NCBI GenBank assembly: GCA_036275295.1 | Contig: DASUEB010000025.1 | Location: 34,332 to 98,331, forward strand | Reading direction: 5' to 3' | From: Luteibaculaceae bacterium | GTDB taxonomy: Bacteria > Bacteroidota > Bacteroidia > Flavobacteriales_D > Luteibaculaceae | DNA length: 64,000 bases | The notes under the pieces: model-generated | Told to the model about the DNA's origin: nothing | Database searches by the model: none | Seen by the model: the letters and a program-made list of their open reading frames with translations, nothing else | Shown here: positions 1 to 64,000 of the stretch, piece by piece | Position numbering within the stretch: the first letter of the stretch is position 1 | How the letters are laid out: every line of letters begins with the position of its first letter | Translations under genes and position numbers: made by a program

Positions 1-210
1 GGTTGGTTGGCGGAACAAAACTTGTCGAATCGGCAATTCGGCAATTCAGTTCCATCTACGGCAGGCCAGGCGTCGTTTGCTCAATTGGGCTTTGAGTTGA
101 GTAAAAATAAGTGGAGCGCCTCTTTACAATTGGCGCCAGCCCTGAGCTACAACGGTAGTCAAGCCCCGGGTACCCGCCTTGCCCTCGGTTGGGTGTGGGC
201 CTTTTAGCCT
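1..210 (+). CDS. C-terminal fragment of a probable outer-membrane beta-barrel protein (5' end upstream of window)
   Basis: Frame 1 is open from base 1 to TAG 208-210. The tail ...RLALGWVWAF ends in Phe, as many OMP last strands do. No family recognised. Confidence 0.35.
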
Positions 211-223
211 TTGCATGATGTGC

Positions 224-3004
224 TTAATGTGCCTCTAACCAATTGTCGCCTGTACCGATTTCTACTTCCAAAGGCACCACCAAGTTCACCGCTTGTTGCA
301 TTTTAGCGCGTATAATGGGTTCAATGGTGGCTATTTCGTCAATGTGTGCATCAAAGACCAATTCATCGTGCACCTGAAGAAGCAATTTCGACTTAAGGGG
401 TTGGTTTTGCCATGCGGCGTGAATATCGATCATCGCTTTTTTGATGATATCGGCTGCAGATCCCTGTATGGGTGCGTTGATGGCGTTACGCTCTGCGAAA
501 CCTCGCACCACAGCATTGCGCGAATTGATATCGGCCAAGTAGCGGCGGCGGCCCATGATGGTCTCTACATAGCCCTTTTCGCGGGCGTTGTTGATGCTCT
601 GATCCATGTAGCTCTTGATACCGGGGAACTGGGTGAAATAGCTGTCGATGATATCGCGGGCTTCTGCGCGTTTGATACCCAATTGCTCAGATAAACCAAA
701 GGCCGATTGACCGTAAATAATACCAAAATTTACAGCCTTGGCTTTGCTGCGCATGTCGCGGTCAACCTGATCAGGCGCCACTTGGAAAACATTGGCCGCC
801 GTAGCGGTATGAATATCCATCCCGTCTTTAAACGCTTGGATCATATTGCGTTCGTTGCTCAACGCGGCGATGATCCGCAGCTCCACCTGCGAATAGTCGG
901 CAGAGAGTATCTTGTACTCCGGACCGCGTGCGATAAACGCCTTTCTTACCTCGCGACCTTTTTCGCTGCGGATGGGAATGTTCTGAAGGTTGGGGTTGTT
1001 TGAACTGAGTCGACCCGTAGCCGCTACTGCCTGATTGTAACTGGTATGAATGCGTTTGGTTTTGGGATTTACCAGCGTGGGCAGGGCATCAACATAGGTT
1101 GATTTGAGTTTTTGAAGCTGGCGATAATCGAGAATCATTGCCACAACGGGATGTGCATCGCGCAGCTTCGAAAGCACCTCTTCGCCGGTAGCATACTGAC
1201 CCGTTTTCGTTTTCTGAGGTTTCTCCATGATGCGAAGCTCTTCAAACAAAATATCGCCTAGCTGTTTGGGCGAGTTGATGGTAAAAGTCTTTCCGCACGC
1301 CTCGTAGATCGCATGTTCTATTTCGCGCAACTGAATCTCCATCTCGGCCGAGTACGATTTTAAGCCTTCGGTATCGAGGTTGATGCCTTCCTGTTCCATA
1401 TCGAGCAATACATGTACCAAAGGCATTTCGAGGGTATGAAACAATTCGATGGCCCCCATCTCTTTGAGTTGCGGGGCAAAGAGGTGGTAGAGTTGCAGGG
1501 TGATGTCAGCGTCTTCTGCAGCGTATTCTTTGACCTGCTCCAGGTCGATATCGGCCATGGAAAGCTGGTTTTTGCCTTTCTTGCCAATGAGCGCTTCAAT
1601 CGATACGGGTTGATAGTGGAGGTAGGTCTCAGCCAGCACGTCCATGTTGTGTTTCATGTCGGCATTGATAAGGTAATGTGCCAGCATGGTGTCAAAAAGC
1701 TGGTGAGAAGCCTCCAAACCATAGCGACGCAGTATGGCCAGGTCGTATTTGATATTGTGGGCTACTTTCACTTTGCCCGGATGTACTAACAGCGCTTTGA
1801 ATGGCTCTAGCACTTTTATCTTCTCCTCTTCGGCACCCAACAAGGGCACATACCACCCTTTGTTTTTCTGGGTACTGAAAGCCAATCCCACGATTAAAGC
1901 TGTGGTGGTATCCAGTCCCGTCGTCTCTGTATCGAAGCAAAAAACATCAGCTGCATTCAACTCAGCGAGGAGGGCCTCCATTTGTTGTGGTGACTGAACC
2001 AGAATGTACTCGTGTGGCGTATTGTGAATGTTGCGGAGCTCCTGAGCGGGCTGTTCAGGTTGTTCGGACTCTTGGGAGAACAAGTCGTTCACCGGCGCGG
2101 AAGCTGGAGCTGCTGCCCCCTCAGCAACTACCCCGTTTTCGTTGAGAAGTCGTTGCAAAAGGGTGCGGAATTCCAATTCGCCAAAAACCTTTTTCAGCTT
2201 TTCGATGTGAGGCGGTCCTACCGCAAAACTCTCTTCGTCGATGTGGATATCGCATTCTACGTGGATGGTAGCCAATTTTTTCGACAAAAACGCCTGTTCT
2301 TTAAATTGGGTGAGGTTCTCTAGCAATTTACCCTTGAGATGGTGGAGGTTTTGGTATAACCCCTCCATACTATCGTATTCCTTGATGAGTTTTTGTGCTG
2401 TCTTCTCTCCCACCCCCGGTACGCCGGGAATATTGTCGACGGCATCGCCCATAAGTCCGAGAATGTCTATGACCTGATCCGGGCGCTGCACATCAAATTT
2501 GGCTTGCACCTCAGGTATTCCCAGTATTTCAACCCCATTGCCCAGTCGAGCGGGTCGGTAAACATAAATCCCGTCTTCCACCAGCTGACAATAGTCCTTG
2601 TCGGGGGTCATCATATAGGTTGTAAACCCATCTTTCTTGGCCCGCTTGGCAAGGGTTCCAATGATATCATCGGCTTCCCAGCCCGGAATTTTAAGCGCCG
2701 GAATTTGCAGCGCATCTAGAATTTCAAAGATATAGGGCAGGTTTGATGAAATATCCTCGGGCATCGCCTCGCGGTGGGCCTTGTAATCGGCGAATTCAAT
2801 GTGTCGTTCTGTGGGTTCTGCCGTGTCAAACACCACGGCGAGATGAGTGGGTTTTTCCTTCCGGATGACATCGAGCACGGCCGTTGTAAATCCGTATGCC
2901 GCAGAGGTGTTAAGGCCGTTGGAGGCTACTCGGGGGTTTTTGCTAAAGGCAAAGTACGCGCGATAAATAAGCGCAAAGGCATCGAGAAGGAATAGTTTTT
3001 TCAT
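224..3004 (-). CDS. polA: DNA polymerase I
   Basis: 5'-nuclease N-terminus (LLDAFALIYRAYFA), 3'-5' exonuclease motif (FDTETTGLD), polymerase motifs (DYSQVELRI, QVHDELVF). Start set at ATG 3004 (MKKLFLLD) rather than the ORF-track 3058. Confidence 0.95.
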   Translation of the reverse strand: MKKLFLLDAFALIYRAYFAFSKNPRVASNGLNTSAAYGFTTAVLDVIRKEKPTHLAVVFDTAEPTERHIEFADYKAHREAMPEDISSNLPYIFEILDALQIPALKIPGWEADDIIGTLAKRAKKDGFTTYMMTPDKDYCQLVEDGIYVYRPARLGNGVEILGIPEVQAKFDVQRPDQVIDILGLMGDAVDNIPGVPGVGEKTAQKLIKEYDSMEGLYQNLHHLKGKLLENLTQFKEQAFLSKKLATIHVECDIHIDEESFAVGPPHIEKLKKVFGELEFRTLLQRLLNENGVVAEGAAAPASAPVNDLFSQESEQPEQPAQELRNIHNTPHEYILVQSPQQMEALLAELNAADVFCFDTETTGLDTTTALIVGLAFSTQKNKGWYVPLLGAEEEKIKVLEPFKALLVHPGKVKVAHNIKYDLAILRRYGLEASHQLFDTMLAHYLINADMKHNMDVLAETYLHYQPVSIEALIGKKGKNQLSMADIDLEQVKEYAAEDADITLQLYHLFAPQLKEMGAIELFHTLEMPLVHVLLDMEQEGINLDTEGLKSYSAEMEIQLREIEHAIYEACGKTFTINSPKQLGDILFEELRIMEKPQKTKTGQYATGEEVLSKLRDAHPVVAMILDYRQLQKLKSTYVDALPTLVNPKTKRIHTSYNQAVAATGRLSSNNPNLQNIPIRSEKGREVRKAFIARGPEYKILSADYSQVELRIIAALSNERNMIQAFKDGMDIHTATAANVFQVAPDQVDRDMRSKAKAVNFGIIYGQSAFGLSEQLGIKRAEARDIIDSYFTQFPGIKSYMDQSINNAREKGYVETIMGRRRYLADINSRNAVVRGFAERNAINAPIQGSAADIIKKAMIDIHAAWQNQPLKSKLLLQVHDELVFDAHIDEIATIEPIIRAKMQQAVNLVVPLEVEIGTGDNWLEAH

Positions 3005-3008
3005 GGTC

Positions 3009-4574
3009 TTATTGCGTAACAATGAGGCGATAGGTGTGCTGTTCGACATGCAAGACATACACCCCTGCGGGCCATTGACTCACGTCGATGCCCAGTGAGG
3101 TAGTTGTGCCTCGCCACATGAGCTGTCCGTCGATACGCCTGATCGTTATAGGGGTGTGTGATGGGAGCCCGTCGATGTGCATTACCTCATTGGCGGGGTT
3201 GGGGTAAATTTGAAGCGCGGAGGCTGCTGCAGATGAAATTCCAACGGTGCTACCCAGGTCAACCGGCGGTGAACCGACATGCAACCTCATAAGATAACTG
3301 TTTTCATGCTGGATTCCAAAATTCTCAGCAGGTTCAAACAGGCTCAATCCGTCAGGCAGGATAAAGTTCTGGTTGGCTGTGTAGTTTTGAGGGGATACCC
3401 CAATGAAGGTATTGCCTGCATTAAAGAGTCGAACACCAATAAACACAGGATTAGTAGATATAGCCACGGTATCTGAAAACGACAGGGTATACCAACCCGT
3501 CGTGCTGCCGGGGGGAAATACCAGCGTTTGGCTCAGGGCGAGCTGTAGGTCGGGAACGACGTCGGCACGGTGAACTGCAACCTGAACGCTATCGCCCGAA
3601 ACCGGCTGTATAAAATAGACCGATACCGACCTCAGGGTGTCGGCCTTGGGAAAGACAAAAATGGAGCCCACCAAACCCGGATCGAGTAGGCTAACGCTGT
3701 CGGTTGCCACGCCGTCGGTGCGAGACAAGGTGCTATCGGTAACATCAAATCGGCAGAAGGCAGATTGATTGGTGGTATCGCCATCGGTGTTGTTCTGCAC
3801 GAACACATTGAGGTTGTATGAGCGCCCGGCCCGCGGTCTGAGGGGCACGGAAGGAGACCGCAAAACCGAAGCGCCACCCTCAAATGGCCGCGGCAATAGC
3901 TCGCTGCTGAAATAAGAACCGCTACTGGCATCGAACACCAAAACCGATTGATCAAACAATGTAGAGCCGAGGTTTTCTACCCTGGCCTCCAGCGGAATCT
4001 GGGCTGGAAGCATACGCTCAGGAAAGGCAAAATAATGGGTTAGCGGACAAGTGAAGGTCAAGGCCAGGTCGGGTTTGGGTTCAGCCAAGTTTAAGGTGAT
4101 AAAACCCTCGTCGTCGCGGGCTACATTGGGAAAGGAAACGAACTTGTCGCCTGAGACATAGAACCGAACGCGTTTGGGCTGGGTAACCGTATCGTCGATG
4201 GTCACATTGACGGTAAACAAGTGGAACTTTCGGTTTTCGATACCTCCCCGAGCTGCGAGGTCGTTGTTATCGCCCCAACTGATGATCTGTCCGCTAACGC
4301 CGTTGAGCATCTCGCCCGATTGTCCTTGTGTGGGCGTGGCAATGGGGTCAGAACTACTGCCGTTGGGTGTAACCCCAGGATCAAATTCGAGGGCAATGCT
4401 ATCGCCGAACTCGCCATCGAAATTCACCAAAAAAAGGGAGAACTGGAGATCCATGGTCTGATTAGCCACCAGGGGAGTTTGACACGACAAACTCACATCG
4501 ATATTTTTGTGCGACTGGGCAAGAGCCCCAATAGCCAGCAAACAGATAGATAAGGCGATGATAATTGCTTTCAT
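3009..4574 (-). CDS. secreted protein with T9SS type-A C-terminal sorting domain
   Basis: Signal peptide MKAIIIALSICLLAIGALA. C-terminus ...LQIYPNPANEVMHIDGL...DVSQWPAGVYVLHV... is typical of the Por secretion tail. ATG at 4574 preferred over TTG at 4580. Ends 4 nt before the polA start. Confidence 0.7.
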   Translation of the reverse strand: MKAIIIALSICLLAIGALAQSHKNIDVSLSCQTPLVANQTMDLQFSLFLVNFDGEFGDSIALEFDPGVTPNGSSSDPIATPTQGQSGEMLNGVSGQIISWGDNNDLAARGGIENRKFHLFTVNVTIDDTVTQPKRVRFYVSGDKFVSFPNVARDDEGFITLNLAEPKPDLALTFTCPLTHYFAFPERMLPAQIPLEARVENLGSTLFDQSVLVFDASSGSYFSSELLPRPFEGGASVLRSPSVPLRPRAGRSYNLNVFVQNNTDGDTTNQSAFCRFDVTDSTLSRTDGVATDSVSLLDPGLVGSIFVFPKADTLRSVSVYFIQPVSGDSVQVAVHRADVVPDLQLALSQTLVFPPGSTTGWYTLSFSDTVAISTNPVFIGVRLFNAGNTFIGVSPQNYTANQNFILPDGLSLFEPAENFGIQHENSYLMRLHVGSPPVDLGSTVGISSAAASALQIYPNPANEVMHIDGLPSHTPITIRRIDGQLMWRGTTTSLGIDVSQWPAGVYVLHVEQHTYRLIVTQ

Positions 4575-4593
4575 TCCCAAATTAGGTTGTTTA

Positions 4594-4601
4594 CAAAAAT
4601 A
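4594..4601 (-). promoter_or_regulatory. -7 promoter box TATTTTTG (Bacteroidota TAnnTTTG consensus)
   Basis: Exact consensus match on the minus strand, 19 nt upstream of ATG 4574. Confidence 0.5.
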
Positions 4602-4631
4602 TACAATAAGCGAGGGGTGCTACCGACTTAC

Positions 4632-4665
4632 ACAAACAAAAAAGGCCATCCGAGGGGATAGCCTT
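4632..4665 (-). terminator. rho-independent terminator after the 62-aa gene
   Basis: Arms AAGGCCATCC / GGATAGCCTT (one mismatch), loop GAGG, followed on the minus strand by TTTTTTGTTTGT. Confidence 0.6.
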
Positions 4666-4687
4666 AGTGAGGTCAGGAAGAATCTGA

Positions 4688-4876
4688 TTATTTCAAGCCG
4701 CCGTCGTGCTGGGCCTTTTTATTGAATTTCCCTTGGAGTTTCAACCAATATCCCAAGCCAACAAAACCTACCAATATGAAGAGCACATTGGGCAAATTGC
4801 CAAGGTTTTCCAGGATATTTACAAAAGTCCACGTAATAAACGCCTCAATTGGTTCTAGAATGCTCTGTAGGTTCAT
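4688..4876 (-). CDS. small membrane protein (62 aa), function unknown
   Basis: ATG start, one hydrophobic helix (VLFILVGFVGLGYWL), own -7 box and terminator. Possibly one of the small Bacteroidota DUF families, not verifiable here. Confidence 0.5.
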   Translation of the reverse strand: MNLQSILEPIEAFITWTFVNILENLGNLPNVLFILVGFVGLGYWLKLQGKFNKKAQHDGGLK

Positions 4877-4884
4877 AGCTTTTA

Positions 4885-4892
4885 TACTTTTG
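4885..4892 (+). promoter_or_regulatory. -7 promoter box TACTTTTG for the 325-aa membrane protein gene
   Basis: Exact TAnnTTTG, 39 nt upstream of ATG 4932. Left arm of the palindrome TACTTTTG-CCA-CAAAAGTA. Confidence 0.5.
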
Positions 4893-4895
4893 CCA

Positions 4896-4903
4896 CAAAA
4901 GTA
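4896..4903 (-). promoter_or_regulatory. -7 promoter box TACTTTTG for the 62-aa gene
   Basis: Exact TAnnTTTG on the minus strand, 19 nt upstream of ATG 4876. Right arm of the same palindrome. Confidence 0.5.
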
Positions 4904-4931
4904 GAAATTAATCTCAATCCATCAAGGCAAA

Positions 4932-5909
4932 ATGTCATTGCTCCTTTTTCGCACCAATCACCCGGTATATCTGATACTGTTGCCTTTGTTTGCGATGATA
5001 TTTTGGGGACCTGCCTTTTTTGCGGTTCTCGAGCCAGGTCCTGCATTAACCGAGGGCATGTTCAATTTTGGTTTCCGGAACCAAACCGCTGGCTTGATTT
5101 TCGGTTGGCTGTTTGTGTTATTGGGGGCCATGTTGCTCAATCAGGTTGTAAACGAGCGGGAGTTTTTCCGTCCGGGCAGCTACCTGCCGGGTTTGATGTA
5201 TGTGTTGTTGATGGTGACCACCCGCGAAACCTTGTTGTTTAGCTCGCTGCACGTTGCGCATTTGTTCACCATTCTAGCCATGCGCCGATGCATGTCGATC
5301 TACGGCAAAAACAAAAATCACCGCGAAGCCTTCGACGCCGGCTTTTTCATCGGCATCGCCTCGTTGATCAATTACTACCACGCACTGCTTGAAATAGCGC
5401 TATTGGTATGTTTGCTGCTCATTGGCCGCTTGCGCTTTAGGGAACTGCTCATCGCTTTTTACGGACTAGCTTCACCCTGGGTGTTTTTCCTGAGTCTGTT
5501 TTATGTTATTGGCTACAAACCTTTTGATGAAGGCTTTGAACTGGCGCTCCAGTTAGAAATTCCAGAGTTTATATTCAACAAACAAGGATGGTGGTTTGTG
5601 GGCATCTTTGGCGTGGTGTTGGCCAGTTCGCTTTTTCACTACTTGTACAGTTTTCAGCGAAGCACCCTCAAGATGAAGGCCGAAAAAAGGGTGGTAATGA
5701 TTTTTTTATTGGTGCAAACCCTGTCGCTCGCTTTTTCGGGGCTCTATTCAAACGGCTTGTACTTGTTGCCTTTTATCGCGGTACCGCTGAGCATATTTGT
5801 GTCCTTCTATTTTTTCAACTCGTACGTAAAGTGGATCGCCGACCTCACCTTTTTAGCTTGGTTAGGGATTGTTGGCTACAATTATTTCATTGCCATGATG
5901 CCGGGTTAA
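4932..5909 (+). CDS. polytopic inner-membrane protein, function unknown
   Basis: 325 aa, about 8-9 hydrophobic segments, no catalytic motif recognised. Confidence 0.7.
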   Translation: MSLLLFRTNHPVYLILLPLFAMIFWGPAFFAVLEPGPALTEGMFNFGFRNQTAGLIFGWLFVLLGAMLLNQVVNEREFFRPGSYLPGLMYVLLMVTTRETLLFSSLHVAHLFTILAMRRCMSIYGKNKNHREAFDAGFFIGIASLINYYHALLEIALLVCLLLIGRLRFRELLIAFYGLASPWVFFLSLFYVIGYKPFDEGFELALQLEIPEFIFNKQGWWFVGIFGVVLASSLFHYLYSFQRSTLKMKAEKRVVMIFLLVQTLSLAFSGLYSNGLYLLPFIAVPLSIFVSFYFFNSYVKWIADLTFLAWLGIVGYNYFIAMMPG

Positions 5910-5922
5910 GCGCCCAAATAGC

Positions 5923-5930
5923 TAACTTTG
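5923..5930 (+). promoter_or_regulatory. -7 promoter box TAACTTTG for purQ
   Basis: Exact TAnnTTTG, 21 nt upstream of ATG 5952. Supports the shorter purQ start. Confidence 0.5.
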
Positions 5931-5951
5931 CCGTCGGTAAAACAAAACTAT

Positions 5952-6644
5952 ATGAAATTTGGTGTAGTAGTATTTCCAGGTTCGAACTGTGACGAAGACA
6001 TGGTTTATGTGCTTCAGACCATCATGGGTCAGGAAGTGGTTAAACTGTGGCACAAAGACACGGATTTGCAGGGATGCGACTTTATTGTTTTGCCCGGTGG
6101 ATTCTCTTACGGAGACTATTTGCGCTCGGGAGCTATCGCCCGATTCAGTCCCATCATGGACAAAGTCATTGAACACGCCAATCAGGGCGGTTATTTGATG
6201 GGTATCTGCAATGGTTTCCAAATTCTAGCCGAGGCCAATTTGGTGCCTGGCGCCCTGTTGCACAACAACAGCCACAAATTCATTTGCAAAAATGTTCACC
6301 TGAGAGCCGTTTCTCAGAGTGCCTTGATTACTGCATCGGTTCCAAAAGACCGCGCCCTCAAAATCCCCATTGCACACGGCGAAGGGCGCTACCACTGCGA
6401 CGAGGCTACCCTTCAATCGATGATTGAGAACGACCAAATCTTGTTTCGCTACTGCAACGAAGAAGGCGAGATTACTGAGGAAGCCAATCCCAACGGATCG
6501 CTCTACAACATTGCCGGAGTTTGTAACAAGGGCAAGAATGTATTTGGCATGATGCCTCACCCTGAGCGCGCTGCCGATCCCGTTCTGAAAAACGAAGACG
6601 GACGTTTCTTGTTTGGGAGCATTCTCTCGCTGATTAAGGCGTAA
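5952..6644 (+). CDS. purQ: phosphoribosylformylglycinamidine synthase, glutaminase subunit
   Basis: MKFGVVVFPGSNCDEDM N-terminus, nucleophile context GICNGFQIL, MPHPER near the C-terminus. Confidence 0.9.
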   Translation: MKFGVVVFPGSNCDEDMVYVLQTIMGQEVVKLWHKDTDLQGCDFIVLPGGFSYGDYLRSGAIARFSPIMDKVIEHANQGGYLMGICNGFQILAEANLVPGALLHNNSHKFICKNVHLRAVSQSALITASVPKDRALKIPIAHGEGRYHCDEATLQSMIENDQILFRYCNEEGEITEEANPNGSLYNIAGVCNKGKNVFGMMPHPERAADPVLKNEDGRFLFGSILSLIKA

Positions 6645-6953
6645 AAACTAAATAAACTTTACTTCATTGCTGTTAGCGAAGTCCATCGCTAGCAGGTTTG
6701 CTGCGCGGTAAGATGATGGTTGAAACCGCGTTGGCTTCGCTTGTCTGCCACTTACGCTAGTAGAATTCTTTTTCCAAAAGGTAATGCTTGTCTGATTCCC
6801 AAAGATAGAACCAGGCGCTCAGCCTGCGATTTGAATGCACAACCCATTGGGCCTATGGCATTTCTTATCCTTAATTACGTCTGTTTAAACCCAGAGAATT
6901 TCCGACCACTCTCGCTTGTAAAGGCGAGTAAATAGACATTACCGGATTCTTTT

Positions 6954-7316
6954 TTAATCTCGCAAATAAATCTCGGCCGCAGCGCTGTGGCTGTCGCGAT
7001 CGAAATAAACGGTGTAGGTACCTGCCGGAAAATGACTCAGGTTGATGGAAGAACCACTAGCGTAATTGTCGCCAAACAAAACTACCACACCGCGCGAATC
7101 GGTTATCATAAAGCTGATGGGTCGATCGCTGTTTACTTGTGAGAGCAAGGTGTATGTCTTACTTTCGCCTTGTGGCACAACCGCTATGAGTGGCTTGAGC
7201 TGAACGGGCATAGCCTTTACTGTTTTGGTTGCTTTCTTCCTAGCACCGGTTGGATCGGCAGCTTGGGTTGAAGTCAGAAGCAGTAAGGCAGTTGCAGTGA
7301 GTAGGTATTTATTCAT
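6954..7316 (-). CDS. small secreted protein consisting mainly of a T9SS-CTD-like domain
   Basis: Signal peptide MNKYLLTATALLLLTSTQA. C-terminal ...INLSHFPAGTYTVYFDRD... resembles type-A sorting tails. Only 120 aa in total. Confidence 0.55.
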   Translation of the reverse strand: MNKYLLTATALLLLTSTQAADPTGARKKATKTVKAMPVQLKPLIAVVPQGESKTYTLLSQVNSDRPISFMITDSRGVVVLFGDNYASGSSINLSHFPAGTYTVYFDRDSHSAAAEIYLRD

Positions 7317-7348
7317 ACACGCTATTTTCCACTAAGGTCGATACAAAG

Positions 7349-7774
7349 ATGACAAGAATTAGAATAGAACCGCCAAAACAATCAATTTTTTCGACGAACG
7401 TCAAAGTTAGGGTTACCGACCTCAACTACGGCAATCATTTGGGCAATGATGCGCTGCTGGGACTATTACACGAGGCAAGGGTGTGTTTCTACACCCACTT
7501 AGGATTCCCAGATGAGCGAAACATTTACGGCGCAGGGGTGATCATGGCCGATGCCGCCATTCAATACCGAAGCGAGGCTTTTTTAGGCGATCAACTCACC
7601 ATCGACATAGGCATTGGCGAAATCAGCAGAATGGGTTACGACCTCATTTATGCGGTTGTCCACCAATCGGGCCGCCTCATAGCCACCGCTAAAACCGGCA
7701 TGGTTTGTTTTGATTACTCAATCCGTAAACCCGTTGGTGTGCCCGCAGAATTTTTACTTCGGATACAAGTATAG
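7349..7774 (+). CDS. hotdog-fold acyl-CoA thioesterase (YbgC/4HBT-like)
   Basis: 141 aa; V(R)VTDLNYGNHLGND...YRSEAF pattern typical of 4HBT-type thioesterases. Confidence 0.7.
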   Translation: MTRIRIEPPKQSIFSTNVKVRVTDLNYGNHLGNDALLGLLHEARVCFYTHLGFPDERNIYGAGVIMADAAIQYRSEAFLGDQLTIDIGIGEISRMGYDLIYAVVHQSGRLIATAKTGMVCFDYSIRKPVGVPAEFLLRIQV

Positions 7775-7801
7775 CCCTTACCATCCATGGGTATCAAATA
7801 A

Positions 7802-7854
7802 AAAACCAATCCATCTGGTGCCATTGCTCAACAGAGGGATTGGTTTTGTTTTGA
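7802..7854. terminator. bidirectional terminator hairpin
   Basis: Perfect 11-bp arms AAAACCAATCC (7802-7812) / GGATTGGTTTT (7837-7847). A-run before and GTTTTG after. Lies between convergent genes. Confidence 0.6.
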
Positions 7855-7894
7855 TCTGGCTTTGACGCCAATTCAAATCTTCTAGCTATATGCC

Positions 7895-8848
7895 TTAGTA
7901 GTAGATATCAAAAGATCCGTTAGAAATAGTACGCGAATCTGCTGGGGTGGTGTTTACTCGTTTGGCAGAGAACTCGAAGGTGCCGCTAATTCGACGAAGC
8001 AAAGTGTCGTTGCGCGTCACATCAACCGTACCTGACTCTACAGGAAATTTGTTGTTGTTTGTTTGATTCTGGTAGTAGCCGCTGTTGAACGAACCGCTGC
8101 CATCAATAGCGACTGTGGCCACGTTTTGATCGGGATCGAGAATAAGTGAGATTTTGTGTCGAGTATTGGTTCCTTCCAGATACAGGTTGTTCAAGTATTG
8201 GAACGATTTTACCGATGAGAAAGCCACAGTATCGGTATCGGTTGCACTGATCACAACAGCCGACATTTGGTTGTTGGCCTGCAGCGGGTTGGTGCTGAAT
8301 ACCGAATCGTTCACCGTTGGCGGTGGCGATTTGCGAACGGTATACTGCAAGGTGAATTTTCCGCTGTTTACCGACTTGCGCTCACCCGTGCTGTTGATAC
8401 CGCTGAAGAAAAAAGCCCCCCCGATGATCCGGTTGGCGGTATCGACCGAGGTGATCCGTATTTGGCCGCCATTGGTAGGACCATCTGCTACATAGAGGTT
8501 TCCTCCAGCGGGCTGATAATTGGCATCATGGCCCTCTAGTCCGTCAATGGTATAAATCCCCGGTTCGGGATCGCTTATATTGACATTGATGCGAATCACA
8601 GCACCCGCCTGATTTCCGGCGTTGATCAGCAAGCTGGTGTCATTGAGTTCGACCAAAATGTTTGACGATATAAAACTGTCGCCGTCAATCACAGCTACCA
8701 AACTGCTGTTGATGGCGACCGGATCTGGGGCGTCGTTGGCGCCGTTGTTGGGAACCACGATATCCTTATTACACGCAGAAGCTAAGGCCAGAACGGCGGC
8801 AAATGCGCCAACCACAACCAGACGAAGCGGGGATTTGGATGATAACAT
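7895..8848 (-). CDS. lipoprotein, function unknown
   Basis: Signal plus lipobox (LALASAC). 317 aa, beta-rich, no motif recognised. Confidence 0.65.
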   Translation of the reverse strand: MLSSKSPLRLVVVGAFAAVLALASACNKDIVVPNNGANDAPDPVAINSSLVAVIDGDSFISSNILVELNDTSLLINAGNQAGAVIRINVNISDPEPGIYTIDGLEGHDANYQPAGGNLYVADGPTNGGQIRITSVDTANRIIGGAFFFSGINSTGERKSVNSGKFTLQYTVRKSPPPTVNDSVFSTNPLQANNQMSAVVISATDTDTVAFSSVKSFQYLNNLYLEGTNTRHKISLILDPDQNVATVAIDGSGSFNSGYYQNQTNNNKFPVESGTVDVTRNDTLLRRISGTFEFSAKRVNTTPADSRTISNGSFDIYY

Positions 8849-8902
8849 GTTATGTAATTTGATTGGTAAAAGTAATATTTCCGTGTTAAGAACGAATGGA
8901 AA

Positions 8903-9499
8903 TCATTTGGGTGGCGCTTTGTAAAAATTCATCTCCTCAACATATCTACGAACCGGCTCGGGCAACACATAAAGAGTACTTTTCCCGTCGACAATAAGCT
9001 GCCGAATGTAAGAGCTGGATATCTTCACAATGGGGGCGTCGCAGCGCAATATGGTGGCTTGAGCCAAAAACTCACTGTCGGGGGTGTGTAAATCGTCAAT
9101 TCTGGGATACACAATGATGGGAAACTGCCTAATGATTTGATCGGCATTTTTCCACTTGTGCAGGGTGTTGAGGTTGTCCTCGCCCATAATCAAATAAAAC
9201 GCCTGTTGCGGATGTTTCTCTTTGAGGTGGGTAAGGGTATTGATCGTATAAGAGGGCTTGCTCAGTTTAAATTCAATGTCGCTAGAGCTGAACTGGGGAT
9301 TGCCTTCTATAGCGACGTTTACCAGAGCCAATCGGTGGTAGTCTTGCAAAAGGGTTTCCTTAGGTTTACTGGGGTTTTGAGGAGAGAGGACAAAACAAAC
9401 CTGATCGATATCGGTGTGATTGATGATGTGCTGGGCGATGATCAAATGCCCTACGTGAATGGGATTGAAGCTACCGAAAAAAAGTCCGATTTTTTTCAT
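8903..9499 (-). CDS. nadD: nicotinate-nucleotide adenylyltransferase
   Basis: GLFFGSFNPIHVGHL (HxGH nucleotidyltransferase motif), SSSYIR near the C-terminus. 4-nt overlap with gmk. Confidence 0.9.
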   Translation of the reverse strand: MKKIGLFFGSFNPIHVGHLIIAQHIINHTDIDQVCFVLSPQNPSKPKETLLQDYHRLALVNVAIEGNPQFSSSDIEFKLSKPSYTINTLTHLKEKHPQQAFYLIMGEDNLNTLHKWKNADQIIRQFPIIVYPRIDDLHTPDSEFLAQATILRCDAPIVKISSSYIRQLIVDGKSTLYVLPEPVRRYVEEMNFYKAPPK

Positions 9500-10068
9500 G
9501 CCCGATCATTCAAAAAAGCGTTCACTATGTGTTCGGCGTCGCGAAGGGCCTGCTCTAAGACATCGTTGGTGATGAGCACTTCAAACTCGCGCGCCCGCAT
9601 GATCTCGGATTCGGCCTTGGCCACGCGTTTCATCAAGCTCTCATCGTTTTCGGTTCCGCGGCCGATTAAACGCTCTCTCAGTGCCTGTACAGAGGGTGGC
9701 ACAACAAAAATCGAGAGGGCTCGATCGCCAAAATAGCGCTTCAAATTGAGCCCGCCACTCACATCGACGTCAAAAATTACGTGTTTACCAGAGGCCCAAA
9801 TTCGCTCAATTTCCGATTTCAAGGTGCCGTATTTGGTACCGCTATACACCTCTTCCCACTCAATGAAATCGCCGTCTTGAATGCGTTGATCAAAGGCCTC
9901 GTTGCTCAAGAAATAATAGTCTTTATCTGGTGTTTCGTTGAATCTACAAGGCCTACTGGTAGCCGAAATGCTGAAGGCCAACTGGGCATTCACCTTCAAC
10001 AGGTGCTTAACGATGGTCGTTTTTCCAGCTCCACTGGGTGCGGAGAATATAATTGCTTTGCCCTTCAT
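9496..10068 (-). CDS. gmk: guanylate kinase
   Basis: P-loop IIFSAPSGAGKTT. Start at ATG 10068, which overlaps the yicC stop (TAATG). Confidence 0.9.
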   Translation of the reverse strand: MKGKAIIFSAPSGAGKTTIVKHLLKVNAQLAFSISATSRPCRFNETPDKDYYFLSNEAFDQRIQDGDFIEWEEVYSGTKYGTLKSEIERIWASGKHVIFDVDVSGGLNLKRYFGDRALSIFVVPPSVQALRERLIGRGTENDESLMKRVAKAESEIMRAREFEVLITNDVLEQALRDAEHIVNAFLNDRA

Positions 10069-10940
10069 TACATTAAATTCAACAATTGCTCCTTCACTTT
10101 CTCCAGTTCGTCTTTCATTTGAACAACCAAACGCTGAATTTCGGGATCGTTGCATTTAGATCCGATGGTATTGATTTCGCGACCCATTTCCTGGGCAATA
10201 AAACCCAATTTTTTCCCTTCATGCGAAGAAGCTTGGAGCGTTTCGTTGAAATAGGTGCAATGGGAACGCAAACGAACCTGCTCTTCAGTGATATCTAATT
10301 TCTCCAGGTAATATACCAACTCCTGTTCAAATCGACCTTCGTCGATGGTGTAACGGTCTCTGATTTCGTCGAGGGCTTTGAGCAATCGGGTTCGCATAGC
10401 GGGTTTCCGCTGCTCGGCCAAGACTTCTACCTCCGTAAGCAATTGCGCTATGGTCGCTACTCTTCGCAGCAGGTCATGCCCCAACACGGCGCCTTCTTGC
10501 ATTCGGAATTGATCGAAATGCTGAGCCGCTTGCTCTACCAATTGCATTACAAAGGCCCATTCTGCTTCGTCGAGTTCTTCGCGTTGCGATTGCATCACAT
10601 CGGGCATATTGAGCAATAGCGACAAAAATTCGGGCTGCGACGCAATTCCCAATTCGCGCTGAATGCCCTGCAACTCGCTGTAATACGCAGCCAGTAGGGC
10701 TTTGTTGATGGCTATTTTTTGCTCGCCGTTGTTTTCAAAATAGATGGAAAGATCGATCTTGCCGCGCTCCAGTCGACGGCTGATGAAATTGCGCAGATCA
10801 AGCTCTTTTTCCCGGTAAACGGATGCCATGCGAACGGAGAGGTCGAGGCCTTTGGAATTGAGTGATCGGATTTCGACCGTGAATTTCTTGTTTAGGTATT
10901 CGCCTTGGGCCTTGCCAAAGCCCGTCATCGATTGTATCAT
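10068..10940 (-). CDS. yicC: YicC-family stress-induced protein
   Basis: MIQSMTGFG N-terminus and C-terminal ...EMGREINTIGSK... typical of YicC. Start set at the second Met (10940). Confidence 0.85.
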   Translation of the reverse strand: MIQSMTGFGKAQGEYLNKKFTVEIRSLNSKGLDLSVRMASVYREKELDLRNFISRRLERGKIDLSIYFENNGEQKIAINKALLAAYYSELQGIQRELGIASQPEFLSLLLNMPDVMQSQREELDEAEWAFVMQLVEQAAQHFDQFRMQEGAVLGHDLLRRVATIAQLLTEVEVLAEQRKPAMRTRLLKALDEIRDRYTIDEGRFEQELVYYLEKLDITEEQVRLRSHCTYFNETLQASSHEGKKLGFIAQEMGREINTIGSKCNDPEIQRLVVQMKDELEKVKEQLLNLM

Positions 10941-10966
10941 GCGCCTTTTGCTGTGGCTCAAAGGTA

Positions 10967-11884
10967 TTAGTTTTTCACCTCAGCGCGAAGGCTTTTGCGG
11001 CTCACCAGCGCTACACCGGTAAAAATGGCGATACCACACGCCAGTTTACCCCACGTAATATCGGCGGGTGGACCGCCAAACCACTTGGCCATTGCCGCCA
11101 TGAGTAAGGTAGCCACAAAGGGTTGCATGTAGATGTACACGCCTGTAACCGAGGCGGTGACGTATTTGAGCGCGAAAATATTGAGCAAATAAGCCAAAAA
11201 CGTAACGCAAAAGACCACAAAGACAATGGCATATACGTTAGAGGCCGTCATCGACGACCATTGAATGGCTGTAAATTGGTTCCATCCAAAGGGAATGACC
11301 ATGGGCAAACCAAATAAAAAGACGTACGAGATCACCGTCAACGGTTTGTATTTAACCATCAGGGGCTTGACCATTACCAAATACACGGCATACGACAATC
11401 CATTGAGCAGCACCATTAAATCGCCGTACCACGTGCTGCCGTTGTCGCTGCCGCCCCTCATCAAAACCAGCGCAAGTGCCCCTCCGGCGCCTAACGCCAC
11501 CCCCAGGGCTTTGATGCCCGTGATGCGCTCGCCTTGAATCAAAGCGGCCATCACCAGCACCAAAATAGGTGTGCTGACCATGATGATCGATGCGTTGACA
11601 GGCGAGGTGTGATTCAGTCCATTAAAAAACAGGATTTGATTGGCGCACACCCCAAAAACGGCGCATTTGGCCATAAGCCAGAGGTCCTTTTTATCGGTGA
11701 TCCGCTCGCGGTACACCGCCGCCCAAAGCAGCCAAAACAGCACCGTGGTGCACAACACCCTCAAAACAATAAAGCCCGATGGTCCAACCAAATCGGGCAT
11801 TAATCCTTTTGCAATTAAAAAATTGAGGCCGTAGAATAAGTTTACGGCAAAAAGACTGAGGTGTGCAGCTGCGTTTTTGTTCAT
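10967..11884 (-). CDS. EamA/DMT-family transporter
   Basis: 305 aa, about 10 TM helices, two-repeat EamA-like organisation. Confidence 0.8.
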   Translation of the reverse strand: MNKNAAAHLSLFAVNLFYGLNFLIAKGLMPDLVGPSGFIVLRVLCTTVLFWLLWAAVYRERITDKKDLWLMAKCAVFGVCANQILFFNGLNHTSPVNASIIMVSTPILVLVMAALIQGERITGIKALGVALGAGGALALVLMRGGSDNGSTWYGDLMVLLNGLSYAVYLVMVKPLMVKYKPLTVISYVFLFGLPMVIPFGWNQFTAIQWSSMTASNVYAIVFVVFCVTFLAYLLNIFALKYVTASVTGVYIYMQPFVATLLMAAMAKWFGGPPADITWGKLACGIAIFTGVALVSRKSLRAEVKN

Positions 11885-12231
11885 TGAAGGGCTTCGGCAA
11901 GAGCGCTTACAGTCTTCTTGTCGTTGCCTACAAAAATAGCAGTTCCTACAATGGAAACTGGCCTCTTCAGAAAAGTGTATTCCTCCAAGATCAAGTTGCG
12001 GTAGTCGCTTTCGCTCAACTGCTTTTCGTGCAGACCCATAGCGCGGTATTTCATGGCTTTGCGCGAAAACAGCGCTTCGTAGCTGCCGGCCATCTTCGCC
12101 ATTTGATCAAGTTGTTCGGCGGTTATTTTTTCGGTTTTGATGTCTTGCAACTCGAGTTTAGCATCGGCTCCGGTTTCTTGGATGATGCGGGCGCAGGTGC
12201 CGCAATTGGCCAAATGATACATTTTTTTCAT
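11881..12231 (-). CDS. ArsC/Spx-family thioredoxin-fold protein
   Basis: MKKMYHLANCGTCARI (CxxC-like N-terminus), ...FLKRPV... as in the ArsC/Spx family. Start at ATG 12231, chosen from the promoter position. Confidence 0.7.
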   Translation of the reverse strand: MKKMYHLANCGTCARIIQETGADAKLELQDIKTEKITAEQLDQMAKMAGSYEALFSRKAMKYRAMGLHEKQLSESDYRNLILEEYTFLKRPVSIVGTAIFVGNDKKTVSALAEALQ

Positions 12232-12236
12232 AGGTA

Positions 12237-12244
12237 CAAAGTTA
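12237..12244 (-). promoter_or_regulatory. -7 promoter box TAACTTTG (leaderless geometry)
   Basis: Exact TAnnTTTG on the minus strand, with only 5 nt between the box and ATG 12231. Confidence 0.45.
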
Positions 12245-12624
12245 AGGAGTGGTTGATGTAGCTTGAACAAGTCGATTGGGGTTTTGTTCGAGCGCGGGAG
12301 ATTACAGCAGGCCCCATCCCAGTCAACATCGGCAAACGACGCTGAACTAAGCGCCAGGAATAGGCTCGAACTTTCGGACGATTTGGCGGTTAAGTATGCA
12401 ACAAAAGACCTTCTCGCGGCGAAAAGTTAACAAATGCTATTTCGCGGGGGTAGTCGCAATAGAGCCTTTGTATTGACGTTTTGAATTCATCCAAACCCAA
12501 CAAATGACCCTCGTATCAGAACCAGCGATGAGATGCCGCCTGCAAAAGGCCGTCAACCATCGGATTGTGTCGTGCCTTAGGGCAGCTTTTTCCCAACAAA
12601 AATCAAGCGCAGAACGCCCCCCGT

Positions 12625-13551
12625 ATGAAAGCAACTTCTGATTACGACCCCTCCCAACTGGTGCAGGTGGAAGACCTGAGCAAATCGTTTGGGGATTTTA
12701 AGGCGGTTGATCGGCTGTCGTTTCGAGTAGAAAAAGGCGATGTGTACGGCTTTTTGGGGCAAAATGGCGCCGGAAAAAGCACCACCATGCGCATGTTGCT
12801 CACCCTGATACGACCCGACAACGGGAACATATCGGTTTTTGGCGAGAAACTAGCGCACCACCGGGAGAGCATCCTCGGTCGGGTGGGCGCCATGATTGAA
12901 AAACCCGATCTGTACAAATACCTCAGCGCATTGGAAAACCTCTCGCTATTTGCCAAACTGAGCGGTTGCCGCCTCAGTAAGGCCGATCTGCTGCGCCAAC
13001 TGGCTGTGGTAGGACTGGAAGACCGAGCCAACGACAAAGTAAAGCACTTCTCACAGGGCATGAAGCAGCGTTTGGGCATTGCCATTGCACTGGTGCACAA
13101 CCCCGAATTGGTCATGCTCGACGAACCCACCAACGGTCTGGATCCGCAAGGGATTGCCGACATCAGACACTTGATTGGCAATCTGGCGGCCGAGCACAAA
13201 AAAACGGTGATTGTATCGTCGCATTTACTCGGCGAGATTGAACAGGTGGCCACCCGGATCCTGATTATTGATCGCGGTAAAAAAATTGTCGAAGGCACCA
13301 CGCGCGACTTGCTCGACCCCACGCAGACCATTATCGAAATTGAAACCGGTGATCTGGCTAAAACCGCCGCCCTATTGGCCAATAGCCGCTTTAACCAAGG
13401 CGTCCAGCTCAAAGGGCTGTCGGTTACCCTAACCCTACCGCCGGGTGAGATACCGGCGTTAAACCGCTTTTTGGTAGACGAACAAGTCGACGTTTATCGG
13501 ATCGCCCAGCGAAACAGCCTCGAAAACTATTTTCTCAACCTCACCCGTTAA
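12625..13551 (+). CDS. ABC transporter ATP-binding protein
   Basis: Walker A GQNGAGKST, signature FSQGMKQRL, Walker B LVMLDEPTNGLD. Confidence 0.9.
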   Translation: MKATSDYDPSQLVQVEDLSKSFGDFKAVDRLSFRVEKGDVYGFLGQNGAGKSTTMRMLLTLIRPDNGNISVFGEKLAHHRESILGRVGAMIEKPDLYKYLSALENLSLFAKLSGCRLSKADLLRQLAVVGLEDRANDKVKHFSQGMKQRLGIAIALVHNPELVMLDEPTNGLDPQGIADIRHLIGNLAAEHKKTVIVSSHLLGEIEQVATRILIIDRGKKIVEGTTRDLLDPTQTIIEIETGDLAKTAALLANSRFNQGVQLKGLSVTLTLPPGEIPALNRFLVDEQVDVYRIAQRNSLENYFLNLTR

Positions 13552-13552
13552 C

Positions 13553-14428
13553 ATGTACACCCTATTCAAACTGGAGTTATACAAAATATTCAAGCGGCCC
13601 CGCACATTCATCGCTTTTGGAGCTTTGACTGCATTTGTGGTGGTGCTGCAATTGGGTCTCAAAAGCGATGGCAAGGAGTTTATCGACTTCTTCCTGGGCG
13701 ACTTGAGCAACACCTTCAAATTTGAAGGAAATCTGCTGAATGGCTACGCCGTATGTTTTTTCATCCTGCTCTCGCTCATTATCCATATTCCGTTACTTGT
13801 AGTACTGATTTCGGGCGATATGATCAGCGGAGAGGCCAATATGGGCACCTTGCGCCTGCTGCTGAGCAAACCCATAACCAGAACTCAATTTGTATTGGGA
13901 AAATTCGCCGCCACCTTTGTCTATGTGCTGTGTCTGCTCATTTGGTTTGCGGTACTTGCCTTGGTGCTCAGCGTGTGGATATTTGGCACAGGCGACATCT
14001 TGCACATGAAAAACGAGTACATCGTGCAGATCAACAGCGGCGACGTGTTATGGCGTTATATACTGGCGTTTTTGTACGCCGCTTTGGCCTTAACCACCAT
14101 TGCAGCCCTTTCGTTTTTCATCTCACTTTTTGCCGAAAACTCCATCGGACCTATTGTGGCCACCATGTGTGTCATTATTGTGTCAACCATATTAAACACC
14201 CTGAATATCCCCTCCTTTGTGGCCGTTAAACCCTACCTTTTTACCAGCTACCTAACCGATTGGCGGGGGTTTTTCGACATCGACCTCAATTCGGCTAACG
14301 AAGCCATCAAAGGTTCCTTGGCCAATCCATCCAAAATGATCACCGGAGCCTCAATCCTATTGGGCCATATAGCGGCATTTATCGGATTGAGCATTTATTT
14401 CCTCAAGCGCAAAGACATACTCACCTAA
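13553..14428 (+). CDS. ABC-2 type permease
   Basis: 291 aa, 6 TM helices, starts 1 nt after the ATPase gene. Confidence 0.8.
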   Translation: MYTLFKLELYKIFKRPRTFIAFGALTAFVVVLQLGLKSDGKEFIDFFLGDLSNTFKFEGNLLNGYAVCFFILLSLIIHIPLLVVLISGDMISGEANMGTLRLLLSKPITRTQFVLGKFAATFVYVLCLLIWFAVLALVLSVWIFGTGDILHMKNEYIVQINSGDVLWRYILAFLYAALALTTIAALSFFISLFAENSIGPIVATMCVIIVSTILNTLNIPSFVAVKPYLFTSYLTDWRGFFDIDLNSANEAIKGSLANPSKMITGASILLGHIAAFIGLSIYFLKRKDILT

Positions 14429-14441
14429 TTACGGGCTACTC

Positions 14442-15146
14442 ATGAACATACGCATACTTTCCATAACCGCTGTTTTTTGGCTCGCAGGCCAATTCCACGC
14501 CTATGCTACCGACCCCACCGCAACCGTTGAAAAACTGAAATCAAAATTGCTCAAGGTAAAAGACTACACCGCCGACGCCACCTTAAAAACAGACATTCTG
14601 TTTATTAAAGCGCCGGTGAGCAATGTAAAGGTGTATTACAAGTTGCCTAATCGGATCAAAATATACAATCAGAAAGGTTTATCCATCCTGCCCAAGGGCG
14701 GTATTGCGTATAACAACGCGACCTTGCTGGGCATTAAAGACTACGACGCCATCGATGGCGGCCAGGTCATGATTGGCAAAACCAAGACCACCCGTATCAG
14801 GGTGCTGCCCCGCGAAATCAATACCGATATTGCGGTAATGGACCTCTACGTAGACGAGGCCAATTTGCTCTTGTTAAAAGCCACCATCACGTCGAAAGAG
14901 ATGGGTAGCTTCGATATTGAAATGCAATACGGAAAGTGGGCCAACATGGGATTGCCCGACAAAACCACCTTTGTGTTTAACGTAAAGGATTACAAGATGC
15001 CCAAGAGCATTACGCTCGATTTTGACGAGAGCACCCAGCCGAAAAAAGGAACGACACCCAAGAACGGTCGCGGCCGCATTGAGCTCATATACCGCAATTA
15101 CACCGTTAACCAAGGCATCAACGACAAAATTTTTGAGGGGAAGTGA
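14442..15146 (+). CDS. LolA-like outer-membrane lipoprotein-sorting family protein
   Basis: Signal peptide. DYTADATLKTDILFIKAPVS...KVYYKLPNRIKI pattern is typical of LolA-like half-barrels. Third gene of the ABC operon. Confidence 0.55.
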   Translation: MNIRILSITAVFWLAGQFHAYATDPTATVEKLKSKLLKVKDYTADATLKTDILFIKAPVSNVKVYYKLPNRIKIYNQKGLSILPKGGIAYNNATLLGIKDYDAIDGGQVMIGKTKTTRIRVLPREINTDIAVMDLYVDEANLLLLKATITSKEMGSFDIEMQYGKWANMGLPDKTTFVFNVKDYKMPKSITLDFDESTQPKKGTTPKNGRGRIELIYRNYTVNQGINDKIFEGK

Positions 15147-15375
15147 ATCAAAAATTGCACGATAACCGCCCTACAACTTGTGCCACATTAATGCATTTGG
15201 GGAAAATGGTAATCGGCGCTTATTACGTCGCGCCAACACCCAACGATCTAATAGCAAATCGCTGTTACCTCCTTGACATGCGATGTGGCAAGGGAGTGCT
15301 TTAGAATACGGAAAGCAAGCCGATTGGACTTCGCTGAACCTTGTGTTTCAGGATAAAATACGCTAGTGTTTTGGC

Positions 15376-16491
15376 TCACCCCGCCATGCCTAACTTGCGC
15401 AGCATGCGCACGTGGGCTATAAATGCCGTGCTGTAGCGCTCTGAAACGTTGTATTTGACCCCAAATTTACGGGCTGTTTCCTCTACTATGGGCGCAATAG
15501 CGGGTAGGTGAACGTGACAAATGTTGGTGAACAGGTGGTGTTCAATTTGAAAATTGAGCGCTCCCATCCACCACGTGAGCAATTTGTTTCTCGGACTGAA
15601 ATTGCTGGTATTTTCTACCTCGTGAATGGCCCATGCATTTTCCATAACCCGTTTGCCATCTTGCTCAACCGGAGCAACAAACGTAGACTCTTCTACGATA
15701 TGAGCGGGCTGAAAAATACACGACAATACCAAGCCCGCAATGGCGTGCATCAGTACAAAACCCAAAATGACTTGCCCCCAAGTAAATCCGCTGAATAAAA
15801 TAGGGATTACCAAGATGTACGTGTAGTAAAACGCTTTTACAGCGGTCATTTGCAACAGCGCTCCTCCTAAGCTAAAACCTTGTTTTTTGAGCAAATTGGC
15901 TTTGTGGTAGCGCAGTACCGATAGAAAATCCTTGCCGGTCATCCAGAACAAGGTCATGATCATGTAGAAAAACCACACATAAAGGTGTTGAAAGCGGTGG
16001 TGCCAGTAGCGTTTTTGATGGGGTGAGAAACGCATCAAGAAAAAGGTTTCAATATCTTCATCTAGGCCGCTGATGTTGGTGAATGTGTGGTGTAACACGT
16101 TGTGCTGAATGCGCCAATTAACGCCACTTCCGCCAATCAGACCCAGCACCGCACCCATCAGACGGTTCACTCGTTTGTTGCGCGAATAGGTTCCGTGCTG
16201 AGCATCGTGCATCACCGAGGTGCCAATTCCAATCATACCCAAGGCTGAAACAACCCAACAAGCGAAAAAGAGCCAAGGCTCACCGGCCGTTAGACCTGTG
16301 CTGATCACCACCAACGGAACCACAAAAAGGGATATCATGATGGTTGTTTTGGTCCACATCCGAGCGTCGGCATATGGAGAAATATCGATTTCTTTAAAAT
16401 AAGCTTTCACGCGTGCGGTTACTTCCTCGTAAAAGAGTTGCTGCTGCTGTGCGGGCGAAAATCGCACCGTTTGTAATGGCTTTTTTGTCAT
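15376..16491 (-). CDS. membrane fatty-acid desaturase
   Basis: Three His boxes (HDAQHG, HNVLHH, QIEHHLF) with TM segments between them. Confidence 0.85.
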   Translation of the reverse strand: MTKKPLQTVRFSPAQQQQLFYEEVTARVKAYFKEIDISPYADARMWTKTTIMISLFVVPLVVISTGLTAGEPWLFFACWVVSALGMIGIGTSVMHDAQHGTYSRNKRVNRLMGAVLGLIGGSGVNWRIQHNVLHHTFTNISGLDEDIETFFLMRFSPHQKRYWHHRFQHLYVWFFYMIMTLFWMTGKDFLSVLRYHKANLLKKQGFSLGGALLQMTAVKAFYYTYILVIPILFSGFTWGQVILGFVLMHAIAGLVLSCIFQPAHIVEESTFVAPVEQDGKRVMENAWAIHEVENTSNFSPRNKLLTWWMGALNFQIEHHLFTNICHVHLPAIAPIVEETARKFGVKYNVSERYSTAFIAHVRMLRKLGMAG

Positions 16492-16783
16492 ACGAATTCA
16501 AACTATTGATTACTGCTCTTCAGGGCAGGACTCTACTGATGTATCGCCTTATTTACATTGAGGCATCGAGGAAATGAAGTAACTGGGAAACGCTTAGTCG
16601 ATACGGAAGTTCGACCGAGGTGAGAAACACATCACCAACTCAGAAGAGTTAAACACTAGAAAAACACCAATCAATAAAAATACTTTATTCGCAAATATAA
16701 GGGGTTTGCGGTTTACTCAACGACAGTGACCGATTATATGCGTTGGTAAAATTGGATGCCTAGCTAAACCCAAAGGGATTGGC

Positions 16784-16811
16784 AAAAAAAATCCCGCTCG
16801 AAGGCGGGATT
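16784..16811 (-). terminator. rho-independent terminator after the cold-shock gene
   Basis: Minus strand reads AATCCCGC-CTTCGA-GCGGGATT followed by T8. Confidence 0.8.
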
Positions 16812-16839
16812 TACACGATTACCCAAAGGGCGTTTTTGC

Positions 16840-17034
16840 TTACTGAACTTTGCGTACGTTAACAGCGTTGAGGCCTTTTGGGCTTCTCTCCACTTCGTAG
16901 GTTACGCGATCGTTGTCTCTAACGTTTGTCTTTAGACCGGTGGTATGAACAAAAACATCTCCGCTTCCATCAGCTGGAGTGATAAATCCAAAACCTTTTA
17001 CTTCGTTAAAGAACTTTACTGTACCTTCTTGCAT
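16840..17034 (-). CDS. cspA: cold-shock protein (CspA family)
   Basis: GTVKFFNEVKGFGFI (RNP-1) and DVFVH (RNP-2); 64 aa. Confidence 0.9.
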   Translation of the reverse strand: MQEGTVKFFNEVKGFGFITPADGSGDVFVHTTGLKTNVRDNDRVTYEVERSPKGLNAVNVRKVQ

Positions 17035-17061
17035 TGTATTGATTGTTTGTTGTTTACTGTG

Positions 17062-17487
17062 TTATATTTTCCGAACTTGAACGGCAATGAAACCTTTTCC
17101 GGTGGTTTTCTTTTCGAAACTCACTTGGTCTCTTACGTTGATTACTCCTATCAACTGATTCAATTGTACCATGATCGATGATCGGGAGCTCTTCTCGGTG
17201 ATGTAGCCAATTCCTTTATCCTTGAAAACAAGAGAAAGGGTTCCGGTGGAGGTCTTTTTCTGATCGTTAGTACGGCTGTAGTTGATGGTGTCCGATTGCG
17301 GCGAATGCGCCTGTTTCAAAGGGGGAACATCTGTAATTCGGCCCATTTCATCGACGTAGGCAAACATATCTTCTACCGATTTGCCCTTGTCGTTATTCGA
17401 TTTTCGGTCGAGGCGCTTTTCTGCCTTTTCCTTTTTTTTCCGAGCCCGTTTTTTCTCTAGCTCCTGCTTTGCATAGGTTGCACCCAT
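17062..17487 (-). CDS. cold-shock-domain-containing protein with Lys-rich N-terminal extension
   Basis: KKRARKKKEKAEKRLDRK...MFAYVDEMGRITDVPP N-terminal region plus a divergent CSD-like C-terminus (GIGYI...GFIAVQVRKI). Lies 27 nt upstream of cspA. Confidence 0.6.
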   Translation of the reverse strand: MGATYAKQELEKKRARKKKEKAEKRLDRKSNNDKGKSVEDMFAYVDEMGRITDVPPLKQAHSPQSDTINYSRTNDQKKTSTGTLSLVFKDKGIGYITEKSSRSSIMVQLNQLIGVINVRDQVSFEKKTTGKGFIAVQVRKI

Positions 17488-17651
17488 TCAGTATTCCTTA
17501 GGTTGGGGTCGCTAACAACACCTCGTGTGGAGCCAGCATTCCATTAGGTGGCTGAATGAGCAAGACTGAATTAGGAAAGATGAGAGTAATGCGCAAATAC
17601 GCTCTATCAAAACCAGGCCAGAATAGGCAGAGGCAGAAACCAAATAGATGA

Positions 17652-17659
17652 CAAAGGTA
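17652..17659 (-). promoter_or_regulatory. -7 promoter box TACCTTTG upstream of the CSD-cspA pair
   Basis: Exact TAnnTTTG on the minus strand, 164 nt upstream of ATG 17487, which implies a long 5' UTR. Confidence 0.4.
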
Positions 17660-17797
17660 CGACAATTTTCATACCTCCAACAAAATCAAGCAATTATTTA
17701 CGAGAGAGCTCCTAAATCGAGTCGTAAATTCACCCAGTTCCCGTAAATTATCAGCACAAGTATTCCTCCCCTCCGCCATGAGTTGGGTGCATCCAAA

Positions 17798-18757
17798 TCA
17801 CTGAATCAGATACAAATAAAGCGGCATGCCCAAGGTGATGTTAAACGGAAAGGTCACCGCTAAGGCCATGGGAATATACAAGCTCGGATTGGCTTTAGGA
17901 GCCACCCATTTCATGGTGGCCGGCACAGCGATGTATGAAGCACTGGCAGCCAACATGGCAAACAACAAACGCTCTCCTTCAACATCTGTCACCCACGCAC
18001 TCAAATAGGCCGTAACACAGCCATTAAGCACCGGAACCCCTATGGCAAACAAGGTGGCAAACCAGCCATTCTCGAAAAAAGTGCCCAACCGTCTACCGCT
18101 GTTGATGCCCATATCCAACAAAAACAGCACCAAAAAACCCTTGAATAAATCGGTTGTAAAGGGCCGGATGCCCTCAGCCTGGGTGTCGGTTGCCAAGTAA
18201 CCTATCAGCAAACTCCCGAGAATCATCAATACACTTCCGTTGGTCAAGGCGTGTTTTACCACACTCCAGCACGGCACGTTGGCCTGACTTTCGCCTTGCC
18301 CAAACCACGCCATCAACAAAACACCCACAACAATTGCCGGGGCTTCCATCACCGACATCACGGCCACCATATGTCCGCCAAAGGGCAATTGCATCATCTC
18401 CAGAAACGAAACCGCTGTAACAAAAGTCACTGCACTCACCGAACCATACGAAGCGGCAATAGCTCCTGCATTATAGGCGCCGAAACGCCCCAACAGAAGC
18501 GTGAAGCAATAGATTGGAACCACCACCGACAAGCCAATCCCAAACAGCAAAGCCCATATGATCTGAGGCGTTATGGAACTGTGCGAGAGCTCCTGTCCCC
18601 CTTTAAATCCAATGGAAAAGAGCAGATATAAGGTAATGAACTTCGATGAATTAGCCGGAATTTTTAAATCGCTTTTGACCCATACGGCAAACATGCCCAA
18701 GAAAAAAAACAACAATGCCGGATTCCGCAGGTTGTCGAATAAAAAGTCCAATCCCAT
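17798..18757 (-). CDS. sodium-dependent bicarbonate transport family (SbtA/DUF897-like) permease
   Basis: N-terminus MGLDFLFDNLRNPALLFFFLGMFAVWVKSDLKIP...FKGGQEL and about 10 TM helices resemble the SbtA-like family. Recognised by eye only. Confidence 0.7.
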   Translation of the reverse strand: MGLDFLFDNLRNPALLFFFLGMFAVWVKSDLKIPANSSKFITLYLLFSIGFKGGQELSHSSITPQIIWALLFGIGLSVVVPIYCFTLLLGRFGAYNAGAIAASYGSVSAVTFVTAVSFLEMMQLPFGGHMVAVMSVMEAPAIVVGVLLMAWFGQGESQANVPCWSVVKHALTNGSVLMILGSLLIGYLATDTQAEGIRPFTTDLFKGFLVLFLLDMGINSGRRLGTFFENGWFATLFAIGVPVLNGCVTAYLSAWVTDVEGERLLFAMLAASASYIAVPATMKWVAPKANPSLYIPMALAVTFPFNITLGMPLYLYLIQ

Positions 18758-18758
18758 A

Positions 18759-19064
18759 TCAAGCCACTTTCAATTCGTTGGTGCGGCCAAGCTCAATCGA
18801 GCCTTTTACCTCGTATTGCCCCGGGCCCTTTTCAAACGACTTGATCAGATCGGCCAACTGATCGCGCTGCTGGCGCAAGGCCCCGATGCGTTCTTCGATG
18901 TCGGTTAGTTTTTCTTGGTGACTGGCCTCCCACATGGCAATGAGCTTGCGCTGCTCTTGCAAGATGAGAAAGTCTAACAATCCCCTAACAAAGGCTTGAG
19001 CCTGTGCGGCAGTGAGTACCCCACTCTGAAGTTCAATCGATGTATACCTTGATGTTGTTTTCAT
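18759..19064 (-). CDS. small coiled-coil protein, function unknown
   Basis: 101 aa, heptad-like helical segment (EKLTDIEERIGALRQQRDQLADLIKSF). Its stop codon lies 1 nt from the permease ATG. Confidence 0.5.
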   Translation of the reverse strand: MKTTSRYTSIELQSGVLTAAQAQAFVRGLLDFLILQEQRKLIAMWEASHQEKLTDIEERIGALRQQRDQLADLIKSFEKGPGQYEVKGSIELGRTNELKVA

Positions 19065-19224
19065 GATGAATTGATTTTTATGATTGTATATAAGCCCTAA
19101 TCACCGGCTAGACAACGCTTAGGCTCTGGTTTTAGAAAGGCAGGCTCGGGCACTCGGCAAGGACTCCCCTTATTGATGAGTGCAAACCGCGGGGAGCATA
19201 CCTTTCGCTCACCAAGCTGCTGTA

Positions 19225-19236
19225 TTTTCGCGAAAA
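19225..19236. other. perfect 12-bp palindrome TTTTCGCGAAAA
   Basis: Lies between the icd stop and the 101-aa gene start. Could be an operator or part of the icd 3' structure. Confidence 0.3.
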
Positions 19237-19287
19237 GCGCCCTTTACCTCGTGCCGCGAGCCTTAATGGATTTTGTATGTCGATACC

Positions 19288-20748
19288 TTATTGACCCTGT
19301 CCCAAGGAGTATCCCTTTACCCCATCAAATTCGTAGAGATTTTCGGTTTTGATCACCTCACAACCAGCCAGAATGGCTTGTTGCACCGCAGCTGGCACAT
19401 CTAAACGATCTACTTCACCTGCCTTGGCCTCCAACCTACAGCGCCAATGATCGGTACAAAACGTCTCTTCAAATCTCCCCGGCCATACTTTCACACCCCG
19501 GTTGGTGATCATGGTCAACTCGAGGCTTGGATGTACATGGGCCACGCGCTCAGCCAGTTCGTTCGGATCAACGCCCCGCCAGTCGAGAAAAAGATCAACC
19601 CCTCTGAGCAATTTGCGCGCCGGTTCTTTCCTGATGTAGGGTTTGAGTTGAAGCGATTCACCTGACTTGGCCTTGGCCAACTTAAACTTCGACGATCGCT
19701 TGCCCAAGTTAGCGATGACCCGTTGCGCAAATGCCTGTGTACCCACCTGCATCACCGAGGTATTTTTCTCAAAAATATCAGCCGTATGATAGCCCTCCTC
19801 TAAGGTGTAAGCCCATGCCTGAAAGATTCGATCGGCATAGGTGGGGAGTTGCAAGTATTGCAGCATTTGAACCGCAGCTTGCAGCAATCCCGATGGATTG
19901 GCGAGGTCGCGACCGGCAATGTCGGGCGCTGAACCGTGAATCGCTTCAAACAAGGCGCCGTGATCGCCTACGTTACCAGAACCCGCCAAACCGACAGAAC
20001 CCGACAACTGGGCGGTTACATCCGAAACGATATCCCCGTACAAGTTGGGCAATACGATGACATCAAAATCGCTCGGCGAATCTGCTAATCGGGCAATCCC
20101 GATATCGACGATGAAATTGGTCGATTCAATTTGCGGATATTCGGCTGCAATTTCCTGAAACACCTGATAAAAAAGGCCATCGGTTTGTTTCATGATATTG
20201 TCTTTGACAAAACAACTGACCTTTTTTCGACCGTATACGCGAGCGTATTCAAATGCAAATCGGATGATCCGCTCGCAGCCCGGGCGCGTAATGAGCTTGA
20301 GGCATTGCACAACCTCATCGGTTTGGCGATGTTCAATGCCCGCATAAACATCTTCTTCGTTCTCTCGGATCACCACTACATCCATGTTGGGGTGCTTGGT
20401 AGCCACATAGGGCGCATAACTCACGCACGGCCGAATATTGGAGTACAAACCGAGGGCCTTGCGCATGGTGACATTCAAGCTCTTGTAGCCCCCGCCGCGG
20501 GGTGTTGTAATAGGACCTTTGAGCAGCACCTTGTTTCGGCGGATAATTTCCCACGCCCCGTCATCAATTCCACTGGAATGCCCAGCCAAGTATAGGCGCT
20601 CTCCCAACACCACCTCCTCAAATTGGAGGGGAACCTCAGCTGCATGCAAGATGTTGAGCACTGCCTGCGTAATCTCGGGCCCAATTCCATCGCCGTATGC
20701 CACCGCCACGGAGTGCTTAAATCCGTCTCGCTTTTTTGTCTTTTCCAT
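19288..20748 (-). CDS. icd: isocitrate dehydrogenase (isocitrate/isopropylmalate dehydrogenase family, long form)
   Basis: GDGIGPEI N-terminal motif, NLYGDIVSD, GSAPDIAG, plus a C-terminal extension of about 130 aa. Confidence 0.85.
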   Translation of the reverse strand: MEKTKKRDGFKHSVAVAYGDGIGPEITQAVLNILHAAEVPLQFEEVVLGERLYLAGHSSGIDDGAWEIIRRNKVLLKGPITTPRGGGYKSLNVTMRKALGLYSNIRPCVSYAPYVATKHPNMDVVVIRENEEDVYAGIEHRQTDEVVQCLKLITRPGCERIIRFAFEYARVYGRKKVSCFVKDNIMKQTDGLFYQVFQEIAAEYPQIESTNFIVDIGIARLADSPSDFDVIVLPNLYGDIVSDVTAQLSGSVGLAGSGNVGDHGALFEAIHGSAPDIAGRDLANPSGLLQAAVQMLQYLQLPTYADRIFQAWAYTLEEGYHTADIFEKNTSVMQVGTQAFAQRVIANLGKRSSKFKLAKAKSGESLQLKPYIRKEPARKLLRGVDLFLDWRGVDPNELAERVAHVHPSLELTMITNRGVKVWPGRFEETFCTDHWRCRLEAKAGEVDRLDVPAAVQQAILAGCEVIKTENLYEFDGVKGYSLGQGQ

Positions 20749-21028
20749 ATTCAGATTGAATTTGTTTCGACAAAGGTCAGGCGAATGATTTATAAATTTT
20801 TATTTATAGTTTTTATTATAATAATATACTAAAATTTATAACATAGCGCAAATGCCGAATTTGGCTACGGAATGGGAACCACATCACGATGGGTAAAAGC
20901 GGTTTGCTGAGGGGATTTGGATTAATTCCCTTGAGGAGATTAGGCGAAGGCAACCTGGGGTTTTTCTGCGCATCGTGCATTTGAACAACCCGGGTGAATT
21001 AAGTAATTTAGAGCAGCAAATCCCTGTT

Positions 21029-22384
21029 ATGAAATTGTTGGTATCCATATTATGGCTTTTCACAAGTACATGCGCATGGGCAAGCCCTCGCTACCAATTA
21101 CACGTCAACCCTCTAGACTGCCCTGATTACGCCCAAACTCTTTCAGAAGTTTTGACCTATTTTAATCAACAACGTTGCCCGTTGGAAATCACAGTGGTAA
21201 GCTTACACAAGAAGATGGCAAGGCAGCAACTTCAGAGCATTGTCCAAGGTCAATGGACAGAATCACCATACATAACAGTACGTTCAACCGTAAAGGACTT
21301 AAACAGGCCAAATGCTGGTTACTCAAGACTGTTGATTAGCTTCAACGGTGACACGCTATATCACGCAGCCCTGTCTGATGTAAGACTTGAAGAGATTCAA
21401 CCCTTGATTCGCCAGCCACTTTCTGTCGTCAAAATCAGTGAAAATCCGCTTCATCCAAAAGTAAAGCAAGTGTTAAACCCCATTAATCAGCAATACACTC
21501 AATTGGATTCGATCAAGATATTTTACAGTAGTCTTTATCGCACCTTCACCACAGCACACGGTGATTCAGTGTACAAAACATGGGATTATCTCGATTCATT
21601 CAAGCAACTGCTAAAAAACTCGGGCAGAATGGGCACCATCCGACTGGATCGGCCATTTATAACTGCGCAAGGTATTTTTCTGAGTATCACCATGCAAAAA
21701 GAAATCAAAGAGCAGTATCTTGGTTTCATTGACAAAAACAACCTTGGAAAGCTTCAAGCCATCTGGAAATTATCCAATCCCGACAGCATTTATCCGTTGA
21801 CCGACCTCTCGTTTTACGTTAGTGGAGAACATTTGTACACTGCACTCCTACAAAGCGGCAACGACTCACTCGTGCGAGCACAAAAAGAGGATTTCCGAAT
21901 CTTAGGAAAGTTCACTTTCACAAATAACCAACTCAAGCTTGATGGTTTCACGGAAGAACGGCTGCATCCTTATTTTGTAGAGAACAATTTGGGTATATAC
22001 AACTCATTTCCGATTTTCCCAACCTCCACCGACAGTGAGTATACCTACGGATTCACCTATTACCCGGCGATTTTTAACAAGGGGGGATATCAACTTTATG
22101 ATCAGGCCTACCTCGATAGAATTAATTTGCGAGCACGGAAGCTAAAATTCAGGCCCTATAAATGTTTGGCTATCCACAAGGAAGGCAGTGATGTGTGGAT
22201 CATTGCTAAGATCCGGTCAGTCGATTACCTAATTTGGATGCATAACGGATTGGTGATAGATCGAATAAAACTCGCCAGACACCGCGATCTGACCACTTAC
22301 TCCATGAATTCGAAACAAATCCTTGTTTTCATTGGTAGAGTAATCGGATCCCCTCGAACTGAGACCTACTCATACCGCAATTGA
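21029..22384 (+). CDS. secreted protein, no recognisable family
   Basis: Start taken at MKLLVSILWLFTSTCAWA (signal peptide). Visibly AT-richer than its neighbours. Confidence 0.55.
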   Translation: MKLLVSILWLFTSTCAWASPRYQLHVNPLDCPDYAQTLSEVLTYFNQQRCPLEITVVSLHKKMARQQLQSIVQGQWTESPYITVRSTVKDLNRPNAGYSRLLISFNGDTLYHAALSDVRLEEIQPLIRQPLSVVKISENPLHPKVKQVLNPINQQYTQLDSIKIFYSSLYRTFTTAHGDSVYKTWDYLDSFKQLLKNSGRMGTIRLDRPFITAQGIFLSITMQKEIKEQYLGFIDKNNLGKLQAIWKLSNPDSIYPLTDLSFYVSGEHLYTALLQSGNDSLVRAQKEDFRILGKFTFTNNQLKLDGFTEERLHPYFVENNLGIYNSFPIFPTSTDSEYTYGFTYYPAIFNKGGYQLYDQAYLDRINLRARKLKFRPYKCLAIHKEGSDVWIIAKIRSVDYLIWMHNGLVIDRIKLARHRDLTTYSMNSKQILVFIGRVIGSPRTETYSYRN

Positions 22385-22441
22385 GGTAAGAGAGATAAAA
22401 ACAATTACTTGATAGCTTAATCTGGTAATTTTAGGTGGATG

Positions 22442-22902
22442 AGTTTCACTGGCGCGGCTGTTATAAGCCGCTTCGGCGAACAAGGCCCGCCATCGCTTCT
22501 CGACTGCGTCTCATAGCTTCGTTAAACCCAAATCTGTTATCTTACAATACATGTAACACCCCTTGCAGTGCGGACCTGTCCGCCGTAGCCCGTGGTTAGG
22601 AGTTTAAACGAGTTTTGATATGACAAGTTCACCTTCGCGGCTTGAAAAGCCGCTTCGGCGAGCAAGGCTCACCTTCGCTTCTCGACTGCGTCTCGAAGCT
22701 TCGGCGAGCAAGGCCCGGCTTCGCTTCTCGATTGCGTCTCGAAGCTTCGTTAAACCCAAATCTGTTATCTTACAATACATGTAATACCCCTTGCAGTGCG
22801 GACGTGTCCGCCGTAGCCCGTGGTTAGGAGTTTAAATGAGGCTTGGTATCATAAGCCCGCCTTCGCTTCTCGACTGCGTCTCGAAGCTTCGGCGGGCGAA
22901 GG
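22442..22902. repeat. about 2.3 tandem copies of a 185-230 bp structured non-coding element
   Basis: Copy 1 spans 22442-22612, copy 2 spans 22625-22840 (with an internal 46-bp duplication), and a partial copy spans 22851-22902. The motif TCGCTTCTCGAYTGCGTCTC..AGCTTCG starts at 22493, 22675, 22721 and 22863. Confidence 0.85.
22855..22897 (-). other. long imperfect hairpin 5 nt downstream of the tRNA-Ser 3' end
   Basis: GCCCGCC (22855-22861) pairs with GGCGGGC (22891-22897). There is an inner CTTC/GAAG stem and a 13-nt loop. Only a short T-run follows. Confidence 0.5.
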
Positions 22903-22990
22903 CGGAGAGAGGGGGATTCGAACCCCCGATACCCTTTTGAGGTATACACACTTTCCAGGCGTGCTCCTTCAACCACTCGGACACCTCTCC
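22903..22990 (-). tRNA. tRNA-Ser (anticodon GGA)
   Basis: Folded by hand: acceptor GGAGAGG/TCTCTCC, 3-bp D stem, anticodon loop CTGGAAA, long variable arm ATACC...GGTAT, T arm GGGGG-TTCGAAT-CCCCC, discriminator G. CCA is not encoded. Confidence 0.9.
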
Positions 22991-23018
22991 TTAACGATGG
23001 CGAAAATAATCATTTCGG

Positions 23019-24047
23019 CTATGCCAAACCCAATTCACCGGCACGATCTGTTTCAAAAGCCACTTTGAGCTCATCCCCTTGATACCCTTTACCCGCTAAA
23101 TACATCCATTTAGTCAACGCCGCTTCGGTGGTCATATCACCGCCACTAATTACCCCCATGGCCAATAACTCCCTGCTGGTCTCGTATTTACCCATCATCA
23201 CCCCACCACCGTAACATTGCGTTACATTGATGACCGTGCCGCCCTGACGCAAGTATCCCTGCAATGCCGCCAAAAACCTAGGCTCTGTCATGGCATTGCC
23301 AGCGCCAAACGACTCCAGTAACAGTGCACGTACTTTACCCGCCCTTACCACTGTCTCCAGTAAATCCATAGGCATGCCGGGAAACAGTTTGATAATAAAG
23401 AGATCGGTTGCCAACTGCCGCTGAACCTTCAGCTCACCCGCGCGAACAGGCAGAATAAATCGATCGTGATACTGAATGGTGATACCTGCTTCGGCTAAAT
23501 TGGGGTAGTTCGGACTGTGAAAAGCATCAAAATGCTCTGAGTTGTATTTCCGCGTCCGATTGCCGCGCATGAGTCGCGACTCAAAGTAAATCGCCACCTC
23601 CGGAACCTGCGGACTGCCATCGGCCCTCTTCGTGCCCGCTATTTCGATGGCGGTTACCAAATTCTCCTTGCCATCGGTGCGCAACATGCCAATGGGCAAT
23701 TGAGAACCCGTGATAATTACCGGTTTGTTCAGATTCTCGAGCATGAAACTCAACGCCGATGCAGTATATGCCATGGTATCGGTGCCATGTAATATCACAA
23801 ATCCATCAAATCGATGGTAATTTTCTTGGATCCAATCGGCCAACAAAACCCAGTGCCGAGCATTCATATCGGAACTATCGATAGGCACATCAAACGACCT
23901 AACCTCGAGGTGCAGGTCGAATTTCAGCAACTCCGGTATTTGCGCGGAGAGCTGATCGAAATTCAGGGGCATCAAGGCGCCTGTTACCGGATCTTCGGCC
24001 ATGCCGATGGTGCCTCCGGTGTAAATAATCAGTACACTCGAATTCAC
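23019..24047 (-). CDS. ansA: L-asparaginase, type I
   Basis: VLIIYTGGTIGM active-site motif and HGTDTM. Confidence 0.9.
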   Translation of the reverse strand: MNSSVLIIYTGGTIGMAEDPVTGALMPLNFDQLSAQIPELLKFDLHLEVRSFDVPIDSSDMNARHWVLLADWIQENYHRFDGFVILHGTDTMAYTASALSFMLENLNKPVIITGSQLPIGMLRTDGKENLVTAIEIAGTKRADGSPQVPEVAIYFESRLMRGNRTRKYNSEHFDAFHSPNYPNLAEAGITIQYHDRFILPVRAGELKVQRQLATDLFIIKLFPGMPMDLLETVVRAGKVRALLLESFGAGNAMTEPRFLAALQGYLRQGGTVINVTQCYGGGVMMGKYETSRELLAMGVISGGDMTTEAALTKWMYLAGKGYQGDELKVAFETDRAGELGLA

Positions 24048-24051
24048 CCGA

Positions 24052-24486
24052 CTATAAATTCAATTCGTTGTCTATAAATGCCTTAGCATCGGCGTCGCCG
24101 CGCATTTCTAACCAGATCTCGCTTTGATCGCCACTGATGCTGAGGTTGTAAACAAAGAAATCGCAGCAACGCCGCTCGCTGGCCACAAAATCAACCAACT
24201 TCACCAAGGTGCTATCATCGCCCTTAAATCGAAACGCATAACCGTCATCAAGTGATTTTTTCTCCTGCATCGCCTGCTTGAGCCAAGGGAGCACGCGCTC
24301 TTTTCGCTCCTGCATTTCTTTGGGAGGCAGCTTGCAACTGGCTTCGGTTGATTTATTCTTGGCCATACAAGCTACCCCACAAGCTTCGGCATTCGCCTCA
24401 TCTGCACCGCGGTAGTCTAAGGCCAATACCAACACAGCTGCTGCAGTGAACAGGGCCAACAAGCCGATTACAATGATTTTTTTCAT
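24052..24486 (-). CDS. exported or membrane-anchored Cys-motif protein, function unknown
   Basis: N-terminal hydrophobic anchor, CGVAC and ERRCCDFF motifs. 4-nt overlap with the upstream TatD-family gene. Confidence 0.55.
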   Translation of the reverse strand: MKKIIVIGLLALFTAAAVLVLALDYRGADEANAEACGVACMAKNKSTEASCKLPPKEMQERKERVLPWLKQAMQEKKSLDDGYAFRFKGDDSTLVKLVDFVASERRCCDFFVYNLSISGDQSEIWLEMRGDADAKAFIDNELNL

Positions 24487-25256
24487 GTTAGCCTAAATAA
24501 GTTAACGGCATTCTCGCTGGTGAGGCGAACAACCTCCTCAATGCTAATTTCGTGAATTTCAGCGAGCTTTTGGGCTATCAAAGCCAAGTATTTTGGTTCG
24601 TTGCGCTTTCCGCGGTGTGGAGTAGGGGCCAGATATGGCGCGTCGGTTTCCAAGACCAATCGGCTGATTGGCAAATCGTTGACCACTGCTTCGAGACCCG
24701 ATTTTTTAAACGTCAGCACTCCGCCCAAACCGAGGTAAAAATTAGGGTAGCTGAGTGCCTTTTGCGCTTGAGATGCGTCGCCGCTAAAACAGTGAAACAC
24801 CCCGCGCAATCGCGAATCGGCCGCGCGATCCATCACCTCAAAAACCTCGTCGAACGCATTTCGCACGTGAATGGCCACGGGAAGATCGAATTCAACCGCC
24901 CATCGCAGCTGCTTTTCAAAAGCCACCTGCTGAAGCGGTAAGGTGTCTTGCTCCCAGTACAAATCGATTCCAATCTCGCCCACCGCAATGTACTTGCCCG
25001 TGCTCAATTCGCTGTACACCCTGTCGAGGTAACTCATGGTATCCGCCTTGACATAACAGGGATGCAAGCCCATCATAGGAGCAAACAACTGCGGATCTTT
25101 TTCGCAGAGCTCCCACATCCTGCCTTCGCTATCGGCGTCAATATTGGGCAATAAAATCTTGCCCACCGCAGCCTCTCGGGCCTCCTGCACTACCCTTTCT
25201 CTGTCTGCATCAAATTCCTCAGCATAGAGATGACAATGCGTATCAATCAACATCAT
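24483..25256 (-). CDS. TatD-family metal-dependent hydrolase
   Basis: LIDTHCHL N-terminus, GEIGIDLYW, VLETDAPYL. Confidence 0.9.
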   Translation of the reverse strand: MMLIDTHCHLYAEEFDADRERVVQEAREAAVGKILLPNIDADSEGRMWELCEKDPQLFAPMMGLHPCYVKADTMSYLDRVYSELSTGKYIAVGEIGIDLYWEQDTLPLQQVAFEKQLRWAVEFDLPVAIHVRNAFDEVFEVMDRAADSRLRGVFHCFSGDASQAQKALSYPNFYLGLGGVLTFKKSGLEAVVNDLPISRLVLETDAPYLAPTPHRGKRNEPKYLALIAQKLAEIHEISIEEVVRLTSENAVNLFRLT

Positions 25257-25260
25257 GCCG

Positions 25261-25268
25261 CAAAGGTA
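25261..25268 (-). promoter_or_regulatory. -7 promoter box TACCTTTG (leaderless geometry) for the TatD-family operon
   Basis: Exact TAnnTTTG on the minus strand, with 4 nt between the box and ATG 25256. Confidence 0.45.
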
Positions 25269-25293
25269 GTTCTTGAGCCAATTTGAAATGAAT

Positions 25294-25301
25294 TACCTTT
25301 G
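25294..25301 (+). promoter_or_regulatory. -7 promoter box TACCTTTG for the GT9 gene
   Basis: Exact TAnnTTTG, 16 nt upstream of TTG 25318. It lies inside the longer ORF-track reading, so it argues for the TTG start. Confidence 0.45.
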
Positions 25302-25317
25302 CGCCAAAATTCAGGTA

Positions 25318-26301
25318 TTGAAAAAAATCCTCATCATCCGCTTCAGTTCCATCGGCGATATCGTGTTGACCAGTCCTGTGGTGCGATGCATTCGTCAATC
25401 GGGCGATGTTGAAATTCACTTTCTTACCAAGACGGCCTTTGCCAGCATTGCCGAGAACAATCCGCTCATCGACCGCGTTCATCGCATGGAACACTCGATC
25501 GACGAATGTTTGCCCGCCCTGCAGCAGGAACAATTCGATTTCGTGGTTGATTTGCAGAACAACCTCCGCTCTTTTCGGGTGCGCAAAAAACTGGACCGAC
25601 CCTCTTCGACCTTCCCCAAATTGAATGTTAGGAAGTGGCTTTACGTCAACCTAAAACGCGACGTAATGCCGAAAACCCATATCGTCGACCGCTATTTTAA
25701 GGCGGTTGAGCCCCTGGGCATTTCCAACGACGGGCAAGGACTGGATTTCTTTATTTCGGTGAAAGACCGCGTAGTTCCTGAACTAACCTTCGGTTGGCCA
25801 AAAGAGCATTATATTGCCTTGGTTGTAGGCGCGGCCCACTTCACCAAGCGCATCCCGCTTCAGAAACTGATGGAAATTTGCGAACGCATACACATGCCTA
25901 TCGTTGCGCTGGGAGGAAAGGACGACGCTTTAGTGGGAGAACGTTTAGCAGCCGCTTTTCCCGGTAAGGTGCACAATGCATGTGGCAAATGTACCCTTGA
26001 TCAGAGCGCATCGGTCATCAAACACGCCAAGCACGTGATCACCCCCGATACCGGATTGATGCACATAGCAGCTGCGTTTCAACGACCCATCACCGTGGTC
26101 TGGGGCAACACAACTCCGCAGCTCGGCATGTATCCCTACCAAACGGAGACGCCATGGACCAGTGCCGAAGTGAAAGACCTGGGCTGCCGACCTTGTTCAA
26201 AAATTGGATTTAATCGCTGTCCAAAAGGGCATTTTAAATGCATGAACCTTCAAGACGCCCAATCCATTGCCGCATCCATCGATTCGCAGGCAATTTCATA
26301 A
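25318..26301 (+). CDS. glycosyltransferase family 9 (heptosyltransferase-like)
   Basis: (M)KKILIIRFSSIGDIVLTSPV N-terminus is typical of GT9, with DTGLMHIAAA in the C-terminal half. TTG start inferred; ATG 25288 is an alternative. Confidence 0.8.
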   Translation: MKKILIIRFSSIGDIVLTSPVVRCIRQSGDVEIHFLTKTAFASIAENNPLIDRVHRMEHSIDECLPALQQEQFDFVVDLQNNLRSFRVRKKLDRPSSTFPKLNVRKWLYVNLKRDVMPKTHIVDRYFKAVEPLGISNDGQGLDFFISVKDRVVPELTFGWPKEHYIALVVGAAHFTKRIPLQKLMEICERIHMPIVALGGKDDALVGERLAAAFPGKVHNACGKCTLDQSASVIKHAKHVITPDTGLMHIAAAFQRPITVVWGNTTPQLGMYPYQTETPWTSAEVKDLGCRPCSKIGFNRCPKGHFKCMNLQDAQSIAASIDSQAIS

Positions 26302-26328
26302 AGCAGAGCATAGGGCAATGATGGGGTG

Positions 26329-26841
26329 TTAGGGCAAGAACAAAGCCTTTAACTCCGTAGCCTCACTGGGATTCATCTTGCCTGCCAAAATTAAACTCAG
26401 CTGTTTCCTGCGCAAGGCGCCGTTGTAGCGCTTGATTTCTTCCTCCGTCTCGGGTTTCAGCTCGGGCACCTCAATGGGACTTCCATACTGATCTACTGCC
26501 ACAAACGTGTAGATCGCTTCGTTGCACTTCTGGCGCTTTCCGGTGGCAAAATGTTCTACATACACATCGAGAAACACCTCCATCGATGAGGTAAAGGCAC
26601 GACTCACTTTGGCTTCAACCGTTACAATATCTCCTAGGCGAATGGGTTTGTCGAACGACACATTATTAACCGATGCCGTCACCACAACCCGTCCACAATG
26701 CCGGGTGGCTGAAATGGCGGCGGCGTTGTCCATCCAGGCCAACAATTCGCCTCCAAACAAATTCCCCAACGTATTGGTCTCATTAGGAAGTACAATTCGG
26801 GTGGTGGTTACCAAGCTATCTTTTGCAAAACGGGCCCTCAT
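26329..26841 (-). CDS. acyl-CoA thioesterase (YciA-like hotdog fold)
   Basis: PNETNTLGNLFGGELLAWMD motif. Start ATG 26841 is supported by the -7 box at 26860. Confidence 0.8.
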   Translation of the reverse strand: MRARFAKDSLVTTTRIVLPNETNTLGNLFGGELLAWMDNAAAISATRHCGRVVVTASVNNVSFDKPIRLGDIVTVEAKVSRAFTSSMEVFLDVYVEHFATGKRQKCNEAIYTFVAVDQYGSPIEVPELKPETEEEIKRYNGALRRKQLSLILAGKMNPSEATELKALFLP

Positions 26842-26859
26842 AGCGATGTGATTGAGGGG

Positions 26860-26867
26860 CAAAGATA
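26860..26867 (-). promoter_or_regulatory. -7 promoter box TATCTTTG
   Basis: Exact TAnnTTTG on the minus strand, 18 nt upstream of ATG 26841. Confidence 0.45.
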
Positions 26868-26956
26868 AGGCAAGCCACAGCAATTATTTCTGTGTTTACC
26901 GAAATCTTTAGTATCATTACCTCAGTAAATACCCCGTAGAATAATTTTTTTTACCA

Positions 26957-27523
26957 ATGACCCCCGATTATTTTTACATTAAAGCCCTGCACATCATCTT
27001 CATGGTCTCCTGGTTTGCGGGGTTGTTTTACCTGCCTCGTTTGTTCATTTATCACGTAGAAGCGCAAGACAAAACCGCTGAGGTGAGATCTGCATTCAAC
27101 GAGCAGTTTAAACTCATGCAGCGCCGGCTGTGGTATATCATTACTTGGCCCGCCGCCATTCTTACCTTTGTATTTGGATTTTGGATGCTGTATATCTATC
27201 CGGAATGGCTCACCGCTCCGTGGATGCACCTAAAATTGGGTCTGGTTTTTTTACTGGCCGTTTACCACTTGGCCTGCGGCCGACTGTTTTCCAAACATCA
27301 ACGCGATGTTTTCCCCTATTCGTCGTTTAAACTTCGTTTGTGGAATGAAGTGGCAACTTTGTTGCTCATTGCCATTGTATTTGTAGTCGTATTAAAAGAC
27401 ACCATCAGTTGGTTGTACGGCATATTGGGCATCTTTATTATCGCTGGCGGACTCACTTTTGCGGTAGCGCGTTATAAAAAACGCCGTGAAAGGGCTGCTG
27501 CCCAAATGCAAAAAGGCGCCTGA
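26957..27523 (+). CDS. hemJ: protoporphyrinogen IX oxidase HemJ (UPF0093/CopD-like)
   Basis: YIKALHIIFMVSWFAGLFYLPRLFIYH N-terminus and 4-5 TM helices. Confidence 0.75.
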   Translation: MTPDYFYIKALHIIFMVSWFAGLFYLPRLFIYHVEAQDKTAEVRSAFNEQFKLMQRRLWYIITWPAAILTFVFGFWMLYIYPEWLTAPWMHLKLGLVFLLAVYHLACGRLFSKHQRDVFPYSSFKLRLWNEVATLLLIAIVFVVVLKDTISWLYGILGIFIIAGGLTFAVARYKKRRERAAAQMQKGA

Positions 27524-27534
27524 GAGGCGCCTTT
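27512..27534. terminator. bidirectional terminator hairpin overlapping the hemJ stop codon
   Basis: AAAGGCGCC-TGAGA-GGCGCCTTT, perfect 9-bp arms, between convergent genes. Confidence 0.65.
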
Positions 27535-27555
27535 CCAGCATGGTTATGCGAATAA

Positions 27556-29019
27556 TTAATAATCTCTCAATTTTGCCGAAGGCACTGCAGTGCGAACATC
27601 GCGAAGGTATTTTTCGGCTTTGATCCGATCGCCACTTCGCGCCACACAAACTCCAAAACGACCGTCTTTGAATTGGATCACCGCCACGTTGTAACCCATG
27701 CGGGCATAGCGATCTGAACTCTCCACGGCATCTTCAATCGCTCCAAATTCAGAAACTACAATCTGGAATTTCGAGTATATGCTCTCGTTGCTTCGAAAAG
27801 CCTTTCCACTTGCAATGACTTCTTCAGACTCCGTTTTAGTGGGCTCTGTTTTTTTGGTTTCTACCGGTTTTACGGGTGTAGGAGTGGGGGTGGTTGTTTT
27901 AGGTGCGGTGTTGGCGGGAGTTTTACTAGCCGTGGTAGTCTTGTTATCGGCTGTTCCGCTGACCGGTTTGGTGGTCGTTGGTTTCGCAGTGCTGTTGTTT
28001 GCCAGTGCTTTTGAATCGGTGGTTGACTTGGCTGGTTCAGTCTTTTTCTGAACCACGGGAGTCTTGGTCGGTTCTGTTTTCTTTACCGGTTCAGCCACCT
28101 TCTTGGGCTCCTCCTTTTTGACAACCGCAGCAACTTTGGGTTTCTCCTCTTTTTTAGCAGGTACAGCAACCTCTTTCTTTTCTTCGGGAACCCCTGATTT
28201 GCTGTCTTTCACAAACTGATCCAGTTGTGTGGCCTCGATATCGAGTCGATCGGGAGTATCAAAACTTTTCTGACCGTTGCGGGGCTGGTATACCTCGGCA
28301 ACTGCGGTTTCGGCAGATGGCTTGGCTTCGGCGGGCGCAGGTTCTTCCTTCTGTTCCTTTTTCAACCCAGCAGCTGCAAGAAGCTTATCGGCCATTTGTT
28401 TACCGGGATCGGTGAGTTTGAAAAATGCAAACGCACCACCGCCACCTAGCAGAAGCAAAACACTAATCCAAAGGACCAAGCGCGACTTCTTACGCTCTTT
28501 CTTCTCCTTTTTCTTCTTTTCTTTCTTGCCCTTTTTAGGCGCCATTTCCTCCTCTCCGAAAACCGGATCTGGAACTTGAATATCGGGATATTCGGGTTTG
28601 GCTCCCGTCAATTCAATATCGGGTAATCCATAGCTTTGGGGCACAAAGTTTTGATCGGGATCTGGGAAAAAATTGAGGTTATCCAATCCATCGATGATGA
28701 ATTTACCCAGCGAATCAATAACCCATGGGTTTCCGCGGTGCAGGCGGTGATTGATTTCCTCAACAAATTCGGCTATGTGCTGACTTGCGGTTTCTTTGGA
28801 TATGCGTTCTTGTCGGGCATAGAATGTGCACAACACACCGTCGTCGGCTTTGTTCGTGGCGTCGTAGCTCACCTTGCGGCGGGGCGGGTAGATTACATTG
28901 TTCTTTGAATCTACCATTGCCGGAATATCGGTGGCGTTAAATGCACCAAAACCGGGTAACACTACCATATCGTGTGTTACCAGTAGCTCCTTGAGCGCTC
29001 GTTCTAATTTGTCTTCCAT
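27556..29019 (-). CDS. SPOR-domain protein with HU-like N-terminal domain and low-complexity linker
   Basis: N-terminal VVLPGFGAFNA (HU/CCDC81-like), a KKEKKKKEKKERKK stretch plus a TM helix, a long P/T/K-rich linker, and a C-terminal SPOR-like region (FQIVVSEFG...GYNVAVIQF). Confidence 0.7.
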   Translation of the reverse strand: MEDKLERALKELLVTHDMVVLPGFGAFNATDIPAMVDSKNNVIYPPRRKVSYDATNKADDGVLCTFYARQERISKETASQHIAEFVEEINHRLHRGNPWVIDSLGKFIIDGLDNLNFFPDPDQNFVPQSYGLPDIELTGAKPEYPDIQVPDPVFGEEEMAPKKGKKEKKKKEKKERKKSRLVLWISVLLLLGGGGAFAFFKLTDPGKQMADKLLAAAGLKKEQKEEPAPAEAKPSAETAVAEVYQPRNGQKSFDTPDRLDIEATQLDQFVKDSKSGVPEEKKEVAVPAKKEEKPKVAAVVKKEEPKKVAEPVKKTEPTKTPVVQKKTEPAKSTTDSKALANNSTAKPTTTKPVSGTADNKTTTASKTPANTAPKTTTPTPTPVKPVETKKTEPTKTESEEVIASGKAFRSNESIYSKFQIVVSEFGAIEDAVESSDRYARMGYNVAVIQFKDGRFGVCVARSGDRIKAEKYLRDVRTAVPSAKLRDY

Positions 29020-29053
29020 AGTGCGAATCGTCGGCCTAAGTTATGGATTTCCG

Positions 29054-29800
29054 TTAAAGTAGATTTGATTGCTGCAATATTACACTTAAATCTTCTGGGG
29101 TGTCAACAGCTGGGGTTTCAAACTCTGTGATGGCTGTTTTAATCCTAAAGCCCCCTTCCAGCCATCTCAATTGCTCTAAACTCTCAGCCATCTCTAGCTT
29201 ACTGGGGGGTAAAAGAACCAGCTCTCGCAGGATTTCTGCTCGAAAAGCATACATACCCAAGTGCTTGTAAAACGATCCGTGACGGTGCCAATTGTCTGCA
29301 TCTACTCCTCTTAGGTAAGGAATGGCCTGCCTGCTGAAATAAAGTGCCTCGCCTTTTAGGTTAGTAACCACTTTAACTTTGTTGGGCTGGTGAATCTCGC
29401 TGGGCTCAGCCTTTTTGATAAGGGTTCCGATCTGAGTGCTTGGATCCTTAAAGAGCGAAATGAGCTGCTGAATCTGTTCGCTTTTTACAAAAGGCTCGTC
29501 GCCTTGCACATTGATCACCAAATCCGGCTTTGCATTTATGTTCTCCAACGCCTCGGCAACTCGATCGGTTCCACTCGGATGGGTCGACTTAGTCATTACG
29601 CCTTGAGCACCGAGATCTCTGACATGATTTAGTATTCGGTCGTCATCGGTTGCTACCCAAACCGCTGAATCGCCCACCGCTGCTGAACAACGCTCAACAA
29701 CCCGCTGAATCATCGTTTTTCCATGGATCATAGCCAGTGGCTTGCCAGGAAAACGCGTGGAGGCATATCGCGCCGGAATAATAACTAGAACCGAATTCAT
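29054..29800 (-). CDS. kdsB: 3-deoxy-manno-octulosonate cytidylyltransferase
   Basis: VIIPARYASTRFPGKPL and NVQGDEP motifs. Confidence 0.9.
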   Translation of the reverse strand: MNSVLVIIPARYASTRFPGKPLAMIHGKTMIQRVVERCSAAVGDSAVWVATDDDRILNHVRDLGAQGVMTKSTHPSGTDRVAEALENINAKPDLVINVQGDEPFVKSEQIQQLISLFKDPSTQIGTLIKKAEPSEIHQPNKVKVVTNLKGEALYFSRQAIPYLRGVDADNWHRHGSFYKHLGMYAFRAEILRELVLLPPSKLEMAESLEQLRWLEGGFRIKTAITEFETPAVDTPEDLSVILQQSNLL

Positions 29801-29814
29801 TGGCGAACTTTTTC

Positions 29815-29822
29815 CAAATCTA
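29815..29822 (-). promoter_or_regulatory. -7 promoter box TAGATTTG for kdsB
   Basis: Exact TAnnTTTG on the minus strand, 14 nt upstream of ATG 29800. Confidence 0.45.
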
Positions 29823-29835
29823 GTACTTTGACTCT

Positions 29836-30936
29836 ATGAAAAATACCGAAGACCTGTTTTTCCAACTGGCTCTTTATCAGGTAGAAGGGATTGGACCTGT
29901 TCTAGCCAGGCAACTCATACAGCATTTTGGTTCGGCAAAAGAGGTGATGAATGCGCGCAAACACCAACTGAGCCGCGTGCCGGGCATTGGTCCTACCCTG
30001 AGTAAACGATTTGCACAAGCGGGTTATTACGAGCGGGCTGAACGGGAAATCAAAGCCATGGAGCGATTGCAGATCACCGCTTTGACACCCGAAGACGATC
30101 GGTACCCTTCGCTGCTAAAAGCCTGTTTTGATGCTCCTCAACTTCTGTTTATCCGCGGTGAGGGCTGGGAACATCAATTGCGGACAGTAAGTGTGGTGGG
30201 CACCCGCTCACCCACGGCTTATAGCTTGAATGAAACGCGACACCTTATTGAAGGATTGCAGTCGACCGGCGTATGCATTGTAAGCGGGCTGGCTCGCGGC
30301 ATTGATACCCGCGCTCATCAGACCGCTGTCGACCTCAACATCCCTACATTTGCGGTATTGGCCCACGGACTCGACCGCGTTTACCCCTACGAAAATAAAA
30401 CGCTATCCAAACAAATTGAACAAAACGGCTGCGTGATCAGCGAGCGCCTTACGGGCACTCTACCCGACCGCGACAATTTCCCCTCTCGAAATCGTATCGT
30501 TGCAGGGTTATCGATGGCCACCGTGGTAATGGAAACAGGCGTAAAAGGGGGCTCGATGATTACCGCTAACATGGCATTTGATTACTCAAGAGATGTTTTT
30601 GCCCTACCCGGTCGTATTACCGAGCCCTCTTTTCAAGGATGTCTGCACCTTATCAGCCAACAAAAGGCGCAGGTATATACCTCAGTAGAAAACTTGTGTA
30701 CCCAATTAAACCTGAATCAAAAAAACCAAGCCCATACCCAAACTCGACTATTCATGGAGTGTGATCCCCGCTTTGAACCCGTCCTCTCGTGTTTGGTGAG
30801 TGGACCCAAAACGATAGACCAACTCATTGCACAGCTCAATCAGCCAGGCTCCAAACTGTCGGGGATTTTGCTCGAGATGGAGATCGAAGGATGGATCCAT
30901 TACCTCCCCGGCAGCCGAGTGGAAAGATGCGCTTGA
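29836..30936 (+). CDS. dprA: DNA-processing protein DprA
   Basis: VVGTRSPT...SGLARGIDTRAH Rossmann-like DprA core. Confidence 0.9.
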   Translation: MKNTEDLFFQLALYQVEGIGPVLARQLIQHFGSAKEVMNARKHQLSRVPGIGPTLSKRFAQAGYYERAEREIKAMERLQITALTPEDDRYPSLLKACFDAPQLLFIRGEGWEHQLRTVSVVGTRSPTAYSLNETRHLIEGLQSTGVCIVSGLARGIDTRAHQTAVDLNIPTFAVLAHGLDRVYPYENKTLSKQIEQNGCVISERLTGTLPDRDNFPSRNRIVAGLSMATVVMETGVKGGSMITANMAFDYSRDVFALPGRITEPSFQGCLHLISQQKAQVYTSVENLCTQLNLNQKNQAHTQTRLFMECDPRFEPVLSCLVSGPKTIDQLIAQLNQPGSKLSGILLEMEIEGWIHYLPGSRVERCA

Positions 30937-30995
30937 GAATACGTTTCAGCGGTATTTGCGTGAAGAAACCCTTCACTCAAACACCGCTGCTCCGT

Positions 30996-32087
30996 TTAAA
31001 ATCCAGACGACCTCAGGGATTTAATCTTTTCAAAATGGCTCTGATGGATTGATTTTTCCCGAAGCGAGTTTGCCTTTTGTCCGCGGTATGATTTAACAAA
31101 TTGAATTCTATCTTGCGTCATGGGGTGCGTGCGAAGAAAACTGGGCACCATGTCGCTGTTGTTTTCCTTTTCGGCCTTTTGGAGCGTCTTAAACAATTTG
31201 ATCAGGCCCGCACGCGAGTATCCGTTTGATTCGAGGAAATTCACGGCATGACCGTCTGCTTCTGTTTCCAAGCTTCGGCTGTAAACCAATTCTTTGATTG
31301 AATTCACACGTGATAAAGCGGCATCACCCAACCCCTCGTAACTGCCCAACACCAGGCTGAGCATCGCTTGCCCAATCAGGGCGCGGCTTATGGCCTTAGT
31401 ACTGTGCCGCATAAAAGTATGGCCGCTTTCATGTCCCAAAAGCGCTGCGAGCTCTTCAACCGTTTTACACGAATCGAGCAGTGCAGAATACACAAAAATA
31501 TATCCCCCGGGCAGGGCAAAGGCGTTGAGCTCATCACTTTCAATCACCTTGATATCCACTTCAAAAGGCGCTTGATCGTTTTTGAAACCCTTAAAAAACT
31601 CCGTTACGGCCTTGCTCTCGGCCGTCAAAATGGTGTTCTCCTCCACCACCACCTGGCTCATGGTCTTTCCCCAGTCTCGATCGTATCGAACCGGCAATTG
31701 TTCAACCACCACCTCCGACAGCCAAGGAATGCCCCAGAAATAACCAGCTGGAAAGGCCGCAAGAACCAGAACAAGAATTCCCGCTAACAAGCCATGGCGC
31801 GCATTGAGCGATAAAAAGAGTCCGCCACTGCTTTTATTTTGAATCAGTGATTTAACCCTTTCGATCTCACCTTCAACACAGACCACGTGTACCAAAGGGT
31901 CGTCGAGTAATTTTATTTTGTCACCACTGCTGCTGTCGAATATAACAGTATTCATGGGCCAGTGAAGTTCTTGACCAGTCCCCTCCGCATCGACAAAAGA
32001 AACTAATAACGTTGAACCCTCTATTCCCACAGCGCAACGGTGTGGATAGGAGGATTTCCCGTCGAAAAAAAAGCCGTTAATCATCAC
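30996..32087 (-). CDS. M48-family zinc metallopeptidase with N-terminal extra domain and TM anchor
   Basis: HESGHTFMRH (HExxH) plus downstream E...ADGHA. A TM segment lies around residues 95-115. Confidence 0.85.
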   Translation of the reverse strand: MMINGFFFDGKSSYPHRCAVGIEGSTLLVSFVDAEGTGQELHWPMNTVIFDSSSGDKIKLLDDPLVHVVCVEGEIERVKSLIQNKSSGGLFLSLNARHGLLAGILVLVLAAFPAGYFWGIPWLSEVVVEQLPVRYDRDWGKTMSQVVVEENTILTAESKAVTEFFKGFKNDQAPFEVDIKVIESDELNAFALPGGYIFVYSALLDSCKTVEELAALLGHESGHTFMRHSTKAISRALIGQAMLSLVLGSYEGLGDAALSRVNSIKELVYSRSLETEADGHAVNFLESNGYSRAGLIKLFKTLQKAEKENNSDMVPSFLRTHPMTQDRIQFVKSYRGQKANSLREKSIHQSHFEKIKSLRSSGF

Positions 32088-32263
32088 CTCAGTTTAAGCA
32101 TATATTTACTGAACAGCTGCCTAACGCAGTTGAAAACAACTTATGCCACAGTTCGCTGTTTATGAGCTCACTGTAGCATAAGATGGAGATATTATGTTGC
32201 GCCAAATCCCAACTCGAGCCGTCTTTGCTGCGCAGGGGTACTTAACTGACGCGAAACGCGGGT

Positions 32264-33268
32264 TTAAACGAACCCCAGGTCCAGCCAATCGCTCAAATCT
32301 TCGCCCATGGCCTCGCTGTAATCTTGCTCATTTTGGGTCACCAAGGTTGGATCGAAGGCGGGATCAATTTCAAAACCACCGAACGTGTATCGCAAGGTTC
32401 GTACATCTGCCCAAGGCTTGCCAATACCCAAGGTGAAGAAGATTAACAGGCTATTGACAACCGTCCACCGAAACATTTGACCTACTGTCATAATAGACGT
32501 GCATCTGTAGGCCGATTCGCGGTGTTGAATCACCAAATTACCCACCAAGAAACGGTAATAGTCGCGGTAAAACCAAAATAGGTAAATCCCTAAGGTTAGT
32601 GGCGTTAAAAAGATGAACTTGAGGTAGAGTACAAATAAATCGGTTCCTCGGCCGGTAAATGAAAATTGGGCGTCGCCAAAGCGGGTGTTGTTAAAGAGGT
32701 ACTTGTACATTTTGGCAATGAACCACGGACCGTATAATCCCAGGGTAATCAGGGTGAGTAGTCCGTTTACGGCGAAAAGCTTCATAAATTCACCTAAATG
32801 TCCGCGATAACCAAAACGGATACCTGACCACGACGTCTTGGCCATGCGGTATTTCATTGCTCCGTGAATAGCCAAAGGGAAAATGATGAGGAAAAAAGCC
32901 AGCATCAAACCGTAAACCTGAGCCAAGATCACGAGCGCATCCGAAGGATTAGGCACCTCATCGTTGGATAGAATTACAAAAATGAAAATGGCATAAAACG
33001 CGGCCACCAAAAGGATTCCTTTTATGTAACCCAAAAACATCTCTCGGCCGGTGCCGTGAAATTCAAAGCGCTGCCCTTTGAAGGACGTTTGTCCGTAAAC
33101 GTATTTCAGGCGACGTTCTCGGGCCCATGGATGATAGAATCCAAGGGTAATGATTTTGAGCAAGAAATTGATAAATACAATTTCAAATAAAGAAGCGCCA
33201 TCGCCGTGAAAGCGAAGCTGGTTTTGGGACTCAGGGTTCCAGGGATTGTTTTGTTGCATTTGAGACAC
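32264..33268 (-). CDS. YjgN/DUF898-family membrane protein
   Basis: Two repeats of the F.G.G..LF.....N.LL...TLG.Y.PW pattern (FHGDGASLFEIVFINFLLKIITLGFYHPW and the later ...LTLITLGLYGPW, ...FFTLGIGKPW). Confidence 0.7.
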   Translation of the reverse strand: MSQMQQNNPWNPESQNQLRFHGDGASLFEIVFINFLLKIITLGFYHPWARERRLKYVYGQTSFKGQRFEFHGTGREMFLGYIKGILLVAAFYAIFIFVILSNDEVPNPSDALVILAQVYGLMLAFFLIIFPLAIHGAMKYRMAKTSWSGIRFGYRGHLGEFMKLFAVNGLLTLITLGLYGPWFIAKMYKYLFNNTRFGDAQFSFTGRGTDLFVLYLKFIFLTPLTLGIYLFWFYRDYYRFLVGNLVIQHRESAYRCTSIMTVGQMFRWTVVNSLLIFFTLGIGKPWADVRTLRYTFGGFEIDPAFDPTLVTQNEQDYSEAMGEDLSDWLDLGFV

Positions 33269-34103
33269 GTTTTAGGGGTAGGATATATCCTACTGAAATG
33301 TTGTGCTCAAAGTAGTTAATTTTTGTTTCCGCCGACACCTTATCGCGAATTATCATGATGTCCCATAGACCGATATGGCCAACCCGGTACATGTTCTCAA
33401 TAAAAAATCGGCCGTAGGTAAGGCGAGTGGTAGCATTGACGGATATGCCCCAACCCGCAAAATGGATGGATGGATTTCGATAAAAATTTCCAAACAGGCG
33501 GGTGTCGGTCCAAGGACAAACCGGCCCTGTTCCAAATCCGGCTAGTGCATCAACCTTAAGTGGCAGTCTTTTCGGATGCCAGAGAGGAAAGGCATAATCG
33601 ATATTGGCATGGATGTAGTTCAGTCCATCGGTGTGCTCCATGCGAAGCAGCCTGTTGCTGAGGTCTATTTCCTCCCCACTATAGGTTCCGGCGTACTGAT
33701 TTTGGGTAAAATTATCCCCGCGATTGATGTAGCCGTTGATGCGCACCCGTTGACCGTCGCTCACCACGTATTTCAAGTGATCCCAACCCCCAGAAATATG
33801 CCAGCGCTGATCGATGATAACCCCAGCGCGGAAGTTGAACTGAGGAATGGTGAAATTGCCCGGATTGATATAGGCATCGGCCGAAAAAGGCTCAGGATCA
33901 TCATGGGCTTGAACATCCTGCAATTCAAATTGATAAGCCTCCCCTCCATCAATGGAAAGCGATGTAGGGAGATATCGCGATCGGTTGTACCCCCAGTGAA
34001 AAAAAAGATCGTAACTGTGCAACTTCGAACTGGGCTGTGCATAACTTGGCACACTAATTGCAATACCCAAAAAAACAAACCAACTCCGGAAACGGGCACT
34101 CAT
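33231..34103 (-). CDS. probable outer-membrane beta-barrel protein, function unknown
   Basis: Signal peptide ending SYAQ and alternating aromatic/polar beta-strand pattern. The 3' end overlaps the DUF898 start by about 29-38 nt. Confidence 0.55.
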   Translation of the reverse strand: MSARFRSWFVFLGIAISVPSYAQPSSKLHSYDLFFHWGYNRSRYLPTSLSIDGGEAYQFELQDVQAHDDPEPFSADAYINPGNFTIPQFNFRAGVIIDQRWHISGGWDHLKYVVSDGQRVRINGYINRGDNFTQNQYAGTYSGEEIDLSNRLLRMEHTDGLNYIHANIDYAFPLWHPKRLPLKVDALAGFGTGPVCPWTDTRLFGNFYRNPSIHFAGWGISVNATTRLTYGRFFIENMYRVGHIGLWDIMIIRDKVSAETKINYFEHNISVGYILPLKRVSNATKQSLEP

Positions 34104-34109
34104 TATAAC

Positions 34110-34117
34110 TAATTTTG
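34110..34117 (+). promoter_or_regulatory. -7 promoter box TAATTTTG (near-leaderless geometry)
   Basis: Exact TAnnTTTG, 6 nt upstream of ATG 34124. Confidence 0.4.
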
Positions 34118-34123
34118 CTGCAA

Positions 34124-34321
34124 ATGAAAGAAGTAAATCAACCGCTGAAGTCGATCGCCCTTATTTTTTTTCTGGCGGCCAGCATGTGCATGGCCTGTAA
34201 ATCAACCATCACCACCAGTTCTACGGCTGATAAACCAACGGCTACTGCCCCCTCCGATACGGTGAAGAAAAAATCGCTTCCCACCGCCACTTTTGAAACC
34301 AAACCATTACCTGTTGAATAA
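34124..34321 (+). CDS. small lipoprotein
   Basis: Signal plus lipobox (ASMCMAC), S/T/P-rich mature part. Confidence 0.45.
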   Translation: MKEVNQPLKSIALIFFLAASMCMACKSTITTSSTADKPTATAPSDTVKKKSLPTATFETKPLPVE

Positions 34322-34331
34322 TTTGAATCGT

Positions 34332-34556
34332 ATGAAACCAATCATTGCCCTATCCCTAATCCTGGCCGTGGCCAGTTCATGTGTGGTAAGAACTCCTCGC
34401 CCCGTGATTGTAAAACAGAAAAAATCAACGGTTGTCGTTCAACCCGCAAAAGACAATGGCCTTCACAAAGGTCACTACAAAAAGGGTGGCCCTAAAGGCA
34501 ACAACGGAAACGGAAACGGAAACGGAAACGGAAAAAATAAAGGCCCGAAAAAATAA
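34332..34556 (+). CDS. small basic lipoprotein with (Asn-Gly)5 repeat
   Basis: MKPIIALSLILAVASSC lipobox. Contains the perfect hexanucleotide repeat (AACGGA)x5. Confidence 0.5.
   Translation: MKPIIALSLILAVASSCVVRTPRPVIVKQKKSTVVVQPAKDNGLHKGHYKKGGPKGNNGNGNGNGNGKNKGPKK
34503..34532 (+). repeat. (AACGGA)x5 perfect in-frame hexanucleotide repeat
   Basis: Read directly from the sequence; encodes NGNGNGNGNG. Confidence 0.95.
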
Positions 34557-34559
34557 GAT

Positions 34560-34943
34560 ATGATTGCTGGCATTCACCACATCGCAATCCTTGTTGATGA
34601 CCTGAATGTTTCGCTTTCTTTTTACTGCGAGGTGCTGGGATTCACTGTTGAATCCCGGCATTACCGCAGCGAGCGCTCTTCGTGGAAGGTCGACTTGAGC
34701 CTCAACGGCACCTACTGCATCGAACTATTCACCTTTCCCGATGCGCCTGACCGGCTGACTCACCCCGAAGCAAAAGGTCTCCGTCATTTGGCTTTCGCCG
34801 TTAAAAACATTGCCGCATTCAGAGACTACCTAGAAAGTCACGGGGTGGCATGTCAGACCCTGCAAGTCGACCCCTACACCCAAAAAAAATACTTCTTTTT
34901 CGCTGACCCCAGTAAACTTCCGCTGGAGGCTTATGAAATTTAA
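34560..34943 (+). CDS. VOC (glyoxalase/bleomycin-resistance/dioxygenase) family protein
   Basis: GIHHIAILVDDLNVSLSFYCEVLGF N-terminus. Confidence 0.8.
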   Translation: MIAGIHHIAILVDDLNVSLSFYCEVLGFTVESRHYRSERSSWKVDLSLNGTYCIELFTFPDAPDRLTHPEAKGLRHLAFAVKNIAAFRDYLESHGVACQTLQVDPYTQKKYFFFADPSKLPLEAYEI

Positions 34944-35113
34944 GGCTTCTTGGATGCGTCCATAAAACGCTTGATCTCCAGAAGCAATCCGCTGAAAAAA
35001 GCCACTGCACCTGAGACCAAAAACAGGGTAGACCAATTGCGCCGTTGGCGATTTGCCAACCCCGCCCCGCCTAACAAGGCGCCTACTGCCATCAAAAGCC
35101 AATTCCTCTTCAT
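34940..35113 (-). CDS. possible small two-helix membrane protein
   Basis: MKRNWLLMAVGALLGGAGLA...LFLVSGAVAFFSGLLL. No promoter box seen, and it lies downstream of the accC terminator, so it may be spurious. Confidence 0.3.
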   Translation of the reverse strand: MKRNWLLMAVGALLGGAGLANRQRRNWSTLFLVSGAVAFFSGLLLEIKRFMDASKKP

Positions 35114-35181
35114 TGTTTCTGCTGTTTGTCCAAATGGTGCAGTACGCCGTTTGACCCGCCTGCCCATTTTGGTATTTATAC

Positions 35182-35209
35182 AAAAGGCTGAACGATTGTC
35201 CAGCCTTTT
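35182..35209 (-). terminator. terminator hairpin after accC
   Basis: Perfect 9-bp arms AAAAGGCTG / CAGCCTTTT, 10-nt loop, U-rich on both strands. Confidence 0.6.
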
Positions 35210-35216
35210 GAGTTTC

Positions 35217-36584
35217 TTATTTCAGGTTAAAAGTTTCTAAAAACTTGGTATTGAAATCGCCTGCCCTGAATTTTTCGTCTTCCATCAGTTGAATGTGAAA
35301 GGGAATCGTGGTTTTTACTCCCTCAATCACAAACTCGCTCAACGCGCGCTGCATGGTTTGAATGGCCTCCTCCCGCGTTTGGGCTACGGTGATCAACTTG
35401 GCAATCATTGAATCGTAATACGGCGGTATGTTATAGCCTGCGTATACGTGCGTATCGATGCGCACTCCGTGGCCACCTGGGCTGTGGTAATTGGTAATTC
35501 TGCCTGGCGAAGGACGAAAATCGTTGTATGGATCTTCGGCGTTGATACGGCACTGAATAGAGTGCATCAACGGTTCGTAGTTCTTTCCGCTGATGGGCTC
35601 GCCGGCTGCAATCTTGATCTGCTCTTTCACCAGATCGTAATTGATTACCTCCTCGGTAATGGTATGTTCTACTTGAATACGGGTATTCATCTCCATGAAG
35701 TAGAAATTCCGGTGTTTGTCGACCAAGAATTCTACCGTTCCCACTCCTTCGTAGTTAATCGCCTTAACGGCCTTGATTGCCGCATCGCCCATGGCTTTGC
35801 GCAATTCAGGGGTCATAAAAGGCGATGGGGTTTCTTCCACCAGCTTTTGGTGACGGCGCTGAATAGAGCAATCGCGCTCTGAGAGGTGACACGCCGTACC
35901 GTATTGGTCACCGGCTACTTGGATTTCGATGTGACGAGGTTCTTCAATGAATTTCTCCATGTAGATCCCGTCGTTGCCAAAAGCGGCTCCGGCTTCGCGG
36001 CGAGCTGTTTCCCACGCATTTTGGAGGTCTTCTTCCTTCCAAACCACTCGCATTCCTTTTCCACCACCACCGGCAGTAGCTTTCAGAATGATGGGGTATT
36101 TAATCTTAACGGCTAGTTTTTTAGCTTCCTCCAAGTCGGCGATCAAGCCATCGGAACCGGGAATACACGGAACGCCGGCTTTTTTCATGGTGTCTTTAGC
36201 CGAGGCCTTATCGCCCATGGCTTCGATCTGTTCAGGAGTAGCGCCAATAAACTTGATGTTGTGCTCCTTGCAAATGCGAGAAAACTTGGCGTTTTCGCTC
36301 AAGAAACCGTATCCGGGGTGAATGGCGTCGGCATTGGTGATTTCAGCAGCGGCGATGATATTCGCCATTTTGAGATAACTCTCTGAACTTTGGGGAGGGC
36401 CAATACATACGGCCTCATCGGCGAAACGCACGTGCAATGAATCTCTGTCGGCTTGCGAATAAACCGCTACCGTACTGATTCCCATTTCCTTACAAGTTCT
36501 AATGATGCGAAGCGCAATTTCGCCTCGGTTAGCAATGAGGATCTTCTTAAACATCTTCACTGCCGTATCTTTCTTTTTTGCCAT
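35217..36584 (-). CDS. accC: acetyl-CoA carboxylase, biotin carboxylase subunit
   Basis: [17 protein letters not shown]-grasp motifs (GGGGKGMR). An alternative start is MFKKIL at 36554. Confidence 0.95.
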
Positions 36585-36601
36585 ACATGTGGGTTAAAAG
36601 T

Positions 36602-36627
36602 GAAAATGACCTCAAGGGGTCATTTTC
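36602..36627 (-). other. strong hairpin between accB and accC
   Basis: Perfect 10-bp arms GAAAATGACC / GGTCATTTTC, 6-nt loop, followed on the minus strand by CACTTTTAA. Confidence 0.6.
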
Positions 36628-36649
36628 AGTAACAGTTGGTTTAAACGGA

Positions 36650-37162
36650 TTAAGCGGGTTCTACTAGGAACAATGGCTGATCGTATTCAACCGGAGAAGC
36701 GTCGTCAACAAGGACTTTAACGATACGTCCGCTCACTTCGCTTTCAATTTCATTGAAGAGTTTCATGGCCTCGATGATGCAAAGCACTTTACCGGGTTTG
36801 ATTTCGTCACCAATATTTACAAACGAGGGTTTGTCGGGTGAAGAAGCGCGGTAGAAGGTGCCGATCATGGGTGATTTGATGGTTACCAAGTTGGCATCGT
36901 TAGATGCAGCAGGGGCTGGCGCAGGAGAGGCAGCTGGCGCAGGAGCAGCTACAGGAGCTGGAGCGGCAGGAATGGCAACGGGTGCAGTTGGCAATGCGGG
37001 AACTGCTACTTGGATGGCTTGTGGAACGCCAGCGGGCAGCGAGGCGCCTTTCTTAGCATCCGATTTGATTATAATCTTGAAATCTTTTTTCTCGATCTCA
37101 ACTTCGGTCACGCCCGATTTTGAGACAAACTTTATAAGCTCTTGAATTTCATTAAGATTCAT
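36650..37162 (-). CDS. accB: acetyl-CoA carboxylase, biotin carboxyl carrier protein
   Basis: Ala/Pro-rich linker and biotinylation motif IEAMKLFNEI. Confidence 0.9.
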   Translation of the reverse strand: MNLNEIQELIKFVSKSGVTEVEIEKKDFKIIIKSDAKKGASLPAGVPQAIQVAVPALPTAPVAIPAAPAPVAAPAPAASPAPAPAASNDANLVTIKSPMIGTFYRASSPDKPSFVNIGDEIKPGKVLCIIEAMKLFNEIESEVSGRIVKVLVDDASPVEYDQPLFLVEPA

Positions 37163-37214
37163 CGCCGTATGGTTTAGGTAAGTTAACGATTAGTGAGCGA
37201 AGATATAAATATCC

Positions 37215-38210
37215 CTATGAATTGTACCCCCACTTCAAAAAAACAGAGCCCCATGTAAACCCGCCGCCAAAAGCCGCAAGTATCACATTGTCGCCCTTTT
37301 TGAGTTTTTTCTCCCACTCCCACAAGCAAAGAGGAATGGTTCCCGAGGTTGTATTTCCGAATTTGTGAATGTTGATCATTACACGTGAGGCATCGAGGCC
37401 CATGCGTTCGTAGGTAGCCTGAATGATGCGCAGATTGGCCTGGTGTGGCACCAACCAAGCGATGTCGTCGGCAGTAAGTTGATTGCGCTCCATAATATCG
37501 GCGGCTACTTGCGCCATATTGGTTACCGCGAACTTAAACACGGCCTGGCCCTCTTGATAAACAAAGTGCTCGCCCGCATCGATGGTTTGATGGGTAGGCG
37601 GTTTAACAGATCCACCGGCCTTTTGGTGCAGGTGCACCCTTCCGGATCCGTCGCTTTTTAGGATGCTGTCAATAATGCCAACCCGCTCTTGGGTGGGCTC
37701 CAACATGACTGCGCCGCAACCGTCGCCAAAGATAATGCAGGTGGTGCGGTCTGCGTAGTTGATGATAGACGACATCTTATCGACCCCAACCACAACCACT
37801 TTTTTATATTTTCCGGTTTCGATGTATTGCGAACCGGTAACCAAGCCGTAAATAAAACCCGAGCAAGCGGCGTTGACGTCGAAGCTAAACGCATTAGTTG
37901 CGCCCACCTTGTCGGTAATTATATTGGCCGTCGCGGGAAAAACCATGTCACCCGTCACGGTGCAGCAAATCAGCAGATCTACTTCCTTGGGATCGGTTCC
38001 GGTTTTGGCTAGTAGACCTTTTACGGCCTCAGCGGCCATATCCGAGCTCCCGAGGCCTTCGCCCTTTAGAATTCGGCGCTCCTTGATACCGGTCCTGCTA
38101 AATATCCACTCATCGGTTGTGTCAACCAATTTTTCCAATTCCGCATTGGTGAGCACATAGTCAGGGACGTAGCCTTGCACTCCGGTTATTACGGCATAAG
38201 TTTTATCCAT
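37215..38210 (-). CDS. fabH: 3-oxoacyl-ACP synthase III
   Basis: Active-site context [11 protein letters not shown], plus VPHQAN and GNTTSG motifs. Confidence 0.9.
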
Positions 38211-38253
38211 CTTCCTGAAAATCAGAATTTAGCTTTGGTGAAAAATACGACCA

Positions 38254-38287
38254 GAAAAAAAACCCAACGCCCGTCATGGGGTTGGGT
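38254..38287 (-). terminator. rho-independent terminator (second of two) after rpmF
   Basis: Minus strand: ACCCAAC...GTTGGGT followed by T8-9. Confidence 0.7.
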
Positions 38288-38294
38288 GTTATAC

Positions 38295-38325
38295 AAAAAA
38301 AAGAGCGCCACGATGTGGAGCTCTT
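38295..38325 (-). terminator. rho-independent terminator (first of two) after rpmF
   Basis: Minus strand: AAGAGC-loop-GCTCTT followed by T8. Confidence 0.7.
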
Positions 38326-38338
38326 ACAGAATCATAGG

Positions 38339-38536
38339 TTACTCAGCCGAAGCAACTTCTTGCTCCATAACCACTTTACCGTTGTAGTAAAGTTTACCTT
38401 CAAACCAGTGAGCGCGGTGTGTTTTGTGAACTTGTCCAGTAGTTGGGCAAGTTGTCAAACCCGGTGTTTCCGCTTTGTAGTGCGTTCTGCGCTTATCTCT
38501 GCGGGTGCTCGAATGTCTGCGTTTTGGATGTGCCAT
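38339..38536 (-). CDS. rpmF: 50S ribosomal protein L32
   Basis: [22 protein letters not shown]-terminus. Confidence 0.9.
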
Positions 38537-38548
38537 GGTGGTATCTAA

Positions 38549-39070
38549 TTACTCGTTTTTATTTTTCTTTAGCGGAGCCCAACGCGGGTCTTCCTCTGGT
38601 TCGTTGTTTTGTTGGCCAACGGCGTATTTCTCTAAGGCTTTTAACACTTCGGGGTTGCATTCGCTTGGCTCGTGGCTATGTCCCAGCGGAACATCGACCA
38701 AGATGTACTCATAAACAAACTGACTGATATCAATTTGGTATTCGTTTGGACTGATTACCACAATATCGTCGGTTTGTTCAGCGTAATCTGCATCGCCAAA
38801 CTTCACGATCAACAAGTTGACTTGGTGAAGAGGAATGGTCATGTCTTCCAGGCATCGATCGCAGCTCACAGTGGCTGTGCCACGGTGGGTAAACTGCAAT
38901 TGGAGCATGTTCGATTTCTTCTCGAGTTCAACCTCGAGTTGAATCTTGACATCACGCAACTCATCGTTGTTAAAGTGCTCAAAGAACGCGTCGCCTACCT
39001 CAAATTCAAACCGGTGTGTCCCGAGTGATAGGCCAACAAAGTTGATCTGGTATTCTCGTAAACTTCGCAC
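38549..39070 (-). CDS. yceD: YceD/DUF177-family protein
   Basis: Position upstream of rpmF, CDRCLEDM motif, acidic C-terminus. GTG start at 39070. Confidence 0.8.
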   Translation of the reverse strand: MRSLREYQINFVGLSLGTHRFEFEVGDAFFEHFNNDELRDVKIQLEVELEKKSNMLQLQFTHRGTATVSCDRCLEDMTIPLHQVNLLIVKFGDADYAEQTDDIVVISPNEYQIDISQFVYEYILVDVPLGHSHEPSECNPEVLKALEKYAVGQQNNEPEEDPRWAPLKKNKNE

Positions 39071-39091
39071 AAGTTGTCATTTTTGGGGTGG

Positions 39092-39099
39092 CAAATGTA
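39092..39099 (-). promoter_or_regulatory. -7 promoter box TACATTTG for yceD-rpmF
   Basis: Exact TAnnTTTG on the minus strand, 21 nt upstream of GTG 39070. Confidence 0.45.
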
Positions 39100-39328
39100 C
39101 GTATTTATATTTCAGAAAATCAAATTATCAACAAAATATTGTTTACGGATCAAGCGCAAACCGCATTCTTAGATTTCCACCTTATCGCTCTGCCCCATCC
39201 TCGGCCTTCTGCCTCAGAACCAAAGGAATGGGCAAGGCCCTTTGGGGTGTTAGATCCCGTGGCAAGAGCCATGAGTATAAAATCATGAATGCCAATCGCT
39301 CGGACATGGGTGTTGAAAAGGGCCAACA

Positions 39329-40390
39329 TTACTCGCGCTCCATCTTTTGCTGAGGTTGAAGTTTGTTGGCATTGATTTCGCGATAGAATTTGCGCTGCAT
39401 GAAAATGTCGCATGCCGAATAGACGGCTTGACGGAACGAATTTTCATTGGCTTCGCCTTTTCCGGCAATATCGTAGGCCACGCCGTGGTCAGGTGAGGTG
39501 CGCACAATGGGCAATCCAGCCGTAAAGTTCACTCCTGCATCGAAGCTGAGCGCTTTAAACGGGGTAAGACCTTGGTCGTGATACATTGCCAGCACCCCGT
39601 CGAATTGACCTAGGGCTGGTGATCCAAAAAATCCGTCGCTGGCATAGGGACCAAAACACAGAATACCCTCGCGACGACCTTGTTCTACAGCGGGAATGAT
39701 AATATTCTTCTCCTCCTCGCCCAACAAACCGTTGTCGCCCGCGTGTGGATTGAGACCTAAAACAGCAATTCTGGGTTTTACCACCCCAAAATCGCGGAGC
39801 AAGCTGTTGTTCATGATGCGTAATTTCTGCAAAATCTGCTCCTTAGTCAGTCGCTCAGCCACTTCTTTGAGCGGGATATGACCCGTAACTACTCCCACTC
39901 TAAGGTTTTCGGCGATTAATAGCATCAGCGATTCCTTCTCGTTGCTCAGTTGGGTAAAGTACTCGGTGTGACCGGGAAAATTAAAGCCCTCTCCTTGGAT
40001 GGTTTTTTTGTCGATTGGCAGCGTAACAATAACATCAATGCGTCCTTCCGCGAGATCCTTGGCAGCTGCTTCAATCGACTTGAGGGCGTATTGGCCTGTA
40101 GTAGCAGAGGGCTGACCGAGGTTGATTTCAACGTCTTCGTTCCAACAATTGATTAAGTTGGGTTTTTTGGGATTCGCCTCGTCGGCACTTTGAATAATAT
40201 TAAAACTAAAGTCGTTTATTTTCAGGGCCTTCCTGTGGAATGAAGCCGTTTTCGAACTCCCGTAAACGATGGGCGTGCAGGTAGTCAGCAAACGATTGTC
40301 GAGCAAGCCTTTGATGATGACCTCCATGCCGATGCCGTTTAGGTCACCGGTGGTAATGCCCACCCTCAAGTATTCGTGTTTGTTTTTCAT
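39329..40390 (-). CDS. pdxA: 4-hydroxythreonine-4-phosphate dehydrogenase
   Basis: GDLNGIG, FPGHTEYF and SPDHGVAYDIAGKG motifs. Confidence 0.9.
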   Translation of the reverse strand: MKNKHEYLRVGITTGDLNGIGMEVIIKGLLDNRLLTTCTPIVYGSSKTASFHRKALKINDFSFNIIQSADEANPKKPNLINCWNEDVEINLGQPSATTGQYALKSIEAAAKDLAEGRIDVIVTLPIDKKTIQGEGFNFPGHTEYFTQLSNEKESLMLLIAENLRVGVVTGHIPLKEVAERLTKEQILQKLRIMNNSLLRDFGVVKPRIAVLGLNPHAGDNGLLGEEEKNIIIPAVEQGRREGILCFGPYASDGFFGSPALGQFDGVLAMYHDQGLTPFKALSFDAGVNFTAGLPIVRTSPDHGVAYDIAGKGEANENSFRQAVYSACDIFMQRKFYREINANKLQPQQKMERE

Positions 40391-40398
40391 AATGTGCT

Positions 40399-41832
40399 TT
40401 AGTAGCTCAATAAAAATTCAGTGAACAGTCGCACCCCTACTCCAGTACCTCCCGAAGTGCGGTAGCTGCTTGCCTTGTGAAGGTACGACGGACCAGCAAT
40501 ATCCAGATGAACAAAGGGCGATTTGGTAAAGTGCGCCAAAAATTTTCCGGCGGTGATAGCCCCTGCTAAATCAGAACCGAGGTTTTTGATATCAGCGACT
40601 TCCGACTTGATTTCATCGTCGTACTCGCTCCAGAACGGAAATTCCACTAAGCGCTCGTAACAGCCCTCGCCCACTGATTTCAACTTGGCAAAAACGTCGG
40701 GCGAAGCGGTTCCCATGGCTACCGAACCGTAGGTGCCAATGGCTCTTAAAGCGGCACCGGTTAGGGTAGCTGCATTGATAACCAACTCGGGTTTAAACTG
40801 CTCGCTGTAGGCCAAGGCATCTGCTAGTATCATGCGTCCTTCCGCATCGGTGTTGAGCACCTCAACGTGGAGTCCGTTCATCATTTTTACGACATCGCCA
40901 GGAGCATAGGCCGCACCGCCTGGGCGGTTGTCGGTGGCAGGGATCAATCCAATGACGTAAACATCGGCATTTAATTTCGCCAATGCGTAAAGGGCAGCTG
41001 CCACGGCAGCGCCTCCCGCCATATCGCTCTTCATGTAGTCCATAGAATGCGGGGTAGGTTTCAAGCTCAAACCACCTGTGTCGTAGACTACGCCTTTGCC
41101 CACCAGCACAACGGGTTTTTTGTTGCGGGCTTTCTTAGGTTTCCACTCAATGCGAGTAAAAGTGGGCGGTTCAACGCTGCCCTGATTTACCGCAAGCAGT
41201 CCACCCATTTTCATTTTTTCTATTTCTTTTTTATCGAATACCTGCACATCGCATCCTGCCGACTCGCAGGCCTCTTTCATTGATGAGGCAAAAACCCTAG
41301 CGGTTAAATACGAATTGGGTTCGTTGACCCAGTTGCGAGCCATAAACGTCGCCTCGACTAGAGTTTGTAGCTTCTGAAGTGACGTTTTATTCATGCCCTG
41401 CTCTGAGAAGAGCACCTCGGCGAGGCGGTAGGTGTGTTTCTTGGTGTCGGTTTTGTACTTCAGAAATTCATAAGTCGATAGGAGCAGTCCCTCAGCAAAG
41501 GCATATGCCAAGGCCGTGTTTGAAATCTGAATCCCCAGCGAAGTAATGCGATGGGTTTTCGCGTGCTGGTAGACGGTATGGCCCAGTTTTCGGTAGGATT
41601 CCAGGCCCTGACTGTCGGTTCCGGTTTTTTTCTGCAGAATGATAAATACGTGCTGATTGATCCGATTCAACGCGATCAGGGTTTCATCTGATTTCACGCG
41701 CTCTTTCACGTAATCTTGCTCCACCTTACTCAGATGAAGACGGTCCAAATCCTTGTCGCTGGCTAGATTGATCACCAGGTGCTTGTCGGGCGCAAGACTT
41801 TTATGGATACTTAGCTTGGCTAAATTCATCAT
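40399..41832 (-). CDS. pepA: leucyl aminopeptidase (M17)
   Basis: VGKGVVYDTGGLSLKP and NTDAEGRMILADAL motifs. Confidence 0.9.
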   Translation of the reverse strand: MMNLAKLSIHKSLAPDKHLVINLASDKDLDRLHLSKVEQDYVKERVKSDETLIALNRINQHVFIILQKKTGTDSQGLESYRKLGHTVYQHAKTHRITSLGIQISNTALAYAFAEGLLLSTYEFLKYKTDTKKHTYRLAEVLFSEQGMNKTSLQKLQTLVEATFMARNWVNEPNSYLTARVFASSMKEACESAGCDVQVFDKKEIEKMKMGGLLAVNQGSVEPPTFTRIEWKPKKARNKKPVVLVGKGVVYDTGGLSLKPTPHSMDYMKSDMAGGAAVAAALYALAKLNADVYVIGLIPATDNRPGGAAYAPGDVVKMMNGLHVEVLNTDAEGRMILADALAYSEQFKPELVINAATLTGAALRAIGTYGSVAMGTASPDVFAKLKSVGEGCYERLVEFPFWSEYDDEIKSEVADIKNLGSDLAGAITAGKFLAHFTKSPFVHLDIAGPSYLHKASSYRTSGGTGVGVRLFTEFLLSY

Positions 41833-42075
41833 ATTGGGATTAGGGGCTAAAAGTAACAGATAATCCTAAATTATGCCGTACGAATCCACCCCGAGGTAGA
41901 ACAAACTTCGCAACCATGCCAACGCGAATGAATTCAGAAGTTTTCGAGGACGGCGTGACAAAAGAAGTCATTCCTCAAAAAACGCGCATCGACCGAGGCA
42001 ATGGGAACAAATGACTGGCGCCGGCTTCTCCATTTGTCTAGTTCATTGGTAAACCCAACCCTAAAAAACCGTAAT

Positions 42076-42095
42076 TTAGAAGATTTATCTTCTAA
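42076..42095. other. 20-bp palindrome TTAGAAGAT-TT-ATCTTCTAA
   Basis: Perfect 9-bp arms with a 2-nt centre, 73 nt upstream of the heptamer array. Confidence 0.4.
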
Positions 42096-42167
42096 GTGTT
42101 TCCGAACTCCTTCGCTAGCCCTAGCTCGGTAACTGAGACTTATGGAAATCTAACGAAGACATCATAT

Positions 42168-42303
42168 CACCTGTCACGTGTCACCTATCACCCATCACGT
42201 TTCACCCATCACGTTTCACCTATCACCTTTCACGTATCACGTATCACCTATCACGTGTCACTATTAACTATTAACTACTAACTATTAACTATTAACTACT
42301 ATC
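42168..42303 (+). repeat. 7-nt-phased tandem array: 13 x CAC(C/G)(T/C)NT, then 6 x TAYTAAC
   Basis: Units counted by hand with no register break: CACCTGT CACGTGT CACCTAT CACCCAT CACGTTT CACCCAT CACGTTT CACCTAT CACCTTT CACGTAT CACGTAT CACCTAT CACGTGT CAC TATTAAC TATTAAC TACTAAC TATTAAC TATTAAC TACTATC. Confidence 0.95.
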
Positions 42304-42326
42304 TTTAAGCCTTTGTTGAGGAAGAC

Positions 42327-44936
42327 ATGAGGTATATATTCGGCGTTCTGTTCGCCTGTTTCAGTTATTTACAAACCTTTGCTACCCATATCGAAGCGGG
42401 TGAAATTACCTATCGACAACTAAATGGCTTTACCTACGAGGCAACACTCGTGTTGTACGTGCTTCGCTCATCTAATGTGCCTGGAAACTTAGTCGACGGA
42501 TTCAACTGGGGCGATGGAACGGTTCAAACGCTGACCTTGTCGAGCGAAATTTTGCTTTCAGACAACCTTACCCAGAAGCGAACCTACATTGCCACGCACA
42601 CCTACCCCGGACCTTCGCGATACCTCTTGAGTCTCAATGAGCAGTTTCGCATCAACAGCATTCAAAATATCAACAACGGAAACGGAGTCAATGTCGCTTT
42701 TTACCTCGAGTCGGAGCTCATCATCAACCCATTCAATCCGGTGGGATCGGCAGTCAAAAACAACAGTCCCATACTGATCAATCCACCACTCGACAAGGCG
42801 TGTATATTTCAGCCATTTGAGCACAATCCTGCCGCTTACGACATCGATGGCGACAGCCTTTCCTATCAGTTGGTGCCTTGCCGGGGCCAAGGCGGTGTAC
42901 CCATCGTGTATGTAGATCCCGATCAAGTAAATCCCGGGGCGAACAATCAAATATCCATAGATCCGGTAACGGGAACGGTAAGCTGGACCAGCGCACAGCT
43001 TGCGGGGATATACAACATTGCCATTCTGATCACGGAGTGGCGCGGGGGGCAAAAAGTGGGATCGGTGCTTCGCGATATGCAAATTAAGGTGGTGAATTGC
43101 GCAAATAGGCCCCCATTTATTCGCGATTACGGCGACACCTGCGTGGCTGTCAACAGCAACATCAACAAGCTCTTCGAAGCCAATGATGGCAACAATTTCA
43201 ACGACAACATCAGCATCACCGCATCGGGAGAAACCTTTGAACGAGTTACCCTCCTCTCCTCTCTAAGTAATGCCGTTGTGGGTAACCCTGCCTCTGTGGT
43301 TTACAATTGGATCCCAACCTGCGCTGAGGCTCGCCGCCAGCCCTACGAGGTGGTACTCAAAGCAACCGATGATGGCAACCTACCACTGGCCGACTACGGC
43401 ACTTGGCGCATCAGTGTCGTATTGCCTCCGGTCACCGTTTATCCTCCCCAAGTACAAGGTGGGCGCGTTCAAATCAATTGGGACGCAAGTATCTGCAACA
43501 ATGTAGATGGATACCGGGTTTATCGATCCAGCTGCACGGCAGGGGCTCCCAACACCTCTTGCAGTTTCGCGGCTGATCCTCGCTTTCAGCTTGTAGGAAC
43601 AGTTCAGGGCAGCGGTCAGCTGAAATACATCGACACTACGTTGACCTTCTCTACCGAGGCCTGTTACATCGTCGTTCCGTTTCGCGACAATGGGGCAGAG
43701 GGAATTGCAAGTGTGCCGGTGTGCGTTGAATCGCCCTTTCAAGAAATATGCATGGTGTCGGTTGGAAGAACCGATGCTGTCAACGGTTTGGACACCATCA
43801 AATGGAACAAACCCATCGATATTGACACCTTGACACAATATACAGGTCCTTACCAATACCGCGTTTATCGGAGCCCAGGCATAACAAAAGCCACCAATTT
43901 GGTTTACCAAACACCCATTTCAATCGAATTTTACAAAACCGATACGGTATTCATCGACTCAGCACTGAATACCATTGATAGCGCTTATACCTATTTGGTT
44001 GAGCTTTATTCTGGAAACGCACTGGTAGGAAACAGCTCCAATGCGTCGTCCATTTTCCTGCGCGCCGCAGGAAGCGACCGAAAAATCAGTTTAACTTGGA
44101 CCTCCAAAGTGCCATGGACCGAGACGGGTGCTACCGTCCAACGGTTTGATACGGTCAGCCAAACATGGGTCAACTTGGTGAGCAACTTAAACGACACGAT
44201 GTATGCCGACACATCGGCTCAAAATGGATTTACCTACTGTTACCGCATCGTCAGGGGAACCCGCTTTTGTGATCCCGCCCGCACATCATCACTGATGAAT
44301 TTTTCACAAGAGGTTTGCGCCACTGCCGTTGATCAATCTGCCCCTCCCATTCCCGTTCTCAGCGCTACACCGTTTTGCAAAGACGGTTATGCCGAGCTTA
44401 CTTGGGCGGTTAGCTCGAGCATTGCCAACGCCGACCTGAAATCGTTTATCATCTTCTACAAACCCAGCTTAACCGGCGATTTCACGCCAATCGCCACCCT
44501 TGACAAAAACCAGAGGTTCTTTTTTTATACCAACAACAACAAATCGATTACCGGCTGTTATGCCATTGGTACAGAAGACACCTTGGGGAATACAAGCGGT
44601 CCGGGACCTCGTATTTGCTTGGAAGATTGTCCCGAATACCGTTTGCCCAACGTTTTTACGCCCAATGGAGATGGCGTAAACGACGTTTTTACGCCGTTCC
44701 CGTACAACGGAGTAACCGGCATCGAATTGCAGATTTTCAACCGATGGGGCAAGATGGTATTTCAAACCACCAATCCAGATATACTGTGGGATGGTCGTGT
44801 AGAAGGCGCCAATGCCTCTGATGGTGTATATTTTTACGTCGGGACCGTATTCTTTGGTTCCAGCGCGGGTCCAAAACCTGTCGAATTAAAAGGTACCGTC
44901 ACTCTCTTTACCTCCCAATCACAACGAAGCGAATAA
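42327..44936 (+). CDS. large cell-surface protein with T9SS type-B (gliding-motility-associated) C-terminal sorting domain
   Basis: Signal peptide. C-terminus ...LPNVFTPNGDGVNDVFTP...IFNRWGKMVFQT...WDGR...DGVYFYV is the type-B CTD signature. Confidence 0.85.
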   Translation: MRYIFGVLFACFSYLQTFATHIEAGEITYRQLNGFTYEATLVLYVLRSSNVPGNLVDGFNWGDGTVQTLTLSSEILLSDNLTQKRTYIATHTYPGPSRYLLSLNEQFRINSIQNINNGNGVNVAFYLESELIINPFNPVGSAVKNNSPILINPPLDKACIFQPFEHNPAAYDIDGDSLSYQLVPCRGQGGVPIVYVDPDQVNPGANNQISIDPVTGTVSWTSAQLAGIYNIAILITEWRGGQKVGSVLRDMQIKVVNCANRPPFIRDYGDTCVAVNSNINKLFEANDGNNFNDNISITASGETFERVTLLSSLSNAVVGNPASVVYNWIPTCAEARRQPYEVVLKATDDGNLPLADYGTWRISVVLPPVTVYPPQVQGGRVQINWDASICNNVDGYRVYRSSCTAGAPNTSCSFAADPRFQLVGTVQGSGQLKYIDTTLTFSTEACYIVVPFRDNGAEGIASVPVCVESPFQEICMVSVGRTDAVNGLDTIKWNKPIDIDTLTQYTGPYQYRVYRSPGITKATNLVYQTPISIEFYKTDTVFIDSALNTIDSAYTYLVELYSGNALVGNSSNASSIFLRAAGSDRKISLTWTSKVPWTETGATVQRFDTVSQTWVNLVSNLNDTMYADTSAQNGFTYCYRIVRGTRFCDPARTSSLMNFSQEVCATAVDQSAPPIPVLSATPFCKDGYAELTWAVSSSIANADLKSFIIFYKPSLTGDFTPIATLDKNQRFFFYTNNNKSITGCYAIGTEDTLGNTSGPGPRICLEDCPEYRLPNVFTPNGDGVNDVFTPFPYNGVTGIELQIFNRWGKMVFQTTNPDILWDGRVEGANASDGVYFYVGTVFFGSSAGPKPVELKGTVTLFTSQSQRSE

Positions 44937-45535
44937 TGTTTACTGGAATTATTGAATCTCTTGGGGTACTGGTTGACCTCCAGCATGAAGCGAGCAACCT
45001 ACACCTCACTTTCGAATCCAACATCAGCAACGAACTCAAAATTGACCAAAGCGTAGCGCACAATGGCGTTTGTCTCACCGTGGTGCAATGTGGCAACGGC
45101 AGACATACCGTAACAGCCATCGACGAAACCCTTCAAAAAACCAACTTAGGGCAACTCAAACTTGGGCATCGGGTGAATCTCGAGCGCTGTTTGGTTGCAG
45201 GCGGTCGACTGGACGGACATATCGTTCAGGGCCATGTAGACCAAATTGGCAAGTGTGTGAATGTGGTCGATCAAAACGGGTCGTGGCGTTATGATTTTGA
45301 ATACGATCCAACGCTTGGCAACATCACCGTTGAGAAAGGATCGATCTGTGTAAACGGCGTTTCGTTGACGGTTGTAAACTCAGTACCCAACGGATTTTCA
45401 GTAGCCATAATTCCCTACACATGGGAAAACACCGGCTTTGGACAGCTGCACGCAGGCGACTCGGTCAACCTAGAATTCGACATCGTAGGCAAATACATCA
45501 AACGACTGCATCAAGGGTATGGATGGAAGAGTTGA
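44936..45535 (+). CDS. ribE: riboflavin synthase
   Basis: MFTGIIESLG N-terminus and two lumazine-binding repeats (SVAHNGVCLTV / SICVNGVSLTV). The ATG overlaps the upstream TAA (TAATG). Confidence 0.9.
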   Translation: MFTGIIESLGVLVDLQHEASNLHLTFESNISNELKIDQSVAHNGVCLTVVQCGNGRHTVTAIDETLQKTNLGQLKLGHRVNLERCLVAGGRLDGHIVQGHVDQIGKCVNVVDQNGSWRYDFEYDPTLGNITVEKGSICVNGVSLTVVNSVPNGFSVAIIPYTWENTGFGQLHAGDSVNLEFDIVGKYIKRLHQGYGWKS

Positions 45536-45654
45536 GGGTTTGGGGTTTGGAGTTTAGGGTTGAGGGTTGAGAGTTGAGGGTTGAGGGTTGAGGGTTTAGG
45601 GTTGAGAGTTTAGGGTTTAGGGATTAAGCGTTACAAACACGTATCACGTTTCAC
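45529..45654 (+). repeat. 7-nt-phased G-rich array (14 x GRGTTKA, telomere-like), running in register into CAC heptamers
   Basis: GAGTTGA GGGTTTG GGGTTTG GAGTTTA GGGTTGA GGGTTGA GAGTTGA GGGTTGA GGGTTGA GGGTTTA GGGTTGA GAGTTTA GGGTTTA GGGATTA AGCGTTA CAAACAC GTATCAC GTTTCAC. The first unit contains the ribE stop codon. Confidence 0.95.
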
Positions 45655-45692
45655 CAGCCGTAGCCTTGACCTCGCGCCATAACCTGGACAAA

Positions 45693-45727
45693 CTCGGTTA
45701 CCGAAATCGACAAGCTTAGTCACCGAG
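45693..45727. other. hairpin in the unique spacer between heptamer arrays
   Basis: CTCGGTTAC / GTCACCGAG (8 of 9 bp), 17-nt loop, flanked by CCAGCC...GGCTGG. No U-run, so a weak terminator candidate. Confidence 0.35.
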
Positions 45728-45740
45728 CGAAGGCTGGTTT

Positions 45741-45803
45741 CACGCATCACATATCACGTTTCACGCATCACGTATCACGTATCACGTTTCACGCATCACC
45801 TCT
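45741..45803 (+). repeat. 7-nt-phased array, 9 x CAC(G/A/C)NNT
   Basis: CACGCAT CACATAT CACGTTT CACGCAT CACGTAT CACGTAT CACGTTT CACGCAT CACCTCT. The last unit touches the metF stop codon (45803-45805). Confidence 0.95.
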
Positions 45804-46756
45804 CAAAGCACCTCTTTTACAATTTGCCGCACCTCATCGGCCTTGCCCATGGTGTAAAAATGCAAACAGGGCACTCCGCGTTCAATGAGCTCCTTGGTTT
45901 GCTGAATTCCCCAGGCAATACCCACTTCTTTTACCTCGGCATCGGTGGTGCAGCGCATCAACTGATCGGCGAGCGCATCTGGGAAGTCGACGTGGAAGGT
46001 CTTAGGGATAAACTGAATGTGCTTTAACGTTGTGATGACCTTGATGCCGGGAATAATAGGCACATTAATCCCTGCTTTCCTGCATTGGTCGACATAGTCG
46101 AAATATTTCTGGTTGTCGTAAAACAGTTGTGTAACCACGTATTCTGCCCCACACTCGACTTTCTTGTGGAGATTGGTGAGGTCAGTTTTTAGGTTGAGGG
46201 CCTCAAAGTGTTTTTCCGGATATCCTGCGGCTCCAATACAGAAGTTGGTGGGCGCATTGACGTATTTCTCATCGTGCAAAAATTTTCCGCTGTTCATGTT
46301 GTTGATTTGCTCAATCAACTCCCATGCGTAGCGATGGCCACCTGGGCTGGGCACAAAGGTGCTTTCGGTCTTAACGGGATCGCCGCGCAGCGCCAGGATA
46401 TTGTCAATACCCAGGAATTGCAATTCGATCAACGCGTTTTCCGTCTCCTCCTTGCTAAATCCGCCGCAAATCAAATGCGGAACGGTATCGATATGGAATT
46501 TATTCTGAATAGCTGCACAAATGCTTACCGTTCCTGGTCTTTTTCGAATGGCATATTTTTGCAAATAGCCTCCAGGCAGCGTTTTATAGAGATACTCCTC
46601 GCGGTGATAAGTAACGTTGATAAACTTCGGATCGAACTCCAGCAAAGGTTCTATTCCGTCGAAAATGGTCTGAATACTCGCCCCTTTCAACGGTGGCAAC
46701 AGTTCAAACGAGAAAAGTGTTTTTTTAGCCGCTTTTAAATGGTCAATTACCTTCAA
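45803..46756 (-). CDS. metF: methylenetetrahydrofolate reductase
   Basis: (M)KVIDHLKAAKKTLFSFELLPPLKG N-terminus and MetF-like TIM-barrel sequence. TTG start codon. Confidence 0.9.
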   Translation of the reverse strand: MKVIDHLKAAKKTLFSFELLPPLKGASIQTIFDGIEPLLEFDPKFINVTYHREEYLYKTLPGGYLQKYAIRKRPGTVSICAAIQNKFHIDTVPHLICGGFSKEETENALIELQFLGIDNILALRGDPVKTESTFVPSPGGHRYAWELIEQINNMNSGKFLHDEKYVNAPTNFCIGAAGYPEKHFEALNLKTDLTNLHKKVECGAEYVVTQLFYDNQKYFDYVDQCRKAGINVPIIPGIKVITTLKHIQFIPKTFHVDFPDALADQLMRCTTDAEVKEVGIAWGIQQTKELIERGVPCLHFYTMGKADEVRQIVKEVL

Positions 46757-46789
46757 AACTTACAGGTTTTATCGTGATAAACAAGGCCA

Positions 46790-46797
46790 CAAAGGTA
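46790..46797 (-). promoter_or_regulatory. -7 promoter box TACCTTTG for metF
   Basis: Exact TAnnTTTG on the minus strand, 33 nt upstream of TTG 46756. Confidence 0.45.
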
Positions 46798-47162
46798 GTG
46801 GATTAGTCGGTAATATCGCCCCGTCGCCTCGTTCCTATCTCTCCAACTTTAAACCACCCAACAAGACCTTTAGTTATCCATCACTCAAAACCTCGGATTT
46901 GCTGATCTATCGGTTTGTCCAGCATCCAACGGCTCTGGGAAACTTTTTAGTCCGAGGGTTGTCTATATGCCTAAGGTGAGAAATCAGCAACGGCGATCCA
47001 AAATTGCAGAAATGGAACCCTTGACCAAGGGCCACCGCGTCACACTCTCATCCCCTTTTTGAGCTCCCTTCCACTCAAGTGGCTATGGCATAGTCAGGGT
47101 TATTGACCCCCGAGTGTTGACAATAGCAGGTCTTATATTGTCGTTAAGGCCTTTGGTAGGCG

Positions 47163-47170
47163 TAATTTTG
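47163..47170 (+). promoter_or_regulatory. -7 promoter box TAATTTTG for the 277-aa gene
   Basis: Exact TAnnTTTG, 20 nt upstream of ATG 47191. A TTG sits 22 nt further upstream (47138-47140). Confidence 0.5.
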
Positions 47171-47190
47171 ATCAATAAACTTGAGGTGTT

Positions 47191-48024
47191 ATGGCATCGT
47201 TCAAAAGCCTGGCCGAAACGGCACAGCAAATAGCTTTCTACATAGACCAGCTCAATGCGGGCAAACTGTCGGCCATGGCCATCGACGACCTGCTCAACGA
47301 GGTGCGTGAATTGGAGGCAAGGTTAATCATTCTTCGCTACAAAGCATATGAGCAACAAGCGATTGAAGAGACCGCCCCTGAGCCAGCACCCGCCGAGGCT
47401 GAAAACACATGGACAACCTTTTCCATCGATACAGCTGAACCCGAAACCTCCACTGAACCGCAATTTTCGGTGGGCGAGTTAAACCCAGAGGTCGTATTAC
47501 CAGAACCTGAAAGTGCTTTCGAACAACCCATTCCCTTTGGCATCCAAGAACTAACGCCTGAAATAGAGGCGGAAGAGCCTGCCACCACCGCATTTCACGA
47601 TGTGATCCAAGAGGCTATGGAAAGGGCTCCCGAGCATCACGAAGATCTGAATGACGCTATCAAAAAAGCGGCGTCTTACCGACAACAAGTGGTACAGCAA
47701 ACCCTAATGATTGAGCCGGTCTTGGAAACCTCGCCACCCGCGCAAAAATCAGGCCAAGCAACCCTTGCCAATCAACTGCAGCGCAGCGGTATTTCTGACC
47801 TCAACAAAGTCATTGCCATTGCCGATAAATACAACTTTATCGTTCACTTGTTTGATTCAAACAACGAAGCGTATACCGCCGCCATCAATAAAATAAATCA
47901 CTGTGGATCATGGTCAGCTGCCAAAGACTACATGGATCAACAGCTGGCACCCACGTACCGATGGAATCGGGAATCGGCGACCGTTCAGCAATTCACTGAC
48001 CTCGTAGAGCGCATGTACGCATGA
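47191..48024 (+). CDS. hypothetical protein with acidic Pro/Glu-rich central linker
   Basis: 277 aa, helical N- and C-terminal domains. 4-nt overlap with the downstream M28 gene. Confidence 0.6.
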   Translation: MASFKSLAETAQQIAFYIDQLNAGKLSAMAIDDLLNEVRELEARLIILRYKAYEQQAIEETAPEPAPAEAENTWTTFSIDTAEPETSTEPQFSVGELNPEVVLPEPESAFEQPIPFGIQELTPEIEAEEPATTAFHDVIQEAMERAPEHHEDLNDAIKKAASYRQQVVQQTLMIEPVLETSPPAQKSGQATLANQLQRSGISDLNKVIAIADKYNFIVHLFDSNNEAYTAAINKINHCGSWSAAKDYMDQQLAPTYRWNRESATVQQFTDLVERMYA

Positions 48025-49259
48025 GAAACATCCTATCCGTCATCGTTTTGATTGTTGCCCTCGGACAGGGTTCCAAAGCGCAATTTACTGATCGCGGCAG
48101 GCTTTATGTTGACACCCTTTGCTCTTCGTATTTCTGGGGCCGGGGGTATACCAATGAGGGATGCAACAGGACGGCATATTACTTAGAGGATCGGTTTGAC
48201 CATTTCAAACTCGAAAAACTCGGTAATAGCTATTTCCAAGAATTTCCGTCCAATTTCAACACCTTTCCATTCGAGTGCGAGGTAGAGCGCAACGGTCAAT
48301 CCCTGCGAACAGGGGTAGATTTCCAACCGCACCCAGCCTCGGGTCCAGGCCGCGGTGTTTTTAAACCGATTTACATCGACTCGGTCACCGGACAACTTCC
48401 AGTAATTAAAGAACGGGCGATGGTTTTTGTGCCCAAAGTGTGGCTCGACAAACAAGCTAACAAGTCCGATTTTATTGATAGTTTGGTTCAATTCTATCCG
48501 CTGGCCTTGGAGGCCGGGACGCAGCTCACTTGGAGCGTCGACGGCTATCAAACGCCCAACCCGATCATTGAAGTGAAGAGCGATAAATTTTGGGGAGTAG
48601 AGAAGCTGCGCATGCGCATTGCCGCAGTTCTCGAAAAAAATTACTATATTAAAAACGTCGTGGGTGTAGTAAAAGGCACCCAATACCCCGACAGCTTTTT
48701 GTTTCTCACCGCTCATTACGACCACTTGGGTGGCATGGGTGAGAAAATCTACATTCCCGGCGCCAACGACAACGCAAGTGGAACGGCCATGCTTCTGACT
48801 TTGGCGGAATATTTCAGTAAAAACCCCTTAAAATACAGCATTGTATTTGTTGCATTTGCCGGTGAAGAAGCGGGTCTTTTGGGTTCTAAATATTTTGTTG
48901 ACCACAGTCCGGTTGATCTCAAGCGCATTAAATTTCTGTTCAACCTTGATCTCATGGGCACGGGTGCCGATGGGGCCACAGTAGTCAATGCCACTCTGTT
49001 TGAGGGAGCCTTCGCACAATTGGCAGACATCAATCAGCGAGGCGGTTATCTCAAAACCTTGAACAAACGCGGCGAAGCGGCCAACAGCGACCATTATTTC
49101 TTTACCCTGAAAGGCGTTCCTTCGTTTTTTATGTATTTGCAAGACAGTCAATATACGGCCTATCACCGGGTTAGCGATCGCCCTGCTGACCTGCCATTGA
49201 CCCGATTTTCGGCAACAGCCGAATTGCTTATCAAATTCTATCAGCAGCTGGGTTTATGA
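48021..49259 (+). CDS. M28-family zinc peptidase
   Basis: AHYDHLG, GANDNASG and FAGEEAGLLGS motifs; signal peptide. Confidence 0.8.
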   Translation: MRNILSVIVLIVALGQGSKAQFTDRGRLYVDTLCSSYFWGRGYTNEGCNRTAYYLEDRFDHFKLEKLGNSYFQEFPSNFNTFPFECEVERNGQSLRTGVDFQPHPASGPGRGVFKPIYIDSVTGQLPVIKERAMVFVPKVWLDKQANKSDFIDSLVQFYPLALEAGTQLTWSVDGYQTPNPIIEVKSDKFWGVEKLRMRIAAVLEKNYYIKNVVGVVKGTQYPDSFLFLTAHYDHLGGMGEKIYIPGANDNASGTAMLLTLAEYFSKNPLKYSIVFVAFAGEEAGLLGSKYFVDHSPVDLKRIKFLFNLDLMGTGADGATVVNATLFEGAFAQLADINQRGGYLKTLNKRGEAANSDHYFFTLKGVPSFFMYLQDSQYTAYHRVSDRPADLPLTRFSATAELLIKFYQQLGL

Positions 49260-49969
49260 AGCTATACCTGGTCCCCACGCCCATTGGAAATTTAGAAGAT
49301 ATTACCCTTCGCGCCATACGCGTTTTGGGTGAAGTTGACGCCATCTTGGCAGAGGACACGCGGGTTACCCTTCGACTACTGCAACACCTGGGCATTCAGA
49401 AACCGGTGATCAGCAATCATTCTCACAATGAACACAAGCGCTTGGACGGTGTGTTAGAGCGATTAAAACAGGGCCAAACCATAGCACTGGTAAGTGATGC
49501 GGGCACTCCAGGCATTAGCGACCCTGGATTTCTGCTGGTTCGCGCGTGCCGTGAAGCGGGGGTAGCGGTTGAATCCCTTCCCGGGCCAACCGCTTTTGTT
49601 CCTGCTTTGCTCAACTCGGGATTCCCGTGCGATCGCTTCATTTTTGAGGGCTTCCTACCCCAGAAAAAAGGAAGGCAAACCCGCATCAAACAACTGGCCG
49701 AGGAAACCCGTACTCTGGTATTTTACGAGAGTCCATTCCGCTTGATCAAAACCCTCGAGCAGCTGCGCGAATTCTTTGAAGATGATCGATTGGCCTGTGT
49801 TTCGCGAGAACTCACAAAAATCTATGAAGAAAATGTGGTGGGCACCTTCTCTGAGCTCATCGCCTATTACACCCATCACCCCCTCAAGGGCGAGATTGTG
49901 TTGGTGGTGAAAGGAAAAGTGGCAACCGAAAAAACCCCGACAAAATATCGGGGTTCTGATGAGGATTAA
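49256..49969 (+). CDS. rsmI: 16S rRNA (cytidine1402-2'-O)-methyltransferase
   Basis: [18 protein letters not shown] and [12 protein letters not shown] motifs. Confidence 0.9.
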
Positions 49970-51753
49970 TCGAGTTTTAACACGGTAAGGAAGGCCTCTT
50001 GGGGCACTTCTACACGTCCCACCTGGCGCATCCGCTTCTTACCTTCCTTCTGTTTCTCCAAAAGCTTCCGCTTCCGGCTGATGTCGCCGCCATAACACTT
50101 GGCCGTTACGTCTTTGCGAAGGGCTTTAACCGTTTCGCGTGCGATAATTTTGGCACCTATGGCCGCTTGGATGGCGATTTCGAATTGCTGACGAGGAATG
50201 AGCTCCTTCATTTTTTCGCAAATCTTTTTGCCCAGCGAATAGGCATTATCGGTATGGATAAGGGCGCTCAGGGCATCCACTTGGTCGCCATTGAGCAGGA
50301 TATCCATTTTCACCAATTTCGATTGGCGGTAACCAATGGGGAAATAATCGAATGAGGCATACCCCCTTGAGATGGTCTTGAGCTTGTCGTAGAAATCGAA
50401 AACAATCTCTCCCAGCGGCATTTCAAAGTTCATTTCAATGCGATCGGTGGTCAAGTAGGTTTGATTCACCATGATGCCTCGCTTGTTGATGCAAAGGCCC
50501 ATCACGGCACCGATGTATTCCGACTTGGTAATGATTTGAGCTTTGATAAACGGCTCTTCTACGTATTCAATTTTAGTGGGATCCGGTAAATCGGAGGGGT
50601 TGTTGATGGCCAACATTTCTCCTTGTTTGTCCATGCATCGGTACGATACGTTAGGAACGGTAGTGATTACCGTCATATTGAATTCGCGCTCCAATCGCTC
50701 CTGAATGATTTCCATGTGCAACATGCCCAGGAAGCCGCAACGGAAGCCAAATCCAAGAGCTGCAGAACTTTCGGGCTCAAAAACCAGCGACGCGTCGTTG
50801 AGTTGCAATTTTTCCATGGATGCGCGCAATTCCTCGAAATCTTCGGTATCTACCGGATAAATACCCGCATACACCATGGGTTTCACATCTTCGAAACCTT
50901 TGATGGCCTCGTTGCAAGGTCGGGCTACATGCGTGATGGTATCACCTACCTTAACCTCCTTCGCCACCTTGATACCCGAAATAATGTAACCCACGTCGCC
51001 AGTACCCACAAAATCTTTAGGGACCATATCCAACTTGAGGACCCCGATTTCATCGGCAAAGTACTCGCTACCGGTATTGACAAATTTTACGCGATCGCCT
51101 TTTTTGATGCTTCCGTTTAATACGCGGAAATAAGCAATGATACCGCGGAAAGAATTAAACACGCTGTCGAAAATAAGCGCTTGCAGAGGGGCTTCCGGAT
51201 CGCCTACAGGGGCTGGAATGCGCTCTACTACCGCCTCCAGAACTTTATCTACGCCCAAGCCGGTTTTTCCGGAGGCTGGTAGAATGTCTTCTTTGGTACA
51301 CCCAATCAAATCGATGATTTGATCCATTACCTCTTCTGGATTCGCACTGGGCAAATCCATCTTGTTGAGAACGGGAATAATGGTCAAATCGTGCTCCAAA
51401 GCCAAGTAAAGGTTGGAGATGGTTTGTGCCTGGATCCCTTGAGTAGCGTCGACAATGAGCAGTGCTCCTTCGCAAGCTGCAATACTGCGAGACACTTCAT
51501 ACGAGAAATCGACGTGACCGGGCGTGTCGATGAGATTCAATACATAGGGTTCGCCTTTGTACGAATAATTCATCTGAATGGCATGGCTTTTGATGGTAAT
51601 ACCGCGCTCGCGCTCCAAGTCCATATCGTCGAGCGTTTGTGAGGTAAGCTCGCGGGCGCTTACGGTGTTTGTAACTTGTAACAAGCGGTCGGCCAAGGTG
51701 CTTTTACCGTGGTCGATGTGTGCGATGATGCAAAAATTGCGGATATTCTTCAT
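49966..51753 (-). CDS. lepA: translation elongation factor 4
   Basis: [21 protein letters not shown]1 motif, [12 protein letters not shown]. Start ATG 51753 is supported by the -7 box. Confidence 0.95.
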
Positions 51754-51768
51754 AAGCCAGATAGCGTG

Positions 51769-51776
51769 CAAAAGTA
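51769..51776 (-). promoter_or_regulatory. -7 promoter box TACTTTTG for lepA
   Basis: Exact TAnnTTTG on the minus strand, 15 nt upstream of ATG 51753. Confidence 0.5.
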
Positions 51777-51987
51777 CATAAAAGAATGCACTGTATTCTT
51801 GTCCATAACAGGTCAAGAGGCCATAAGGTTGCTCCAAACAACAAAGACGCCTGATGAGGCGCCTTTGTGAGTGGATTTTGATTGCTATGACAAGTCGATT
51901 CCAAAGCTGACTCGCATGATCCTCAACTCGGTTTGATCATCTGAAAAATAGATGATGAGTATCAGACGGTAAAAGCAGCGAAAACGC

Positions 51988-52986
51988 TTATTGTTTCACA
52001 AATTTTTGCGAGTAAACTTCATCGCCTTTTAAGAAAGAAATCCAATACGCGCCTTGAGGCCATTGACTCACATCGATAGCGGTGGTGCCGGTTTCAAACG
52101 AAGCCACCAAGGAGCCGTTGGCCGATAGCACCTGAGCTTTGTCAAAAGCAACCTGCGGAAGGTTGACTACATCACGGGCAAGGGTTGGATAGATTCCCTG
52201 TTCATCCAGCGCTTTTTTAAAGGCCGAAATGCCATTTCCACTGGGAATAAATCGATACACCGTATTGGCGGCTGCAATCCCCTCCGTAAAGGTCAGGTTG
52301 TTGATATCGGTTTGGCTTGCGATGGTAGCCGTCTGCGCATTTCCAGTAAGCGATTGGTAGTAGCTATTGCTTATCCCTTCCTCTGCATCGAAGTCAGGAC
52401 TTAAAAGGTAAAAAGCACCTACTTCACCGGAAAACGAGCTCTCGGGGTTGGAAATCGAGCTGTTGCCAAAACGCACCTCCAAAATTCCTCCGGCTTCGTA
52501 AAACCAGAATTGGAAATTGGCAAAATCGGTGAATACATTGTCAGATGCTCCCTCATCGTAGAAACCTACGTTCTGGAATTCGATTTTCAAGATGCGGTTG
52601 GGGGCCTGACCCTCGGTTTTATAGGACAAGGCCGATTCTGATGAACCGGGCGTATTGTTGGCCTGTGAATTGCTAAAATCGTAACCCCTATCGGTAATAT
52701 CCAAGCCCATCAAAATACTCCAAGGCTGAAACCCAAGCGGCGACTCCTGATAGTTTACCCAACCACCAAGGCCGTTTAGATACAGCACGTTATAGGTCTG
52801 TTGATAAATCTGAACAGGAAAACCGGGGTCTACCACAAACACAGGATCGTCCCAAGCCAAGGTTTGGTTTAAGCTGGTAGCATTGGCAAGGGGTTGATAA
52901 TTGGCCTGACTGATGGCAAAATTATACGGCTGTGCTTTTGATAATGAAACAAGGAAAAGCGCGCAAATAAGGAAGATGTTTTTCAT
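51988..52986 (-). CDS. secreted protein with T9SS type-A C-terminal sorting domain
   Basis: Signal peptide. C-terminus ...IDVSQWPQGAYWISFLKGDEVYSQKFVKQ. Confidence 0.7.
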   Translation of the reverse strand: MKNIFLICALFLVSLSKAQPYNFAISQANYQPLANATSLNQTLAWDDPVFVVDPGFPVQIYQQTYNVLYLNGLGGWVNYQESPLGFQPWSILMGLDITDRGYDFSNSQANNTPGSSESALSYKTEGQAPNRILKIEFQNVGFYDEGASDNVFTDFANFQFWFYEAGGILEVRFGNSSISNPESSFSGEVGAFYLLSPDFDAEEGISNSYYQSLTGNAQTATIASQTDINNLTFTEGIAAANTVYRFIPSGNGISAFKKALDEQGIYPTLARDVVNLPQVAFDKAQVLSANGSLVASFETGTTAIDVSQWPQGAYWISFLKGDEVYSQKFVKQ

Positions 52987-52999
52987 GTATGTGTGGGGT

Positions 53000-53458
53000 T
53001 TAAAATTTCTTTTTAGTCACTTTATCGTGATTGGGCAGATAGGTTGGCAAGGCAGCAGAGCCATACCAAGAAAAAAGCGATGGGGTAAGCAGTTGATTTT
53101 TTATTGCGGGATCCATGGCTAGCCATTGTTCAACCTGCTCGAACGAATCGCTCGCAAAAATGAACAAACCCCGCCATTGATCTTCGTTTTTACTGTAAGG
53201 GCCAGCCACCACCAGTTTTCCCTCGGCAGCCAAACGCTCAATATTCTGCATGTGCCCCGCAAAACAACTATCGATAAACGCTTTGTTGGCGGTGGTATTC
53301 GGACCGGTTTTAAGCAATACAAAAGTGTATTTGCGCATGCCGTAATCATCAGCTTGCAGTTGTTTTGCCAGCGTGGAGTCGTATGAAACGTCTTGTGCAC
53401 CAAGCCACTGGCATAAAGATAAACCGATGAAAACCAATAGTAAACGAAGTGTACCCAT
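53000..53458 (-). CDS. exported YciI-like protein
   Basis: Signal peptide, then ...FVLLKTGPN...HMQNIERLAAEGKLVVAGP..., resembling the YciI/dimeric alpha-beta barrel family. Weak call by eye. Confidence 0.5.
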   Translation of the reverse strand: MGTLRLLLVFIGLSLCQWLGAQDVSYDSTLAKQLQADDYGMRKYTFVLLKTGPNTTANKAFIDSCFAGHMQNIERLAAEGKLVVAGPYSKNEDQWRGLFIFASDSFEQVEQWLAMDPAIKNQLLTPSLFSWYGSAALPTYLPNHDKVTKKKF

Positions 53459-53472
53459 AACGCAGTGTATAT

Positions 53473-53910
53473 TTAGGTGGTTGGGTTCATTACATTAAAC
53501 ATCCAGCGAATGCCAAATTTATCGATGCAGACACCCCAATAACCCCAGAACTGTTCTTGTGGCGCAACGCATTCGCTCGATTGAGTGGCCAGCGCTTGGT
53601 AGAGGCGATCAGCTTCTTCCTTCGAATCGAGTTCGAGATTCAAGACCGTGTTGTTGCCCACCACCAATTTGTGCCCCATGCTTTCGAGCATATCACAACC
53701 CATGAGCTGAAAACCGTTGAATAAGCTGAGGCCAACATGCATCACCTTGCCTTGTTCATGTTCGGGCAAAGATGAAGCCACGTCTGATCCAGGCATATCG
53801 CGCATATAAGAGAACGGAAAAGTGAATTCGCCTCTGAAAATTTGGCGATAATGGTTGAAGGCCTCTTCGCAATTACCCGCGAAATTGAGATATACCGATA
53901 CGTTGGCCAT
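53473..53910 (-). CDS. VOC-family protein (PhnB-like)
   Basis: VSVYLNFAGNCEEAFNHYRQIF N-terminus is typical of the PhnB-like glyoxalase fold. Confidence 0.75.
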   Translation of the reverse strand: MANVSVYLNFAGNCEEAFNHYRQIFRGEFTFPFSYMRDMPGSDVASSLPEHEQGKVMHVGLSLFNGFQLMGCDMLESMGHKLVVGNNTVLNLELDSKEEADRLYQALATQSSECVAPQEQFWGYWGVCIDKFGIRWMFNVMNPTT

Positions 53911-53943
53911 AGAGGGAAGTTTAAAGCGATATTACGCAAAAAA

Positions 53944-55056
53944 TTAAATCAGATGAAATAGCCATAGACATTGAGCCAGCAGCCCTGCGCCCAGCAAAAT
54001 CCAAACGTTGTTTAGTTTGGGAAGTAATACCAGTACCAGCCCTGATGCGACCATCAGAGCCGAAAAAGGCCACTCGGTGCGGTGGGGCCAAAACATTTCA
54101 AAGCATGTATGCAAAATGAGGGCCACAGATGCGGTATTCAGCGCACTTAAGGCCCTGCTTACCGCCGGATGATTGGGTAATTTCTGAAAACTGTAGTGAA
54201 GTACATAGACCCAAATAAACGAAGGAAGAAAAATGCCCAGCGATGCCAACGCCGCGCCCGACCAACCATCTAACCAGAAACCCACAAATGCAGCCGAGGA
54301 AAAAACCGGCCCCGGCGTAATTTGACCCACAGCTATGGCATCGGTCAATACTTGAGCGGGCATCAAACCCGTCTCAACAAACTCGGTGTGAAAAAAAGAA
54401 AACAAAACATATCCCGACCCATACAACAAGGCTCCAATTTTAAAAAACGAGCCAAACAAACCCCATCCGCTCAAGGATACGGCTGCGGGAAGCGCCAAGG
54501 TGAAAGTTCGATTGAATCGTCCGGCCGAAAGGGCCCATATGGCCGCTGAACCAAATAATATGGGCAATTCAGAAATGCCCAGGAAGGAAAGCAACAAGGA
54601 AACCACAAACAAAATAGCCTCTGGAAGCGAGTAAACGATTCCGGTGATATACGGTTTTAAAGCCCAAATAACAACCGCAATAACCGCCGCTTGAACCCCA
54701 AAAATGAAGGGCGCCACATAAGGCAAGGCGCTAAACTCTCCATACAGCGCAGCTATCACCGTGGTTAGTATCACGGCAGGAACGATAAATGAAAGCCCCG
54801 TAATGCACATGCCGCGCAAACCTGCGCGCTTTAATCCCACATGAATGGCCAATTCAGTGCTGTTAGGGCCCGGAATAAGCTGGGTAAGAGCCCATAACTG
54901 CATAAACGATTTATCGGAAAACCACCTGCGGCGATCAACCAACTCCTGCTTCATGATCACCAAATGAGCCGCAGGCCCACCGAAAGCAGTGAGACCCAAA
55001 CGCAGAAAAATCGAAAACAACGACTTAAGAATGACCTGCTGTCTGTAAAAGGGCAT
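53944..55056 (-). CDS. chrA: chromate transporter (ChrA/CHR family)
   Basis: FLRLGLTAFGGPAAHL and the second-half repeat FFKIGALLYGSGYV. Start at ATG 55056. Confidence 0.85.
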   Translation of the reverse strand: MPFYRQQVILKSLFSIFLRLGLTAFGGPAAHLVIMKQELVDRRRWFSDKSFMQLWALTQLIPGPNSTELAIHVGLKRAGLRGMCITGLSFIVPAVILTTVIAALYGEFSALPYVAPFIFGVQAAVIAVVIWALKPYITGIVYSLPEAILFVVSLLLSFLGISELPILFGSAAIWALSAGRFNRTFTLALPAAVSLSGWGLFGSFFKIGALLYGSGYVLFSFFHTEFVETGLMPAQVLTDAIAVGQITPGPVFSSAAFVGFWLDGWSGAALASLGIFLPSFIWVYVLHYSFQKLPNHPAVSRALSALNTASVALILHTCFEMFWPHRTEWPFSALMVASGLVLVLLPKLNNVWILLGAGLLAQCLWLFHLI

Positions 55057-55059
55057 AGG

Positions 55060-55067
55060 CAAAAATA
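55060..55067 (-). promoter_or_regulatory. -7 promoter box TATTTTTG adjacent to the chrA start
   Basis: Exact TAnnTTTG on the minus strand, only 3 nt from ATG 55056. Either the mRNA is leaderless or the match is coincidental. Confidence 0.3.
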
Positions 55068-55244
55068 ACCAATACTTAATACGATGCACCTGAAACCCAA
55101 CAGCCCGTTGCCGCATTGGAGCAACTTCTATTAAAAAATTGCATTTCGCGGCTGTAAATGGATCGGAAGTTTACATCAATCTCAAGAGATCCCTAAACCC
55201 GTTAAGACAAGTGCGTCATAGCATATCACATCTTTTTGAAAGCC

Positions 55245-56141
55245 TTACTTGTCTTGGTAATCCTCATACCAATCAAACTGCGATTGAATGATCTCAGCTT
55301 TGTGCTCGCGCACAAAATCCAAGTAGGCCTGAGCAACGGGTGAGAGGGTTTTCTTTTTCAACCATACCAACCTCCATCGGGTGATTATCGGCAAGCCGGG
55401 GGCCTGAACAATGGAAAGGGTTCCGTTTTGCAATTCGTTTTTGATGCCAATGAGCGGCAGTATGGAATAGCCAATACCTGCGATTACGGCCTGTTTTACC
55501 GCCTCATTCGAGGTGAGCACCAAGCGTTTGTACACCGGATTATCGCTGAAATAATAATCCATTGCTTTGCGCGTTGCCGAGCCATCCTCTCGGAACAAAA
55601 GCGGTAAACGAGGATCAATAGACGCTTTTTTCGACACCATGTACAGCCGGTTGTCCATTAATACCTCCTCCTCCAAATCGAGATCGTGAGGCAGAACAGA
55701 CACCAAGGCAAAATCAATATCGTTCGCCAAAAGGTGTTTGATTACCGTTGTTTTATTCGAAACATCCAAGACCAAATCGACCGAGGGATGCAGATCCATG
55801 AATCCCGACAAAAAATACGGAATGACATACTTGCCCGTTGATGCGCTGGAGATGCGCAACTTGCCCGCAAACAGGTTTCTAAATTGTTTGGTCTTGTACT
55901 GTAACACCTCTGCCTCTTCCAGAATATTGTTGGCTACCTGCGCCACCGTATGACCAAACTCGGTTACCTGAAGCCGCTTGCCCGCGTATTCGATTAATGG
56001 AATGTCGAACTGGTTTTGGAAATTCTTGAGCTGAATAGACAAGGCCGGCTGAGACATATTCATGGCCTCTGAGGCCCGTGTTATGCTCTGATGTTTGACA
56101 ACAGAAAGGAAAATCTGAAGCTGGTGAAAAGTGTAGTTCAT
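55245..56141 (-). CDS. LysR-family transcriptional regulator
   Basis: N-terminal wHTH (FHQLQIFLSVVKHQSITRASEAMNMSQPALSIQLKNFQ) plus a substrate-binding domain. Confidence 0.9.
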   Translation of the reverse strand: MNYTFHQLQIFLSVVKHQSITRASEAMNMSQPALSIQLKNFQNQFDIPLIEYAGKRLQVTEFGHTVAQVANNILEEAEVLQYKTKQFRNLFAGKLRISSASTGKYVIPYFLSGFMDLHPSVDLVLDVSNKTTVIKHLLANDIDFALVSVLPHDLDLEEEVLMDNRLYMVSKKASIDPRLPLLFREDGSATRKAMDYYFSDNPVYKRLVLTSNEAVKQAVIAGIGYSILPLIGIKNELQNGTLSIVQAPGLPIITRWRLVWLKKKTLSPVAQAYLDFVREHKAEIIQSQFDWYEDYQDK

Positions 56142-56259
56142 AAATAAAAACAATAACAAGTATAATAAATATAAATAAAAATAAATGAAAAATCAAGTCG
56201 AACTTTGCGGCAGTCAATTGATAGACACATCTGTTGGCGGGTTTTTCCAAAGCGCTTGA

Positions 56260-57126
56260 ATGATGACCGAATTCCGACAGTTGATTTCGACCTATTTAGA
56301 GCATCGCACCTGCTGGATGGCAACCCAGCACGGGAAGGGCGAAACCCTGGCGCCTTTGTTCAGAGAATTGGGAATAGACCTTCAGACTCCTGCAGCACTT
56401 AACACCGACGCATTGGGTACATTTACGGGTGAAATTGAACGGAAGGGAAGTCCTCGTGAGGTGGCGCGTCAAAAATGCACGTTAGCCCTTGAGCTATACG
56501 GCGGCGACATGGCCGTAGCCAGCGAAGGAAGCTTTGGCAGTCACCCCGAGGTAGCATTCATACCCCAGCACCACGAACTGCTTTTCATCGTAGACCGTCG
56601 ATTCGAGTGGGAGGCCGAAGTGAGCCTCAGCACGTCTGATACCAATTACGCCGCCGCGGAGGTACAAAACACCACCGAACTCACCGAATTCTTGACACGC
56701 GTTAAATTTCCTTCCCATGCCGTCATACTGAGCCCTTCCCCTACCCAGCTAGGCGAAATAATTAAAGGAATCACCAGGACACAGCAAGTACTTCAAAAGG
56801 CCGAGGAGTGGCTCGAGATGTATGGAAGTTGTTATGTTCAGACCGATATGCGCGCTCATTTCAATCCCACCCGAATGCGACACATTGAGCGGGTAGGTCG
56901 AGCGCTGATCTCAAAAATCACGCGGTTCTGTCCGTCGTGTTCCAAACCCGGTTTTGGAGCAGAGAGCTGGGAGGCAGGTCTTCCGTGTGAAGCCTGTCGA
57001 TTTCCCACCCGGTCGCCGCTGGCTAAGCAATTGACCTGTTTGTCGTGCGGGTTCGAAGAGCGCCTGCCCTATCCTTACGGCAAGCGTTTTGAAGACGCCG
57101 CTTATTGTCCACTATGTAATCCCTGA
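56260..57126 (+). CDS. uncharacterised protein with C-terminal double zinc-ribbon (4 x CxxC)
   Basis: CPSC...CEAC...CLSC...CPLC in the last 70 aa; no catalytic motif recognised in the N-terminal 200 aa. Confidence 0.6.
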   Translation: MMTEFRQLISTYLEHRTCWMATQHGKGETLAPLFRELGIDLQTPAALNTDALGTFTGEIERKGSPREVARQKCTLALELYGGDMAVASEGSFGSHPEVAFIPQHHELLFIVDRRFEWEAEVSLSTSDTNYAAAEVQNTTELTEFLTRVKFPSHAVILSPSPTQLGEIIKGITRTQQVLQKAEEWLEMYGSCYVQTDMRAHFNPTRMRHIERVGRALISKITRFCPSCSKPGFGAESWEAGLPCEACRFPTRSPLAKQLTCLSCGFEERLPYPYGKRFEDAAYCPLCNP

Positions 57127-57133
57127 TAAACCC

Positions 57134-58102
57134 ATGAATATTGGAAACGACGTAAACCGCGCTGCTTTTCTCCTCCAGCAAGGCCGAATGGTAGCCATCC
57201 CCACTGAGACCGTCTATGGTTTAGCGGCCAATGTCTTTGACGACCTTGCCATTCAAGCGGTATTTGAGCGGAAAGGCCGACCACTTGATCACCCGCTCAT
57301 TGTTCACATCGGACGATGGCAAGATGTGCAAAAGGTTACCGATCAGATGCCTGAACAACTGGCACGCCTAGCCGACTGGTTTTGGCCTGGACCATTGACC
57401 CTGGTGGTACCTACATCACCCCGATTTAAAAGCTTGTGTACGGCACAACAAGACACGGTGGCTCTCCGCATGCCCAATCACCCCACTACTTTGTCGCTGC
57501 TTCAAGCCCTGCCCTTCCCGCTTGCAGCACCCAGCGCCAACCCGTACACGCGGGTGAGTCCTACACAAGCTGACCACGTTAGCCATTACTTTCCGGATCT
57601 GCCGTACATTTTAGACGGTGGCCCGTGCACACATGGATTGGAATCGACCATTGTGGGTTTGGTTGATCATCGCGTAACGGTATTGCGACCCGGAGCCTTG
57701 TCGTTGGAAGAAATCCAGAAGATTGAGCCGGAAGCGGTTCTTCACGAAGGTATTGCCAACCGCGCCATTCCCGGGAATCGCACGCTGCATTACGCTCCGC
57801 GAACACCCACAACCGCCTTCGATCACTGGGATGAACTCCCGCAGTGGGCAGAAACCGAACGAATAGGCATCATCGCAGCCAGTACTCCCAAAACGCCGGG
57901 GGCATTTCCTCATCTGTGGCACTTGACCCCGGTTGGCGATTTGCAAGCGGCGGGAAGAAACCTGTATAGACAGTGGATTGAGGCCGATCAGCTCCAACTG
58001 GATCACCTATTTATTCAACGGCCGCCGCGAGTTGGAATGGGTATCGCCATTAACGACCGCATTGATAAGGCTTGTGGCCAGCGAACTGAGCAAGGGCATT
58101 AG
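57134..58102 (+). CDS. tsaC: L-threonylcarbamoyladenylate synthase (Sua5/YrdC type)
   Basis: VAIPTETVYGLAAN, SAN(P)... motifs plus a Sua5 C-terminal domain. Start at ATG 57134. Confidence 0.9.
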   Translation: MNIGNDVNRAAFLLQQGRMVAIPTETVYGLAANVFDDLAIQAVFERKGRPLDHPLIVHIGRWQDVQKVTDQMPEQLARLADWFWPGPLTLVVPTSPRFKSLCTAQQDTVALRMPNHPTTLSLLQALPFPLAAPSANPYTRVSPTQADHVSHYFPDLPYILDGGPCTHGLESTIVGLVDHRVTVLRPGALSLEEIQKIEPEAVLHEGIANRAIPGNRTLHYAPRTPTTAFDHWDELPQWAETERIGIIAASTPKTPGAFPHLWHLTPVGDLQAAGRNLYRQWIEADQLQLDHLFIQRPPRVGMGIAINDRIDKACGQRTEQGH

Positions 58103-58188
58103 GAAAGGAGTTTGTTAGTTGGTGTATCACAGAACCCACAGCTGACGGGGATGTACATACCACCCGTGCGATGCGGAAAAGGTCCATT

Positions 58189-59037
58189 TTAAACGGCCAA
58201 ATCAGGCAATGTCTGACCTTGCAGTGCCGTTTCTCGGGGAGGTAAAATTTCGCAATTGTCCCAAATGCCCGTTTCTAGGGTTAGGGCATACGATGTGGGA
58301 AGCAGCTGAGTATCGCGGATCGCCTTAGCGGCCGCGGCGTGATCATATATCAGCGGAACATGCTCAAAAGTGAGCTCGCCGCCCGACTGCTGAATTGTTC
58401 CGTACCAAACCTCCCTGCCGCCATTGTTAGCAGGCATGCCTATTACGCCGGGGTTAAACCAATGTTTGCCCTGCTGGGTTTGATAAAAAGGCAGTCCACA
58501 ATGACCCGCAATGATGAGATCTACACCCAGCTGGTCGAAAATCTCTGCCTTCGTCTGCCACGGGGTTGAGTAAAAAATGAACTGCGATTGGTTTTCAAGT
58601 CCCCCGTGAATAACGGCTCCTCGAACCGAACCCCAGGTAAATTTGGCCACCGCTGGCAATTCGCGCATCCATTGCAAAGAGGCCGAACTGAGTTTGGTCT
58701 GTGCATAGGGATACCACAGCTGACTGAAATTATCACATCGAGAACCGCTGGTGAAATTGCAGCCGCAAGAGTCGCTTCCATCGGCCAACTGCTGTTCTAC
58801 ATTACCCGCAATACTCAGGCATGATACCTGTTGTATGTGCTGCACCACTTCTTCGGGAAAGGCGCAATAACCAACGGCATCACCGGTGTTAATCCATGTG
58901 CTGTTGGCGGCATCGGCAGCCGCTAAAAATGCCGTAAGAGCGTGTAAATTGCTGTAGGCACCCCCAAAACAAACCAAGGGTTTGTCGGGATCTAAAGTCC
59001 AATAAGGCGTGTTTGCCAGGGTATCTGCGGTCATCAT
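58189..59037 (-). CDS. metallophosphoesterase-like protein with degenerate metal-binding motifs and a Cys cluster
   Basis: GDAVGYCAFPEEVV (motif II), IAGNVE (motif III with His replaced by Val), VIHGG, IAGHCG (motif V missing the second His). The N-terminal DxH position reads GGAYSN. Insert DSCGCNFTSGSRC. Confidence 0.6.
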   Translation of the reverse strand: MMTADTLANTPYWTLDPDKPLVCFGGAYSNLHALTAFLAAADAANSTWINTGDAVGYCAFPEEVVQHIQQVSCLSIAGNVEQQLADGSDSCGCNFTSGSRCDNFSQLWYPYAQTKLSSASLQWMRELPAVAKFTWGSVRGAVIHGGLENQSQFIFYSTPWQTKAEIFDQLGVDLIIAGHCGLPFYQTQQGKHWFNPGVIGMPANNGGREVWYGTIQQSGGELTFEHVPLIYDHAAAAKAIRDTQLLPTSYALTLETGIWDNCEILPPRETALQGQTLPDLAV

Positions 59038-60404
59038 GGTTCAGTAACGGAATTTACGGTCGATTCGTTCTCTGTGTCCAAGTGGGCAAAATAAACCAAA
59101 AAGCAGGTCACTGTCGATATCAGATTGAAGGTCAACAGGTCTCCGTATTCACCATCAAAAAGAATCCACTCGGCAGGAAACCACTTAAACGTGTGGGCCA
59201 ATCCAAAGAAAAGGCCGGTTCCAACCGTGGCTAAAAATGCCGAACGCTTTACCTTCATTCGCCACAGCAAAAAGATAGGAGCAAGTCCCAGAACCATGGT
59301 ACCGCTTATGGTTGTGGCGTCTAAAATAGCCGGATTGAGGAAGATAGGCACCGTTCCTAACAGCGTGGCCCCTATCATAGCCAATTGACCTTGTTTAATG
59401 CCCCGATTTTTGATCCATCCCAAATCAAATACAATCAATTTGGAGAAAGAAGAGAACGTCGAATCGAGTGTTGACCCCGCCGAGGTAAGCATGATGAGGT
59501 TAAAAATGAGGGTAAGCCCAAATCCGAGCGATTTACCTACCTCCCGGGTGGCATCGCCCACCAAACCTTGACTTTGTGCATAAATCCCCACCACCGAAAA
59601 CAGCAAAATGCACAAAAAACCCACTACGGCTGCCCACGAGTAGCTAACCAGCGTGTGTTTCGGGGTGCTAATGAAACCTCTATCGGTTAATACCGGATCG
59701 TGGAAGGGATAACTCAGTATCTGAATCAATACTACAAAAAGGAGGTTCCAACCCGACGAATCGCGTTGCACCACGGGATGCACAATGCGATCAACGGTTC
59801 CTTGGTCTTGGAGCAAAAACCCTAAAATAGTAAAAAGTAACAAACCAAACAAGAGAAATTGAATGGAGTCGGTGATGAGCGAGCTGCGCAGGCCGCCTTT
59901 GAGTGAATACAACAGCGTAAGACCTGTAAAAACGGCAATCGACAGGTAATACGATCCCGAACCGGGAGCACCGAAGTATTGACCAATGATCATGGTATTG
60001 CTCCACACTTCGTTGAACAGGCGAAAAGCGATGAGCAATGAGAATAGTTGAACGGATGTTCTGCCGAATTTACTTCGCAAGAATTCGTGAATACTGGCGA
60101 AATGACCACGGGTTCGCAAGTCGTAAATAACCAATCCGGCAATCAGAAAAGAGAGGTAGTACAGCGCGTAGGTAAAGCCGCCTAACAAACCAAATTTAAG
60201 CCCCAAATTAGCTGCATTGGTTATCGACTTAGCCATAATCCAGCCAATGACCAAGCTAGAAGTCACTAGCCACGGCCCTGGAGCCTCGCCCTTGTGATTG
60301 TTGGCCCGAAAAAATACCGATGCCGCGCGAGCCCTGGGTGCTGCAATGAGAAGCGAAGATGAAAAACAAACGAGCAGGATCCACTGCCAAATCTCAAGAC
60401 TCAT
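59034..60404 (-). CDS. sodium:solute symporter-like permease
   Basis: 456 aa, about 12-13 TM helices, SSS-like N-terminal region. 4-nt overlap with the downstream gene. Confidence 0.65.
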   Translation of the reverse strand: MSLEIWQWILLVCFSSSLLIAAPRARAASVFFRANNHKGEAPGPWLVTSSLVIGWIMAKSITNAANLGLKFGLLGGFTYALYYLSFLIAGLVIYDLRTRGHFASIHEFLRSKFGRTSVQLFSLLIAFRLFNEVWSNTMIIGQYFGAPGSGSYYLSIAVFTGLTLLYSLKGGLRSSLITDSIQFLLFGLLLFTILGFLLQDQGTVDRIVHPVVQRDSSGWNLLFVVLIQILSYPFHDPVLTDRGFISTPKHTLVSYSWAAVVGFLCILLFSVVGIYAQSQGLVGDATREVGKSLGFGLTLIFNLIMLTSAGSTLDSTFSSFSKLIVFDLGWIKNRGIKQGQLAMIGATLLGTVPIFLNPAILDATTISGTMVLGLAPIFLLWRMKVKRSAFLATVGTGLFFGLAHTFKWFPAEWILFDGEYGDLLTFNLISTVTCFLVYFAHLDTENESTVNSVTEP

Positions 60405-60422
60405 AAAGGCGTGTGTTGGAGG

Positions 60423-60463
60423 TTAAAAACAAGGCCGCAAACCCTAAAACCAGGGTCTGCGGC
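60423..60463 (-). terminator. terminator or attenuator hairpin after the SusD-like gene
   Basis: Arms GGCCGCAAACCCT / AGGGTCTGCGGC (12 bp, one mismatch), followed on the minus strand by CTTGTTTTTAAC. Confidence 0.6.
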
Positions 60464-60484
60464 TTGATTTCTGTCGAGGTAAAA

Positions 60485-61939
60485 TTAGTTATTATCCCAC
60501 CAAACCCGGCTGTTCACACTGTTGCCGTTGGTGTTGGCCGATGCTTGATTAAAATTAGTGGCGTTGAGCGCCTCCTCATCGGTAGGATACGGCATGCGCA
60601 CCGGAACTACACCGTTGTTTAAGGAGCCCGCAGCCGGCTTGATAAAACGCGGGAATCCAGTCCGACGCCATTCAATCCACCCCTCATACCCATTGGTAAT
60701 GCTGGCTATCCATTTTTGGGTAATAATTTGCTCCAGTGGATCGATGTTTCCAAACGCCGCATTGCCTTGACTCAGGTAGTTGGCAGGCATGGCGGTTTGC
60801 CAGTAGGCGAAAGCTTGCTGCACCGCGTCGTCGTAGTAGGTCTTCGCCGATCCCGAAACCAGCCCCTTCTGAGCCGCTTCTGCCAATAAAAACAGGGTTT
60901 CCCAACCCGTCATGAAATTAGCCGACATACGCGAGGTTTGCTCTCTAAACAGGGTTCCGGTTAACGAGTAGTTGGCCAGTGAAATAGAGGTTTGAGCTGA
61001 GTTGATGCCATTGTCAAGACCTCTATAAACCGAGGGATCACCGGAGGTTGGGCGAAAGAACGTGTTCAATCGCGTATCGCCATAGATCTCGGCAATGGTG
61101 TCGAAGGTAGTTGACAATACATACAAGTTAAAATCTCCCGAGCGCAAAGTCGCCATGCGGAAATTGTTTGGTGCACCGTCGGTAAACGAAAAACGCGCAT
61201 TCTGGGAAGCCGTTTTGATAAACTCGCCCGTATTCACAATGGTCTGCAGCTGTGCGCCCACGTTTTGGCGATCAGAAATGCGCATTAACGCCTTGATGCG
61301 AAGCGAGTTTGCCAAGGCGATCCAGTTGGTCAAGTTGCCGTTGTACAGAATATCGCCCTGTAAGGTGGCCGCGCCTTGATACGCCTTCATCTCAGCAACG
61401 GCTCTCTCTAACGTGGCCAAAATACCATCGGGACCCAGGTAGATTTCTTGCTGATTGTCGTATTTCGGAGCAATAATACCCTCCTTGGCTCTCGCTGCCT
61501 CTGAATAGGGCACATCCCCGTAAATATCGGTAATCATCATCGAAATATAGGCTTTAAGCACTAGCGATGGGCCGCGATAAACGGTGTTAGGCTCTACATC
61601 CGCCAGCTGAATCAGGGTCTGATTGTCGCGTAAGTTGCGATACAGGACCGGCCACGGGTTGCCTCCCAATTGAGGCTGACGCAGATTATGTCGATCAAAC
61701 AAGTTAAAATCGACCATCGAGAAGTATTGACCCAATAAATTGCCGGCCACAAAACCCTCATACGACATCTGCTCGCCCATGTCGTAGATTACCTGCCGCA
61801 ACAGAAGCTGGGGCTGAACCTCAACAGGGGCGTTGGGATTGGTGTTTATTTCTTCGAAATCTTTGGTACACCCAGGTTGAAAAGCGATGGCAAAGGCCAA
61901 AACGACCAGGGTAAGAACATTTTTATATGCTATTTTCAT
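60485..61939 (-). CDS. SusD/RagB-family nutrient-binding outer-membrane lipoprotein
   Basis: Lipobox FQPGC, position directly downstream of the SusC-like gene, TPR-like helical sequence. Confidence 0.85.
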   Translation of the reverse strand: MKIAYKNVLTLVVLAFAIAFQPGCTKDFEEINTNPNAPVEVQPQLLLRQVIYDMGEQMSYEGFVAGNLLGQYFSMVDFNLFDRHNLRQPQLGGNPWPVLYRNLRDNQTLIQLADVEPNTVYRGPSLVLKAYISMMITDIYGDVPYSEAARAKEGIIAPKYDNQQEIYLGPDGILATLERAVAEMKAYQGAATLQGDILYNGNLTNWIALANSLRIKALMRISDRQNVGAQLQTIVNTGEFIKTASQNARFSFTDGAPNNFRMATLRSGDFNLYVLSTTFDTIAEIYGDTRLNTFFRPTSGDPSVYRGLDNGINSAQTSISLANYSLTGTLFREQTSRMSANFMTGWETLFLLAEAAQKGLVSGSAKTYYDDAVQQAFAYWQTAMPANYLSQGNAAFGNIDPLEQIITQKWIASITNGYEGWIEWRRTGFPRFIKPAAGSLNNGVVPVRMPYPTDEEALNATNFNQASANTNGNSVNSRVWWDNN

Positions 61940-61985
61940 GATCAATGTGCGTGAAGTTTTACGATATCCGATTTTTGAAGTTCCA

Positions 61986-64000
61986 TTAGAAGTCATAACC
62001 AATTTTGAAACCAATCATGCGAGCGGTTGGGTACGACATATCTTCTACCCCACTCAAGAATCGCTGACCCTGAACGGCTGTTTGCTCTGGATCGAAATGA
62101 GGTGTATTGCTAATGGCCGCTACGTTTCGCGCAATGATCGAAACCTTCATTGACTGTCCGTTGCGGAACAACAAAGACTTGCTGTTTGGACGGTTGATGG
62201 TGTATCCCAGTGAAATTTCTCTCAACTTCACGTAAGATGCATTGTAAGTGTTGTTTTCCTCGTGGTTTCTGTCGTAGAACTGACGGTAGTAGCTCTCGGC
62301 TGAGATGGGTTTGGTATTCTGTTCGTAAACGGGTTCGGCATCCGTACCTACGTTAACCACACCGTCTACAATAATCCCCTCGTCAGGTCTGTTTTCGGTC
62401 TCGCGCAACTGACCCCCCACGGCGGCCAAAGCTAGGGTTCGAGACACCAAAATACCGCCCTGACGCCAATCGATCAAGAAATTCAGATTGAAATTTTTGT
62501 AGGTAAAGTTGTTGCTCATCCCTACAATGAAATCGGGGTTGTAATTGCCCAGTTTTTTCAAGTTGTTGTCGGCAATGAGGTTACCGTCCTTGTTGACAAT
62601 AAACTTACCGTCTTCGGTTTTGCGATAACCCGTACCGTAGATATCGCCAATTCGACCTCCTTCTTCTACCTGAATCCACACGGTTTGGTTCACGTTGTCG
62701 TACACGCGGTTGTAATCAATGGTCAGTTTGCTTACTCCCTCGGGGAGCTCCAGTACGCGTGCCACATTTCGACTAAAATTCAGCGACGTATTCCACTCGA
62801 AGCGGTTGGTGCGAATGTTGCGTGTTTCCAGCAAGATTTCCACCCCGGTTGATCGAACCTTGCCTCCATTCACCACTTGTTGACTAAACCCGCTGGATGC
62901 TGCGATAGGCAATGAGATGATTTGATTAGCTGTCAACGCGTTGTAATAAGTCGCATCCAAGCGCAAAGCCCCTTCAAAGAATCTCACGTCGGCACCCACT
63001 TCAAATGCTGTGGTTTTCTCCGGTTGCAAGTTGGCATTGGCCACCATGCCTTGCTCACTAAATGTAGGCTGACCGCCATAGGGTGTGCGCGCGTTGAAAA
63101 CTCCTGCCGTCTGGTACGGATCGGTGTCGTTGCCCACTTGAGCTATATTGGCTCGCACTTTGGCAAACGAGAGGTAGGACGGCATTTCAAGCACGTTGCT
63201 TAGAATCACCGCAGTCGATAGTGAGGGATAAAAGAAAGAGCTGTTTTTGGCCGAAATGGGACTCGCCAAGGCGCTGCTCCAGTCGTTGCGGGCCGTTAAC
63301 TCGGCATAAGCAAAGTTTTTATACGCTGCTTTTACAATACCATAGGTGCTGTTGATGCGTTTTTCGGCAAATCGCTGATTCACCTCCAGCGGAGTTGCTG
63401 CGTTGGTGAGGTTGAAAACTCCCGGCTGAGCTAGCCTGTTGGCAAACAATTGGTTGTTTAATGCCGTTTGATCCAAACGGTTGGCCCCCAACAAATAGGT
63501 GAGATCAAAATCGCCTATTTTGTGGTTGTAGTCTACCAACACATCGGTATTGATCTCTCTGAAGAAAACCGTTTGCTCACCATACGCCCCGTTCACAAAG
63601 CGGTTGCTGCTAAATGCGCGGCGAAACTGCCTCAACTCGTTGCTGTAATCCATTCCGCTTCGCACTTTGATATTCATATTCGGACGAATGGCATAGCTGG
63701 CGTACACATTTCCGAACACCCGATCGCGATTGAAGGAGTTTCGGTTCTCCAAAAGCGTGAAATACGGGTTGTCGAAAAATGTATAGTTAAACGAATACTG
63801 TCGAATCCCCTCAAAACCCGGCTGCCAGTAGTCGCTCAGTTCGCGGATATTCATATTCCTAGGTCCCCAGGCTACGAGGGCATAATTGATGTTTTCTGAT
63901 CCGTATCCGTTGGCGGGTCTGTTGTCGCTACCCGAGTTCACGTAATTGATCACGGTACCTAGCTCGAGTTTTTCGATGGGATTAAAGGTCAATCTCCCTG
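61986..64000 (-). CDS. SusC-family TonB-dependent receptor (5' end beyond the window)
   Basis: Beta-barrel repeat pattern and C-terminal ...MIGFKIGYDF. The ORF is open to the window edge. Confidence 0.9.
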   Translation of the reverse strand, partial: GRLTFNPIEKLELGTVINYVNSGSDNRPANGYGSENINYALVAWGPRNMNIRELSDYWQPGFEGIRQYSFNYTFFDNPYFTLLENRNSFNRDRVFGNVYASYAIRPNMNIKVRSGMDYSNELRQFRRAFSSNRFVNGAYGEQTVFFREINTDVLVDYNHKIGDFDLTYLLGANRLDQTALNNQLFANRLAQPGVFNLTNAATPLEVNQRFAEKRINSTYGIVKAAYKNFAYAELTARNDWSSALASPISAKNSSFFYPSLSTAVILSNVLEMPSYLSFAKVRANIAQVGNDTDPYQTAGVFNARTPYGGQPTFSEQGMVANANLQPEKTTAFEVGADVRFFEGALRLDATYYNALTANQIISLPIAASSGFSQQVVNGGKVRSTGVEILLETRNIRTNRFEWNTSLNFSRNVARVLELPEGVSKLTIDYNRVYDNVNQTVWIQVEEGGRIGDIYGTGYRKTEDGKFIVNKDGNLIADNNLKKLGNYNPDFIVGMSNNFTYKNFNLNFLIDWRQGGILVSRTLALAAVGGQLRETENRPDEGIIVDGVVNVGTDAEPVYEQNTKPISAESYYRQFYDRNHEENNTYNASYVKLREISLGYTINRPNSKSLLFRNGQSMKVSIIARNVAAISNTPHFDPEQTAVQGQRFLSGVEDMSYPTARMIGFKIGYDF

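Follow-up and report, generated by a model that had tools for sequence, protein, structure and literature searches.

A tRNA-Ser(GGA) gene lies on the minus strand of the 64,000-nucleotide stretch of Luteibaculaceae DNA analyzed here (the window). Its mature end is the discriminator G at 22903, which is followed by CC, the CCA being incompletely encoded. Given this orientation, a block of tandem repeats at 22442-22900 constitutes the 3′ trailer of the gene and extends to three nucleotides (TTC in tRNA sense, 22898-22900) off the ARAGORN 3′ end (Table 1). The neighbors of the block are icd, an ORFan, asparaginase, and tatD. The source assembly is a draft of 191 contigs in which the block sits within a 103-kb contig, and copy numbers are given as assembled.

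Organization of the repeat block

An initial reading of the letters, made without database searches (the sequence-only reading), had described about 2.3 copies of a unit filling the 3′ flank of the tRNA, with a nested 46-bp duplication and one motif in four copies. Both descriptions agree with the repeat search and TRF. The former returned a 176-nt pair (22470-22645 and 22698-22873; 89% identical, spacing 228) and a 57-nt motif occurring four times (22465, 22647, 22693, and 22835), while TRF places 2.1 copies of the nested 46-nt duplication at 22652-22749. The 20-mer TCGCTTCTCGAYTGCGTCTC is present four times, against no occurrence in 100 shuffles. The two mid-segments are identical except for 3 of about 92 positions.

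The heptanucleotide GTTAAAC is present at two unit borders. Integron attC sites are imperfect palindromes of R''-L''...L'-R' type with a GTTRRRY core, with cassettes between them and usually IntI nearby. A reading of the GTTAAAC/GTTTAAAC borders as an attC array (CALIN), judged by inspection of the sequence, was rejected: the hairpins are local, the "cassettes" are about 85 nt long and contain no ORF, and there is no integrase (IntI). Short GAA hairpins interleave with the TATCACG-type heptamer arrays of the genome on contigs C54 and C141; the tRNA-Ser block, unlike these arrays, has no heptamers, and a link to them was likewise dropped. The ORFs drawn through the repeats had been dismissed as artefacts, and rightly so, as Pfam matches none of these small ORFs, one of which crosses the tRNA in antisense. 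A coding reading was also rejected on the 46-nt period, which is not a multiple of 3.

Table 1. Features of the repeat block and of the adjoining tRNA gene, from the tRNA outward after the block and its copies.
Feature	Position	Strand	Evidence or remark
tRNA-Ser(GGA)	22901-22990	-	ARAGORN; Rfam RF00005, 51.7 bits; calls start at 22901/22903
Whole tandem block	22442-22900	-	About 2.3 copies of a 182-228 bp unit plus nested 46-bp duplication
Block copy 1	about 22442-22624	-	Repeat search, TRF
Block copy 2, with 46-bp internal duplication	about 22625-22852	-	Repeat search, TRF
Block partial copy 3	22853-22900	-	Repeat search, TRF
TTC linker (tRNA sense), joining hairpin 1 to the ...CC end of the RNA gene	22898-22900	-	20-locus table; kept as T[TC]C in homologous cassettes
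Hairpin 1 copy a, tRNA-proximal	22855-22897	-	-29.2 kcal/mol, z -5.1 in tRNA sense
Hairpin B copy 2, GGGCUACGGCGGAC-AC-GUCCGCAC	22796-22819	-	Takes in the earlier-named hairpin 22798-22811
A+U-rich spacer (..GGGGUAUUACAUGUAUUGUAAGAUAACAGAUUUGGG..) behind hairpin B	22758-22795	-	By-eye comparison with G127, G025, and G322
Hairpin 1 copy b, with intact core and degenerate outer stem	22712-22757	-	Covariance model R1, 73.7 bits; fold z -0.46
Hairpin 1 copy c, GCUCGCC...GGUGAGC	22667-22709	-	-24.6 kcal/mol, z -4.1
GAA/GAA hairpin A2, UCGCC-GAA-GCGGCUU-UUC-AAGCCGC-GAA-GGUGA	22629-22661	-	Pattern scan; fold z -2.7
Hairpin B copy 1, GGGCUACGGCGGAC-AG-GUCCGCAC	22568-22591	-	Takes in the earlier-named hairpin 22570-22583
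Hairpin 1 copy d, distal, degenerate	22485-22530	-	Covariance model R1, 71 bits; fold z -0.12
Hairpin A1, distal end of block	22446-22488	-	Fold z -0.44; outer stem and 3′ GAA lost

Structure of the hairpins

All hairpins named by the sequence-only reading are present, including the long one next to the tRNA, which folds stably in tRNA sense (hairpin 1 copy a, Table 1); the one at 22454-22471 corresponds to hairpin A1, and hairpin A2 takes in the one at 22637-22653. Copy a reads GCCCGCC-GAA-GCUUC-GA-GAC-GCA-GUC-GA-GAAGC-GAA-GGCGGGC and is followed by a weak U tract, UUAUGAU; with its linker it has the form TTC-GCCCGCC-GAA-GC...GC-GAA-GGCGGGC. Relative to copy a, the outer stem is altered on both sides in copy c, which belongs to the nested duplication, and in copy d the inner stem is broken (GCUAU/GAAGC, with GAU instead of GAA). 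Both copies of hairpin B share the form GGGCTACGGCGGAC..GTCCGC. Judged by folding energies, only three of the eight hairpins are well formed (copies a and c of hairpin 1, and A2), and z is near 0 for the distal copies. The folds are more stable in tRNA sense than in antisense (-29.2 vs -25.1 and -24.6 vs -17.6 kcal/mol), as is the fold of the whole block (z = -3.6 vs -2.25), and the purine GAA/GAA and GA/GA internal loops are confined to the tRNA-sense strand.

Selection on structure had been proposed from two hairpins that differ between copies only in their loops. These two differences are not significant by themselves, and the covariation among the four copies within the locus is equaled by shuffles, a comparison that has no statistical power; what does bear out the proposal is covariation among homologues from other genomes. 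In a 20-locus alignment, hairpin 1 has the consensus GCCCNNC-GNA-GC..GC-GNA-GNNGGGC, with 98.8% of cells paired and compensatory changes at four pairs, although these pairing statistics are biased because the 3′ halves were chosen by complementarity. For hairpin B, 25 sequences including both copies from the window give the consensus GGGCU[AU]CGG[CU]GGAC..GUCC[AG]C, 95.9% paired, with compensatory changes at three of seven pairs (18 double-change cells); none of 500 shuffles did as well. An alternative pairing of the tRNA end and UUCGC with the 3′ half GCGAAGGCG was rejected because, over the 20 loci, changes in the 5′ TTC are not matched by changes in the 3′ GNA. A T-run follows hairpin 1 in at least 11 of the 20 loci, and it therefore serves as the intrinsic terminator of the RNA gene in these cassettes.

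Uniqueness of the block and of its flank

The unit as a whole is unique. No other copy was found by blastn-short in its own genome or in 40 relatives, which gave just chance matches of 20-23 nt, and exact 20-mers searched for in genome, metagenome, and viral collections likewise returned chance matches only. Homologues of its separate hairpin 1 and hairpin B modules do exist in other genomes. A search of the block against Rfam yielded only the tRNA and sub-threshold noise.

Comparison of the tRNA-Ser flank among relatives revealed a synteny break. An exbB-like gene lies directly behind tRNA-Ser in four genomes, which belong to three other genera of the family, and both genomes of the same genus lack the block; in one of these (G001), the tRNA is followed by a terminator and then by a tyrosine integrase. 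These arrangements agree with the earlier description of this tRNA 3′ end as a hot spot for foreign DNA. The lower-GC ORFan at the flank has no homologue among 5.8 billion proteins. A hairpin with a T-run occurs within about 40 nt of nearly all other tRNA genes of this genome but not at tRNA-Ser(GGA), and a consensus scan of the block found no terminator.

A GIY-YIG cassette behind tRNA and tmRNA genes

Analysis of other Bacteroidia revealed the same two-hairpin order, followed by a GIY-YIG nuclease gene, behind tRNA (Ser, Asp, Ala, Val) or tmRNA genes in more than 20 genomes. The cassette adjoins the RNA gene directly at its 3′ end, has the same reading direction, and consists of T[TC]C and hairpin 1, a short spacer, hairpin B, and, with its start codon 15-60 nt beyond hairpin B, a gene for a GIY-YIG protein of 78-82 amino acids; another short GAA-type hairpin follows this gene in at least one case. 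A complete cassette measures about 370 nt. The 15-mer TTCGCCCGCCGAAGC adjoins the tRNA-Ser 3′ ends in G241 and G477 and the tmRNA 3′ ends in G127 and G204, with a variant in G025. The first 15-20 nt of the window sequence 22855-22900 are identical to the first four of these, and hairpin 1 copy a is homologous to the terminator hairpin of the cassette. A GIY-YIG gene (PF01541) lies 100-250 nt downstream in all five genomes, as a pseudogene in G204.

The reverse approach, a profile search, found the strong GIY-YIG subfamily in 26 of 301 Bacteroidia genomes. ARAGORN places an RNA gene just upstream on the same strand at 16 of the 26 best loci (tmRNA in seven, tRNA-Ser in five, tRNA-Val in two, otherwise tRNA-Asp or tRNA-Ala), and at nearly all of the remaining ones there is a tRNA or tmRNA 3′-end fragment or a contig end cuts the locus. 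The protein shares no more than 40% identity with any phage protein and is matched by no NCBIfam model, and no Rfam family covers the hairpins. The literature searched contained no paper that links GIY-YIG genes to tRNA or tmRNA ends in Bacteroidetes or describes the cassette.

Several loci indicate how the cassette behaves. In the genus of G127, the tmRNA of eight sister species is followed by an ordinary terminator and then by the same gene, and only G127, one of nine, has the cassette, whose hairpin 1 occupies the exact place of the terminator hairpin of the sister species before the same TTTTTTATT. Presence/absence polymorphism at one conserved locus thus holds for an intact cassette. This case, together with the patchy distribution, suggests that the cassette is mobile. 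In G322 a tandem duplication of the unit has its junction within the hairpin word CCCTCCGAA, and genes of weaker-scoring GIY-YIG subfamilies stand at regular tandem spacing in G484, G369, and G249. Displaced tRNA-Ser and tmRNA 3′-end fragments are found at the cassette loci of G241 and G204. In G477 hairpin B is nested within hairpin 1, so the order of the modules is not invariant.

Origin of the block

The block in the window is probably a nuclease-less, non-coding remnant of this small gene cassette, which is widespread in Bacteroidia. Hairpin 1 with its linker (22855-22900) adjoins the ...CC end of the tRNA gene on the same strand, and hairpin B is found downstream of it, in two copies that fit the 25-sequence alignment. 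The unit is, from its sequence, a homologue of the leader of the tRNA/tmRNA-linked GIY-YIG cassette, a relationship that the sequence-only reading missed. The 78-82 aa GIY-YIG ORF (PF01541) that would follow 15-60 nt after hairpin B is absent; the A+U-rich spacer may mark its position and may preserve relics of its first (ATGTAT) and last (AGATTT) codons. No GIY-YIG remnant was detected on the contig of the window (tblastn, E <= 10), and the only two GIY-YIG genes of the source genome are distant, on another contig. The argument for a lost gene is therefore one of position and of a few similar nucleotides, and the unit might never have carried a nuclease gene.

A course of events is proposed in which the cassette replaced the native terminator of tRNA-Ser and the nuclease ORF was lost, or was never carried if the insertion was a non-autonomous derivative. 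A tandem duplication of the remaining unit (hairpin 1 copies, hairpin B, and spacer) would then have followed, probably through slippage or unequal recombination between near-identical hairpin words, and a later 46-bp duplication would have added one more hairpin 1. At present, the proximal hairpin 1 would at most terminate or protect the tRNA-Ser transcript; it lacks a proper U tract (UUAUGAU), and a terminator role at this locus is therefore uncertain. The block itself is probably decaying DNA, with the decay apparent in its distal copies.

Other origins were considered. The block could be a BIME-like cluster of a REP-like miniature palindromic element that spreads by itself, possibly via one of two Y1 (RAYT/IS200-like) transposases, and that has no link to GIY-YIG genes, which we consider unlikely. 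The core hairpin (outer stem-GAA-GC-loop-GC-GAA-outer stem) does recur in about 18 copies at about 12 loci of the genome, often in tandem (covariance model R2), and three of these loci are directly 3′ of stable RNA genes, namely tmRNA (C9), tRNA-Leu (C67), and tRNA-Ser. Its outer stem covaries, its distribution is patchy (33 of 151 Flavobacteriales genomes, none of eight genomes of the same family), and of the two PF01797 genes in the genome the one on C25 has a GGA/GAA hairpin about 160 nt away. However, the copy number is far below that of REP families, the long unit is confined to a single locus, the tandem copies are all direct and none is inverted, and both Y1 genes are mainly flanked by another type of palindrome (GTCGCNCCTACGGAGC). 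The REP-like character proposed by the sequence-only reading survives for the short core hairpin only, which has neither high copy number nor inverted pairs and for which a cognate RAYT is doubtful. In addition, all five independently found cases of the subfamily at tRNA-Ser (TTCGCCCGCCGAAGC with hairpin B) are linked to GIY-YIG genes, and the reverse protein search shows the same link. It is quite improbable, in our view, that the repeats encode structured small RNAs of one family, or form a structured 3′ external transcribed spacer, co-transcribed with tRNA-Ser, processed, and active in their own right, for instance as a sponge or regulator. All hairpins are in tRNA sense, as are the purine internal loops, the more stable folds, and the lower z of the whole block; there is no strong terminator between the tRNA and the block, and both hairpin types covary across genomes. 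Against this, the block is confined to one genome and has no Rfam match, and the same hairpins elsewhere are a terminator and the leader of a protein gene, not free-standing RNAs. Processing of small RNAs from the tRNA transcript is further weakened because most copies are degenerate, five of the eight hairpins having z near 0.

The sequence-only reading had also suggested stacked att-site scars. These are very improbable and already largely refuted, and so is the related view that an integrase-borne island inserted several times at the tRNA-Ser 3′ end and left its decayed end behind as the block. The synteny break, the lower-GC ORFan, the tyrosine integrase behind the same tRNA in the congener G001, and the displaced RNA-gene fragments in G241 and G204 would all suit such a history. 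Nevertheless, a 24-mer (<=3 mismatches) and a 12-mer (<=1 mismatch) from the tRNA 3′ end match the tRNA alone in the 64-kb window, which means that there is no second copy of this end; the repeat units contain no tRNA sequence beyond GCC, and no integrase adjoins the block or lies near the homologous hairpins in five other genomes. We give as little credence to the view that an ordinary terminator region was duplicated locally by chance, or that the block arose in assembly, with no wider meaning in either case. The two long copies are 89-97% identical and their duplication is therefore recent, which fits such an event, as does the draft state of the assembly with its 191 contigs. Yet two separate modules of the unit recur together in the same context in many distant genomes, the block lies inside a 103-kb contig, and the copies differ by substitutions and indels, unlike collapsed or expanded repeats.

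If the block is a cassette remnant, it is the visible footprint of a wider element present in roughly one in ten of the Bacteroidia genomes sampled, whose leader can replace the terminator of an RNA gene. For annotation, the cassette accounts for the "orphan" repeats and spurious ORFs that these genomes show behind their tRNA genes. A broader proposal is more speculative, and we hold it to be possible rather than probable: hairpin 1, hairpin B, and the miniature GIY-YIG gene could form a previously undescribed class of selfish, homing-type cassettes that targets chromosomal tRNA and tmRNA genes of Bacteroidia at their extreme 3′ end and brings a replacement terminator. Breaks made by the nuclease and the GNA-bulged hairpins on the flanks would together lead to tandem amplification and loss of the gene; the window would represent the end state, an amplified "solo leader", and the solitary GAA hairpins behind tmRNA and tRNA-Leu could be further relics. 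Such a homing element would provide a concrete source of species-specific hairpin arrays at stable-RNA genes and a testable case of a selfish element that is obliged to keep the termination and 3′ processing of an essential RNA.

Comparison with known systems

Hairpin 1 resembles an intrinsic terminator in being G+C-rich, in its place immediately behind an RNA gene, and in the T-run of at least 11 of the 20 homologous loci. It differs in its conserved symmetric GNA/GNA internal loop, its conserved 5′ TTC, and a variable interior of 4-32 nt, and in the window also in being multiplied and in its poor U tract. Small RNAs can derive from the 3′ external transcribed spacer of tRNA transcripts, for example 3'ETS-leuZ of E. 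coli. The block could likewise encode structured RNA in the 3′ trailer of a tRNA transcript, but it is species-specific and partly degenerate. Integrative elements with tyrosine integrases occupy tRNA and tmRNA 3′ ends, such as NBU2 at tRNA-Ser in Bacteroides. The cassette uses the same kind of target (the tRNA-Ser or tmRNA 3′ end) and displaces the native downstream sequence and terminator; in contrast to these islands, it lacks both an integrase and a direct repeat of the tRNA 3′ end, is complete at about 370 nt, and joins the RNA gene after its ...CC rather than within it.

REP and BIME elements, which are associated with RAYT transposases, are short palindromes (PMC2817692, PMC3116915). 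Like them, the hairpins described here are short imperfect palindromes with a conserved mismatch that are extragenic, clustered, often downstream of genes, and patchy among relatives. REP palindromes of 20-40 nt, however, number in the hundreds (typically more than 100) and alternate in orientation, compared with about 18 directly oriented copies of the core hairpin in a genome whose RAYT-like genes are mainly flanked by a different palindrome.

A close parallel can be drawn to T-even phages, in which free-standing GIY-YIG homing endonuclease genes (SegB) lie beside tRNA genes (PMC13096335). The Bacteroidia cassette differs in being chromosomal, in always adjoining the RNA gene 3′ end with a conserved two-hairpin leader, and in encoding a 78-82 aa catalytic domain with no DNA-binding domain; its cleavage and homing are putative, and the copy in the window has no nuclease gene at all. 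In both systems, nonetheless, GIY-YIG nuclease genes are regularly found together with tRNA genes, recombination at short homologies readily amplifies the locus in tandem ("segmental amplification"), with truncated nuclease copies arising in the repeats, and the element shows accessory presence/absence behavior. Should the cassette prove to be a homing element, the linkage of GIY-YIG genes to tRNA genes seen with SegB would extend to bacterial chromosomes.

Tandem repeats in the tRNA-Ser(GGA) trailer

Because tRNA-Ser(GGA) lies on the minus strand, the repeats occupy its 3′ trailer and their RNA sense is the minus strand. The tandem repeats that a sequence-only reading had placed behind this gene were confirmed by direct reading, a repeat search and TRF (see table). 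The repeat search also returned a 57-nt motif four times in the block, and the repeated motif of that reading was borne out by a 20-mer that occurs four times here versus none in 100 shuffles. In the tRNA sense the order is tRNA-Ser, TTC, hairpin 1a, spacer, hairpin B2, A+U-rich spacer, hairpin 1b, hairpin 1c, GAA hairpin A2, spacer, hairpin B1, spacer, hairpin 1d and hairpin A1, and the 46-nt motif folds as GCCCGCC-GAA-GCUUC-GA-GAC-GCA-GUC-GA-GAAGC-GAA-GGCGGGC. All hairpins named earlier exist on direct reading; folding z-scores mark only 1a, 1c and A2 as well formed, the others having z of about 0. The loop-only differences once taken as a sign of selection are real but too few alone to show it: mid-segments of two copies agree at all but 3 of about 92 positions, and in a covariation count over four copies shuffles do equally well. 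No GIY-YIG ORF was found in the block.

Coordinates of the repeat block and of related features (unprefixed, window; C, contigs of the same genome; G, other genomes)
Feature	Position	Strand	Remarks
tRNA-Ser(GGA)	22901/22903-22990	minus	ARAGORN and Rfam; sole tRNA gene placed in the window
Hairpin 1a	22855-22897		tRNA-proximal
Hairpins B2, B1	22796-22819, 22568-22591
Repeat pair, 176 nt	22470-22645 and 22698-22873		89% identical, spacing 228; repeat search
Nested 46-nt duplication	22652-22749		TRF
ORFan, 469 aa	20975-22384	+	adjoins repeats; no Pfam domain
Tandem 31-nt hairpins	C9:4873-5023		from tmRNA 3′ end onward
Single short hairpin	C67:6328-6355		directly 3′ of tRNA-Leu(TAG)
Hairpins amid heptamer arrays	C54:8941-9190, C141:2361-2595		near contig ends
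Y1_Tnp genes (RAYT/IS200-like)	C25:3739-4083, C133:8542-8886	-, +
tRNA-Ser flank with integrase, congener G001	1831-3429 of locus L018 (G001:C2)		Arm-DNA-bind_5, SAM_5, Phage_integrase
Direct repeats and enclosed unit, G477	2300-2930 of oriented locus L120 (G477:C1)		~135 nt
Tandem small GIY-YIG genes	G484:C34:6988-9769, G369:C2:234369-235262, G249:C2:179996-180706		periods ~345-490 nt; up to seven or eight genes in a row

The whole block occurs once in its own genome (2.69 Mb, 191 contigs) and was not found in 40 relatives, two congeners among them. When 185,579 species genomes and the metagenome and viral collections were scanned for exact 20-mers, the only matches were 20-23 nt long and had dissimilar flanks. 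Across the family tatD, asparaginase and tRNA-Ser are syntenic and the sequence 3′ of the tRNA varies, which makes this flank a synteny break: an exbB-like gene follows in three other genera (four genomes), a tyrosine integrase preceded by a canonical terminator in the congener G001, and the repeat block, a convergent ORFan and icd in the genome studied here. Nearly all other tRNA genes of this genome have a hairpin and T-run within ~40 nt 3′, whereas tRNA-Ser(GGA) has none; hairpin 1a is followed by a poor U tract.

The ORFan matched only itself among 5.8 billion proteins, and its G+C content is ~0.43 versus 0.50-0.53 in the surroundings. In G001 a two-component system lies behind the integrase, an arrangement suggestive of an island at this tRNA. 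A second same-genus genome (G002; locus L019, G002:C4) has the asparaginase, with no tRNA-Ser within 6.5 kb of it.

A GIY-YIG cassette behind tRNA and tmRNA genes

The tmRNA flanks of 30 relatives hold ordinary terminators in most cases. The flank in G025 reads CCACC-TTCGCCCTAC-GAAGC...GC-GAAG-TAGGGC-TTTTT, and that in G127 CCACC-TTCGCCCGCCGAAGCTTCGA...GCGAAGGCGGG-TTTTTT, with 20 nt identical to hairpin 1a. A class-wide scan placed TTCGCCCGCCGAAGC right at the 3′ end of tRNA-Ser (G241, G477) or at a tmRNA 3′ end (G204); G477 and G241 also carry the window's second module, GGGCTACGGCGGAC..GTCCGC, which is the second hairpin of the sequence-only reading plus flank. All five genomes have a 78-82 aa GIY-YIG gene (PF01541) downstream on the same strand (a pseudogene in G204); the other 27 tmRNA loci lack such a gene within 1.5 kb. 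The reverse search, with a profile of the protein against 301 Bacteroidia genomes, found a strong subfamily in 26. An RNA gene lies just upstream (ARAGORN) in 16 of the 26 best loci (tmRNA in 7, tRNA-Ser in 5, tRNA-Val in 2, otherwise tRNA-Asp or tRNA-Ala); in nearly all others that place holds the recognisable 3′ end of an RNA gene, or the contig breaks off. No NCBIfam model covers the protein, and its phage relatives are distant (≤40% identical).

The spacer between RNA gene and GIY-YIG gene follows one constant plan of hairpin 1, T[TC]C-GCCCNNC-GNA-GC-[4-32 nt]-GC-GNA-GNNGGGC, with a T-run behind it in at least 11 of 20 loci, and hairpin B, 15-60 nt upstream of the start codon. Across 25 hairpin B sequences, whose 3′ halves played no part in selection, pairing is 95.9% and three of seven pairs show compensatory changes, a result equalled by 0 of 500 shuffles. 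For hairpin 1 pairing is 98.8% and four pairs show compensatory changes, but this figure is biased, since complementarity guided the choice of the 3′ halves. Covariation, named in the sequence-only reading as a check on structure, thus exists between genomes and not within the block.

Presence and absence are seen in the genus of G127, where eight sister species share one layout: tmRNA, ordinary terminator hairpin, TTTTTTATT and the same downstream gene; only in G127 is the terminator hairpin replaced by hairpin 1, with leader and GIY-YIG gene behind. The unit also occurs in tandem: in G322 hairpin 1, hairpin B and GIY-YIG gene are doubled 3′ of tRNA-Val. The two copies join inside the hairpin word CCCTCCGAA, and the array ends in a short GAA hairpin. 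Profile-search matches to weaker-scoring GIY-YIG subfamilies are regularly spaced in tandem in other genomes.

Further irregular loci were observed. In G477 the direct repeat, comprising CTCTCCGCC, a hairpin 1 that encloses hairpin B, and the spacer to the ATG, flanks the GIY-YIG gene and a complete tRNA-Ser(CGA), into which the GIY-YIG reading frame extends. Directly before hairpin 1, G204 (L121, G204:C39) carries a displaced tmRNA 3′-end fragment, the full gene being ~1.1 kb away, and G241 (L119, G241:C1) carries the 3′ half of a tRNA-Ser with no full gene nearby. These fragments suggest more insertions at the same RNA genes. The G241 fragment adjoins an ORF whose N-terminus resembles a Bacteroidetes integrase arm-binding domain; no integrase was found near the cassettes of the five genomes.

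Origin of the block

A covariance model of the 46-nt motif and regex scans recovered a shorter relative elsewhere in the block's own genome, with the plan outer stem-GAA-GC-loop-GC-GAA-outer stem. Four to five copies follow tmRNA (CAUCCGCC-GAA-GCCUUUGGC-GAA-GGCGGG, T8 after the third), one precedes a canonical terminator behind tRNA-Leu(TAG), and others occupy several intergenic sites, some interleaved with heptamer arrays. Across 14 members the outer stem covaries and GAA/GAA is invariant. By a second covariance model, 33 of 151 Flavobacteriales genomes carry the family, some with up to 22 copies and this genome with 18, and the eight same-family genomes have none; no Rfam family matches the hairpins. 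The TATCACG/TTTCACG arrays on C54 and C141 also hold an 83-nt long hairpin form with a 60-nt loop insert, and these repeats probably break the assembly.

The earlier suggestion of REP-like elements, and with it a RAYT link, suits this short hairpin only; copy number and orientation contradict it, and the RAYT flanks speak against it as well. Both Y1_Tnp genes are flanked by palindromes of type GTCGCNCCTACGGAGC / CGACCCCTACAGGGTCG, which may be a separate REP-like family. Stacked att scars, also proposed, fail for want of any duplicate of the tRNA end in the window. A family of small RNAs would agree with the strand asymmetry and the missing terminator behind tRNA-Ser, but the degenerate state of the block copies makes it less likely. 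An assembly artefact is unlikely.

The block is best read as a degenerate, species-specific remnant of the cassette. Homology of the hairpins, linkage to RNA-gene ends, covariation and presence/absence are direct observations. Most economically, a cassette would have taken the place of the native tRNA-Ser terminator, its nuclease gene would then have been lost (or it came as a gene-less derivative), and the leftover unit would have multiplied via unequal recombination between hairpin words. Despite its poor U tract, hairpin 1a may have kept a role in terminating or protecting the tRNA transcript.

The parent cassette, a mini GIY-YIG gene with structured leader linked to tRNA/tmRNA 3′ ends, has no Rfam or NCBIfam entry and was not described in the literature searched, whose coverage was incomplete. 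In kind it resembles known elements, either free-standing ones of the homing-endonuclease type or insertions at tRNA ends. Phage SegB offers a published parallel: this GIY-YIG homing endonuclease is often associated with tRNA genes and causes tandem segmental amplification at the locus that encodes it (PMC13096335).

Follow-up and report, generated by a model that had tools for sequence, protein, structure and literature searches.

Heptanucleotide arrays around a T9SS-gene/ribE operon

In the window analysed here (the whole stretch of 64,000 nucleotides), the gene order is pepA (minus strand), a 494-bp spacer, an 869-aa T9SS gene, ribE, a 267-bp spacer and metF (minus strand). The pepA spacer contains an array of 7-nt units (array 1; 136 bases, 42168-42303), which, on the strand of the T9SS gene, ends 23 nt short of the ATG at 42327. 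Two sister arrays, arrays 2 and 3, are found ~3.2 kb downstream of array 1, in the convergent ribE/metF spacer. The features of the locus are the following.

41848-41855, minus strand: predicted −7 box TACTTTTA of the divergent pepA, ~310 nt from array 1 and 15 nt before the pepA ATG
42168-42258, plus strand: array 1a, 13 head-to-tail CACSYNT units with an invariant TCAC core
42259-42303, plus strand: array 1b, a CAC junction (42259) and six TAYTAAC units in the same 7-nt register as array 1a
42300-42307, plus strand: predicted Bacteroidota −7 box TATCTTTA, 19 nt before the ATG at 42327, at the 3' edge of array 1
42327-44936, plus strand: T9SS gene, 869 aa, with a C-terminal CHU_C type IX secretion domain; opens the operon
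44936-45535, plus strand: ribE (riboflavin synthase), with lumazine-binding domains; its start and the T9SS-gene stop codon overlap
45531-45628, plus strand: array 2, ~13-14 GTTKAGG-type units (13 of them at 45531-45626), starting on the ribE stop codon (TGA within GTTGAGG)
45636-45656, plus strand: three TCAC-type units, the left part of array 3 (split in the window strain)
45657-45736, plus strand: 80-nt non-repeat segment inside the TCAC array, with GTTTCAC on either side
45737-45806, plus strand: array 3, nine TCAC-type units (45737-45799) and a degenerate unit in which metF (minus strand) has its stop codon
45803-46756, minus strand: metF (methylenetetrahydrofolate reductase), running towards ribE

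The first gene of the operon had been called a T9SS adhesin in a preliminary description made from the sequence. The CHU_C type IX secretion domain bears out the secretion part of this name, and adhesin is a putative label; the nearest other homologues of the T9SS-domain protein are only 44-49% identical to it.

When array 1a is written in rows of seven nucleotides, CAC at positions 1-3 and T at position 7 are fixed while positions 4 (C or G), 5 (T or C) and 6 (G, A or T) vary. The resulting unit types are CACCTGT, CACGTGT (twice), CACCTAT (three times), CACCCAT (twice), CACGTTT (twice), CACCTTT and CACGTAT (twice). Array 1b reads TATTAAC, TATTAAC, TACTAAC, TATTAAC, TATTAAC and TACTATC, that is, two copies of the block TATTAAC TATTAAC TACTAAC, of which the final unit is degenerate (TACTATC) and overlaps the −7 box.

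This regularity is far beyond chance. Tandem Repeats Finder recovered the array 1 tracts with periods of 7, 14 and 21, and adjacent units matched at 75% in the CAC part and 93% in the TAAC part. The self-match of array 1a was 0.76, 0.84 and 0.79 at lags of 7, 14 and 21, respectively, and that of array 1b reached 0.92 at lag 21. In arrays 1a, 1b and 3, the self-match at lags 14 and 21 was at least as high as that at lag 7, which fits the duplication of multi-unit blocks. Over the 64-kb window, 7 and 14 were the sole enriched self-match periods among 3-15, and a pattern of five consecutive TCAC-N3 units matched 15 times against 0.00 expected from 100 shuffles. The run of 13 CACSYNT units, a CAC and six TAYTAAC units in an unbroken 7-nt register, as first described, was also reproduced in independent assemblies, and the observation of array 1 is confirmed.

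Neither an ORF nor a hairpin accounts for array 1, in agreement with the earlier reading. The only ORF that overlaps it is a mechanical 61-aa GTG ORF (42096-42281), and on both strands the array folded no better than its shuffles (z of +0.32 for RNA and +0.50 for DNA; the RNA MFE was −17.8 kcal/mol and the shuffle mean −18.8). G tracts are missing from both strands of array 1, the sense strand of which is C-rich. An Rfam scan of the entire window at gathering thresholds returned a tRNA-Ser only.

According to a rough gene map, heptamer arrays occupy 2 of the 60 intergenic regions of the window, and none was found in the other 58. Both of the occupied regions flank the T9SS-gene/ribE operon, so that three or four arrays of three unit types lie at two neighbouring loci within 64 kb. 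On either side of the operon, the TCAC arrays point the same way. One kind of repeat thus occupies both a divergent, promoter-bearing spacer and a spacer in which only gene 3' ends meet.

Array 2 is G-rich. It contains a canonical G-quadruplex motif, GGGTTGAGGGTTGAGGGTTTAGGG, at 45578-45601, and the putative quadruplex would be formed by at least four G3 tracts with a 4-nt spacing on the sense strand, within 50 nt of the stop codon. G-rich heptamers of Xanthomonas and Nostoc, GGGNATC and GGGGAYT, form G-quadruplexes (Rehm et al. 2015, PMC4692102). Array 2 resembles these in that sense-strand G-rich units follow directly on a stop codon and in that both length and sequence vary at the same locus between close relatives. 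It differs in its units, GGGTTGA and GGGTTTA, and in that the quadruplex is known here as a sequence motif only. An RNA pairing among arrays 1, 2 and 3, either HMW-like or between the 5' and 3' ends, was also considered, and it was dropped because the duplex complementarity of these arrays was no better than that of shuffles.

The 80-nt segment that interrupts the TCAC array of the window has imperfectly inverted ends (ACCAGCC...GGCTGGT). Its fold was not significant, and BLAST searches against the window and all fetched loci found a second copy neither of this segment nor of the 335 nt of unique sequence in the pepA spacer. An 8-mer, CCTTCGCT, is common to the 80-nt segment, the pepA spacer and tRNA-Ser repeats, and its enrichment is only marginal.

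Turnover of whole units between strains

The unit-number comparison among related strains that had been set beforehand as a test was made on the sister arrays. An exact-protein look-up of MetF yielded two strain contigs, L129 (SRR24079438) and L130 (SRR36033091). Both encode a MetF that is 100% identical to that of the window, with 7 and 6 synonymous differences, respectively, over 954 nt (99.3% DNA identity). Upstream of metF, L129 has six substitutions and one 10-bp indel relative to the window in ~640 nt of ordinary sequence. In contrast to these ~99% identical flanks, the arrays vary in both the number and the order of their units. The TCAC array has 10 CAC units in L129 and 11 in L130, against 3 + 9 in the window, and it is continuous in both strains, from which the 80-nt segment (45657-45736) is absent; the segment is present in the window and in contig L128. 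The 4-nt spacers of L129 read GTAT, GTGT, ATAT, GTAT, GTTT, GCAT, GTAT, GCAT, GCAT, while those of the window read GTAT, GTTT, [insert], GCAT, ATAT, GTTT, GCAT, GTAT, GTAT, GTTT, GCAT, showing that the order of the unit variants differs as well. Array 2 of L130 contains units that do not occur in the window, GTTTAAA and GGGATTA (twice). Arrays 2 and 3 therefore turn over by whole units between near-identical strains.

For array 1, the variation consists of a single one-unit discrepancy between two assemblies of the same sample: contig L001 reads CTAAC(TATTAAC)3TACTATC where the window reads TACTAAC(TATTAAC)2TACTATC. Exact-protein look-ups of pepA, the T9SS protein and ribE returned the source sample only, and metagenome scans for array 1 in other strains with flank anchors gave no match at first and then one unrelated ribE.

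The short-read contigs L127, L001 and L128 all terminate within arrays, as would be expected if the reads hold length variants. These breaks, the one-unit difference between assemblies and the origin of the window from a metagenome-assembled genome might also be taken as signs of an assembly artefact. Against this, independent Logan contigs of the same sample give the sequence of array 1 from both flanks (L127 up to 42245 and L001 from within the TAAC part), and homologous arrays occur in two other samples with unique sequence anchoring both sides. We consider an artefact next to inconceivable.

The order pepA, T9SS gene, ribE is kept in the orthologous loci of relatives, two of which (L002 and L005) are without heptamer arrays across 9-15 kb. 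In a third, L006, ribE is flanked on either side by short arrays built from another heptamer (AATTAAG, with CTTAATT as its complement), which at one position form inverted copies about a GC-rich palindrome. Because the orthologous loci have either no arrays or unrelated heptamers, the arrays are no conserved cis elements of the operon and are instead gained and lost from lineage to lineage.

The comparison also bears on a role in rearrangement, which has been suggested for long Bacteroidetes arrays (PMC4679880). Direct TCAC arrays around the 3.5-kb T9SS-protein/ribE segment might drive its deletion, duplication or exchange, or, alternatively, the arrays might be the scars or landing pads of small mobile elements. 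The common orientation of the TCAC arrays on the two sides of the operon would suit this explanation, as would the strain-variable 80-nt segment, with GTTTCAC on both sides and imperfectly inverted ends. However, the conserved gene order in array-free relatives speaks against a recent insertion of the T9SS/ribE segment, the 80-nt piece is without a second copy in the window or the fetched loci, and neither a transposase nor an integrase was found near the arrays. Taken together, the two forms of this explanation are very improbable.

Position of array 1 relative to the predicted promoter

In ~10 genes of the window, the ATG is preceded at 14-21 nt by the −7 motif TAnnTTT(G/A). Among them are pepA and the T9SS gene, and the box of the T9SS gene stands at the modal distance from its ATG. 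That a −7-like box lies within the last units of array 1, at 42300-42307, had been noticed before, and we found that it is also conserved in the orthologues: the box and the leader that follows it read TACTTTTAAGCCTTT in L002 and TACTTTTAGACCTGTTTAC in L005 and L006. The sequence upstream of the box is unrelated among the orthologues, and array 1 begins exactly where the conservation of the promoter stops.

Because the conserved −7 box sits at its 3' edge, array 1 would lie outside the mRNA; it is probably untranscribed upstream DNA with the predicted TSS downstream of it. The only other plus-strand −7-like site upstream is a weaker one, TAATTTAG at 42072, which could place array 1 in a long leader. 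Scans of both spacers found no σ70-type promoter and no intrinsic terminator. The −33 region of the predicted promoter falls within the periodic TAACTAY tract, and therefore the gain or loss of units would leave the sequence at a given distance from the −7 box almost unchanged and would alter only the distance to DNA far upstream.

This arrangement is of importance for the proposal, put forward in the preliminary description, that array 1 is a slipped-strand contingency locus. Here, slippage in array 1 would tune or switch the transcription of the T9SS surface protein by analogy with two known systems. The array does abut the predicted −7 box of a gene for a secreted or surface protein, and whole-unit differences are seen between assemblies in array 1 and between strains in the sister arrays. 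The ctxAB heptads of V. cholerae, which number ~3-8 copies and have ToxT and H-NS as binders, resemble array 1 in lying directly upstream of a core promoter and in differing in copy number between strains; array 1 is far longer than these few copies, is composed of mixed units and is without a known binder. The number of these TTTTGAT heptads controls the activity of the ctxAB promoter (bioRxiv 10.1101/2021.05.14.444153).

In H. influenzae, the number of heptamers in the (ATCTTTC)n tract of hmw1A controls HMW1A expression; the tract consists of perfect units, is transcribed in the 5'-UTR and forms a long hairpin with a G-rich arm that is cut by RNase III (PMC12721329). Array 1 shares with the hmw1A/hmw2A tracts (PMC12721329; PMC8262952) the position of the heptamers upstream of a surface-protein gene and the changes by whole units. 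It departs from them in that its units are degenerate, no hairpin is formed (z +0.3) and the predicted TSS is downstream, and in that arrays of the same kind also stand at the 3' ends of genes. A long hairpin with a G-rich arm as in the HMW system is absent from the fold of array 1, and its pairing with array 2 was no better than that with shuffled array 2.

Several observations speak against such a switch. Arrays of the same kind follow the ribE and metF stop codons, positions at which a promoter would not be expected. The similarity among the CAC units is only ~75%, so that the tract is not near-perfect and slippage rates would be lowered. The periodic −33 region of the predicted promoter would keep the −33/−7 spacing constant upon a unit change. 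The tract lies outside any real ORF and gives rise to no leader hairpin with a G-rich arm, the operon includes the housekeeping gene ribE, and the T9SS gene is a conserved syntenic orthologue in many Bacteroidota, most of which are without arrays. We regard a contingency locus as rather unlikely. The slippage in this proposal is supported by the sister arrays of the 99.3% identical strains and by the one-unit difference in array 1, while the change of promoter geometry is opposed by the like arrays after the ribE and metF stops, the constant −33/−7 spacing, the modest likeness of the CAC units and the presence of ribE in the operon.

Given that array 1 lies upstream of the −7 box and that its length would not alter the spacing of the core promoter, we infer that its effect on the T9SS-protein/ribE operon would be at most a modest by-product and that it is not a dedicated on/off switch. 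Such a modest effect might be exerted via the −33/upstream contact region or via the distance to upstream sites. A regulatory role of array 1 is possible but unsupported, and a specific tie to the control of a surface-protein gene is not apparent.

TCAC core and comparison with known heptanucleotide repeats

The TCAC core of arrays 1 and 3 is invariant in ~45 units from two loci and three strains. The ten distinct TCAC unit types require at least nine changes, all of which fall at positions 4-6. By our own estimate, a uniform mutation model gives this a probability of ~5e-4 if the positions had been chosen beforehand and ~0.003-0.02 after post-hoc correction. Such invariance would not be predicted from neutral slippage alone. 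It may stem from a constraint (for instance, a protein that recognizes TCAC/GTGA), from biased mutation or from how arrays come to be noticed.

To this adds the placement of the arrays: both array-bearing spacers flank one operon, and the chance of such adjacency is a few percent. The flanking placement and the heptamers around ribE in L006 could point to a local role. The invariance and the placement together leave a functional reading at low probability.

We scanned GTDB genomes for five consecutive TCAC-N3 units and obtained at least 120 loci, a sample that is by its nature selected for TCAC. Among the matches listed were Planctomycetota, Acidobacteriota, Chloroflexota, Cyanobacteria, Bacteroidota, Desulfobacterota, Verrucomicrobiota, Actinomycetota and other phyla. 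Most of the matches listed are true period-7 arrays, often mixed in register with other heptamers, and in-register junctions of unlike heptamers, as between arrays 1a and 1b, occur in other phyla too (e.g. L014, L030, L033 and L070). By a rough ORF call, 83 of the 117 matches listed were intergenic. The units TCACGTA, TCACGCA and TCACGTT recur in loci of Chloroflexia, Desulfococcaceae and Anaerolineae; since the sample was selected for TCAC, a conservation of this core across phyla is not provable from it.

GTGA-sense arrays adjoined stop codons in 19 of 22 convergent cases among the matches listed from other phyla. We do not take this as an orientation rule. It is probably trivial in that GTGA-N3 puts TGA in all three frames; moreover, arrays of the opposite orientation are absorbed into mechanical ORFs.

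The strict TCAC core bears on another proposal of the preliminary description, namely that the array is a periodic platform for an oligomeric DNA- or RNA-binding protein. In the form considered here, such a protein would recognize the fixed TCAC (or GTGA) every 7 nt. Candidates would be a cold-shock-domain or S1-like protein, a HutP/TRAP-like ring or a nucleoid protein, and the arrays would be functional cis elements at gene ends. Consistent with this, TCAC is strictly fixed and the three neighbouring positions vary freely in arrays 1 and 3 and in L129 and L130, and three of the unit types are shared with the Chloroflexia, Desulfococcaceae and Anaerolineae loci. Furthermore, S1, Csp or CsrA-like binders have been proposed for TAACTGA repeats (PMC4679880) and an unidentified repeat binder in Nostoc (bioRxiv 10.1101/2022.06.06.494920). 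On the other hand, such arrays are not known to have a binder, the number and order of the units drift freely between near-identical strains, and three unrelated unit types stand side by side. Alternative terminator/antiterminator structures were not found at array 1, and the TSS predicted downstream makes an RNA platform unlikely for the T9SS gene; for this reason a TRAP/HutP-like leader RNA would be disfavoured. The invariance of TCAC keeps the DNA-binding version alive as a candidate, and we regard the platform as a whole as rather unlikely. The bolder proposal, in which one TCAC/GTGA per 7 bp is a putative recognition site in many phyla and the turnover of units at the −7 box would tune the expression of the T9SS protein from one sibling strain to another, is in our judgement improbable.

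The arrays are much closer to the heptanucleotide repeats that are widespread in bacteria. The STRR1-3 repeats of heterocystous cyanobacteria have the units CCCCAGT, TTGGTCA and CAACAGT. With STRRs and the long SSRs of Mrazek, the arrays share the 7-nt period, the intergenic position, imperfect units, variability between strains and slippage as the proposed origin. The units here (TCACSYN, TAACTAY and GTTKAGG) and the phylum differ from those of STRR1-3, so that they are not STRRs sensu stricto. They belong to a broad STRR-like class in that tandem 7-nt units are present beyond chance, the DNA is non-coding and the unit number is polymorphic between close strains. According to the summary in PMC4679880, Mrazek described heptanucleotides as the most abundant class of long SSRs, possibly arising by polymerase slippage.

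TAACTGA heptamer repeats have been described in Beggiatoaceae, cyanobacteria and five Bacteroidetes (MacGregor 2015, PMC4679880). Among the latter, Gramella forsetii, Aequorivita sublithincola and Elizabethkingia anophelis have long arrays with mixed heptamers in one spacer; the Bacteroidetes arrays are missing from close relatives and contigs often end in them, and Cyanothece strains differ by "mostly indels in 7 nt increments" (PMC4679880). The arrays of the window resemble these repeats in several respects: they are tandem 7-nt intergenic units with several heptamer types per spacer, they are missing from the spacer of relatives, contigs end inside them, and close strains differ by indels in 7-nt steps. 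Array 1 is also in forward orientation near a start codon, ending 23 nt before the ATG at 42327. The units TAACTAT and TAACTAC of array 1b share TAACT with TAACTGA and are identical to it at 5 of 7 positions. As differences, exact TAACTGA does not occur here and TCAC-N3 units dominate, the five Bacteroidetes reported do not include Luteibaculaceae, and array 1 lies upstream of the predicted −7 box rather than over the ribosome-binding region. An STRR counterpart had been suggested in the preliminary description as a novelty for Bacteroidota. The STRR-like class is the best fit; the novelty does not hold in view of the Bacteroidetes cases in PMC4679880. The class is ubiquitous, and the Luteibaculaceae case adds to the Bacteroidetes examples already reported.

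In summary, we consider it likely that array 1 is a slippage-driven composite heptanucleotide microsatellite of the STRR/LSSR-like kind, one of at least three such arrays in the window. Strand slippage at replication, or unequal recombination, would add or remove blocks of 7, 14 or 21 nt, and point mutations in single units would then be copied along the tract. The outcome of mutation and copying would be patches of related unit types, here CACSYNT followed by TAACTAY. Because only whole units would be gained or lost, the 7-nt register crosses the CAC/TAAC junction automatically, and no function has to be invoked for it.

Among the long simple repeats of bacteria, heptanucleotide arrays are the most common. 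The practical lessons of the locus are modest: such arrays break short-read assemblies, and they are good strain markers. The case also illustrates that a repeat beside a surface-protein gene does not by itself make a phase-variation switch. The only feature that might merit an experiment is the fixed TCAC core. For the little-studied Flavobacteriales family to which the organism belongs, the locus is a clean natural example, with three unit families around one operon, and it provides direct strain-level evidence of whole-unit turnover between strains that are otherwise ~99% identical.

Length differences in and around the arrays

Array 1, the heptamer array upstream of the T9SS-domain gene, differs by a whole unit between the window and L001, a Logan contig from the same sample: positions 1-40 of L001 contain (TATTAAC)3, compared with (TATTAAC)2 in the metagenome-assembled genome (window 42276-42303). 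The TCAC array at the 3' end of metF varies through the following segment.

45657-45736, 80-nt non-repeat segment, interrupting the TCAC array

Both the window and L128, a short-read contig, carry this segment, whereas two other strains (L129 and L130) lack it. It is bordered on both sides by GTTTCAC, and its ends are inverted, though imperfectly. Either the segment was inserted, with a 7-bp duplication, or it is a remnant of DNA that was lost from the other strains by deletion between direct repeats. A further copy of the segment was looked for in the window and in the loci compared, and none was found. In the metF upstream spacer (46757-47190), a 10-bp indel (GTCAACTGTC) located in a short palindromic stretch is the sole length difference between the window and L129, and the two spacers are otherwise 99% identical.

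The orthologous locus of another species, L006, whose T9SS protein is 47% identical, carries heptamer arrays of a different unit.

L006 2757-2787, AATTAAG array after the T9SS gene
L006 3430-3499, AATTAAG array at the ribE end, opposite an inverted CTTAATT-type array with a GC-rich palindrome between them

The inverted arrays around the palindrome would form a long predicted hairpin between ribE and metF.

Heptamer arrays at stop codons

45531-45628, array 2, G-rich heptamers (GTTKAGG, 13-14 units), starting on the ribE stop codon

The TGA that ends ribE falls within the opening GTTGAGG of array 2, and a canonical G-quadruplex sequence motif is found inside the array at 45578-45601. Some units read TTTAGGG, identical to the telomere repeat of plants, which is probably a chance match. 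The most frequent unit of the array, GTTGAGG, also occurs once in the T9SS gene leader (42315-42321), where it keeps the 7-nt register of array 1; this too is probably coincidental.

Among the matches listed by the TCAC-N3 genome scan (L007-L126), sense-strand GTGA arrays of other phyla usually adjoin the stop codon of the neighbour gene (19 of 22 convergent spacers), likely because GTGA-N3 puts TGA in all three frames. Likewise, metF ends in a degenerate unit of the adjoining heptamer array. Unit types identical to those of the window (TCACGTA, TCACGCA and TCACGTT) build arrays in L029, L058, L089, L065, L099 and L113, from Chloroflexia, Desulfococcaceae, Anaerolineae, Thermoflexales, Sulfurimicrobium and Verrucomicrobia hosts, a recurrence to be read within a sample that was itself selected by TCAC.

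Other repeats and short leaders in the window

22440-22900, several copies of a ~46-nt hairpin-like unit (GCTTCGGCGAGCAAGGCC..CCTTCGCTTCTCGACTGCGTCTCGAAGCTTCG)
22513-22610 and 22745-22840, duplicated ~100-nt block
22901-22990, minus strand, tRNA-Ser
34503-34534, (AACGGA)5.3, a perfect hexamer tract within a short lipoprotein-like ORF (~34333-34557)

The repeats adjoining the tRNA-Ser gene look like a REP-like repeat cluster. The hexamer repeat is coding and in frame, encoding an (Asn-Gly)n run, and its length could be variable.

A -7 motif, TAnnTTT(G/A), is located 14-21 nt upstream of the ATG at ~10 gene starts in the window, including the following.

3009, minus strand
5952, plus strand
7895, minus strand
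26329, minus strand
40399, minus strand
47191, plus strand

Judged from the predicted position of this motif, so close to the ATG, the spacing implies that very short leaders are the norm in this organism.

Follow-up and report, generated by a model that had tools for sequence, protein, structure and literature searches.

Heptameric repeats of the STRR type were reportedly described in cyanobacteria by Mazel et al. in 1990. As relayed in two later papers (PMC4679880, PMC4692102), the survey by Mrazek in 2007 ranked heptamers as the commonest class of long simple-sequence repeats (SSRs) in bacteria, and the long SSRs of that survey, with units of 5-11 nt, were found mainly in non-coding DNA and ascribed to polymerase slippage. 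In this line, Rehm et al. reported in 2015 the heptameric SSRs GGGAATC of Xanthomonas and GGGGA(C/T)T of Nostoc, which form K+-dependent G-quadruplexes (G4) in vitro, are located on the coding strand at 0-50 bp from a stop codon, overlaps included, and show a preference for four units (PMC4692102). These repeats vary between relatives and neighbour diverse, mostly housekeeping genes, and no regulatory role was identified for them (PMC4692102). The same year, MacGregor described mixed intergenic heptamer arrays (TAACTGA and others) in several Bacteroidetes, cyanobacteria and Beggiatoaceae, which are missing from close relatives and show indels of 7 nt, and proposed a binding protein for the TAACTGA repeats (PMC4679880). 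The 7-bp promoter repeats of hmw1A and hmw2A in H. influenzae are reported to tune transcription of a phase-variable adhesin (PMC8262952).

The array studied here (array C) lies in a 64-kb stretch of DNA, the window, where three neighbouring genes encode proteins identical to HEX4886690-92 of a Luteibaculaceae bacterium MAG (Flavobacteriales). An 869-aa protein of the T9SS type, with a CHU_C type IX secretion sorting domain, is encoded on the plus strand at 42327-44936 (the adhesin of the original prediction), and its stop codon is overlapped by the start of ribE, the gene for riboflavin synthase (Lum_binding; 44936-45535, plus strand), the two forming an overlapping gene pair. The gene metF (MTHFR; 45803-46756, minus strand) is convergent with ribE. 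The nearest RibE homologue shares only 71% identity, the clusters of RibE, the T9SS protein and MetF hold one sequence each with no further alleles, exact matches of RibE, the T9SS protein and PepA came from the same sample only, and a pattern for the 3′ end of metF gave 0 matches in JGI metagenomes. A horizontal origin of the T9SS/ribE module was also tried; its GC and GC3 are ordinary, and a tetranucleotide distance at the 96th percentile is not decisive.

Array C occupies positions 45529-45626 of the plus strand as 14 in-phase, head-to-tail heptamers of the form GRGTTKA, 48% G and free of C. Its first seven units read GAGTTGA, GGGTTTG, GGGTTTG, GAGTTTA, GGGTTGA, GGGTTGA and GAGTTGA, and the last seven GGGTTGA, GGGTTGA, GGGTTTA, GGGTTGA, GAGTTTA, GGGTTTA and GGGATTA, most units being GGGTTGA or GAGTTGA. 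This unit-by-unit reading bears out the 14 units and ten GGG runs of the original prediction (one of the runs of at least three G is a GGGG), whereas two other details had to be corrected. The heptamer phase does continue to 45654, where the array was said to end, but GRGTTKA stops at 45626 and the last four units (AGCGTTA, CAAACAC, GTATCAC and GTTTCAC; 45627-45654, plus strand) are transition units, in phase, that bridge array C to a TCAC-type array, a junction also conserved in two contigs from other samples (L207 and L208). Similarly, the 4-nt spacing of G runs is kept only between neighbouring units, the series being broken by the GAG ones. TRF reports a period of 7 with 13.1 copies and a score of 107. 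At up to two mismatches, the two-unit pattern GGGTTGAGGGTTGA was matched 8 times, where 0.49 matches would be expected, and none of 100 shuffles gave as many as 8. The array is embedded in a C-free plus-strand run of 116 nt (45513-45628), the next longest in the window being 46 nt. It is non-coding, lying between the stop codons of ribE (45535) and metF (45803), with unit 1 alone overlapping a stop. As a succession of head-to-tail 7-nt units far above chance, in non-coding DNA, array C resembles the long SSRs of Mrazek, a class that, in its relayed form, is statistical and has no unit-level or positional description.

Four period-7 arrays (A, B, C and D) and no others were detected in the window by TRF and autocorrelation, the latter finding period-7 tracts only, at three places. 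All of them sit in the two intergenic regions either side of the T9SS-protein/ribE pair, and they comprise three unrelated unit types that keep the phase at their junctions. Array A (42165-42261, plus strand) has about 14 YRTCACS units and is located upstream of the T9SS gene, in the divergent intergenic region; it shares unit family and orientation with array D. Array B (42260-42308, plus strand) has 6-7 ACTATTA/ACTACTA units that keep the phase of array A; 18 nt separate its end from the ATG of the T9SS gene, and its unit order in Logan contig L001 differs from that of the window. Array D (45737-45800, plus strand) was found by TRF as nine NNTCACG units (TCACGYA type), with 22 C versus 8 G in the 64 nt of the plus strand; on the minus strand it reads CGTGAxx, with one TGA per unit, and ends 2 nt from the stop codon of metF. 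Since arrays A, B and D (TCACS, ACTATTA and TCACGYA) have no G runs, G4 potential is not the organiser of these arrays. As for the known systems, the presence of different heptamers side by side, their absence or change in close relatives, the 7-nt steps and the breaks in short-read assemblies are shared with the arrays of MacGregor, from which arrays A-D differ in their units.

Between the transition units and array D, 82 nt with the ends CAGCC...GGCTG (45655-45736) split one TCACGTT unit, and their excision leaves a perfect TCACGTT unit with no target duplication. The fold of this sequence is modest (z of -1.4 to -1.5). A search for further copies, as expected for a multi-copy MITE, gave within the window one weak match (42117-42146, E of 0.5), and no exact match was found in JGI metagenomes.

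Natural alleles of the locus were compared in Logan contigs from three samples, all with identical MetF. The contig from the window's own sample (L206) agrees with the window. In the two others, L207 and L208, metF differs at 7 and 6 of 954 bases, respectively, all synonymous (~99.3% DNA identity), and both lack the 82 nt at 45655-45736. This absence, together with the restored unit, points to an inserted small element. The TCACG units number 10 in L207, 11 in L208 and 12 in the window after removal of the insert, and their order differs. Downstream of metF, the spacer of both contigs is made of unbroken heptamers as far as they extend. For array C, units 1-6 reached in L208 are GGGTTGA, GGGTTTG, GGGTTGA, GGGTTTA, AAGTTTA and GGGTTTG, followed as units 7-12 by GGGTTTA, GGGTTTA, AAGTTTA, GGGTTTA, GGGATTA and GGGATTA, that is, a series of GGGTTTA, GGGTTTG and AAGTTTA in comparison with the mostly GGGTTGA and GAGTTGA of the window. 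Neither the exact units nor the place of the G4-capable run is the same in both alleles, while both stay C-free and GGG-rich and retain one or more runs of four or more G tracts. Because metF is ~99.3% identical while unit number and order vary, arrays C and D are hypermutable relative to the flanking DNA, and array C is a hypermutable simple-sequence repeat. A comparison of copy number among strains, suggested in the original prediction, thus came out as variable, with L207 and L208 differing from the window in arrays C and D. Independent Logan contigs also support both ends of array C (L001 up to 45599 and L206 from 45625), and short-read contigs end inside the heptamer arrays.

A close look at the end of ribE shows how array and gene meet. 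The ribE ORF ends at the TGA of unit 1 (GAGTTGA; stop at 45533-45535), as originally predicted, so unit 1 would supply the stop codon of the gene. Compared with its homologues, the C-terminus of RibE is about 5 residues longer (...KRLHQGYGWKS* versus ...ARLMKR*), and the extra codons are in the phase of array C and inside the C-free stretch. Part of the tail GYGWKS comes from 45515-45528, where GGGTATG and GATGGAA, also in phase and within the 116-nt C-free stretch of the plus strand, may represent decayed units, and the native ribE stop may have been overrun by the array. On the sense strand of either gene, ribE or metF, the adjoining array carries a TGA in every unit. Because each of the three frames meets a TGA within 21 nt on the G-rich strand of array C, the array could border on the 3′ end of ribE or extend into it with the protein still terminated. 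The complement, TCAACCC, has no stop in any of the three frames.

Regarding quadruplex potential, units 8-11 (45578-45601, plus strand) form a canonical G3N1-7x4 motif, as the original prediction held, and the only one on either strand of the window. Dinucleotide shuffles of the 64 kb contain 0.96 such motifs on average, with at least one in 59% of them, and a single G4 motif per 64 kb is the chance expectation. When G4 energies are considered in ViennaRNA, the isolated array C RNA folds into a three-layer quadruplex at -16.3 kcal/mol versus -13.9 without it, whereas the G4 is left unused when the minimum-energy fold is computed for the whole intergenic RNA. An intrinsic, Rho-independent terminator was discarded for the ribE-metF spacer, and with it a conventional U-tailed stop between the convergent genes, just as predicted: no hairpin plus U tract was found in 45536-45802, while good ones occur elsewhere in the window. 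The intergenic fold is not significant on either strand versus shuffled sequence (z of +0.89 and -0.84), values that also speak against a large hairpin in which arrays C and D would pair over a distance, and no Rfam family was found in 41500-47300 at E<=1. Rut sites for the Rho factor are characterised by around 70-80 nt or more of C-rich, G-poor and unstructured RNA. The minus-strand RNA of 45513-45628 contains 0 G and ~48% C and is unstructured in the fold, a resemblance to rut sites that is one of composition.

To see this array in a wider frame, public genomes were scanned with GGGTTGAGGGTTKAGGGTTKA, a 21-nt pattern of the GGGTTGA type, which gave at least 120 stretches. Among the matches listed, the hosts are mostly Planctomycetota, Verrucomicrobiota and Bacteroidota, with others in Acidobacteriota, Gemmatimonadota, Chloroflexota, Armatimonadota and cyanobacteria and few in Proteobacteria and Actinobacteria, at least 10 phyla in total. 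Period 7 predominates in the 243 TRF rows of tandem repeats at these listed loci, where GGGTTGA arrays, often of only 3-4 units, adjoin 81 other heptamer unit types, many of them one mismatch off. The listed arrays occur in every gene-orientation class, divergent and co-directional included, next to genes with functionally unrelated products (TonB receptor, GH127, ATP synthase, ABC ATPase, MazG, AMP-ligase). About 60 arrays among the matches listed lie inside ORFs, where they are read on the C-rich strand; the translation of three such units is STLNPQP, and some of the arrays are true linker inserts that keep the frame. In viral contigs, (GGGTTGA)3 was counted 38 times, in comparison with 10, 4, 14 and 18 for four composition-matched permutations, that is, 2-10 times more often. 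This excess counts against the reading preferred below, a slippage-built SSR with G4 competence as a by-product of its unit.

The position of these arrays relative to genes was analysed for 158 loci among the matches listed, using crude longest-ORF calls rather than a gene finder; Pfam spot checks on these calls indicated that many of the ORFs are real genes. When the G strand is sense to the upstream gene, 33 of the 51 listed arrays are found at most 50 nt from the stop codon, and 14 touch or overlap it, versus 10 of the 50 arrays with the C strand as sense (Fisher P=7e-6). A random scatter of such tracts, considered in the original prediction, does not agree with this placement among the matches listed. 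In 16 of the 20 G-sense arrays located within 10 nt of a stop in this set, the first unit provides the stop with its TGA or follows immediately after it. The two intergenic orientations are balanced among the matches listed (51 G-sense versus 50 C-sense). Perfect intergenic runs of 3, 4, 5, 6, 7 and 8 G tracts number 29, 33, 6, 5, 6 and 2, respectively, among the matches listed, with a steep fall past four tracts. For stop-bearing units with no G runs, the trend points the same way but is weaker (P about 0.07-0.09; among the matches listed). As to whether the stop-codon-bearing strand or the G-rich strand is the cause, the trends in the listed non-GGGTTGA arrays agree in direction.

Altogether, array C is a member of the known class of G4-capable heptanucleotide SSRs, with GGGTTKA as a new unit family. 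It shares with the repeats of Rehm et al. a heptameric unit carrying a tract of G3-4, four or more such tracts in succession (45578-45601), an intergenic and stop-proximal position with the G strand as coding strand, a variable length and sequence among close relatives, and functionally unrelated neighbours. With unit 1 overlapping the ribE stop, it follows the published positional rule for G-rich heptamer arrays. The differences are the unit itself (GGGTTKA versus GGGNATC or GGGGAYT), the host, which is a Bacteroidota (Luteibaculaceae) and thus adds a phylum to this class, and the TGA that allows the unit of array C to supply a stop codon, whereas GGGAATC contains none on either strand. In the searchable literature, neither a cross-phylum GGGTTGA family with its stop-codon rule nor a paper with the string of the GGGTTGA dimer was found, and a search for heptamer repeats in the PVC group gave nothing relevant.

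For array C, the reading that we consider likely is that of a hypervariable compound heptanucleotide SSR, built and remodelled by slippage, with its G4 competence as a by-product of the unit. Replication slippage of 7-nt units, point mutation and re-amplification of the mutants would produce such an array. In combination with the TCACGYA array it makes up nearly the whole ribE-metF spacer, and in the strain of the window the 82-nt element has probably inserted into the TCACGYA array. Neutral slippage alone, however, does not obviously predict the stop-proximal rule or the step after four G tracts. Trapping by stop codons is not the whole explanation either, because the GGGAATC of Rehm et al., stop-free on both strands, obeys the same rule. 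Moreover, the persistence in both alleles of a C-free, GGG-rich character and of four or more G tracts in a row could reflect selection. If the array has any effect, it would most likely be on the 3′-end formation of both convergent transcripts, each of which would traverse first a G-rich array and next one rich in C and poor in G. G4- or Rho-related 3′-end roles of array C are possible, whereas the barrier and RNA-stabiliser roles originally proposed are speculation.

Two explanations would give the array such a 3′-end function, and both of them are improbable in our opinion. The four G tracts might fold, in the non-template DNA or in the 3′ UTR of the ribE RNA, into a hairpin-free terminator or pausing signal, an obstacle to replication or a shield against 3′ exonucleases. 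This reading, which we regard as doubtful, finds support in the G3N4 x4 rule observed at 45578-45601, in the preference of the isolated RNA for the quadruplex by ~2.4 kcal/mol, in the spacer devoid of a hairpin terminator, in the concentration of G-sense arrays at stop codons and the shoulder at four G tracts of intergenic arrays (both among the matches listed), in the run of at least four G tracts retained by L208, and in the related GGGNATC heptamers, K+-dependent quadruplexes in vitro with the same positional rule (PMC4692102). But a motif count at chance level (1 per 64 kb), a fold of the full intergenic RNA without the G4, and three sister arrays lacking G runs do not favour it, and neither do the balanced orientations of the listed matches (51 versus 50), the units and G4-run position that are not conserved between strains, the regulatory role that Rehm et al. 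did not find (PMC4692102), or the weaker but parallel trend of stop-bearing non-G units among the matches listed (P about 0.07-0.09). The two arrays of opposite bias might also work together as a bidirectional Rho-dependent insulator, exposing rut-like RNA past each stop and causing termination before antisense run-in, an option that seems unlikely to us. A read-through RNA of metF would run over 116 nt without G, ~48% C over the array, a Rho-loading composition, and the plus strand of array D has the C excess described above, with no significant structure on either strand and no intrinsic terminator in between. This argument is one drawn from composition, and among the matches listed the arrays appear in all gene-orientation classes, are hypervariable and often have just 3-4 units, too short for a rut site.

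Far less probable are the readings that look for a function, or an origin, outside the 3′ end. A contingency locus, in which unit number would provide phase variation by tuning the expression of the T9SS surface protein and the ribE operon, is suggested by the hypervariable arrays that flank a gene for a secreted surface protein, and by the location of arrays A and B just upstream of the start of the T9SS gene, comparable with the 7-bp promoter repeats of hmw1A (PMC8262952). This likeness suits arrays A and B, for which the contingency reading is more plausible, and not array C, located beyond the ribE stop, on its 3′ side, and at ~3.2 kb from the promoter of the operon, with a TGA in every frame that leaves no frame to switch; the neighbours of these arrays are, moreover, mostly housekeeping genes across genomes (among the matches listed; PMC4692102), and we deem the idea very unlikely. 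Similarly, an array of sites for a heptamer-specific DNA- or RNA-binding protein with a nucleoid, regulatory or post-transcriptional role, as proposed by MacGregor for TAACTGA, would be in line with a GGGTTGA unit that recurs across phyla among the matches listed, with moderate over-representation versus permuted controls, and with a positional rule relative to genes in the same matches. The high diversity of unit types even inside one intergenic region, their changes between strains and the fact that no candidate protein was identified make this a highly improbable option. The label telomere-like, finally, is right about the letters, since four TTTAGGG heptamers identical to the plant-type telomere repeat, itself (TTTAGGG)n and G4-capable, do occur in array C, only two of them as a tandem pair. 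But this is a coincidence: the array is internal, in a bacterial chromosomal context between ribE and metF, its units are mixed, and it is one of four heptamer arrays. The breaks of short-read contigs inside arrays could also suggest an assembly artefact, which is contradicted by a tract recovered both in the MAG and in Logan contigs assembled independently from three samples; such arrays are, besides, common inside ordinary bacterial contigs among the matches listed, and a telomere relic or an artefact is hardly credible. Both the telomere reading and the contingency of ribE put forward in the original prediction fail, because array C is neither at a replicon end nor homogeneous, and neither in an ORF nor at a promoter.

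For the ribE-metF locus itself the result is thus mostly deflationary, a microsatellite and not a telomere-like or dedicated regulatory element, and what is left as novel is a positional rule that holds across phyla and is not fully accounted for by neutral slippage. A bolder proposal, with a low probability in our view, is that G-rich heptamer arrays beginning at a stop codon are a convergently evolved, hairpin-free 3′-end module that would work through G4 and/or paired arrays for Rho loading. If true, such a module would replace intrinsic terminators, chiefly in Bacteroidota, Planctomycetota and Verrucomicrobiota, and selection on this function would have left its signature in the rule of position and in the favoured four G tracts. 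In practical terms, heptamer arrays break short-read assemblies and can create or lengthen the ends of ORFs. The GGGTTKA unit family, widespread across phyla among the matches listed, enlarges a poorly understood class of bacterial heptamers, and the unexplained rule that links G-rich heptamers to stop codons and coding strands is reproduced with it in an independent data set. In this regard, the ribE-metF region, with a spacer of two heptamer arrays of opposite bias and several natural alleles, offers, as regards a possible effect on transcript 3′ ends, a natural test case.

The heptamer array downstream of ribE in the window is interrupted by an 82-nt segment with ends CAGCC...GGCTG (45655–45736), which lies within one TCACGTT unit, immediately 3′ of TCAC. 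This segment is missing in the alleles of two other samples (Logan contigs L207 and L208), and its excision leaves an intact TCACGTT unit with no target duplication. Taken together, the absence from other alleles and the clean unit left after excision suggest that the segment is a small, hairpin-ended mobile element inserting into heptamer arrays, which recalls IS200/IS605-type or REP-like elements. Heptamer arrays of Nostoc contain small dispersed repeats, of which the segment is also reminiscent.

In other contigs, an array of the complementary unit is often found directly 3′ of the G-rich heptamer array, as occurs in L101 (6511–6683), L097 (3337–3472), L099 (883–1096), L117 (5711–5796), L008 (149–361) and L046 (6780–6957). 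Such inverted pairs could form long imperfect hairpins. Unlike them, the two arrays between ribE and metF in the window, C (45529–45626) and D (45737–45800), are not complementary.

Three IMG/VR contigs share a 521-aa ORF ending in ...AAAHEEG*, at whose 3′ end begins a GGGTTGA array of equal copy number (4 units) in all of them (L131, 11313–11340; L155, 1752–1779; L156, 7242–7269), with the first unit providing the last GGT TGA of the ORF. The C-rich TCAACCC strand of such arrays has no stops, three units encoding the heptapeptide STLNPQP, and in-frame (TCAACCC)n arrays occur within real genes of phyla other than that of the window (L084, 4488–4529; L029, 4481–4508; L044, 4244–4264; L112, 3257–3284). 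They lie in the linker of a GH2 beta-galactosidase, in Mfd, in HypF, and flanked by an FAD-oxidoreductase and a GDSL lipase. Heptamer slippage in these in-frame arrays would cause a shift of the reading frame.

Other repeats were observed in the window. A perfect (AACGGA)x5.3 tract (34503–34534) is an in-frame coding hexamer SSR within a small ORF (about 34332–34556) with a lipoprotein-like signal MKPIIALSLILAVASSC..., the tract coding for an (Asn-Gly)n tail. At 22440–22900, a 634-nt convergent intergenic region adjoining a tRNA-Ser (22901–22990, minus strand) holds the 46-nt motif GCTTCGGCGAGCAAGGCCCACCTTCGCTTCTCGACTGCGTCTCGAA, in tandem at 22652–22749 and apparently recurring nearby, and a segment of ~90 nt, as read by eye, appears to be duplicated around 22521–22610 and 22749–22838.

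Regarding the module of overlapping T9SS-protein and ribE genes, the named homologues most similar to RibE (44936–45535), sharing about 70% of residues, belong to Sphingobacteriales (Daejeonella, Mucilaginibacter, Pedobacter) and not to Flavobacteriales; examination of the composition of the module gave no clear sign of foreign origin. Directly upstream of the T9SS-protein gene lie array A (TCACS x14) and array B (ACTATTA x6–7), spanning 42165–42308, the 3′ end of the latter being 18 nt ahead of the ATG. Unit order in array B departs from the window at 42271 and 42278 in Logan contig L001, which comes from the same sample. Arrays A and B are stronger candidates than array C for copy-number-dependent promoter tuning.
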